DNA of 39,162 nucleotides from Pseudomonadota bacterium (lineage in GTDB: Bacteria > Pseudomonadota > Gammaproteobacteria > Pseudomonadales > JAHEIH01): contig JBEAQQ010000143.1 of the NCBI GenBank assembly GCA_041163785.1, positions 1 through 39,162 of the forward strand. The letters run 5' to 3'. The position numbers and the translations under genes were made by a program. Positions within the stretch are counted from its first letter, which is position 1. The number at the start of each line of letters is the position of its first letter. Shown piece by piece: positions 1 through 39,162 of this stretch. The notes beneath the pieces are model-generated. The model did not search any database. It was given only the letters and a program-made list of their open reading frames with translations, and was not told where the DNA came from.

Positions 1-216
1 AACTCTAACTTGTCGTTTTTGAGCATATGACTTCTCACAGAACGATGATCCGCTTTTTCTCTATTTTGGCTGAGTTTAGATTGGGCAGATATCTGCGTAA
101 TCTCGACCTGAAACGGCACCATCAAGGCTGTAGGCAATTAACGCCAATGGATGCTCGGCAATCAGACGACAAATTTCATTTTCATCGGCCTCAACAAAAA
201 TAGGCGGTACAAACAT
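1..216 (-). pseudogene. paiB: PaiB-family FMN-binding negative transcriptional regulator, internally deleted and frameshifted; 3' end runs off the window
   Basis: Hand translation. ATG at 216 gives MFVPPIFVEADENEICRLIAEHPLALIAYSLDG..., a PaiB-like N-terminus, stopping at 76-78 (46 aa). A different frame from about 123 gives MVPFQVEITQISAQSKLSQNREKADH..., containing the PaiB C-terminal KLSQNR motif. The middle of the protein is absent. Confidence 0.7.
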
Positions 217-307
217 TTTAGCTCTAGCATCAAGAACGGCTCACGGGCGACAAGTAAATCATTGCACCCACTCAGTAACAAGCTAAGCGTCTGCCAACCA
301 CTCAATA

Positions 308-1660
308 TCAATTCAACCCAGCAAAATACTCCCTTGCCGCCGCCATCACCTTCGGGGCCAAAATCAATGCAGACAGCATGGTAGGAATGGCCATCAAGGC
401 ATACATCCCCATCATGACATTGAACACAAAGTCCAAGGTAAACGTGCACCCCACAGCAATCATTGCAATGTAGAAATATTTATAGTGTTTAGCGGCACCT
501 TCACCGAACAGGAAGGCGAAACAGCGCTCGCCGTAATAGCCGTAGGTAAACATGGTAGTGCTGGCCAACAGCAGCACCTGGATTGACAACAAGATCTGCC
601 CAATGACACCAAGTTCGTTGCGGTAAACACCCATGGTCAGCTCCACGCCCTGCATGCCCTCAGCTTGTTGCCAGGCACCGGAGGCCAAAATCACCAGCGC
701 CGTGCAGGTACAAATGATAAGGGTATCGATTATTGGCCCCAGCATGCCTACCAGACCCTCTCGAACGGGATGGTTTGTTTTCGCCGCCCCGTGCGCCATC
801 ACTTCCGTGCCTATCCCCGCCTCATTGGAGAACACACCGCGTGAGATACCGATAAGCATGACGCCCCCCAGCCCACCAGCCACGGCTTGGGGATTAAACG
901 CCTCGCGGAAAATAGCGCCAAATAGCGCAGGTAACTCTGCAACGTGCTGCGCCAACACAAACAAGGTCATGGCGATGTACATCAACGCCATACTCGGTAC
1001 GAGCTTGGTGGCCACCGTAGCCACACGCGCCAAGCCACCGTATAAAATGGCGCCCACTACTACAGAAAGGACGATCGCCATTCCCCAATTCACGACTGGC
1101 GAGCTGACCAAAGCAAAATTAGGCAGTAGCTCTTCGCGTACCACAGCGGTCAACTGGTTAGCCTGAAAGGCTGGCATAGTGCCGAACAAACCCGCCGTGG
1201 CAAATAAGATAGCGAGAGGTTTCCAGCGCTTACCTAGCCCCTCCATCACCACATACATAGGGCCACCACGAACATGACCGTCGGCGTCAGTGGCACGGAA
1301 CATCACTCCCAAAGTACAGGTGAAAAACTTTGTCGACACGCCCACCAAGGCCGACACCCACATCCAGAACACCGCGCCGGGGCCGCCGGCGGTAATAGCG
1401 AGCGCTACCCCGGCAATATTGCCCATACCCACCGTGCCCGCCAGCGCAGTCGAGAGTGCCTGTGCGTGGCTAATATCGCCTTTCGCACCACCATCATCGA
1501 AACGTCCCGTCAACAGATCGAAGCCATGCTTCAAGTAGCGAAACGGTGTCAAACGTGAGTACACGGTAAAAAATATGCCACCCCCCACTAAGAGCACCAA
1601 CATGCTATTGCCCCAAACAAAATTGTTGAAGGCCGCCGCCCATTGATTCAAAAGTTCCAT
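308..1660 (-). CDS. Alanine/glycine:cation symporter (AGCS family)
   Basis: Motifs ALAGTVGMGNIAGVA, GGPGAVFWMW, GGPMY, RGVFSNEAGIG; multiple TM helices. Start placed at ATG 1660 behind GAGG; the ORF extends to 1678. Confidence 0.93.
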   Translation of the reverse strand: MELLNQWAAAFNNFVWGNSMLVLLVGGGIFFTVYSRLTPFRYLKHGFDLLTGRFDDGGAKGDISHAQALSTALAGTVGMGNIAGVALAITAGGPGAVFWMWVSALVGVSTKFFTCTLGVMFRATDADGHVRGGPMYVVMEGLGKRWKPLAILFATAGLFGTMPAFQANQLTAVVREELLPNFALVSSPVVNWGMAIVLSVVVGAILYGGLARVATVATKLVPSMALMYIAMTLFVLAQHVAELPALFGAIFREAFNPQAVAGGLGGVMLIGISRGVFSNEAGIGTEVMAHGAAKTNHPVREGLVGMLGPIIDTLIICTCTALVILASGAWQQAEGMQGVELTMGVYRNELGVIGQILLSIQVLLLASTTMFTYGYYGERCFAFLFGEGAAKHYKYFYIAMIAVGCTFTLDFVFNVMMGMYALMAIPTMLSALILAPKVMAAAREYFAGLN

Positions 1661-1790
1661 GCTGTTGTTTTTCCTCACCTAAAAGTAGCGCCATCATACC
1701 CAATCAGCCTCCAGCTATATAGCTTTAAGCTGAATAAGCCACCACCGGCGGCAACAAATGCTACACTTTTAGTCAACGTATGGGGGTGGT

Positions 1791-2441
1791 ATGAAACAAC
1801 TAAAAAGTATCGCGCTGTGCTGTCTAGCATTGGTCATGGGCGGTTGCGAGAGCATGAAATACAGCGCGCTGGAAAAAGTGGGGATCCACAAGCGCGACAT
1901 TTTGATCGACAGAATTGAAGACACCCAAGAGGCGCAGGAGGAAGGACAGGAACAGTTCAAATCGGCGCTGGAACAGTTTCGTAGCGTGGTCGCTTTTGAC
2001 GGCGGGGAACTGGAGCGCATGTACCAAAAGTTCGATGACGAATACCGCGCCTGCGAAGACGCCGCCAATGATATTAGCGAACATATCGACTCGGTAGAAA
2101 CTGTAGCTGACGCCCTGTTTAACGAGTGGCAAAACGAGCTGAATGAGTATCAAAATGCTAAGTTGCGCCGCGCGAGCGAGAAACAACTTAACGACACCAA
2201 ACAGCGTTACCGCCAAATCCTGGGAGCCATGCGCCAATCCGAGCGTGCCGTTCAGCCTGTGTTAGCCATTCTGCACGACAACGTACTGTTCCTGAAACAC
2301 AATCTCAACGCACGCGCGGTGGGAAGTTTGAGGGGCGAGCTGGCCAATATCGATAGAGAAATTGCCCAGCTGACCCAAAGCATGCAGCGCTCGATTACCG
2401 AATCGCAGCGCTTTATTGACTCGCTTAAGGACGCTCCTTAA
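1791..2441 (+). CDS. DUF2959 family lipoprotein
   Basis: Lipobox-like VMGGC; KRDILIDRIE...QFKSALEQF and VLFLKHNLNARAVGSL motifs; coiled-coil character. Confidence 0.8.
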   Translation: MKQLKSIALCCLALVMGGCESMKYSALEKVGIHKRDILIDRIEDTQEAQEEGQEQFKSALEQFRSVVAFDGGELERMYQKFDDEYRACEDAANDISEHIDSVETVADALFNEWQNELNEYQNAKLRRASEKQLNDTKQRYRQILGAMRQSERAVQPVLAILHDNVLFLKHNLNARAVGSLRGELANIDREIAQLTQSMQRSITESQRFIDSLKDAP

Positions 2442-3132
2442 GCACTTTGCCACGGCCAGAGCCAATGGTCTCGAAGTTGGCACTGGCCGCCGATTTAACC
2501 ACGATATCGCCCGAGCCAATCACCTCACCGCGGGTCACTTCGGTATCTAACTCACGCCCATCAAAATCCCCGCTGCCAATAATCTCAACCACCGCCTTGG
2601 CCGCTGCACCGCTGACGGCAATATCGCCGCTGCCCATGATTTCAGCACGCACCGTCACCGCGGTCAGATTGTTCAACTCGACATCCCCTGAGCCCGCCAA
2701 TTCAACGCGCACCAAGCGGCCATTGACCTCGTCAAAGCGAATATCACCCGAGCCATTCAGCTCGATACGCACCTCGTCGGTATCTAAACGATCACCATGC
2801 AAAGATCCCGATCCTGACAGCTCTATGAAATCCAGGGTAGGCGCAGTAACGACAAACTCACCCACGGCCGAACCACCAAACCAGCCCTTCTCGTGCACGT
2901 CTAACTCTAGACGTCCGCGTCGACTGACGTCGGCTTGCACACGAGGCAAATAATCCCTTTCGATAGTCACCGTCACGCGCTGTGGCTCACCACGGATGTA
3001 GGTGACTGACGATGCGCCACTTAACTCGAGGCCTTTAAAGGCTTTTACATCGAGCTCCTCTGTCACCTTGTCGGCGTGGACCAACATGGCACTCGATAAC
3101 AGCACCGCACTCAAAACTAATTTAGAAAACAT
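2425..3132 (-). CDS. Secreted DUF2807 / head GIN domain (beta-helix) protein
   Basis: Signal peptide ending VHA-D; repeated (I/V)ELxGSGD(I/V) units about every 19 aa; SD-like AAGGAGAAAGG upstream. Confidence 0.8.
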   Translation of the reverse strand: MFSKLVLSAVLLSSAMLVHADKVTEELDVKAFKGLELSGASSVTYIRGEPQRVTVTIERDYLPRVQADVSRRGRLELDVHEKGWFGGSAVGEFVVTAPTLDFIELSGSGSLHGDRLDTDEVRIELNGSGDIRFDEVNGRLVRVELAGSGDVELNNLTAVTVRAEIMGSGDIAVSGAAAKAVVEIIGSGDFDGRELDTEVTRGEVIGSGDIVVKSAASANFETIGSGRGKVLKERP

Positions 3133-3248
3133 ACCTTTCTCCTTGTGTTTTCTCTATGACGCACCTCGTTGCTACATTGGATGCACACCGTGAAACATTT
3201 TTTCGATACTCACAATACGCTCAAAATATGTGCCAAAAATGTACCCTG

Positions 3249-3257
3249 TGCTATAGT
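3249..3257 (+). promoter_or_regulatory. Extended -10 sigma70 promoter for ppa
   Basis: TGcTATAGT about 40 nt upstream of the ppa ATG. Confidence 0.5.
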
Positions 3258-3294
3258 TGCGGCTTTAACAACAGCATCATTTAAGGGCCTAACA

Positions 3295-3843
3295 ATGAGT
3301 TTGAACGATGTACCTGCTGGCAAGAGCCTGCCCGATGACGTCAACGTCATCATCGAAATCCCCATGAACAGCGATCCTATCAAATACGAAGTGGACAAAG
3401 ATTCTGGCGCCATTTTCGTTGATCGCATGTTGGGTACCGCTATGCACTATCCTTGCAACTACGGCTACATCCCGCACACACTCTGTGGCGACGGTGACCC
3501 AGTCGACGTATTGGTTGTTATGCCTCTGCCTCTGCTACACGGCAGTGTAGTACGCTGCCGCCCCGTTGGCGTTTTGAAAATGACCGACGAAAGCGGTGAA
3601 GATGCTAAATTGATCGCTGTACCCCACAGCAAAATCACCCCCTTGTACGACAACGTTAAAGACGTCACCGATCTGCCCGAGCTTACCCTCAAGCAAATTG
3701 GCCATTTCTTCGAGCACTACAAAGATTTGGAAGCAGGCAAGTGGGTTAAGGTGGATGGCTGGGAAGGCGTAGAAGCCGCCCGCGCTGAAATTGTTGACTC
3801 AGTGAAGCGTTACGAAGCAGCGGCTGACAAGCCTAACTTCTAA
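3295..3843 (+). CDS. ppa: Inorganic pyrophosphatase (family I)
   Basis: [23 protein letters not shown] active-site motif, FFEHYKDLE. True start MSL at 3295. Confidence 0.97.
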
Positions 3844-3853
3844 CTTCCGCACA

Positions 3854-3877
3854 AGGGTCGCTGCCAACAGCGGCCCT
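3854..3877. terminator. Hairpin between convergent ppa and M15 peptidase genes
   Basis: AGGGTCGCTG-CCAA-CAGCGGCCCT, a 10-bp stem with one G-U; no strong U tract. Confidence 0.55.
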
Positions 3878-3879
3878 GG

Positions 3880-4569
3880 TTAGCCTTTATAGATATAGCG
3901 CTGCCAAATCTGCTCAAACTGATCGAGTATCGCGCGCTGCCCCTCAATCTCGACACTCGCCAATACCTTTTTCACCGCCTCAGGGCAGATAATTGACTGT
4001 GCCGCACTGGCCACACCGCGATGGCTAATATGCCATGGCTCGACCGCCACACCCCCTTTATCCTCAGCATACGGCCGGAAAAAACCACGCCAATCGCCCG
4101 CGGCGAACCCCTCAGCAAAACAACGCCCCAGTTTATGAAAAGGACCAGACTCTGCATATTCTTCTGGCACGAGCTGCAAACTGTAACCCGCTGGCATAGC
4201 CGCTAAATCGTACACATCAAGATCACTCCCCCAGTGATGACGCGAACAACCTGGCAACGCCGTCCAACGCAAAACGAGGGGTAATTTTTCTGCATCGGAG
4301 AGGTGGTCGAGCACGACGATTTGGCCTCGATCGTCCAGCACGGGACGTTGGCCACGCATCTTTTCGTTCCAGAGGGTAAGTTGCTGGTTAAAACTGCGAT
4401 AGCTGCTGGCGATAGCCAACTGAATACCTTGGCTTGCACAGTATTCGCGCAACGTTAAGAAATCTGCCAAGGCGTCGGAGTGAAGGCGCCTGACAGCAGC
4501 ACCACAACCCGGCACATCGACCAAGTGCTGCTCTGTCAGGCCGAGCGCCTGGTCGGCACTCAATATCAT
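3880..4569 (-). CDS. M15 family D-Ala-D-Ala carboxypeptidase (VanY-like)
   Basis: SSYRS, PGCSRHHWGSDLD (SxHxxGxxxD) and EPWH zinc motifs. Confidence 0.88.
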   Translation of the reverse strand: MILSADQALGLTEQHLVDVPGCGAAVRRLHSDALADFLTLREYCASQGIQLAIASSYRSFNQQLTLWNEKMRGQRPVLDDRGQIVVLDHLSDAEKLPLVLRWTALPGCSRHHWGSDLDVYDLAAMPAGYSLQLVPEEYAESGPFHKLGRCFAEGFAAGDWRGFFRPYAEDKGGVAVEPWHISHRGVASAAQSIICPEAVKKVLASVEIEGQRAILDQFEQIWQRYIYKG

Positions 4570-4572
4570 AGG

Positions 4573-5616
4573 CTAGGCGTCTGGTCTAACACCGCTGTCG
4601 CGCACGGCGCCAGGGGTCATACCAGTCCACTGTTTGAACGCGCGACGAAAGTTCGACGCGTCACTAAAGCCCAGCTGGTTGGCCACTTTTTCAACGCTCC
4701 ACTGACGGCTCGTGAGATATTCCACAGCACGCTCTTTGCGTACTTCGTTAAGCAGCGCCTGGTACGAAGTATCGTGCTCGCTAAGACGACGGCACAGTGT
4801 GCGAGGTGAAAGGTGCAAACAACTCGCCATATCTTCCAGGGTTGGGAATTGGCCATGAGTGTTTTGTAGCAACTGGCGAATGCAGCCTGGTAGCGAACGC
4901 ATCTTTCGGACCACGTCGATCAACAGATGATCGGTGTAGTCCTTATTAAAATGAGACAGGGTTTTATTTCTGGTGCCCAAGTTGATTTCGTAAACGTTGT
5001 GATCCAACAACATCTCGGTCGATTCTTTATCAAAGTAGACCGGGCATCCGAAAAACTCTTGGTAAACCTTGGCGTAACCGTCATCGGCAAAGGGCATACC
5101 CAGGGCCTTGTATATTTTGCCGCCCTTGGTCAACAAGCTAATGATCATCATGGTGGAGGACAGTACGGCCTCTGTCACGAAACGATTCACCTCAGGTGGC
5201 ATGTCCTCGCCGTACAGCAGCTCCATATTCGCCAGGTAATCCACACCCGAACGGTGCATATCCAAGCGCATCGATAAACCAGAAAAACCGTAGTACTTGA
5301 CCAGCTGCTCAAGCGCATCGCCGACATTCTCACTGTTGCAAGCCGCCTGACCAAACACACCCATGGTGGCGACATCCCAATGACGGCCAAAATAAAGCCC
5401 CAAATTGCGCTCGCCGGTCAGCTCAATAGCACGGCTGATCATATTCATAAATTCAACAGGAACAACGCGATCATTGCGCTCTAGCTTGTCAAACGTCTTG
5501 TCTGTGAGGAGGCGCGAATCTGCTCCAAACTGCTGTGCAACCTTTTGTAACATGAGCGGGTAATCTCGTGTTAACACCGGTTTACTGCGCTTAAAAGTGG
5601 TTTCTTGTATACGCAT
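4573..5616 (-). CDS. AraC family regulator (OruR/ArgR-like, Arabinose_bd_2 N-domain)
   Basis: C-terminal double HTH (LHLSPRTLCRRL; VANQLGFSDASNFRRAFKQWTGMTP); N-terminal LGLYFG...MGVFG pattern. Confidence 0.9.
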   Translation of the reverse strand: MRIQETTFKRSKPVLTRDYPLMLQKVAQQFGADSRLLTDKTFDKLERNDRVVPVEFMNMISRAIELTGERNLGLYFGRHWDVATMGVFGQAACNSENVGDALEQLVKYYGFSGLSMRLDMHRSGVDYLANMELLYGEDMPPEVNRFVTEAVLSSTMMIISLLTKGGKIYKALGMPFADDGYAKVYQEFFGCPVYFDKESTEMLLDHNVYEINLGTRNKTLSHFNKDYTDHLLIDVVRKMRSLPGCIRQLLQNTHGQFPTLEDMASCLHLSPRTLCRRLSEHDTSYQALLNEVRKERAVEYLTSRQWSVEKVANQLGFSDASNFRRAFKQWTGMTPGAVRDSGVRPDA

Positions 5617-5648
5617 TGTGCTTAGTTTCCTGTGTTGTATTGCGCTGG

Positions 5649-5673
5649 TAGATTCAACGATGTGTTGAATCTA
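5649..5673. repeat. Perfect 10-bp inverted repeat upstream of the AraC gene
   Basis: TAGATTCAAC-GATGT-GTTGAATCTA. Confidence 0.6.
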
Positions 5674-5750
5674 TAGTGGCTGGGCGCAATTATCAATGTA
5701 TTGTTATAAGTCATTTGATGCCACTGCGGCGCGAAATGATACACCTTTAG

Positions 5751-6440
5751 TTAGATACGGTAAATACCTCCCTCCAGTTCCGCCTTCAAGGTAATAACAT
5801 GCAATCCTTGTTGTTGAGCCTCGGCCAAGGCATCCGCGTAGGCCGCGTGTATGTGCCTAGCGGGCGCAACGCGCTGAATGCCTTGATGCTGTATGACATA
5901 GACCAAAGTCGCTTCTACGTCGTCTTTTTGCATCGCCTGTCGCAGATGAGCGATATGCTTAACACCGCGCTCACTCTTGGCATCAGGAAAAAAACCCAAC
6001 CCATTTTCGCCACACAGCGTGACACTCTTAATTTCTACCAAGCAATTGCGCCGCGTAGGGTGACCACTGAGCAAGGCATCGGCTCGCGACTGGCCATCGG
6101 CATAGGGCACCTCCCTAACAAGGTTGCGATACCCCTTAAATGCCGGTAAACGGCCAGCATTAAATGCCTGTTCGAAGAGGGTGTTGGCGCCTGCGGAATA
6201 AATATTTGCCAGACCTTGTGGCGTTTCAACGTAGCGCCAACCCCAGGCGTATTTGGCCTTTTTATTGGCTGCAGGCTGCAACCACACCGTTGCACCGGGC
6301 TCGGCACAGCCTGTCATCGCACCAGTATTTGGGCAGTGAACAGTGACCACCTCACCATTGGGGAGGCGCACGTCGGCCAAAAAACGCTTGTAGCGCTTGA
6401 TCAGTTCAGCGCGTTGGTAGTCGTCTGGGAAACGCATCAC
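5751..6440 (-). CDS. sfsA: DNA/RNA nuclease SfsA
   Basis: RYKRFLADV, HCPNTGAM, VEIKSVTL, FFPDAKSERGVKH. Confidence 0.95.
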   Translation of the reverse strand: MMRFPDDYQRAELIKRYKRFLADVRLPNGEVVTVHCPNTGAMTGCAEPGATVWLQPAANKKAKYAWGWRYVETPQGLANIYSAGANTLFEQAFNAGRLPAFKGYRNLVREVPYADGQSRADALLSGHPTRRNCLVEIKSVTLCGENGLGFFPDAKSERGVKHIAHLRQAMQKDDVEATLVYVIQHQGIQRVAPARHIHAAYADALAEAQQQGLHVITLKAELEGGIYRI

Positions 6441-7603
6441 GCCAGTGCGCGCTGCAAACGCGCCAGCGCATCACGCAAACCTTCTTCGGGCAGTGTATAG
6501 GCAAAGCGTACATGGTGATGGCCATGCGCTTCGCTAAAGTCAGTACCCGGCGTCAACGCCACACCAAAGCGCTCCAGAATATCGATACAAAATGCTTCAC
6601 TGTCCGCCCACCGGCCAGACGCCAAAAAGGGCTGGATATCGGCATAAATGTAGTAAGCTCCTTGCGGCAGATGCGACAAACCAAAGCCCAATGCCTGCAA
6701 GCCCTGCCACAAAATATCACGGCGGCGTGCAAATTCGTCGCGCCTTGCATCTAGCAAAGCGCGATTGTCTGGCGCGAACGCCGCCAATGCCGCGTGCTGA
6801 GAAGTCACAGGAGAAGAGATAAATAAGTTCTGTGCTAGCTTTTCTATGTTCTCCATGGCGTGCTCAGGTGCCACCATCCACCCCAATCGCCAACCAGTCA
6901 TGCCGAAATATTTTGAAAAGCTATTAATCACAAAGGCACTGGGATCAACCTCGAGGGCACTATGACACCGCTCGCCATACGACAGGCCCTGGTAAATTTC
7001 ATCGGCGATCAGCACGCCACCCCTGGCCCTGACCGCCGCTGCAATATCTTGCAACTGGGCAAGCGACAAGACCTCCCCAGTGGGGTTCGCCGGCGAGGCC
7101 ACCAACACACCCGCGGTGGACGCCGCCCAGTGCTGGTTAATTAATTTACCATTCAATTGATAACGCTGCGACGGGCCAACCTCAACAAAACTGGCTGCGC
7201 CAGCAACTATCCGCAAAAACTGCTGATTACAGGGGTAACTAGGATCCGCCATGAGCAGTGTTTGCCCAGGGTTAACCAACAGCGCCGACGCCAACAGCAA
7301 GGCGCCGGAGGCGCCAGGTGTAACGACGATTCTACTGGGCGAAATATCCAAGCCGTAGTCAGAGGCATAGTAGTCTGCAATGGCTTGTCTCAGGGCGGGA
7401 ATACCGAGCGCCTGGGTGTAACCCGTCTGCTGTGACTGCAACGACGCCACACCGGCATCGATAATAGGCTGAATCGTTGCAAAATCCGGCTCCCCTACCT
7501 CCATGTGCAAAATATGTCGCCCTTGGGCCTGCAGTTCTTTGGCACGCTCCATCACTGCCATGACCTTAAATGGCGCTATTTTGCTGACCCGATCTGCGAA
7601 CAT
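6437..7603 (-). CDS. PLP-dependent class I/II aminotransferase
   Basis: EVGEPDF, SPANPTG, DEIY, NSFSKYFGMTGWRLG. Start at ATG 7603; the stop overlaps the sfsA start. Confidence 0.92.
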   Translation of the reverse strand: MFADRVSKIAPFKVMAVMERAKELQAQGRHILHMEVGEPDFATIQPIIDAGVASLQSQQTGYTQALGIPALRQAIADYYASDYGLDISPSRIVVTPGASGALLLASALLVNPGQTLLMADPSYPCNQQFLRIVAGAASFVEVGPSQRYQLNGKLINQHWAASTAGVLVASPANPTGEVLSLAQLQDIAAAVRARGGVLIADEIYQGLSYGERCHSALEVDPSAFVINSFSKYFGMTGWRLGWMVAPEHAMENIEKLAQNLFISSPVTSQHAALAAFAPDNRALLDARRDEFARRRDILWQGLQALGFGLSHLPQGAYYIYADIQPFLASGRWADSEAFCIDILERFGVALTPGTDFSEAHGHHHVRFAYTLPEEGLRDALARLQRALA

Positions 7604-7771
7604 GTTTCCCCCACTGGCAACGTCTTGCCTCAAAAATTGGCTAAGCATAACAAACTGATTGGCCTAAGGTGCAATTAGCAGTAGCGTCGCTGACAACATT
7701 CTGTTAATTTCCGTTTTTTATGCCATCCTTTGGATTGTACACATCACTGGACGAACAGTAAGGGCACATTT

Positions 7772-8200
7772 ATGCCAAGTAACGATACCGCTTTTAAACA
7801 TTTCGAACCCTACGTACCCGCCGATGGCGAAGAGTACATGAACGAAAAGCAGCGCGAGCATTTTAAAAATATTTTATATGCTTGGAAAAGCGAACTCATG
7901 GAAGAAGTGGATCGCACCGTGACCCACATGAAGGATGAAGCCTCTAACTTCCCCGATCCCGCCGACCGTGCTAGCCAAGAAGAAGAGTTTAGCCTTGAAC
8001 TACGCACCCGCGACCGCGAGCGCAAGCTGATCAAGAAGATCGAAAAAACCATCGAGCTGATTGAGCACGACGATTACGGCTACTGCGAAACATGCGGCGT
8101 AGAAATCGGCATTAAACGCCTAGAAGCTCGCCCTACCGCCGACCTTTGCATCGACTGCAAAACGCTCGACGAAATCAAAGAGAAACAGTTGAAAGGCTAG
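7772..8200 (+). CDS. dksA: RNA polymerase-binding factor DksA
   Basis: [19 protein letters not shown] coiled-coil tip, C4 zinc finger (CETC...CIDC). Confidence 0.97.
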
Positions 8201-9072
8201 TGCCTACGACACCTTACCGGGGGCGATTTGCCCCCTCTCCCTCGGGCCCACTCCACCTAGGCTCACTGCTCGCTGCGACAGCCAGTTATTTAGACGCCAA
8301 AGCCAATCATGGCGAATGGCTTGTGCGCATTGAAGATATCGATCCACCACGCGAACAACCCGGCGCCAGCGACACCATATTATCTACCCTTCTGGCCCAC
8401 GGCCTGCAGTGGGATGGCGAAGTCATGTACCAAAGTGCTCGATCAGCGGCGTACGACGCTGTACTTGACGAACTGTGGCGACGCGAAGAACTTTTTTACT
8501 GCACCTGCACACGCGCCGATCTGCAGGGTAGCCGGTCCTACCCTGGCAAGTGCCGCCAGCAACTCACACCCCCAACAGTACCCGCCGCGTGGCGACTGCG
8601 CTGCGACAACAGCACGCAAGCTTGGCAGGACGGATTTCAAGGGCCGCAATCATGGTCAATGCGAGATATTGGCGACACCATACTTAAACGCAAAGACGGC
8701 CTTTACGCCTATCAGCTCGCGGTAGTGGTCGACGATCACGCGCAAGGTATTACACACGTGGTGCGTGGCATCGACCTCATCGATAGCACGCCAAGACAGC
8801 TTTACCTGTTTGCACAATTGCATTGGTCGCCCCCCCAATACAGCCATCTCCCGGTTATTTTAGACGAACACGGCCACAAGCTAAGCAAACAAAATCACGC
8901 TCCAGCCGTTGACGACACGCAGGCGACTGCCAACTTACTGCAATGCCTCGGATGGCTGGGACAGGCACAACCTACCCACCTTAATCACCCCGCCGATATT
9001 TTAGCCTACGCGGTAGAACACTGGCAGCCATCACGCCTACAGGGCGTTCACGATATCGCACTCGCCGAGTGA
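8200..9072 (+). CDS. gluQ: tRNA glutamyl-Q(34) synthetase GluQRS
   Basis: RFAPSPSGPLHLGS, RIEDID, CxC..Y...C zinc site, KLSKQ; no anticodon domain. GTG overlaps the dksA stop (TAGTG). Confidence 0.95.
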   Translation: MPTTPYRGRFAPSPSGPLHLGSLLAATASYLDAKANHGEWLVRIEDIDPPREQPGASDTILSTLLAHGLQWDGEVMYQSARSAAYDAVLDELWRREELFYCTCTRADLQGSRSYPGKCRQQLTPPTVPAAWRLRCDNSTQAWQDGFQGPQSWSMRDIGDTILKRKDGLYAYQLAVVVDDHAQGITHVVRGIDLIDSTPRQLYLFAQLHWSPPQYSHLPVILDEHGHKLSKQNHAPAVDDTQATANLLQCLGWLGQAQPTHLNHPADILAYAVEHWQPSRLQGVHDIALAE

Positions 9073-9107
9073 CTAGTATAAAATGGCCGACCACATGCGA
9101 GGTCGCC

Positions 9108-9293
9108 GTGCTAATACACCGAAGTACCATTTTGATCATTCTTGCTCTACTCCTTATGGCGCCGCTGCTTCGCGACTGGGTCATGACGGGCGGCGCCGCT
9201 TGGTATCGGCTGTTTGTAGTGTGGCTATTCATCATTTTGCTACTGACATGGAACCAGCGTCTCATTAAACGTCGAGGTCAACCACGTGCTTAG
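9108..9293 (+). CDS. cbrX: Small two-TM membrane peptide, CbrX-like (61 aa)
   Basis: GAGG SD then GTG at 9108; sequence (M)LIHRSTILIILALLLMAPLLRDWVMTGGAAWYRLFVVWLFII... with a P...DW...AWYR...W pattern like pseudomonad CbrX (from memory). Overlaps the cbrA start by 8 nt. Confidence 0.75.
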   Translation: MLIHRSTILIILALLLMAPLLRDWVMTGGAAWYRLFVVWLFIILLLTWNQRLIKRRGQPRA

Positions 9294-12204
9294 CGCCGGC
9301 ATTTTGCTGATTATTGCACTGCTATTTTTTGCGGCCTGGTTTGGGCTGTCCGCACTGATCGACATTAAAAAATACTGGCAAGACTTGACCAGAAAACCTG
9401 CCGCGTACCACATTTCGCTTGGCATTGTTGGCAGCGCCTGGACCTTCTTCGCCATGACCAATCTCGTACAGGACTATGGCATATCAGCCTTTTCCTACTA
9501 CATTGGTATCAGCGCTGTCTTCCTCAGCGCCCCCTTACTACTGCTTCCCCTTCTCCAACTGTGCCGTCGCTATCAGCTAACGTCCCTGGCCGACCTCATG
9601 AGCTTTCGCTATCGCAGCCCGCTCGCCGGCACCGTGACAGCACTACTACTGATTATCGCGTCCCTACCCTTTTATGCCTTGCAATTAGAAACACTGGCCG
9701 ACGCCGCTAATCAAATCATGGCAAGTGACAACAATACGCGCCCCTACTGGTTGACCACTATTTTTATTGCGTTCTGTGCGGTGAGCGCGCTGCAGCTCTC
9801 TACTCGGCAAAACACCAACACCCAACGCCATCAAAACCTTATTGCCCTGATCGCTTTTAGCACCCTATTAAAAGTCATCGCGTTGTTAACCCTTGGCGCC
9901 TTTGCCATCTGGGGCGTCTTTGGCGGCTTAGATGATCTGACGCAATGGCTCAACGCCCATCCAGATCATTTGCAGCGCTTCTATGAACCCAGTATTACAC
10001 CTTCGTATCAAATCTTGGTGATGATCTTCTTCGCCAGTATGATTGGTATGCCACACCTTTTTCACATGACCTTTGCCGGCGCCACCGCCAGTGGTCGTCG
10101 CTTTGAAAATGCCCGTTGGGCACTACCTATGCTACTCCTTGTCATGTCTCTACCGGTGCTACCCACACTCTGGGCGAGCCTATCGCTAGATGCCAATAGC
10201 CAGGGATTTGCGGCTATTTCGATGGCCATTAATAGCAGAGCCAACTGGCTCAATGCCATTACCTTTGTGGGCGGATTAGCGGCAGCGGCGGGTATTCTCG
10301 TCGTGCTCAACCTGGCATTGTCTACCATGCTGGTGAACCATGTGCTTCTCCGCTTCGCTCCCCTCAACCCCTCGCAGAATATCTATCAAAAGCTCAATGT
10401 GATGCGACGCGCCAGCATCGTCGCCATTGCCTGCCTAGGGCTCATCTTGTTTGTTGTGATGAATGACCCGCAAAAAGTGCAAGGCTTTGCTCTTCTTAGC
10501 TTTGCGGCAAGTTTGCAGTTTCTTCCGGGGTGCATTGCCCTTTTGTATTGGCGCGGCGCCACCCGCGAAGGCTTTTTAGCTGGATTATTTGCGGGCTTCA
10601 CCGTGTGGATGCTGTTTGCCTTCTTCCCCGATGGGGTACTGACTGGTCTCGATGGCAATCGTCAGTGGTTCACCCTCAAACTCGACGTCTCGTCTAATAT
10701 TTGGGCCTTGAGCGCTGCGGCTAGCATCATGAGTAATGTCATTGCATTGCTGTTGGTCTCTTGGCTAAGCACCATGCGACCCGAGGAGCGACGCGTCGCC
10801 CTGGCCTGCGTTCTCAACACTGCCAACCAAAGCGAACAGCACCATTTTGAAACCCATAGCGCCGCCGATATTGCCCAACGCTTAGCGCCCACACTTGGCG
10901 AAACACCGGCCAAAAAAGAAGTTAAGCGCGCCCTGCATCAAATTAAGGCTCCGTGGGGTAACCTTTCCGACGCACAGGTTTCTCAGCTTATTGTCGCTTT
11001 GCGCATCAACCTCACCCAACTACTGGGCCCTGTGTTAGCACAACAAACCCTCAGCAACGCCCTGCCCTTCGATGACGATGTCGAGGGCGATATCGTCTAC
11101 CTTGAAAATCAACTGGAAGCAGTGCAAACCAAGCTACAAGGCGTGACAGGGGAATTGCGCACCATGCGCGCCAACTATCAGTCCATGCTACTCGAATTGC
11201 CCATCGGCGCACTGACCTACGACAAGCAATTGATTATCTCTAGCTGGAATCGCACCATCGCTGATATCACGGGTATTGACCAGCAGCACGCACTGCGCCA
11301 ACCGCTCGCCTCGCTTGCTGCACCATGGGGCGACTTGTTGGCAGAATTTGCGTCAGGCACAGCGCGCCACGCCTACAAAAGGCCCATCGGTGATGCCCGC
11401 TGGATCAACCTCCACAAAGCAGCGGTTGAACGCCATACCTCGTCTTCGCAGGACGAGCAATTTTTGCTCATTGAAGACATCAGCGAAACGCAGACTCTTG
11501 AGCGAGAACTCATTCATAGCGAACGCCTTGCCTCGATCGGCCGACTAGCCGCCGGTGTAGCACACGAAATTGGCAACCCTATCACCGGCATAGCCTGCCT
11601 TGCGCAAAACCTCGACTTCGATATGCAAGAAGGTAACGCCAGCGACACTGCCAAAGAAATTCTGGTGCAAACCGATAGAGTAAACACCATTGTCCGCAGT
11701 CTGATGAACTTTGCTCACGGCGACAATTACGTGGGTAATTTCGATGATAAAGGCCGTGCGGACGTCGCTTTTTGCTGCCGAGAGGCCACCAAGCTTCTCG
11801 CCCTAGATAAAGAGAAAACTCAGGTCACCTTCGCGCTTTCTCCTATTGAAGGTATGACCGCCGCTATCGATCCACAACGTTTAATTCAATTGCTCATCAA
11901 TCTACTAAGCAATGCTCGCGACGCCTCTGAACCAGGGCAGACAATCCAAATCGACGCCTTGCAAAGACACGATGTTGTTCAAATAGAAGTCATTGATGAA
12001 GGTCAGGGCATCCCCCTGGAACAACAGGAAAAAATCTTTGAGCCCTTCTTCACCACCAAAGAGCCTGGCAGCGGCACCGGCTTAGGTTTGTCGCTGGTGT
12101 ATTCCATTGTAGAACAGCACAGCGGATCGATTGCCGTGCAGAGTCCAGTACCGACGACAGGGCGCGGCACACGCATCGTTCTTACCCTACCTAGCTCCAG
12201 CTAG
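9286..12204 (+). CDS. cbrA: CbrA sensor: SLC5/PutP-like transporter domain + STAC + PAS + histidine kinase
   Basis: About 500 aa polytopic N-terminus (SLADLMSFRYRS, MPHLFH); PAS-like segment; H-box AAGVAHEIGNP, N-box NLLSNARDA, DEGQG, FEPFFTTK, GTGLGL; canonical position between gluQ and cbrB. Confidence 0.9.
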   Translation: MLSAGILLIIALLFFAAWFGLSALIDIKKYWQDLTRKPAAYHISLGIVGSAWTFFAMTNLVQDYGISAFSYYIGISAVFLSAPLLLLPLLQLCRRYQLTSLADLMSFRYRSPLAGTVTALLLIIASLPFYALQLETLADAANQIMASDNNTRPYWLTTIFIAFCAVSALQLSTRQNTNTQRHQNLIALIAFSTLLKVIALLTLGAFAIWGVFGGLDDLTQWLNAHPDHLQRFYEPSITPSYQILVMIFFASMIGMPHLFHMTFAGATASGRRFENARWALPMLLLVMSLPVLPTLWASLSLDANSQGFAAISMAINSRANWLNAITFVGGLAAAAGILVVLNLALSTMLVNHVLLRFAPLNPSQNIYQKLNVMRRASIVAIACLGLILFVVMNDPQKVQGFALLSFAASLQFLPGCIALLYWRGATREGFLAGLFAGFTVWMLFAFFPDGVLTGLDGNRQWFTLKLDVSSNIWALSAAASIMSNVIALLLVSWLSTMRPEERRVALACVLNTANQSEQHHFETHSAADIAQRLAPTLGETPAKKEVKRALHQIKAPWGNLSDAQVSQLIVALRINLTQLLGPVLAQQTLSNALPFDDDVEGDIVYLENQLEAVQTKLQGVTGELRTMRANYQSMLLELPIGALTYDKQLIISSWNRTIADITGIDQQHALRQPLASLAAPWGDLLAEFASGTARHAYKRPIGDARWINLHKAAVERHTSSSQDEQFLLIEDISETQTLERELIHSERLASIGRLAAGVAHEIGNPITGIACLAQNLDFDMQEGNASDTAKEILVQTDRVNTIVRSLMNFAHGDNYVGNFDDKGRADVAFCCREATKLLALDKEKTQVTFALSPIEGMTAAIDPQRLIQLLINLLSNARDASEPGQTIQIDALQRHDVVQIEVIDEGQGIPLEQQEKIFEPFFTTKEPGSGTGLGLSLVYSIVEQHSGSIAVQSPVPTTGRGTRIVLTLPSSS

Positions 12205-12294
12205 CGCAATAACACTGGAAATCAGCCACCGTTTTGAGTATGTTACCTAGCTACACAAAAGGGTTACCACTCGCCACAGGTGTGAATAATCGCT

Positions 12295-13713
12295 ATGCAA
12301 AACATTCTTATTGTCGAAGACGAACAAGTTATCAGAACGGCTTTGCGCCGCTTATTGGAGCGTCACGATTACAGCATTAGCGAAGCAATCAGTGTGCTCG
12401 AGGCCTGCGAGTACGAACTAGACAGCTTTGACCTGATTATTAGCGACCTACGGTTACCCGGCGCGCCTGGTACTGACCTTATCAAACTTGCCAAGTCAAC
12501 CCCCGTCCTCATCATGACTAGCTATGCCAGCCTTCGCTCGGCGGTTGACTCCATGCAAAAAGGCGCGGTGGACTATATCGCCAAACCCTTTGATCACGAT
12601 GAAATGCTGCGCGCTGTAAAACGCATCATTAACGACAACCCTGTGTCGGATCGCCAGGTGCGTGCCGCCACTAAAAATAACCGCCAGTTCGGCATGATTG
12701 GCAGTTGCTCCGCCATGCTCACGGTTTACGAATACCTTAGCAAAGTAGCCCCCACCAATGCGTCCGTGTTAATTCACGGCGAAACAGGCACAGGTAAAGA
12801 GCGCGTGGCTCAGGCCATTCACACAGCGAGTCAACGCAGCGATAAAGACATGATATCGGTGAACTGTGCCGCCATCCCTGAGTCATTGATCGAGTCCGAA
12901 CTGTTCGGCTATGAAAAGGGCGCCTTCACCGGCGCACAAACGTCGCGCATCGGTCTCATTGAGGCCGCCGACGGTAGTACGCTGTTTTTGGATGAAATTG
13001 GCGAGCTTCCCCTCGAAGCCCAAGCCCGGCTCCTTCGCTTTATTCAGGAGGGCGAAATTCGCGCCATCGGTTCGGTACAGTCACGCAAAGTTGATGTGCG
13101 CCTGTTGACGGCGACCCACCGCGATCTTAAAAAATTAATTGCCGCCGGCAAGTTCCGTGAAGACTTGTACTACCGTATCAACGTTATGCAAATCAATGTC
13201 CCACCGCTGCGCGAGCGCGGCCGAGACATCCTTGAAATTGCGGAAACCCTGCTTGAGCAGATTAGCCAAAACATGGGGCGCCCGGGGAAATACTTCTCAC
13301 CTCGCGCCATCCAGGCCATTACCACCTACGCGTGGCCAGGTAACGTACGCGAGATGGAAAATGCCATTCAGCGCGCCGTCATCCTCAGTGAATCTGAAGA
13401 AATCGACAACGATGTCTTCAATATCGATCTGGAATTGGTCAATCTGAACCGCTTGCGAGACGACCTCGACGACGATGAAGATCTCAGCAACCCCTATTCC
13501 GCGGCCGCACAACGCACCGGTAGCCTAACCGAAGACCCCGCTGAAGACCTATCTTTAGAAGATTATTTCCACCGTTTCGTATTAGAAAACCAAGACCGCA
13601 TGAACGAAACCGAGCTTGCCAAAAAACTAGGCGTGAGTCGCAAGTGCCTGTGGGAGCGACGCCAACGGCTAGGCATTCCGCGACGCAAAAGCAAAAGCGC
13701 CAAAGTAGATTAA
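12295..13713 (+). CDS. cbrB: Sigma54-dependent response regulator CbrB
   Basis: REC domain (VEDE, SDLRLPG), Walker A GETGTGKE, GAFTGA, and CbrB-typical C-terminus LSLEDYF..FVLE.Q..M.ETELAKKLGVSRKCLWERRQRLGIPR. Confidence 0.93.
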   Translation: MQNILIVEDEQVIRTALRRLLERHDYSISEAISVLEACEYELDSFDLIISDLRLPGAPGTDLIKLAKSTPVLIMTSYASLRSAVDSMQKGAVDYIAKPFDHDEMLRAVKRIINDNPVSDRQVRAATKNNRQFGMIGSCSAMLTVYEYLSKVAPTNASVLIHGETGTGKERVAQAIHTASQRSDKDMISVNCAAIPESLIESELFGYEKGAFTGAQTSRIGLIEAADGSTLFLDEIGELPLEAQARLLRFIQEGEIRAIGSVQSRKVDVRLLTATHRDLKKLIAAGKFREDLYYRINVMQINVPPLRERGRDILEIAETLLEQISQNMGRPGKYFSPRAIQAITTYAWPGNVREMENAIQRAVILSESEEIDNDVFNIDLELVNLNRLRDDLDDDEDLSNPYSAAAQRTGSLTEDPAEDLSLEDYFHRFVLENQDRMNETELAKKLGVSRKCLWERRQRLGIPRRKSKSAKVD

Positions 13714-13740
13714 TTCACTCGGCAATAACTCACAGCGGCC

Positions 13741-13822
13741 TGTTACCCATAGAAATGTTACCGGCCACTCATTGCACAAAAGTGTTTCCTTTGGAATGAT
13801 TTTTTCGTGCAATTTAGTAACA
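13741..13822. promoter_or_regulatory. Putative CbrB enhancer (three TGTTAC subsites)
   Basis: TGTTAC at 13741-46 and 13756-61, inverted GTAACA at 13817-22; about 100-180 nt upstream of the sigma54 start. Confidence 0.75.
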
Positions 13823-13875
13823 CTTGCAACTAAAAACCCACTCAAAATCTCCATTAAAATTTTTATTTTATTAAA

Positions 13876-13888
13876 AATCAAATATTTA
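13876..13888 (+). promoter_or_regulatory. IHF binding site
   Basis: AATCAAATATTTA is an exact WATCAANNNNTTR match, preceded by an A/T tract, and lies between the enhancer and the -24 element. Confidence 0.75.
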
Positions 13889-13895
13889 CAAAAGT

Positions 13896-13911
13896 TGGCA
13901 CGGTACCTGCT
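13896..13911 (+). promoter_or_regulatory. Sigma54 (-24/-12) promoter
   Basis: TGGCACGGTACCTGCT with GG (13897-98) N10 GC (13909-10); predicted +1 near 13922. Confidence 0.88.
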
Positions 13912-13921
13912 GTTATACCGC

Positions 13922-14045
13922 CAATAAAAATAATAATTAGTAATAAAAATAAGAACGTTTAGTAATAAAAATAAATAAGAATTAGCAAAGTCTAATAAAA
14001 ATAATACAGAGACCTGGGTGGGGAAGCGAAGCTTCCCTTTCGTTT
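13922..14045 (+). ncRNA. crcZ: Compact CrcZ-like Hfq/Crc-titrating small RNA
   Basis: Located between cbrB and pcnB, like crcZ; sigma54 promoter; four AATAAAAATAA copies at 13923, 13942, 13964 and 13994; 3' hairpin; no ORF. Confidence 0.8.
14021..14045 (+). terminator. Putative intrinsic terminator of the sRNA
   Basis: GGGAAGC-GAA-GCTTCCC followed by TTTCGTTT; a possible outer stem pairs 14009-19 with 14046-56. Confidence 0.7.
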
Positions 14046-14106
14046 ATCTGGGCCTCGTGTTTCTCACTATACGCCTGCTTAAAATCTCATCAATGCTATT
14101 CATGGA

Positions 14107-14135
14107 TAGATACTTGGCGCCAATTCCTCTACTAT
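14107..14135 (+). promoter_or_regulatory. Possible sigma70 promoter for pcnB
   Basis: TAGATA-17 bp-TACTAT. Confidence 0.35.
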
Positions 14136-14187
14136 TGTGCCCAACCATGGAGAACACTCGGCATTTGCCCTGGAGTAACAATAGCCA

Positions 14188-15540
14188 ATGAGACGCTGGC
14201 TCAAAAAGAAACTAAACGCCTTGACCAAATCACCGACCAAGAAAGTTATCATTCCGCGCGATGAACACGACATATCCCGCAGCAACATTAGCCGCGGCGC
14301 ACAAGCGGTCATTAAAAAATTACAAGCTTCTGGCTATCAGGCCTACTTAGTAGGCGGCGGAGTTCGTGACCTGCAACTAGGCGGCCACCCCAAGGACTTT
14401 GATGTCGCCACCGACGCCAAACCAGAACAAGTACACGTACTGTTTAAAGGCTCTCGCATTGTAGGACGGCGCTTTAGGATTGTACACGTCAGGCAAGGCC
14501 GCGAAATCATCGAGGTGACTACATTCCGCGGTAGCCACGATCAAGACGACAATCTCGGCAAAAACCAGTCACGCCAAAGCGATAGCGGCATGTTGCTGCG
14601 CGACAACGTGTTCGGTACTGTTGAGGAAGACGCCATTCGCCGAGACTTTACCGTCAACGCACTGTATTACGACCCCCAGGATTTCACTATCCACGACTAC
14701 ACCGGCGGACTAGGTGACCTACACGACGGCATCTTGCGCATGATCGGCGACCCCGAGACGCGCTACCGTGAGGATCCCGTTCGCATGCTTCGCGCGGCAC
14801 GCTTTGCCGCCAAACTCAACTTTACTATCGCACCGGAAACTGAGGCCCCCATCGAATCGCTTGCCAACCTGATCGACAGCGTTTCTTCGGCACGCCTATT
14901 TGATGAAATGCTGAAGCTGTTTCAATCTGGCTACGGCGAACGAACCTTCTATCAGTTGCGCAGACTCGGACTCTACAAGCATCTCTTTGCACAAACAGAA
15001 TGGGCATTGGCCCACAGCAAAGACAGCGAGATGTACCACGCCATGATCGTGCAGGCCCTAAAAAATACCGATGCACGTATCGCCCAGGAAAAATCGGTCA
15101 CGCCCGCGTTTATTATCGCCGCCATGCTCTGGCCCCCACTGCAAGAGTCCACCGCCAAACTTTCAAAGAGCATGAAACCCCAAGATGCGTATGCACAAGC
15201 CTGCCAACAAGTCATTGGTGGGCAATTGGGACAGATCAGCATTCCTAAACGCTTTACTATCACTGTGCGTGAGATTTGGGATCTACAATTCCGTCTTCCC
15301 AATATCCAGGGCAAACGCCCAGAGCGCACTGCCGCCCACCCAAGATTCCGCGCCGCGTATGACTTTTTACTGCTACGCGAATCAGCTGGAGAAAACACCG
15401 GGAATTTGGGTGCCTGGTGGACAGATTATCAGCGCGACAATCCACTACCCAGCCCTTCGCAACATGAACATCACAGCGAAAATCGGAATGAGGAACACCG
15501 TCGCCCCCCTCGCCGTCGCCGTCGTCGCCCGCAACACTAA
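14188..15540 (+). CDS. pcnB: Poly(A) polymerase I
   Basis: LVGGGVRD..KDFDVAT, PAP signature RIVGRRFRIVHV, RRDFTVNAL, EDPVRMLRA, HPRFRAAYDFL, Arg-rich tail. Confidence 0.96.
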   Translation: MRRWLKKKLNALTKSPTKKVIIPRDEHDISRSNISRGAQAVIKKLQASGYQAYLVGGGVRDLQLGGHPKDFDVATDAKPEQVHVLFKGSRIVGRRFRIVHVRQGREIIEVTTFRGSHDQDDNLGKNQSRQSDSGMLLRDNVFGTVEEDAIRRDFTVNALYYDPQDFTIHDYTGGLGDLHDGILRMIGDPETRYREDPVRMLRAARFAAKLNFTIAPETEAPIESLANLIDSVSSARLFDEMLKLFQSGYGERTFYQLRRLGLYKHLFAQTEWALAHSKDSEMYHAMIVQALKNTDARIAQEKSVTPAFIIAAMLWPPLQESTAKLSKSMKPQDAYAQACQQVIGGQLGQISIPKRFTITVREIWDLQFRLPNIQGKRPERTAAHPRFRAAYDFLLLRESAGENTGNLGAWWTDYQRDNPLPSPSQHEHHSENRNEEHRRPPRRRRRRPQH

Positions 15541-16052
15541 TGACCACCGCATTCATCGGCCTAGGCAGCAATTTAGATAATCCCAGCGAGCACATTGTTG
15601 TGGCGCTGCGCGAGATAGCCCAGATTGAGGACTGTCTACTGACCGCGGTATCCAACACCTACCGCAGCCGCGCCGTCGGCCCAGGCGACCAACCCGACTA
15701 CGTGAATGCCGCGGCACAAATCAATACCCATCTAGCGCCGCTAGCGTTACTAGACGCGCTGCAGGCTATTGAGCAACGGCATGGGCGCGTCAGGGACATT
15801 CGCTGGGGACCGCGCACGCTTGATCTCGACCTGCTCCTGTTCGGTGCGCAGACCCTCGACCACCCACGCTTAACCGTGCCGCATCCTCGCGCCCACGAAC
15901 GCGACTTCGTTTTACACCCCCTGGCGGATATTGATGCAACACTGGTCTTCCCTGATGGTCGTCGCGTGGTAGACTGTCTCAATGAAGCGATAGACAACGA
16001 TCTTCGCCCGCTTGAAACGGCCCAACAAGTTTGGGAACAACTACAAGGATAG
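15540..16052 (+). CDS. folK: 2-amino-4-hydroxy-6-hydroxymethyldihydropteridine diphosphokinase (copy 1)
   Basis: IGLGSNL, RWGPRTLDLDLL, LTVPHP, RDFVLHPL. Confidence 0.95.
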   Translation: MTTAFIGLGSNLDNPSEHIVVALREIAQIEDCLLTAVSNTYRSRAVGPGDQPDYVNAAAQINTHLAPLALLDALQAIEQRHGRVRDIRWGPRTLDLDLLLFGAQTLDHPRLTVPHPRAHERDFVLHPLADIDATLVFPDGRRVVDCLNEAIDNDLRPLETAQQVWEQLQG

Positions 16053-16058
16053 CTGTGC

Positions 16059-16703
16059 GTGTTTAGCCAAATGCCCAAACTCATTGCGATTGAAGGCCCC
16101 ATTGGTGTCGGCAAAACGACGCTCGCAAAACGCTTGGCGGATACCTTAGGCAGCGAGGTGGTGTTGGAAAACATCAACGACAACCCCTTCCTTGACCGTT
16201 TCTATCAAAATCGGCGCCAAGCCGCTCTCGCCACCCAGCTGTTTTTTCTGTTTCAGCGCAGCCAACAAATTCAGGATATGCGCCAAGACGATTTATTCGC
16301 CAGCACCCGCGTGTTCGACTTTTTGATGCAAAAAGACAAATTGTTCGCCAAGGTTAACCTGGACGATGAAGAGTTTAAGCTCTACGAACAGGTGTATGAC
16401 AAACTGCTCATCGACGCGCCTAAACCGGACCTTGTGGTCTATCTGCAAGCCCCCACCGACACGCTGATGCAGCGCATCGAGCAACGCGGCGTTGCCTCTG
16501 AACGCAGCATCAACCGAGAATACCTCGAAGAACTCAACCAGACCTTTAGTGAATTCTTCCTCTACTACGACGAGTCGCCGCTGCTGATTGTGAATTCAAA
16601 AGATATTGATTTCGCCCACAGCGACAATGACTACGAGCAACTCGTCGAACAGATTCTGCGCACCCGCAGTGGTCGCCATTTCTACAACCCAACTTTGCTA
16701 TAG
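16059..16703 (+). CDS. Deoxynucleoside kinase (dck/dgk family)
   Basis: IAIEGPIGVGKTT P-loop, NPFLDRFY, QLFFLFQR, PDLVVYL, RIEQRG lid. Confidence 0.9.
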   Translation: MFSQMPKLIAIEGPIGVGKTTLAKRLADTLGSEVVLENINDNPFLDRFYQNRRQAALATQLFFLFQRSQQIQDMRQDDLFASTRVFDFLMQKDKLFAKVNLDDEEFKLYEQVYDKLLIDAPKPDLVVYLQAPTDTLMQRIEQRGVASERSINREYLEELNQTFSEFFLYYDESPLLIVNSKDIDFAHSDNDYEQLVEQILRTRSGRHFYNPTLL

Positions 16704-16712
16704 GCCATCATT

Positions 16713-17507
16713 ATGACGCGCTCTGTATCGACCCATACCCTCCAAACCATGCGTGATAACGGCGAAAAAATCACCGTTATCACAGCCTACGATGCGACGT
16801 TTGCTCGGGTAGCTTGTGAGACGGGAATCGAAGCCATCCTCGTCGGAGACTCGCTTGGCATGGTACTACAGGGTCACAGCTCGACACTGCCTGTCAGCGT
16901 CGACGACATGGCCTATCACACCGCTGCCGTCGCCGCTGGCGCCAGCACGCCCTTTATTATTGCCGACATGCCTTTCATGAGTTATCACAGCGAAGCACAG
17001 GCCATGGATAACGCAGCGATTCTCATGCAATCTGGCGCGCATTGCGTCAAATTGGAGGGTGGCCAGTGGCTCTGCCCAACCATTGCCAAGCTTGTCGAAC
17101 GCGGCGTACCCGTATGTGCACACCTCGGTTTAACACCCCAGTCTGTCAACCAACTGGGAGGCTTTAAAGTACAGGGCCGTCTCCCCGAACAAGCCGACGC
17201 CATTCTGGCTGATGCCCTCGCCGTTGAAGCCGCCGGTGCGTGCATGTTGGTACTGGAGTGTGTCCCCAGTGAACTGGCCAAGCTCATCACTGAGAGCCTA
17301 AGCATACCCACCATTGGCATCGGTGCTGGGGCCGACACCAGTGGCCAGGTCCTCGTGATGCACGACCTACTGGGTTTAAACCCGCGCCCAGCCAAATTTG
17401 TGCGCAACTTTATGGCCGGTAATGCCAGCATCAAAGCCGCCTTTACTGCCTACCGCGACGCCGTCCGAGACAAATCTTTCCCCAGCCTGGAACACCAATT
17501 CGTGTAG
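16713..17507 (+). CDS. panB: 3-methyl-2-oxobutanoate hydroxymethyltransferase
   Basis: [46 protein letters not shown]. Confidence 0.97.
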
Positions 17508-17510
17508 TAG

Positions 17511-17539
17511 TTGCCTGAGCCAAATGGCTCAGGCATAAT
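17511..17539 (+). promoter_or_regulatory. Internal sigma70 promoter for panC overlapped by a perfect palindrome
   Basis: TTGCCT-17 bp-CATAAT then GC-rich CCGCGCCC; inverted repeat TGCCTGAGCCA-AA-TGGCTCAGGCA at 17512-17535. Confidence 0.6.
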
Positions 17540-17572
17540 CCGCGCCCGATCTTCGTGACGCAGGTGACTAGC

Positions 17573-18421
17573 ATGAAAACAATCAACAATATTCAAGGCC
17601 TTCGCGCCGAGTTGAAGAATGCCCGCCGCCAGGGCAAGTCGATTGCTTTTGTACCCACCATGGGGAATCTACACGCTGGCCATATTAAACTGGTACACCG
17701 CGCCAAAGCAGAAGCCGATATCGTCGTCGTGAGTATCTTCGTCAACCCTCTACAGTTTGGCGCCAACGAAGACCTAGACAACTATCCACGCACTCTCGCC
17801 GCTGACCAACAGCAGCTGATTGAGGCCGGAGCGCATTTGCTTTTTACTCCCACCGTGGATGATATTTATCCCGAGGGCATGCTCCCCCACGCTAAACTCT
17901 CAGTACCCATCATCACTGACACTTTGTGCGGTGCGGCGCGCCCCGGTCATTTCGATGGCGTCACCACCGTAGTCAATAAACTATTCAACATTGTGCAGCC
18001 CGATGTGGCGATTTTTGGACAGAAAGATTTCCAGCAACTCGCCGTGATCCGCAAAATGGTGAAGGACTTCTGTATTCCTATCCATATTATCGGCGAGGAA
18101 ACCGCGCGCGCCGATGACATGCTCGCGCTCAGCTCACGCAACGGTTATCTCAGCAACCAAGAACGCGCTATTGCGCCCGTTATTTACCGCTCCTTAGCCA
18201 CTATCAAGCAGGCCATTTCGGACGGCCATCGAGATTTTGGGGCGCTCATTGAATCCGCCAAGCAACAATTGATCGATGCCGGCTTTGTGATTGACTATGT
18301 GGAAGTTCGGGATGCAACAACTTTGATGGCGCCCACAGGGACAAGCGATCAGCTCGTCATATTGGCGGCGGCCAAATTAGGGACGACTCGCCTCATCGAC
18401 AACCTTACCGTCGACCTTTAA
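17573..18421 (+). CDS. panC: Pantoate--beta-alanine ligase
   Basis: [48 protein letters not shown]. Confidence 0.97.
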
Positions 18422-18487
18422 AAGTCATTTACCGCCAGCACCACCCCACTGGCGGTATCTAAGCTTGCTCAAATATCGCAAGGACAT

Positions 18488-20167
18488 ATGCTGTACAAAA
18501 AACAGCGAGACACCCCGATGCGCCATCCCTTTGAACCCAGCACTCCATTTTGGGCCGAAACCCACCATGTGGAAAACCAACCACTGCCATTGAGCGACTA
18601 CCGCATGGCGGCAAACGATCGCGCCTTGCAAGACATGCTAAGCCGCAGTGGTCTGAACAATACAGCTGACATCACAGCCTTCGGTGACTGGTGCGGCAGC
18701 GCTGAGGCACTGGATTTGGGGCATGACGCCAACAAACATAAGCCTGAATTTTTTAGCCATGACCGGCGTGGCGAGCGCATCGACGAAGTCCGCTTCCACC
18801 CCGCCTATCACCAACTTATGGCAAAGGCCTGTCACGAAGGCCTACACAGCCATCACTGGCAGGGTGCACATCACGCCCATCTCGTGCGCGCCAGCAAATA
18901 CTATTTAATGGCTCAGGTGGAGGCGGGGCACGGCTGCCCGATCACCATGACCGCCGCTGCCATTCCTGCGCTGCGCCACGACGACAAGCTCTACCAACAT
19001 TTCGCCGAGAAAATTCTCAACACCCATTACGATGCAGCCAACCGCCCAGATGCTGACAAGCAAAGCTTAACCGTAGGCATGGCTATGACCGAAAAACAGG
19101 GTGGTTCTGACGTGCGCAGCAACAGTACTGTCGCTCACTTCGATGGCAGCGACGAACTGGGTGAACGCTATTTATTGAGCGGTCACAAATATTTCGTGTC
19201 GGCACCGATGTGCGATTTATTTTTGGTTCTCGCCCAAACTAGCGCTGGTCCCACCTGCTTTATTGTGCCCCGCTGGCGGCCCGATGGCAGCAAAAACCCC
19301 CTCCAAGTACAACGCCTGAAAAACAAGATGGGCAATGTTTCCAACGCCTCGAGCGAGACAGAATTGCGCGGCGCGATGGGCTGGCGATTAGGGGAAGAAG
19401 GCCGCGGTGTGGCCACCATTATCGACATGGTCTCCGCGACCCGCTTTGACTGCATGATTGGCTCATCTGCGGGCATGCGCCAAGCCACAGCACAAGCCAT
19501 ACACCACTGCCAACAACGCGAAGCCTTCGGCGCCAAGCTTTCTCAACAACCCTTAATGATGGGCGTACTCGCCGACCTCGCATTGGAAAGCGAGGCCTCA
19601 CTGGCGATGACTATCCACTTAGCCAATGCCGCCGACCAAGGCAACACCGCGCTACTGCGACTGGCCACGGCGGTAGGCAAATACTGGATATGTAAACGCA
19701 CCCCAAACCATGCCTACGAGGCGATGGAGTGTATCGGCGGCAGCGGGGCCATGGAAGATCATGTGATGCCCAGATTGTTTCGTGAATCACCCATTAACGC
19801 TATCTGGGAAGGAAGCGGCAACGTCCAGTGCCTCGACGTGATTCGCGCACTTCATACGCATCCAGAAAGCGGCCACGTGCTCCTCAACGACATTAAGGCA
19901 GCCTCACAGCACCCGGCACTGAGCGTGGCGATCGCGCAATTAGAACAACAGCTTAGCCGAGGCATCCCCCCCGACCATGCCCGTCACTGGGTCGGTCAAA
20001 TGGCGATCTGCAGCCAAGCCGCGGCACTCTATCGCTATTCACCCGCATGGGTTGCTGACGCTTTCTGCGAGGCACGCTTGAGTGAAACGGCACAGGGATG
20101 GGTCTACGGCGCACTGCCCGAGGGAGTTGATCGGGCGGCACTTATCGCAAGGGCCAGCCCAACCTAA
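18488..20167 (+). CDS. AidB-like acyl-CoA dehydrogenase
   Basis: THHVENQP, FHPAYHQLM, GHGCPITMT, MAMTEKQGGSDV, GKYWICKR, INAIWEGSGNVQCLD; AAGGA SD. Confidence 0.88.
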   Translation: MLYKKQRDTPMRHPFEPSTPFWAETHHVENQPLPLSDYRMAANDRALQDMLSRSGLNNTADITAFGDWCGSAEALDLGHDANKHKPEFFSHDRRGERIDEVRFHPAYHQLMAKACHEGLHSHHWQGAHHAHLVRASKYYLMAQVEAGHGCPITMTAAAIPALRHDDKLYQHFAEKILNTHYDAANRPDADKQSLTVGMAMTEKQGGSDVRSNSTVAHFDGSDELGERYLLSGHKYFVSAPMCDLFLVLAQTSAGPTCFIVPRWRPDGSKNPLQVQRLKNKMGNVSNASSETELRGAMGWRLGEEGRGVATIIDMVSATRFDCMIGSSAGMRQATAQAIHHCQQREAFGAKLSQQPLMMGVLADLALESEASLAMTIHLANAADQGNTALLRLATAVGKYWICKRTPNHAYEAMECIGGSGAMEDHVMPRLFRESPINAIWEGSGNVQCLDVIRALHTHPESGHVLLNDIKAASQHPALSVAIAQLEQQLSRGIPPDHARHWVGQMAICSQAAALYRYSPAWVADAFCEARLSETAQGWVYGALPEGVDRAALIARASPT

Positions 20168-20217
20168 GGAGTCTTCGATTACGTCTACAGGTCTCAGACG
20201 AGAACTCGAGGACTTAG
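20164..20217. terminator. Long imperfect hairpin between convergent aidB-like and coq7 genes
   Basis: AGTCTTCGA...CGTCT-(loop)-AGACG...TCGAGGACT nested stems. Confidence 0.4.
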
Positions 20218-20234
20218 TCAAACGTTCGCAAGCA

Positions 20235-20867
20235 TCAAATGTGATAGGTGGTGCGCGTCATCACCTTCGACATTGCGGTCATGGCGCGCTGAACTGAATC
20301 GGGAAATGGCGTTCCGCCGGCGGCCAAGGCCGCATGTCCATGACGCGCCTCGTCGATATGCATTTGCTCCAAAATAGCCCGCGTTTTTACATCGTCCTCT
20401 GGAATTTGCTCCAGATGAGCGCTTAAGTGCGCACAGACCTGCTGCTCGGTAGCGGCGACAAATCCCAGGCTCCAGCGATCGCCCAACTTACCCGCCACGG
20501 CACCCATGGCAAAGGAGGCGGCGTAAAATACAGGGTTTAGAACACTGGTGTGAGCACCGAGGTGTTTTAGTCGTTGCTCGCACCACATCAAATGATCGCG
20601 CTCCTCGGCGGCGGCGTGCTCCATTTCGGCGCGCACTTCGGGCAGTTTGGCGGTTAGGGCCTGCCCTTGATAGAGGGCTTGGGCGCAGACTTCACCGGTG
20701 TGATTAATACGCATTAAACCCGCAATATGCTTGCGCGTAGCATCATCGTGTTCGGTTTCTGGCTGGCTGTCAGCCGGCGACGCTCGCTCACCCTGTGTCG
20801 CACCGGGTACCAAGGTACGCAGCGACTTATCAAACCCAATGATGCACTTATCTACCCATGACAACAT
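20235..20867 (-). CDS. coq7: Demethoxyubiquinone hydroxylase Coq7
   Basis: [41 protein letters not shown] di-iron motifs. Confidence 0.94.
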
Positions 20868-20882
20868 GTCGTATCTCCCTAG

Positions 20883-21374
20883 CTACCAATGGAAGTCTAC
20901 CTTGGCGATGGCTTGTTCACCACCGAAGTCTGCCCACAATTTGGCATAACTCAAACCTCTGACGGGATGGCGCTCTTCGCCCGCAATCTCTGCCAAGGGG
21001 CATAGTACATAGGCATTATCGATAATTTCTGCACGGGGTAGCGAGATACCAGCCTCCTCGCCCACAACATCGCCGAATATCAATATATCGATGTCGAGCA
21101 TACGGCCAGAACACTTAGGTGAGTGACGGCGACGGCCGTGCGCCTCTTCAATCGCCCGCGTCATGACAAAAAGCTCTCTCAGGCCGATACCACTATTGAA
21201 ACCCACCACCAGATTGAGGAAGGGATCACCGTCAAATCCAATCGCCTCGGTTTCGTAGACACTCGACACTAACATGTCAGGGAAGGCCATGCGCAGATCG
21301 TCGACACCCGCACGAATATTGCTGTAGCGATTTTCACTACTGCCCAGACCTAGGTAGATGCGACGCTCAGTCAC
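20883..21374 (-). CDS. folK: HPPK, second copy (folB-linked)
   Basis: YLGLGSS, SSVYETE, FLNLVV, RMLDIDILIFGD, LPRAEI..NAYVLCPLAEI. Confidence 0.9.
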   Translation of the reverse strand: MTERRIYLGLGSSENRYSNIRAGVDDLRMAFPDMLVSSVYETEAIGFDGDPFLNLVVGFNSGIGLRELFVMTRAIEEAHGRRRHSPKCSGRMLDIDILIFGDVVGEEAGISLPRAEIIDNAYVLCPLAEIAGEERHPVRGLSYAKLWADFGGEQAIAKVDFHW

Positions 21375-21723
21375 GCGCGCCTCGCTCGATGATCACACCA
21401 ACATCAGCTGCCTCAGACACCGCACCGGGCTTTCCTACCTGCAAGCGAATCCAACGCACGCCAAATTCACGCATAATCAGTGCGGCGCACTCCTCCGCCA
21501 CACGCTCTATCAGCAGCATTTCTGACTGCCCAACAAACTCGATCAAGCGGCGCGAAATGGTGAAATAATCCAACGTTTGCGCAATGTCATCACTGTGGCC
21601 CGCGGGACGGTTGTCATGCCCCATCTCGACATTTAACACCAGGGTCTGCTTGATCTCACGTTCCCAGTCGTAGATACCAATCACGGTATCGATTCGCAGG
21701 TCTTTTATGTAGACAATATCCAC
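21367..21723 (-). CDS. folB: Dihydroneopterin aldolase
   Basis: IGIYDWEREIKQ, TLDY, LIERVAEE, KPGAV, VGVIIER; GTG start overlaps the tsaD stop. Confidence 0.95.
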   Translation of the reverse strand: MDIVYIKDLRIDTVIGIYDWEREIKQTLVLNVEMGHDNRPAGHSDDIAQTLDYFTISRRLIEFVGQSEMLLIERVAEECAALIMREFGVRWIRLQVGKPGAVSEAADVGVIIERGARD

Positions 21724-22763
21724 TAGGCAAGCTCTCCAATCGGTGGCAACGAAGCCATCGGCCAACGCGCTTTTGCGACTATTGATAAATCGTCACGCTG
21801 GTTGGCTGCCAAACGCTGTGCCCCCGCATAGGCGATCATGGCGCCGTTATCGGTACAAAAGGCCGGACGCGCATAAAACAATTTGGCATTGAGCTTAGCC
21901 ACCATGGATTCCAACGCATCACGCAATGCGCGATTGGCACTCACCCCTCCGGCAATAATCAATTGTTTGCGCCCCGTTTCTTTAAGCGCACGGCGACACT
22001 TGATCATCAAGGTTTCCACCACAGCGGCCTGAAAGCTCGCCGCGATGTCGGCGGCGTCGCTATCGCTAACGTCGCCCTGAGCATCTTTACAGGCATTTAC
22101 GGCATTGAGTACCGCTGTCTTCAAACCACTAAAACTGAAATCTAAACCACCCTGGCGCACCATGGGACGCGGAAAGGCAAATCGTTCTGCGTTACCTGCT
22201 TCTGCCAACTTGGCGACATGGGGGCCACCAGGGTAGGGTAAGCCAAGCATTTTAGCCGCCTTATCAAAGGCCTCACCCGCCGCATCGTCAACCGACTCAC
22301 CGAGCAAGGTGTAACGGCCGATACCCTCAACATCAACCAATTGCGTATGGCCACCCGACACAAGCAAGGCCACAAAAGGAAACTGAGGCGGCTCATCTTC
22401 TAACATAGGGGCAAGCAAGTGGCCTTCCATGTGATGCACACCGAGCGCGGGAATACCCAGCGCATAGCCCATGGCCTTACCCACTGCGGCACCCACCATG
22501 AGCGCCCCCACCAGACCGGGACCGGACGTGTAGGCAATGCCATCGAGCTGAGATTTTTCGATGCCGGCGCGCTGCAAAACGTCATCGATCAACGGCAGGG
22601 TTTTTCTAATATGGTCACGCGAGGCAAGTTCGGGCACAACACCGCCGTATTCGCGGTGTACCGCTATTTGACTGTGCAGTGCCTCAGCCAACAATCCACG
22701 TTCAGTATCGTAGAGCGCAATCCCCGTTTCATCGCAGGACGTCTCAATCCCCAAAACCAACAT
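21723..22763 (-). CDS. tsaD: tRNA t6A threonylcarbamoyltransferase TsaD
   Basis: [55 protein letters not shown]. Confidence 0.98.
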
Positions 22764-22841
22764 TCTACTACCTCATTTAACTGTGGGTGAGCATGATAAT
22801 GCTATCCTGTGACCAAGGCTAGAAAAGCGCAATAAATAGCA

Positions 22842-22870
22842 TTGCAAATTCTAACAAGCCGGTATAGAAT
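22842..22870 (+). promoter_or_regulatory. Sigma70 promoter of the rpsU-yqeY-dnaG-rpoD operon
   Basis: TTGCAA-17 bp-TAGAAT with GC-rich discriminator TCGCGCC (stringent type). Confidence 0.7.
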
Positions 22871-22950
22871 TCGCGCCCCTATGTGCAGTGTCGTACATTT
22901 TTTCGATGCTGCTGATAATTTTGACTAGAAATAATGGACAGGTGATTTTA

Positions 22951-23166
22951 ATGCCTTACGTTAAGGTAAAAGAAAACGAGCCCTTTGATATCGCACTGCG
23001 TCGCTTCAAGCGTTCTTGCGAAAAAGCGGGTATTTTGGCTGAAGTTCGCAAGCGTGAATTCTACGAAAAGCCTACTACTACTCGTAAACGCGCTGCTGCT
23101 GCCGCTGTAAAGCGTCACGCTAAAAAGGTATCTCGCGAGAGCCGCAAGTTCCAGCGTCTTTACTAG
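22951..23166 (+). CDS. rpsU: 30S ribosomal protein S21
   Basis: [42 protein letters not shown]; 71 aa. Confidence 0.98.
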
Positions 23167-23250
23167 TCTTTGGCTTTGCCAGGCCACTGCTCCCTGTGGT
23201 GGCCACTAGTACACTCTCGAACAACACGTCTTATTTAGAGGAAAAACATC

Positions 23251-23700
23251 ATGGCATCTGAGATTTTAGACAACATCAAAGCAGCCATGAAGGATGCTAT
23301 GCGCGCGAAAGAAAAAGAGCGCCTAGCCACCATTCGCCTCATTCAAGCTGAATTCAAACGCATTGAAGTCGACGAGCGCATCGAACTCGATGACGACCGC
23401 GTGATCGCCATTCTCGATAAAATGGTGAAGCAGCGCCGCGACTCCATCAGCCAATATGAAAGCGCCGGTCGCGACGAACTCGCCGCTATCGAAGTCGCCG
23501 AAATTGAAGTCATTCAGACCTTCCTACCCACGCCTCTGACAGCTGACGAAATCAATGCTATGATCGACGCAGCAATCGCTGAGACAGGCGCAGAAAGCAT
23601 GCGCGATATGGGTAAGGTCGTCGGCATGCTGAAAGGCCCCATGCAGGGTCGCGCCGACATGGCGATCGTCAGCAAGCAGGTTAAAGACCGTCTCAGCTAA
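23251..23700 (+). CDS. yqeY: GatB/YqeY domain protein
   Basis: MKDAMRAKEK..RL, KMVKQRRDSI, FLP..L, DMGKV; usual position after rpsU. Confidence 0.93.
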   Translation: MASEILDNIKAAMKDAMRAKEKERLATIRLIQAEFKRIEVDERIELDDDRVIAILDKMVKQRRDSISQYESAGRDELAAIEVAEIEVIQTFLPTPLTADEINAMIDAAIAETGAESMRDMGKVVGMLKGPMQGRADMAIVSKQVKDRLS

Positions 23701-23723
23701 ATCCACCTTAGCGGAGGTCGCCT

Positions 23724-25592
23724 TTGGCCGGGCAAATCCCCAGAAATTTTATTGATGACTTAGTCGAACGCGCTGATATCGTCGACATTATCGACTCGCG
23801 CGTAAAACTCAAGAAGGCGGGTCGCAATTACCAAGCGCTGTGCCCCTTCCACGAAGAGAAGTCACCCTCTTTTTCAGTCAATCCCGACAAGCAATTTTAC
23901 TACTGCTTCGGCTGTGGCGCCGGCGGCAACGTACTCAGCTTTGTCATGGATTACGAGCGCCTAGATTTCCCCCAAGCCATTGAAAACCTCGCCCACTACT
24001 ACGGCCTAGAAGTCCCGCGCGAGCAACTCAATCCGCAGCAGGAAAAATCCCAGAAACGCAAGCGTGACCTCTACGACATCATGGAGGGCGCCGCACGTTT
24101 TTATCGCGAACAGCTGACCCTGATGCAACATTCGCAAGTCGCCAATGCCTATGTCCGACAGCGCGGTATCAGCCCCGAAATCGCTCAGGAATACGGCATT
24201 GGTTTCGCCCCCGACGCATGGGATAAGGTCCTCAACCACCTCTTCAAAGATCAAAGTGACAAGGCCATGATGATGGATTCCGGCCTGATCGTAGAAAACG
24301 ACAAGGGCCGCATCTACGACCGCTTTAGAAATCGCTTGATGTTCCCCATCCGCGGCAATCGCGGGCGCTGCATCGGTTTTGGCGGCAGAGTGTTTGGCGA
24401 TGAAAAACCCAAATATCTGAACTCGCCAGAAACGCCCATTTTCCATAAGGGAAAAGAACTCTACGGCCTATACGAAGCACGCCAAGCGATGCGCGACTTG
24501 CCAAGATTGCTTATCGTGGAAGGCTACATGGACGTGGTATCGCTCGCCCAACACGGCATTCGCTACGCGGTTGCCACGCTCGGCACAGCCAGCAGCGCCG
24601 AGCACCTTGAACTGGCTTTTCGCCACACCGCCGAAGTGGTGTTTTGTTTCGACGGCGACGAAGCTGGACGCAAAGCGGCGCGGCGCGCCTTCGATAACGC
24701 CCTTCCCACCCTGAAGGATGGTCGACAAATCCGCTTTTTGTTCCTGCCTGATGGCGAGGATCCAGACACCCTCGTGCGCCAGCGTGGCGCGGAATATTTT
24801 GCTGAACTGGTGCACAAGGCGCTGCCACTTGAGGATTATCTATTTACCCTCGCCGCCGAAGGCATAGATATTCAAACCATGGATGGACGAGCACGCTTCA
24901 GCCAGGTCGCCACCGCCCTCATAGGTCACGTTAGTGAAGGTATTTTTAAATCGCTACTGGTCAGTGAACTCGCCCGCCGCACTGGCGTCAGCGAAGATCG
25001 CCTGCAAGCCCTCACCGATGTCGCCACTAGCCAGCACGATGCAGCGCAGTGGCAACGCGAGCAGGGCCAACAGCAGACCAACAAACGCCCACCGCAAAAA
25101 ACCGGCAGTGAAAAACCCATTTCGCCTGCCGTCGCATCGGGCAATTTTAAGCTGCGCATCAACCAGTCACCGGCTCAAAAAGCCATCTGCTTGCTTATCC
25201 ATCACCCGCACATCGCACACAAAGCCATGAAGATTGAGGCCCTCGCGCACAGCGCCGATGAAGACATCGCCCTGCTCGCCTCACTAATCGAGCTGATCAA
25301 ACATCAACAGCAGATGGACACCGCGTCGCTGTTTGGCCATGTCGCCGGTGGCGAAAATGGCGCGATGAACAGCGCCCGACTCGCCGCCTATGCCGCCCTA
25401 GATCCACTGATTCCAGACGAAGGTTTTGAGCAGGAATTTTTGGATATTTTGTCGCATCTCAACCACCAATTGACGAACCACCAACGCCATGCTCAGCGGC
25501 AGGATTTGCTCAATATTCCCTACAGCGAATTAAGCCCCGAGCAAAAACGTGAATTACTGCTATCTTTACAAGCTAAACAACGTAAAAAGTGA
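23724..25592 (+). CDS. dnaG: DNA primase
   Basis: CHC2 zinc finger (CPFH..CFGC), DRFRNR, KYLNSPET, VEGYMD, FDGD TOPRIM; TTG start with GGAGG SD. Confidence 0.98.
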   Translation: MAGQIPRNFIDDLVERADIVDIIDSRVKLKKAGRNYQALCPFHEEKSPSFSVNPDKQFYYCFGCGAGGNVLSFVMDYERLDFPQAIENLAHYYGLEVPREQLNPQQEKSQKRKRDLYDIMEGAARFYREQLTLMQHSQVANAYVRQRGISPEIAQEYGIGFAPDAWDKVLNHLFKDQSDKAMMMDSGLIVENDKGRIYDRFRNRLMFPIRGNRGRCIGFGGRVFGDEKPKYLNSPETPIFHKGKELYGLYEARQAMRDLPRLLIVEGYMDVVSLAQHGIRYAVATLGTASSAEHLELAFRHTAEVVFCFDGDEAGRKAARRAFDNALPTLKDGRQIRFLFLPDGEDPDTLVRQRGAEYFAELVHKALPLEDYLFTLAAEGIDIQTMDGRARFSQVATALIGHVSEGIFKSLLVSELARRTGVSEDRLQALTDVATSQHDAAQWQREQGQQQTNKRPPQKTGSEKPISPAVASGNFKLRINQSPAQKAICLLIHHPHIAHKAMKIEALAHSADEDIALLASLIELIKHQQQMDTASLFGHVAGGENGAMNSARLAAYAALDPLIPDEGFEQEFLDILSHLNHQLTNHQRHAQRQDLLNIPYSELSPEQKRELLLSLQAKQRKK

Positions 25593-25680
25593 TAGTGAAC
25601 AATAGCTAAGCGATCAAAAGATAGGCTATAATGCACGGCTATTTTTTCATCGGATCAACCCAGAAGGTAACGTAGACACT

Positions 25681-27543
25681 ATGTCTGACTCTTTCTCACA
25701 GCAATCGCGACTCAAAGACCTCATTGCCAAAGGCAAGGAGCAAGGCTACCTGACCTACGCCGAGGTAAATGATCACCTGCCGCAGGACATTTCGGAACCC
25801 GACCAGGTTGAAGACATCATCCAGATGATCAACGACATGGGCATTCAAGTCTTTGAAAGTGCCCCCGACGCCGACGAACTCCTCATGGAAGGTGGCGGCG
25901 ATTCATCCGACGATATCGCCGCAGCAGAAGCGGCTGCCGCACTGGCCGCCGTGGAACAAGAAGCCGGGCGCACCACCGACCCCGTTCGCATGTACATGCG
26001 CGAAATGGGCACCGTTGAACTACTGACTCGCGAAGGCGAAATTGCCATCGCCAAACGTATCGAAGAGGGTATCCGCGAGCTCATGGCCGCCCTCGCCTGC
26101 TTCCCAGGCTCGGTAGATCACGTCCTTGAAGAGTACGCGAAAGTTGCCGACGAAGAGCGTCGTCTCGACGAAATCATCTCTGGCTTCCTCGACCCCTTTG
26201 ACACCACTGCTCCAGAAAAAGAAGAACTGGAAGTCGCTGTCAAAGCCAAAGAAAAAGCGGCGCCTGATGACGACGAAGACGAAGACGATGTCGACAATGC
26301 CGACGACGATGCCGATGAAACCCCCGATAACGGCCCCGACCCAGAGGAAGCCGCGCGTCGCTTTGAGGCGCTCACCAAACTGAGCAAGAAAGCAGACGAA
26401 GCCATCGCTAAGCACGGCCGCAGCAGCAAGCAAGCGACCAAAGCTCTGGAAGAACTCGGCGAAACGTTTAAGTTCCTGAAACTGACTCCACGCATGTTTG
26501 ACCCGCTGACCAGTAATGTCCGCGACACATTAGCACGCGTTCGCGAGCAAGAGAGCATCGTTTCTGACTTGGTCATCAAAGTTAGCGGCATGCCACGCAA
26601 AGACTTCATCAAGAGCTTTGTAGGTAGCGAAACCAATCTCGAGTGGGTCGACGCGCAAATCGCCGCCGGCAAACCCTACTCTGAAAAACTTGAGCAAAAC
26701 CGTAACGAGATTCTACGCGCCCAGCGTAAACTGGCCGCGATCGAAGAAATCAGCGATCTCAGTATCGCCGATATCAAAGAAATCAACCGCCGCATGTCGA
26801 TGGGTGAAGTACACACCCGCCGAGCCAAAAAAGACATGGTTGAAGCCAACTTGCGTCTGGTGATTTCGATTGCCAAAAAATACACCAACCGCGGCCTACA
26901 GTTCTTGGATCTCATCCAAGAGGGCAACATTGGTCTAATGAAGGCGGTCGATAAATTTGAATACCGCCGCGGCTATAAGTTCTCTACCTATGCAACCTGG
27001 TGGATTCGACAAGCCATTACCCGTTCGATTGCCGATCAGGCTCGCACCATCCGTATTCCGGTTCACATGATTGAAACCATTAACAAGTTGAACCGTATTT
27101 CACGCCAAATGCTTCAAGAAATGGGTCGCGAGCCCACGCCTGAAGAGCTGGGTGAGCGCATGGACATGCCAGAAGATAAGATCCGCAAAGTGCTTAAAAT
27201 CGCCAAAGAACCTATTTCTATGGAAACCCCGATTGGCGATGATGAAGATTCGCATCTGGGTGACTTCATTGAAGACGTGTCCATCGAGTCGCCGGTGGAA
27301 TCAGCCACAAGTGAAGGCTTACAAGAAGCAACCAGCAGTGTATTGTCGGGCTTGACCGCTCGCGAAGCCAAGGTATTGCGCATGCGCTTCGGTATCGGCA
27401 TGAATACCGACCACACCCTCGAGGAAGTGGGCAAGCAATTCGATGTTACCCGTGAGCGTATTCGTCAGATCGAAGCCAAGGCTCTGCGCAAATTGCGTCA
27501 CCCTTCGCGCTCTGAACACCTACGCAGTTTCTTGGACGATTAA
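25681..27543 (+). CDS. rpoD: RNA polymerase sigma factor RpoD
   Basis: Region 1.1, [10 protein letters not shown], acidic [44 protein letters not shown]. Confidence 0.99.
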
Positions 27544-27587
27544 ACACACCCCCATGGCACCCAAGCCGCAGGCGATATGGAGATAAT

Positions 27588-28064
27588 ATGTTTCGCAAAA
27601 CACTAACTCTAATTGGCCTCACCCTCGCCAGCAGTGCCATGGCGGCCTCGCTCAACGACGATCTTAACCACTGCCGCGGCATCGCGGCGGCGGATCAACG
27701 CCTGGCCTGTTACGACGCCATTGGCGGTCAGCAAGACGCCCCACACCAAGCCAGCGCTAAAGAAACAACGACAAACAGCAGCGTCTTTAGCAATCCTTTT
27801 AAAGAGATTTTTGGCTTTGAAGAAAAAGAGATTGCCAAACAAATCCCCGACCGACTAGACGTAGAGGTCAGCGATTTTTCTCAAGGTAACGGCAAGAGCC
27901 AAATCACCCTAAGCAATGGTCAAGTGTGGCGACAGCTAGACAACAAGCCCTTTGTATACAGTGCAGATAATGGCCAAGCCTACATCCAGCGCGGTGCACT
28001 GGGCAGTTTCTTTTTCTCTCAGGAAGGGACAAAAAAACGTATACGCGTGAAGCGGGTTAAATAG
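27588..28064 (+). CDS. Secreted hypothetical protein with a C-x10-C (RLACYD) motif
   Basis: GGAG SD; signal peptide ending AMA-A; CRGIAAADQRLACYD; C-terminal LSNGQVWRQ...RGALGSF. Confidence 0.75.
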   Translation: MFRKTLTLIGLTLASSAMAASLNDDLNHCRGIAAADQRLACYDAIGGQQDAPHQASAKETTTNSSVFSNPFKEIFGFEEKEIAKQIPDRLDVEVSDFSQGNGKSQITLSNGQVWRQLDNKPFVYSADNGQAYIQRGALGSFFFSQEGTKKRIRVKRVK

Positions 28065-28092
28065 CGGCCCCAGAACGAGGCCGCCGGCACGA

Positions 28093-28665
28093 CTAGGCCA
28101 TTACCTCTTTATAAAGCGTTTTCCGCGGCGCAGAAAATACCTTTTCAATCATCGGCAGAAAGAATTCAATCGGGTAAGTCTCACCCTCTGGGTCAAACGC
28201 TGGCGAATCATACTTCTCAACGAACTCACGCGTTTGCGCATAATAGGGGCTTGACTCGTACTGCTTGTACATATCGCGATCCATACCGATGTAATGGAAG
28301 AAGTAATACCCCTGGAAAATAGCATGGTGCTTAACCATCCAAAAATTGGCCTCACTCACAAAGGGCTCCAAGATGGTTGCCGCCATGTCGGCATGGTTGT
28401 AGGTACCTAGCGTATCACCGATATCGTGCAATAAGGCACACACCACGTATTCGTCATCCTTACCATCTTTGTGAGCAAGCGTGGCCGTTTGTAAGCAGTG
28501 AGTGTAGCGGTCGACTGGAAAACCGCCACAATCATCCTTCAAGATATTGAGGTGGTCGACGATGCGCTTTGAAAGATCTTTGGCGAAATTAATGTATTCT
28601 TCTGCAATGATGGACCAATCTTCCTGAGTACCGTCCTTCATATGTGTAAATTGAGCTTGTTGCAT
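28093..28665 (-). CDS. HD-domain metalloprotein (PhnZ/TmpB-like spacing)
   Basis: THCLQTA, ALLHDIGD, NH, KHH, YDSPAFDP. Confidence 0.8.
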   Translation of the reverse strand: MQQAQFTHMKDGTQEDWSIIAEEYINFAKDLSKRIVDHLNILKDDCGGFPVDRYTHCLQTATLAHKDGKDDEYVVCALLHDIGDTLGTYNHADMAATILEPFVSEANFWMVKHHAIFQGYYFFHYIGMDRDMYKQYESSPYYAQTREFVEKYDSPAFDPEGETYPIEFFLPMIEKVFSAPRKTLYKEVMA

Positions 28666-28802
28666 GGCTTCCCCCGTTGTTTTAATTGTTAAGCGATATT
28701 AATTCATCCACTCAACCTCATCCATGTCAAATTATGCCTTAACAATAGGGGTGCGACTGCGCACTATCTGCGGTAAAGTAGCCACCTTCGAAGGGAAGGA
28801 TT

Positions 28803-29987
28803 ATGCAAGAAGAACTCGACCAGCGCCGGCAAGCCGCCGAGCGTGTTACCCTCATCGGATCTGTCATTGATCTGCTGCTCGGCGTGCTCAAAATTGTCGT
28901 GGGCATGCTGTCAAGCTCGGCCGCATTGATTGCCGATGGCGTCCACTCATTGTCCGACCTCGCCACAGACTTCATGGTGATTGTGGTGCTTCGCCTTTCT
29001 CATCGTGGCCCAGATAAAGACCACCCCTGGGGACACGGCCGCTATGAAACCGTAGGCACCGTGGCGCTTGGCACGATACTCATTATCGTCGGGCTTGGCA
29101 TGGTCTACGAAATCGGCATGAACGTATTTCATGAAGGCCCACAGCCCATCCCAGGATGGCCAGCGATCCTTGCCGCGCTCATTTCAGTCATTGGCAAAGA
29201 GTGGATATTCCGCTACAGCCTAAAAATTGGCAAAGAACTCAACTCAGATTTGCTAATTGCCAATGCATGGCACAGTCGCACTGACGCGCTTTCTTCGATT
29301 GTTGTGCTCGTGGCGCTGCTCGGTGCCATGCTAGGGCTCTGGTGGCTAGACGCCTTGGCGGCCGTTATCGTGGCCGGTATGGTCGGCAAAATCGGCTGGG
29401 AACTCGTTGCCAAGAGCGTGTCTGAACTCGTTGATACCGCCCTGCCCGCTGAACGCGTCAATGAATATCGCAACATCGTCATGTCGGTGGATGGCGTACT
29501 CAGCGTACATGGCTTTAAAACCCGCGCGACCAGCAATCAAGCCCTGTTAGAAATGCACATCCAGGTGAAGCCTTACGTCAGTGCTGCCGAAGCACACTTT
29601 ATTGGCGACACCGCCGTGTGCGCTTTGCAGCAGGCGTTTGAGGATATCGATCACGTAATTTTCCATATCGACACGTTTGACGATCGCCCTTACCACGACA
29701 TGACCTGCCCCATCATGCCCAAGCGCGCAGCTATCGCCGCTCAGGTGAACCCGGTTCTTGAAGCAGCACTGGGCGAGGGCATTGCCATTGAAGACAACGA
29801 TGTTGATCTCATGCTGTTCTATCACCCCGAATACGTCGATGTTGAAATTCGTCTTTCAGGGCGACTGGTAGCGGCACTCGCTGCCCAGTCGATCAACCAA
29901 CGCGAGTTTGAAAAACACATCGTTAGCGAACTCACGCAGCAACATTGGTGCCGCGAAGTCTGGATATGGTGGGCGTCGACCGTCTAA
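28803..29987 (+). CDS. Cation diffusion facilitator transporter with extended C-terminus
   Basis: ALIADGVHSLSD, DKDHPWGHGRYE, ANAWHSRTD (HD-HD site A), HID. Confidence 0.92.
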   Translation: MQEELDQRRQAAERVTLIGSVIDLLLGVLKIVVGMLSSSAALIADGVHSLSDLATDFMVIVVLRLSHRGPDKDHPWGHGRYETVGTVALGTILIIVGLGMVYEIGMNVFHEGPQPIPGWPAILAALISVIGKEWIFRYSLKIGKELNSDLLIANAWHSRTDALSSIVVLVALLGAMLGLWWLDALAAVIVAGMVGKIGWELVAKSVSELVDTALPAERVNEYRNIVMSVDGVLSVHGFKTRATSNQALLEMHIQVKPYVSAAEAHFIGDTAVCALQQAFEDIDHVIFHIDTFDDRPYHDMTCPIMPKRAAIAAQVNPVLEAALGEGIAIEDNDVDLMLFYHPEYVDVEIRLSGRLVAALAAQSINQREFEKHIVSELTQQHWCREVWIWWASTV

Positions 29988-32900
29988 CTATTCGGCGCCG
30001 GCGATCAGACTCGCATTGCCTCCTGCCGCCGTCGTGTCGATACACATGTGGCGCTCAGTTTGATAGCGCGCCATCACCGTCGTATCCATCACCAACGGCA
30101 AGATCTCACCCTCGCGCTTAGCCAAAGCGACGCGATATTGCCTCGCCGCCTCTTCTCCACCAGACCAAGCAACGGCTTTTATCCCCTGTAATTCAATCAA
30201 TACCTCCGGGGTTACACACCCCGACAACACTTCAATAAGCGCATGTTTGACCAACACATCTGACAACCCATCGGAGGCCTGTACGACGACAAGCACCGAG
30301 TTACCAGCCGCTAGCGCCGCCTCCGCCTGTTCGACAGCCTCATCAGGTGTAGGGCCTAGGCACAACACCAAACCGCGCCCATGTACACTGTACAAATTTA
30401 ATTCACCGGTAGGGCCTGGCAATGCCGTCACGTTAACTGACGTTGCCTGATGAGTGGCCGACAAGGCAAGTAGACGATCAATCGCACCTTGAATAAACTC
30501 GATACCCAAGGCCTCACCATCATCTACCACACCCTCTTGTGGCAACACGCCATCGCTTCTCATACGCGCCACGTAGAGTGGCCCGCCAGCCTTCGGCCCA
30601 GTGCCTGAGAGACCCTCGCCGCCAAAAGGCTGAGAACCCACTACCGCGCCAATTTGGTTGCGATTAATATAGATGTTACCCGCCTTTATACGCTGACCGA
30701 TCTCTTTAACGCGAAAATCTAACCGCGTATGCAAACCAAAGGTCAAACCAAATCCACTGGCATTGATTCCCTCCACCACGCGCTCTAACTCTTTGGCGGC
30801 AAAGGTCACAATATGCAGTACAGGGCCAAAAATTTCTTCGCACAACTCACCAATACTATCAATCCTAATGAGTGCCGGCCCAACAAAGGTGCCGCCTTTC
30901 GGTACAGGGGATTGTTTGATCAACTGACCTCGCTGTGCGTAAGCGTCGACATGCGCTTGAATCCGCGCGCGCGCCGCTTCATCGATCACCGGCCCCACAT
31001 CAGTAGATAACCACTGCGGATCGCCGACTACCAGCTCATCCATCGCTCCCACGAGCATCTCGATCACTTTGTCAGCAATATCCTCTTGCAGGTAAAGCAC
31101 GCGCAGCGCCGAACAACGCTGCCCCGCGCTCTGGAAAGCTGACGCCATCACATCCCGCACAACTTGTTCGGGCAACGCGGTGGAGTCAACGATCATGGCA
31201 TTCAAGCCACCGGTTTCTGCAATCAAAGCAGCATTGGGGGCCAATGTTGCAGCCATATTGCGATGGATACGCTGTGCCGTTGCTGTTGAACCAGTGAAAC
31301 ACACTCCCTTCACCCTCGGGTCGGACGTCAATGCCTGCCCGATAACGCTGCCAGGCCCTGGCAATAGCTGCATTGCCGCCACAGGGATGCCCGCCGCATG
31401 CATCAGCTCGACGGCGCGAAATGCCATAATAGGTGTTTGCTCTGCAGGCTTAGCTACCACCGCATTACCGGCAGCCAAAGCCCCTAGGCACTGGCCTATA
31501 AAGATGGCTAACGGGAAGTTCCATGGCGAAATGCAACACAGCGTCCCGCGGCCGGGATCATCGGCTATTTCAGTGGCATAGTAGCGCGCAAAATCGACCG
31601 CCTCACGAACCTCTGCCACAGCATCTGGCAATGACTTACCGGCTTCTCGGCATGCCAGCGCTGACAACTCTTCGAAATGCTGCTCCATAGCGTCCGCCAA
31701 GCGCTGAAAGGCTGCGACACGCTCCGCAATTGGCATCGCCTGCCATTGCGCGTGGCCGATCTCGGCCGCCGCTAACGCTTTATCAATATCGTCGTGCGAA
31801 GCTTGCTGCACATGACCAATATCATCTTGATGATTGGCGGGGTTGCGAACACGCTGTATCTCCCCCCCTGCAAAATCCGACGCCAGAAGCGGATGTGCCT
31901 GCCACTGCTTTGCCATGAAAGGGGCACGCTGCTCAAGCATAGGCTCTACAACGTTAGGATCGGTTAAGTCCCAACCCTTGGCATTGCGCCGCGACGCGCC
32001 AAAAATACCAGCGGGCTCAGGAATTTGCCGGCTAGCTAACGAGCCAACTTCACCCTCGATACTTGCCAGTGGATCGACAGCAATCATCTCCGGCGTCAAA
32101 CTCGCATCAACCAACTGATGCACAAACGAGCTATTGGCGCCATTTTCTAGCAGTCGACGCACCAAGTACGCCAACAAATCGCTGTGCGCACCTACCGGAG
32201 CGTAAATGCGGCAATGGATTTTCCCAGCAGCGACCAGTGGGCGATACAAGGACTCACCCATACCGTGTAAGCGCTGAAATTCGTACCTCACGCCTCCCGC
32301 CATCGCCATGACAGCCGCAACAGTGTGAGCATTGTGGGTAGCAAACTGGGGATAGATTCTATCCGCCATAGCGAACAACTGCCGAGCACAGGCCAAATAA
32401 GAAATATCGGTATTTCCCTTGCGAGTAAACACAGGATAACCCGGCACACCCATCACTTGTGCGCGCTTTATCTCGCTGTCCCAATAGGCGCCCTTAACCA
32501 AGCGCACCATGAATTGCTTGTCCGTCTGTTGTGCCAACTGATACAGCCAATCCAACACAAAGCTAGCGCGCTTGCCGTAGGACTGCACAACCACACCAAA
32601 ACCCAACCAATCGCCCCACTTCGACGTCTTTACGACACCCTCGATAATATCCATGGAGAGGTCGAGTCTATCCGCCTCTTCGGCATCAATATTAAATCCC
32701 ATATTGGCCGCGGCGGCTTGTTGCGCCAATGCGCTAACACGCGGCACCAGTTCTTCTAGCACACGCTCGCGCTGCGCGTATTCATAACGCGGAAATAGGG
32801 CCGATAACTTCACAGATATCCCGGGATTGTCTCGCACATCACCATGGCAGTGCGGCACCAACGCAGCAATGGCGCTCTGGTAGGCCAGACGATAACGCTC

Positions 32901-33539
32901 AGCATCTTCCGCCGTACGGGCTGACTCACCCAACATATCATAGGAGTAGGTATAGCCGCGCCGCTGCATTTTCTCAGCGCGACCCAACGCCTTTTCCATC
33001 GACGTTCCCAGCACAAACTGGCGCCCCATTTCTTTCATTACCTGGATTACTGCCTGGCGAACTACCGGCTCGCCAAGACGCTTCACTAAATTGCGTATGG
33101 TACCGCCCAGGCGCTTCTGATCTGATGGCGACAGTAACTCGCCGGTGATCAGCAACCCCCAAGTCGCGCCATTGATGAGAGGAGAGCTAGCGCGACCCAA
33201 ATGCTCACGCCATTGACCAGGAACAATTTTATCCTCGATCAAAGCGTCCATCGTGGTGGCATCAGGCACTCGCAGCACTGCTTCCGCCAAGCACATCAAT
33301 GCCACACCCTCTTGGGTAGACAACCCGTACTCAGCTAAAAAAGCCTCCATCATCGAGGCGCCACCTTGCTGACGTACATCGGCAATAAGCCCCGCCGCCT
33401 GCTGACAAATGGCTCGCCGCTGCTCGACATCGAGTGCGGCTTGCTCAGCGAGCTTTCGCACCAAGGATGTCTCATCGGCATACAAATGCTGGCGAACGCA
33501 CTGACGAAGAATAGCGAGGTTATCTACAGGGGTATTCAT
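29988..33539 (-). CDS. putA: Bifunctional proline dehydrogenase / P5C dehydrogenase PutA (no RHH domain)
   Basis: EGVALMCLAEA, SYDMLGE, RLVKGAYWD, YLVRRLLENGAN, ISPWNFP, ETGGLNA, SAGQRCSA, C-terminal TTAAGGNASL. Start placed at ATG 33539 (1183 aa). Confidence 0.96.
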   Translation of the reverse strand: MNTPVDNLAILRQCVRQHLYADETSLVRKLAEQAALDVEQRRAICQQAAGLIADVRQQGGASMMEAFLAEYGLSTQEGVALMCLAEAVLRVPDATTMDALIEDKIVPGQWREHLGRASSPLINGATWGLLITGELLSPSDQKRLGGTIRNLVKRLGEPVVRQAVIQVMKEMGRQFVLGTSMEKALGRAEKMQRRGYTYSYDMLGESARTAEDAERYRLAYQSAIAALVPHCHGDVRDNPGISVKLSALFPRYEYAQRERVLEELVPRVSALAQQAAAANMGFNIDAEEADRLDLSMDIIEGVVKTSKWGDWLGFGVVVQSYGKRASFVLDWLYQLAQQTDKQFMVRLVKGAYWDSEIKRAQVMGVPGYPVFTRKGNTDISYLACARQLFAMADRIYPQFATHNAHTVAAVMAMAGGVRYEFQRLHGMGESLYRPLVAAGKIHCRIYAPVGAHSDLLAYLVRRLLENGANSSFVHQLVDASLTPEMIAVDPLASIEGEVGSLASRQIPEPAGIFGASRRNAKGWDLTDPNVVEPMLEQRAPFMAKQWQAHPLLASDFAGGEIQRVRNPANHQDDIGHVQQASHDDIDKALAAAEIGHAQWQAMPIAERVAAFQRLADAMEQHFEELSALACREAGKSLPDAVAEVREAVDFARYYATEIADDPGRGTLCCISPWNFPLAIFIGQCLGALAAGNAVVAKPAEQTPIMAFRAVELMHAAGIPVAAMQLLPGPGSVIGQALTSDPRVKGVCFTGSTATAQRIHRNMAATLAPNAALIAETGGLNAMIVDSTALPEQVVRDVMASAFQSAGQRCSALRVLYLQEDIADKVIEMLVGAMDELVVGDPQWLSTDVGPVIDEAARARIQAHVDAYAQRGQLIKQSPVPKGGTFVGPALIRIDSIGELCEEIFGPVLHIVTFAAKELERVVEGINASGFGLTFGLHTRLDFRVKEIGQRIKAGNIYINRNQIGAVVGSQPFGGEGLSGTGPKAGGPLYVARMRSDGVLPQEGVVDDGEALGIEFIQGAIDRLLALSATHQATSVNVTALPGPTGELNLYSVHGRGLVLCLGPTPDEAVEQAEAALAAGNSVLVVVQASDGLSDVLVKHALIEVLSGCVTPEVLIELQGIKAVAWSGGEEAARQYRVALAKREGEILPLVMDTTVMARYQTERHMCIDTTAAGGNASLIAGAE

Positions 33540-33750
33540 GGCGATCTCATAACAGTGAAGAATGAGACTATTTTCCACAAATCTTGATGGACACATTTCC
33601 CGCATAACGGCCGGAAATCAGCCAAACCAATTAGAAAACAAGAAATAGAAGGAAAAAAACTAAGAAAAAGCCAGCTAATCGGGACGTTTTATAAAGATCA
33701 ACCACGCCGGATCGGGTGCCAGCCTATCGGCCAGCACCCACACCGAACAC

Positions 33751-35859
<2,109 letters not shown>

Positions 35860-35891
35860 AGGATATTTCCTCGAGAATTTCAATGGCGCGA

Positions 35892-35897
35892 ATTATA
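35892..35897 (-). promoter_or_regulatory. -10 element of the fusA promoter
   Basis: TATAAT followed by TCGCGCC, the same discriminator as at rpsU; the -35 is weak. Confidence 0.55.
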
Positions 35898-35968
35898 CGC
35901 CACTTGAAACTATTTAGTTAGAGGAGCCCGGAAGGTTTGTGCATCGTAAAATAGAAAAAGGAGCAGAT

Positions 35969-36223
35969 ATGCCAAAACTCACCGAAGAAGATCGTTCGCG
36001 CATTGTCGAAATGGCCTGGGAAGACCGCACACCTTTTGAAGCGATCAAAACCCAGTTCGACCTGAGCGAGAGCGATACCATTAAGCTCATGCGCACCGAA
36101 ATGAAGCCCAGCTCATTTCGTCTGTGGCGCAAAAGAGTCAGTGGCCGCCAGACCAAACACGAACAACTGCGCCCCGAGGGAGTACTGCGAGGTTATTGCC
36201 CTACGCAATATAAACATCGTTAA
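35969..36223 (+). CDS. TIGR03643 / DUF2805 family protein
   Basis: RIVEMAWEDRTPFEAI, MKPSSFRLWRKRVSGR.TKH; AAGGAG SD. Confidence 0.88.
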   Translation: MPKLTEEDRSRIVEMAWEDRTPFEAIKTQFDLSESDTIKLMRTEMKPSSFRLWRKRVSGRQTKHEQLRPEGVLRGYCPTQYKHR

Positions 36224-36275
36224 GGTGTAATTAACTCAGACTTGCGCTTACATACCAGGAAATAAAGTTCGGGAA

Positions 36276-36319
36276 ATGTCTTATATGTGCCTTGTCTGTT
36301 GTCGGCGCATAAGAGACAT
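36276..36319. repeat. Left bipartite palindrome
   Basis: ATGTC-TTAT-ATGTGCC-(12 nt)-GGCGCAT-AAGA-GACAT. Confidence 0.65.
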
Positions 36320-36350
36320 ATTTGAGTCGTATGCCAAGATCACACCATAG

Positions 36351-36971
36351 CTATAATTGATTTCCTGAGTCGAAAACATCTAGCATCTGTTCAGTTGTCA
36401 ATTGATTACCCATTCTCCCTCGATTCACGTATCGGTGTTTAAACGACTTAGCACCATTAGCCATGACTTCAGAGCGAAAGTCATCGATATAGCTTTGTTC
36501 AAACTTGCTATTAAAAGTATTAAATAGAATAACGTCCTTACCACTGAAGTCCTGATCTTTTGCGAACTGCCATATCGGCGGTGCGGGACTGTATAGCCAT
36601 ATTGGTGATCCTAGATAAACGGTAGTGTATTGCTCCAGATTAAGAACTGTTGGGGTTATTGTCGCTATGGTTTTTCTAGCATCACGCAGAGCGCTGATCC
36701 ACCCAGAGATTCCCAATTCATAATCCTTAGCAAAGATTTCGTGAATATCCGCATCTGTTGTATCTGCTATGTGCTGCGCAAGTACACCTGTATTTCCTGA
36801 ACGTGAAAAAACAATCACAGCCGTATCCGATGACTGAAAGGCGGAACGCTCTTGCTGATCTATATACGCTTGATTCTGTGAATGCTGGGTATTCTCAACA
36901 TGAGCAACCCACAGCGCTACAGCAAGTGCTGCTAATACTCCAAGAACTAGCAGAACAATTAGCCACTTCAC
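36351..36971 (-). CDS. Membrane-anchored or exported flavodoxin-like protein
   Basis: N-terminal TM segment; FMN loop VFSRSGNT; LGSPIWLYSP; LFNT. Confidence 0.8.
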   Translation of the reverse strand: MKWLIVLLVLGVLAALAVALWVAHVENTQHSQNQAYIDQQERSAFQSSDTAVIVFSRSGNTGVLAQHIADTTDADIHEIFAKDYELGISGWISALRDARKTIATITPTVLNLEQYTTVYLGSPIWLYSPAPPIWQFAKDQDFSGKDVILFNTFNSKFEQSYIDDFRSEVMANGAKSFKHRYVNRGRMGNQLTTEQMLDVFDSGNQL

Positions 36972-37016
36972 CCTAGACCTCTCTCGTTTTCATAGTTGTA
37001 TCTACCACAAAGCACT

Positions 37017-37041
37017 AAGCCCATCTGTACGAAGGGCTTTT
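37017..37041. terminator. Short hairpin between the hydrolase and flavodoxin genes
   Basis: AAGCCC-(11 nt)-GGGCTT followed by TT. Confidence 0.3.
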
Positions 37042-37058
37042 GAACAAGTCAGATAATT

Positions 37059-37973
37059 TTACAGTGTACGTGCAAAGAACGGAGACAGTGCTTGAACTGC
37101 TTGATTCACATACTCTGGCAGATCGTACATTGACATGTGATTTGCACCGTCAATGACGATTAGGCTCTTATCTGAAGACGCTGCTCTCTCTATGAGGTTT
37201 TCACTCATCCAACGACTGCCCGCTTCACTACCCGCAATCATCAATAGTGGTTGAGTTAAAAAGGCTTCAGCCAAATTGTATGCATCGTAAGTGACTAACT
37301 GATTGAGGTTACGAGTCAGTGTGTATCCAGGGGCATTAGGATGTGCACAACGTGCCGTGTGGTAATACTCCCATGCCTCTGCCAGCTCTTCGTTTGGTGC
37401 ATCCTCTTTACGCATTGGTGCAAGAGGAATCTGCATAAGCTCAGCTTTGTCTGCATCGCTGGTGCGTGCGTTTGAGCCAAAGTCCAAATATCCCACTGCA
37501 TCAGCGTCTGCGACGGTGTTCTCCCAACCATTTCGGAACATCTGTCCAATATTAACGGCGCTCACTGTAGCAACGGCTTTGACACGGCGATCATTGATCG
37601 TGGCATTCGCTGTATAACCGCCACCCGCACAGACACCTAAGGCGCCTATACGATTCACATCGACATAGCTCAACGTCGTCAGGTAATCGATCACGGCACT
37701 AATATCTTCAGTTCGCACATATGGGTTTTCGAGCTGGCGAGGTTCTCCCGTACTCTCTCCCTGATAAGAAGCATCAAAAGCTATAGCAATAAAACCGCAA
37801 TCCGCCATGTGCTTAGCATATAAGCCTGATGCTTGTTCTTTAACTCCACCACCTGGGTGAGTAACAACGATTGCAGGATAGGTCTTACTATCATCAAACC
37901 CTGCTGGAAAATGAATATTCGCCGCCATAGTGATGTCAGCACCGTTAAGGTTTTTAAAAGTTACGCTTTTCAT
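37059..37973 (-). CDS. ycjY: YcjY-like alpha/beta hydrolase (Cys nucleophile)
   Basis: HPGGGVKEQ, DASYQGES.GEPRQLENPY.RTEDISAVIDYLTTLSYVD, GVCAGG elbow, GANHM; closely resembles E. coli YcjY (from memory). AAGGAG SD before ATG 37973. Confidence 0.85.
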   Translation of the reverse strand: MKSVTFKNLNGADITMAANIHFPAGFDDSKTYPAIVVTHPGGGVKEQASGLYAKHMADCGFIAIAFDASYQGESTGEPRQLENPYVRTEDISAVIDYLTTLSYVDVNRIGALGVCAGGGYTANATINDRRVKAVATVSAVNIGQMFRNGWENTVADADAVGYLDFGSNARTSDADKAELMQIPLAPMRKEDAPNEELAEAWEYYHTARCAHPNAPGYTLTRNLNQLVTYDAYNLAEAFLTQPLLMIAGSEAGSRWMSENLIERAASSDKSLIVIDGANHMSMYDLPEYVNQAVQALSPFFARTL

Positions 37974-38057
37974 GGTCTGCACTCCTTGAGAGATATTTGA
38001 GTCGGTTAACTCAACCGATGGAGTGCAGTTTAAATATGATACATGGATAGAAAAATA

Positions 38058-38092
38058 TGCTAAAAATATCATCATAATTTAGCAGAGCTTAA
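38058..38092. promoter_or_regulatory. Putative LysR operator in the divergent promoter region
   Basis: TGCTAAA/TTTAGCA inverted repeat (38058-84) and a T-N11-A dyad TTTAGCAGAGCTTAA just before the LysR ATG. Confidence 0.45.
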
Positions 38093-38096
38093 CAAT

Positions 38097-39029
38097 ATGT
38101 CGCTTAACGCATCACTCTATCCATCTATGATCTGGTTCTCTCACGTTGCTCAGCAAGGTAGTTTTACCAAAGCAGCTGATCAATTAGGCATTACACGCGC
38201 GGCACTTTCACAGCATGTTAAGTCACTAGAAGAACAGCTAGGTGTTCGTCTCCTAAACAGAACGACTCGTAGCATGTCCTTAACTGAGGAGGGACAAAAA
38301 CTCATGGAGGTTTTGATACCTTCATTTGATTCGATTGAACGTGTAGTGACTGAGCTTCGTGAAGCTCATAACGAACCTAGCGGCATGATTCGTATTAACA
38401 CCTCACGAGTAGCTGCGAATCTTTTGCTCGTTCCAGTTATAGATCAATTTCTTGAGCGATACCCAAGAGTGCGAGTTGAGATTTCAATCAATGACAGCTT
38501 CTCAAGCATCATTTCTGAAGGTATGGAAGTTGGTATTCGTCTTGGTGAAAGTTTGGATGAGGGGGTTGTTGCCATTCCTATTTCACCCGCAATTACGCCC
38601 GCCATTGTCGCTTCACCTGACTATCTGAATACTCATGGGTATCCAAAAGCGCCAGAGGATCTACCTACCCATAATTGCCTTGCCTACCGCTTCTCATCCA
38701 GCGGCGCAATTGATCACTGGCAGTTCAGCCACGTTGATAATTTAAGCCGTGCTGTAGGGTTTGAACCCACTGGTAACGCTATATTCAATGATGACGAAAA
38801 CATGATTGAAGCAGCATTGAATGGGGTCGGACTGATTAAGCATTTAGACCTATGTGTAGAGAAGTATCTGCATGATGGCTCGTTGGTTCGTGTGCTTGAA
38901 GAGTGGTGCCAGCCTTTTCCAGGATTTTATTTATATGTTCCCTCAAGAGAACATATGCCAGCGAAGATCAGAGCGCTGATAGACTTTTTAACTGAGCAAC
39001 GCAGCCAGTTACCTAAATACCTTAAATGA
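38097..39029 (+). CDS. LysR family regulator (CrgA-like, PgrR/YcjZ type)
   Basis: GSFTKAADQLG..ALSQ..LEEQLGVRLLNRTTRSMSLTEEG; GIRLGE, VASPDYL, GFYLYVPSR; divergent from ycjY. Confidence 0.93.
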   Translation: MSLNASLYPSMIWFSHVAQQGSFTKAADQLGITRAALSQHVKSLEEQLGVRLLNRTTRSMSLTEEGQKLMEVLIPSFDSIERVVTELREAHNEPSGMIRINTSRVAANLLLVPVIDQFLERYPRVRVEISINDSFSSIISEGMEVGIRLGESLDEGVVAIPISPAITPAIVASPDYLNTHGYPKAPEDLPTHNCLAYRFSSSGAIDHWQFSHVDNLSRAVGFEPTGNAIFNDDENMIEAALNGVGLIKHLDLCVEKYLHDGSLVRVLEEWCQPFPGFYLYVPSREHMPAKIRALIDFLTEQRSQLPKYLK

Positions 39030-39088
39030 CCGCTATGGGTCGCCCTCTGCCGATTCGCCCTTCTTCTCCTGTGGCACATTCTAGTCAT
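39026..39088. repeat. Right bipartite palindrome containing the LysR stop codon
   Basis: ATGAC-CGCT-ATGGGTC-(31 nt)-GGCACAT-TCTA-GTCAT. Confidence 0.6.
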
Positions 39089-39162
39089 CAAGTTACTTTG
39101 CGAAAATCGTCAGTGATTTCTCCATATGATGAAACGTCAGACTCATGATCAAGATCCCGATG

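Follow-up and report, generated by a model that had tools for sequence, protein, structure and literature searches.

A predicted compact CrcZ-like small RNA in the cbrB–pcnB interval of an uncultured Pseudomonadales lineage

Genomic context of the locus

The window, i.e., the whole stretch of 39,162 nucleotides analysed here, is contig C143 of a 2.1-Mb assembly (274 contigs, 91.6% complete). It possesses a cbrX-like ORF, cbrA, cbrB, a candidate small RNA (sRNA) element, pcnB, folK and panB, arranged in the same order as at the Pseudomonas locus, with a kinase gene listed between folK and panB (Table 1). The element lies on the strand of pcnB, 140 nt upstream of it. The host family (f1) is represented in our genome collection by a single genus with four other species; the order comprises at least 58 families.

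An overlap of cbrX with cbrA, as seen here, has been published, and CbrX is described as a membrane peptide. A PDB search matched residues 2–596 of CbrA to entry 10ED (E 5e-102), which its depositors name CbrXA SLC5-STAC. The SLC5 domain of CbrA was not detected by Pfam, while the PDB search recovered SLC5-STAC; a domain search placed PAS, HisKA and HATPase_c at the C-terminus. The first-pass annotation had assigned the interval to cbrB–pcnB, and the kinase match, together with the sigma-54 regulator and pcnB recognised by domain search, bears this assignment out.

CbrB is 63–68% identical, over its full length, to the regulator adjoining the sRNA locus in Pseudomonas and Cellvibrionales genomes. 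The closest named record comes from an uncultured Pseudomonadales MAG (90% identity), followed at 64–68% by Oceanicoccus, Marinimicrobium, Dasania, Gilvimarinus, Zhongshania, Spongiibacter, Microbulbifer and Pseudomaricurvus, and by Pseudomonas at 63–64%.

Table 1. Features of the cbrB–pcnB locus and its surroundings (window coordinates).
Feature	Position	Strand	Basis and details
cbrX-like small ORF	9069–9293	+	74 codons, two hydrophobic segments; stop overlaps cbrA start by 8 nt
cbrA	9286–12204	+	972 aa; SLC5-STAC transporter domain, PAS, histidine kinase; structure match and domains
cbrB, sigma-54-dependent response regulator	12295–13713	+	472 aa; REC, Sigma54_activat and AAA lid domains
Upstream activating region, CbrB-box half-sites	13742–13823	+	TGTTAC at 13742 and 13757; GTAACA at 13818
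IHF consensus match	13876–13888	+	pattern match
Sigma-54 -24/-12 promoter element TGGCACGGTACCTGCT	13896–13911	+	match to TGGCAC-N5-CTGCT pattern
Predicted sRNA, ~125 nt	13923–14048	+	start from 27-nt offset; end from terminator tail
A-R-N block 1	13923–13937	+	5 triplets
A-R-N block 2	13939–13956	+	6 triplets, 18 nt
A-R-N block 3	13961–13982	+	5 triplets and 3 more in a shifted frame
A-R-N block 4	13994–14005	+	4 triplets
Near-invariant single-stranded element GAGACCUGGGU	14009–14019	+	GAGACCUGGRU across families; family comparison, predicted unpaired
Terminator hairpin, 8 bp	14020–14038	+	14020–14027 pairs with 14031–14038; loop 14028–14030
U-rich tail TTCGTTTATC, ending UCUGG	14039–14051	+	model R2 match 13989–14051
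pcnB, poly(A) polymerase	14188–15540	+	TIGR01942, 502 bits

Promoter and upstream sites

The element TGGCACGGTACCTGCT is the only match to the sigma-54 pattern in the window. Taken alone, the match is not significant (0.23 expected by chance; at least one match in 18 of 100 shuffled sequences); what gives it weight is where it lies and that it is conserved. In 26 of the 30 pcnB loci that we compared (29 relatives and the own genome, all oriented alike), pcnB is preceded by a sigma-54 pattern with A-rich motifs after it.

Half-sites of the CbrB box (TGTTAC/GTAACA) were sought in the 220 nt upstream of 114 sigma-54 promoters preceding A-rich sequence, with 5000 background windows as a control. 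All 32 promoters of the short form defined below carry at least one half-site and 30 carry at least two, versus 11.9% and 4.5% of the background windows, respectively. In nine of the 32, TGTTAC lies near -121 and GTAACA near -100 and again near -79, which is close to the published CbrB consensus TGTTAC-N12-14-GTAACA-N15-19-GTAACA, as given in an excerpt of PMC8871633. In the window, TGTTAC is found at -155 and -140 and GTAACA at -79 relative to the promoter; the first two half-sites are thus displaced from the usual -121 region, and a degenerate site is present near -100. A GTAACA near -79 is common to most short-form promoters. Matches to what we take to be the IHF consensus, including that at 13876–13888, accompany 13 of the 32 short-form promoters, versus 93 of the 5000 background windows (1.9%).

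The A-rich body of the predicted RNA

In a canonical CrcZ locus (L038), the distance from TGGCAC to the 5′ end of the Rfam CrcZ match is 27 nt. The same offset would place the RNA start in the window at 13923, the first base of A-R-N block 1. The sequence AATAAAAATAA occurs in the 39,162-nt window in exactly four copies, all on the plus strand (13923, 13942, 13964 and 13994); no further copy is found in the window on either strand, and it was absent from all 100 dinucleotide shuffles. Copies 2 and 3 lie within identical 16-mers TTAGTAATAAAAATAA (13937–13952 and 13959–13974). The 87 nt from 13922 to 14008 consist of 53 A, 22 T, 7 G and 5 C (86% A+T). The earlier description of four exact copies, two of them extended, in A/T-rich sequence between a sigma-54 promoter and a hairpin with a U-rich run was thus accurate in every part.

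All four A-R-N blocks are packed into 83 nt (13923–14005). They form the only cluster in the 2.1-Mb assembly, on either strand, with at least three runs of (A-R-N)x4 or longer within 150 nt. An 18-nt A-R-N run suffices to occupy all six distal-face pockets of an Hfq hexamer. In the alignment of the genus, block positions are kept and spacers vary freely; the block changes observed are A to C at N positions (AAUAAAAAUAA to AAUAACAAUAA), and a 19-nt insertion in two congeners adds a fifth A-R-N block. The use of AAU rather than AAC triplets, pointed out in the first-pass annotation, therefore describes the window and is not a trait of the family, as congeners have AAUAACAAUAA at the same positions.

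Folding of the element gave a minimum free energy of -19.2 kcal/mol (z -2.0), with the 3′ hairpin as the sole robust structure, which agrees with the earlier view of a nearly unstructured RNA of about 125 nt. RNAalifold applied to five sequences of the genus yielded, at this depth of alignment, neither covariation nor any structure outside the terminator region. In four congeners a 4-bp stem can be seen by eye around block 2; it is not formed in the window sequence. In one RNA run (share 0.18), two contigs are identical to positions 13300–13608, within cbrB, and none covers the sRNA; this comparison skipped the repeats at 13922–13988.

The 3′ module: conserved element, hairpin and tail

The hairpin and the tail TTCGTTTATC were picked up by a terminator scan, and the hairpin also appears in the consensus fold of the genus. 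As in an intrinsic terminator, the stem is GC-rich, its pairing is conserved and a U-rich run follows. In a covariation alignment that had been fitted to the model, and in which one partial row is spurious, all 194 of 194 cells of the hairpin are paired (100%), and compensatory changes on both sides are present in five of the eight pairs. None of 500 shuffles reached the covariation score, and slid controls scored far lower. The U-run is imperfect: the tail is moderately U-rich here and not U-rich in several relatives, so that 3′ ends may be formed in another way, or read-through into pcnB may occur.

Upstream of the stem, the last bases of the conserved element and the first stem G together make up R-U-G. 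In 31 of the 34 instances this triplet reads AUG or GUG, and a purine-rich GAGA precedes it by 5 nt. This arrangement resembles a start site, and a small protein initiated at the hairpin base (57 codons here, 14018–14191) would account for it. Such a product is extremely unlikely: the reading frames span 4 to 65 codons, leaving aside a single frame of 505 that continues into pcnB, and three instances have no start codon at all. The residues they share just mirror the hairpin stem, in which changes are compensatory at the RNA level, and indels within the genus are not multiples of three. Given these unconserved lengths, RNA-level compensation and frame-breaking indels, we reject the small-ORF reading. 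More speculatively, GAGACCUGGRU could be part of a decoy for translation initiation or a place where a protein docks, alternatives to which we return below.

Distribution of the short form

Among the 30 pcnB loci compared, 14 (from 10 of 26 families) have a short form of about 70–150 nt between the inferred start and the hairpin. Its layout comprises a sigma-54 promoter with CbrB-box half-sites upstream, two to five A-R-N blocks, a near-invariant GAGACCUGGRU and a covarying hairpin of the GGGGA type. The other families have forms of 250–400 nt or other variants. Named carriers of the short form include Oceanicoccus and Dasania (two tandem copies each), three Zhongshania records and Spongiibacter marinus, and it is also found in several uncultured Cellvibrionales. 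Longer forms are present in Gilvimarinus, Microbulbifer, Marinimicrobium, Pseudomaricurvus and Pseudomonas. The anatomy of named records was taken from 46 of 80 loci, and the promoter scan took in all 80.

A covariance model of the 3′ module of the own genus (R1) recovered the module from other families, and a second model (R2) was rebuilt from 24 R1 matches. In the own genome R2 has one match (13989–14051, 74 bits). Across the sampled genomes of the same GTDB order it matches 43 of 151, belonging to 16 of 58 families (f1, f3, f4, f7, f12, f17, f18, f24, f29, f34, f36, f37, f39, f40, f41 and f53). In all 15 matched genomes for which pcnB coordinates were available, a match lies directly upstream of pcnB. 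Two f4 genomes have unlinked copies besides, and there are up to six matches per genome. In several relatives, two or three copies stand in tandem at 400–730 nt from pcnB, and every one of them has a promoter and a hairpin to itself. The suggestion that the element may define a new sRNA family is well founded in this respect, since the motif cluster is conserved in relatives and the covariance model delimits a distinct short family. On the earlier suggestion of an ancestral form, a quick PcnB tree of 30 rows left 17 of 27 inner branches open and raised long-branch warnings, and the polarity of short versus long forms does not follow from it.

The same distribution bears on whether the sequence has a function. 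Low complexity, repeated 16-mers that suggest a recent local duplication and a promoter match of little significance by itself are what one would expect of AT-rich intergenic DNA without function, with repeats generated by slippage or duplication, or of bent DNA or a UP-like element serving neighbouring promoters. We regard this as very unlikely, because the same position relative to a sigma-54 promoter and to a covarying hairpin is kept in 16 families, changes within the genus preserve the A-R-N phase, and the cluster is without a second in the genome.

It also bears on a role in cis. The sigma-54 promoter could drive pcnB itself, with the A-rich tract and the hairpin acting as a leader or attenuator that controls read-through, for example via Hfq. 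The strand and short distance to pcnB fit such an arrangement, as do the imperfect U-tract here and the tails of several relatives; in addition, in this genome the ORF starting from GUG at the hairpin base ends in an ATGA overlap with the pcnB start. We nevertheless find a cis-acting leader quite improbable. Tandem copies with their own promoters and hairpins, as well as the unlinked copies of two genomes, are difficult to reconcile with it, and the ORF at the hairpin base is not conserved within the genus (57, 53, 36, 53 and 20 codons). In the corresponding place, canonical CrcZ forms a discrete sRNA, as stated in an excerpt of PMC8871633. Furthermore, the sequence separating the hairpin from pcnB includes a block that is conserved in the genus and could hold a promoter of pcnB's own; a sigma-70 scan did not flag it.

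Relation to CrcZ and other regulatory RNAs

Searching the whole window with Rfam at gathering thresholds gave no match. With the thresholds relaxed, the interval matches CrcZ (RF01675) best, at 18 bits and E 0.011, versus a gathering score of 95, so the earlier expectation that the standard CrcZ model might miss the element proved right. The alignment covers about 50 nt at the 5′ end and about 12 nt at the 3′ end; the 338 model positions in the middle are deleted. At the gathering threshold, CrcZ is found in 7 of the 151 sampled genomes, all from families f25 and f5, which presumably include Pseudomonadaceae; it matches none of the four own-genus genomes searched. R2 gave the reverse picture in these two families, with no match in three genomes of f25 and four of f5. 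The host was earlier thought to be a non-pseudomonad; it does fall outside the family holding canonical CrcZ (f1, not f25 or f5), yet it belongs to the same GTDB order.

In two canonical CrcZ loci, about 15 nt of other sequence separate the final A-rich motif of the RNA from a GGGGAGC hairpin at its end; one of these loci has a tail that ends in CCGG. When compared with canonical CrcZ 3′ ends (Pseudomonas and Stutzerimonas loci), R2 scored 12–24 bits with the same layout. On account of these matches, the short RNA resembles, at the level of sequence, the two end portions of CrcZ with no structured segment between them.

The likeness to CrcZ of Pseudomonas and Azotobacter extends to the location, which is flanked by cbrB and pcnB and shares their strand, a sigma-54 promoter preceded by CbrB-box sites (predicted here), several single-stranded A-rich motifs (AAnAAnAA or A-R-N), a GGGGA-type terminator with a tail ending in UCUGG, and Hfq and Crc encoded in the lineage. 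The differences are no less clear. CrcZ is about 400 nt long and has internal structured segments, whereas the window RNA would be about 125 nt long with one hairpin only, so the element falls outside RF01675 by architecture as well as by score. The paralogues CrcY and CrcX (P. putida, P. syringae, Azotobacter) exist as multiple CbrB-driven copies, and the short family is similar in this respect (tandem pairs in Oceanicoccus, Dasania and others); however, the window genome has a single copy, and the additional copies of relatives are mostly in tandem at cbrB–pcnB rather than dispersed. RsmY, RsmZ and CsrB are likewise RNAs that consist mostly of repeated motifs for one protein (RsmA/CsrA) and are switched on by a two-component system. 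The principle of sequestering a protein by repeated motifs is shared, but those RNAs present GGA in hairpin loops, in contrast to the unstructured A-R-N blocks of the window RNA, which would address the distal face of Hfq.

A further difference is GAGACCUGGRU in front of the hairpin, invariant in the short family and absent from canonical CrcZ. Nearly unchanged over 16 families while its flanks and the hairpin stem vary, predicted to be unpaired, and not conserved in the CrcZ of Pseudomonadaceae, this element may act as a seed for mRNA or as the dock of a second protein, in which case the sRNA would be of a base-pairing or dual-function kind and the A-rich blocks would mainly serve to bring in Hfq as its chaperone. 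We judge this improbable. Complementary 10-mers elsewhere in the own genome number about 20 versus 32 expected, with none at an obvious start site, and four long A-R-N blocks seem to exceed what a chaperone-recruiting sRNA would need. An RsmA/CsrA site of what we take to be the GGA type is also unlikely, as the own genus, Zhongshania and Spongiibacter have GGG there.

Protein partners

The own assembly encodes an 81-aa Hfq on contig C10. Its residues 1–72 align to a solved Hfq with 133.7 bits and are near-identical to it, leaving the distal face intact; the sequence of the matched chain occurs in PDB entry 8BVH, alongside a Crc chain. Of the two regulator genes that the first-pass annotation proposed to look for, hfq and crc, the first was recovered from this assembly. 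Tyr25, Ile30 and Lys31, presumably residues of the distal face, lie within the conserved stretch of Hfq.

Tblastn searches of the own assembly (91.6% complete, 2.1 Mb) found no pyrE, crc or rph. Its only EEP-family genes are Xth and one for a 409-aa protein, and no Crc-specific NCBIfam model matched there. The RpoN domains Sigma54_DBD and Sigma54_CBD were likewise found nowhere in this 91.6% complete assembly. In contrast, crc occurs with pyrE and rph in four of four congeners, and so does RpoN (Sigma54_DBD). In congener G004, the protein between pyrE and rph has 257 aa, and its best solved match is Crc (4JG3; 201 bits, full length). Near-complete assemblies of congeners measure 2.6–2.9 Mb. 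Since the present assembly is smaller and has lost the biosynthetic gene pyrE along with crc, we infer that the missing crc and rpoN are assembly gaps and that the organism has both genes.

Proposed function

We propose that the element encodes a CbrB/sigma-54-driven sRNA titrating Hfq, and possibly Hfq–Crc, and represents a compact variant of CrcZ outside Pseudomonadaceae; judging from sequence comparisons, we give this reading a rough probability of 0.78. When the carbon supply is poor, a signal through CbrA and CbrB would bring phosphorylated CbrB to the TGTTAC/GTAACA sites and activate the sigma-54 promoter. Transcription would then start at about 13923 and stop at the hairpin and U-rich tail near 14048, releasing an RNA of about 125 nt. 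The body of this RNA would be almost entirely made up of four single-stranded blocks with four to six A-R-N triplets each. As such blocks are of the sequence type bound by the distal face of Hfq, the RNA would draw Hfq and Hfq–Crc off the A-rich sites that catabolic mRNAs have at their ribosome-binding sites, and catabolite repression would be lifted. This is the job of CrcZ in Pseudomonas, and by analogy the short RNA would be its functional equivalent.

A wider version of the proposal, which we hold only tentatively and consider rather unlikely as a whole, is that the short RNA is the common form of a Cbr-controlled Hfq sponge across marine and freshwater Pseudomonadales/Cellvibrionales, and more than a CrcZ cut short, with the invariant GAGACCUGGRUG adding another role. 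A decoy translation-initiation region could be formed jointly by the last A-R-N block, GAGA, the 5-nt spacer and the AUG or GUG at the foot of the hairpin; such a region would hold Hfq–Crc or a 30S subunit in the manner of a real target mRNA. Alternatively, GAGACCUGGRUG could dock a further protein.

Significance

CbrAB and CrcZ are described as exclusive to Pseudomonadaceae in reviews (PMC8871633; PMC6296734). In the open-access literature, we found no CrcZ-like RNA and no cbrB–pcnB sRNA described outside Pseudomonas and Azotobacter; subscription journals and supplements were outside this scope, and an earlier description there is possible. The open-access papers that combine cbrB, pcnB and an sRNA all deal with Pseudomonas, and a Thalassolituus paper mentions the CbrA protein only.

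The element belongs to a family that, as its predicted members indicate, is conserved beyond the taxa that are said to be the only ones with a Cbr system. A module of a cbrX-like ORF, cbrA, cbrB, an sRNA with putative sigma-54 and CbrB-box control, and pcnB is present in this uncultured lineage and, across the sample, in 16 families or more; it is completed by Hfq in this genome and by Crc in congeners, and its carriers include the cultured Zhongshania, Spongiibacter, Dasania and Oceanicoccus. The sRNA of these carriers is at most a third of the length of CrcZ and invisible to the Rfam model, and the covariance model now allows the RNA to be annotated in environmental genomes. As a predicted natural minimal Hfq/Crc sponge with four blocks in about 83 nt, it would be suited to work on stoichiometry and structure, and the conserved 11-nt element has been pinpointed as a feature with a testable role. 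For the biology of the carriers, the finding suggests that carbon catabolite control of the Cbr/Crc type operates in ecologically important degraders of polysaccharides and hydrocarbons.

Reading frames around the short RNA

The near-invariant element GAGACCUGGRU directly precedes the terminator hairpin of the CrcZ-like RNA in 16 families (Table). Together with the first G of the stem it makes an R-U-G triplet, which reads AUG or GUG in 31 of the 34 instances collected from loci L001-L104. A 57-codon frame opens at the base of the hairpin in the window, and its end forms an ATGA overlap with the annotated start of pcnB. The frame is not conserved: the four congeners have ORFs of 53, 36, 53 and 20 codons at this position, and the matching frame of Spongiibacter marinus (locus L093) continues into pcnB.

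A genus-conserved block lies between the RNA terminator and pcnB. It may be the promoter of pcnB itself; a sigma-70 scan flagged no promoter at this block.

Another small ORF is located ahead of cbrA, and its stop end overlaps the cbrA GTG start by 8 nt, indicating a likely cbrX counterpart, translationally coupled to cbrA.

Table. Coordinates of the described features.
Feature	Location	Strand	Description
cbrX-like ORF	window 9069-9293	+	74 codons, two hydrophobic segments
GAGACCUGGRU element with first stem G	window 14009-14022		34 instances in loci L001-L104
57-codon ORF	window 14018-14191	+	GUG start at base of hairpin
Conserved block GATAGATACTT ... CTCTA-A/C-TATTGTGC	window 14100-14140; equivalent region in congener loci L002-L005		between RNA terminator and pcnB
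Second compact variant, ~95 nt	locus L017 739-850 (genome G013)		sigma-54 promoter and A-rich blocks

Source genome and lineage

The genes pyrE, crc, rph and rpoN were searched for in the 2.1 Mb source assembly and all four were absent; they are present in 4/4 congeners. The gaps in this assembly probably exceed what its completeness figure of 91.6% suggests.

Two contigs from a single RNA-library run (X1, labeled as freshwater metagenome) are identical to window positions 13300-13608, the 3′ part of cbrB. While not a proof of transcription, this sequence identity shows that the source lineage, or a near-identical one, was present in the X1 sample.

Copy number and compact variants in relatives

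Some families carry 2–3 tandem copies of the short RNA between cbrB and pcnB (loci L007, L008, L016, L048, L050 and L051), each copy possessing its own predicted sigma-54 promoter with CbrB boxes. In one family, the 3′-module covariance model gave 4–6 hits per genome in two genomes, G007 and G063, unlinked ones among them.

The number of A-R-N blocks is variable inside the genus, since two congeners (L002 and L004) gained a fifth block through a 19-nt insertion relative to window positions 13983-13993. The second compact variant differs from the short RNA: its hairpin is an ordinary GC one accompanied by a T-run, and the GAGACCUGG element is lacking, which suggests that shortening of the RNA occurred more than once.
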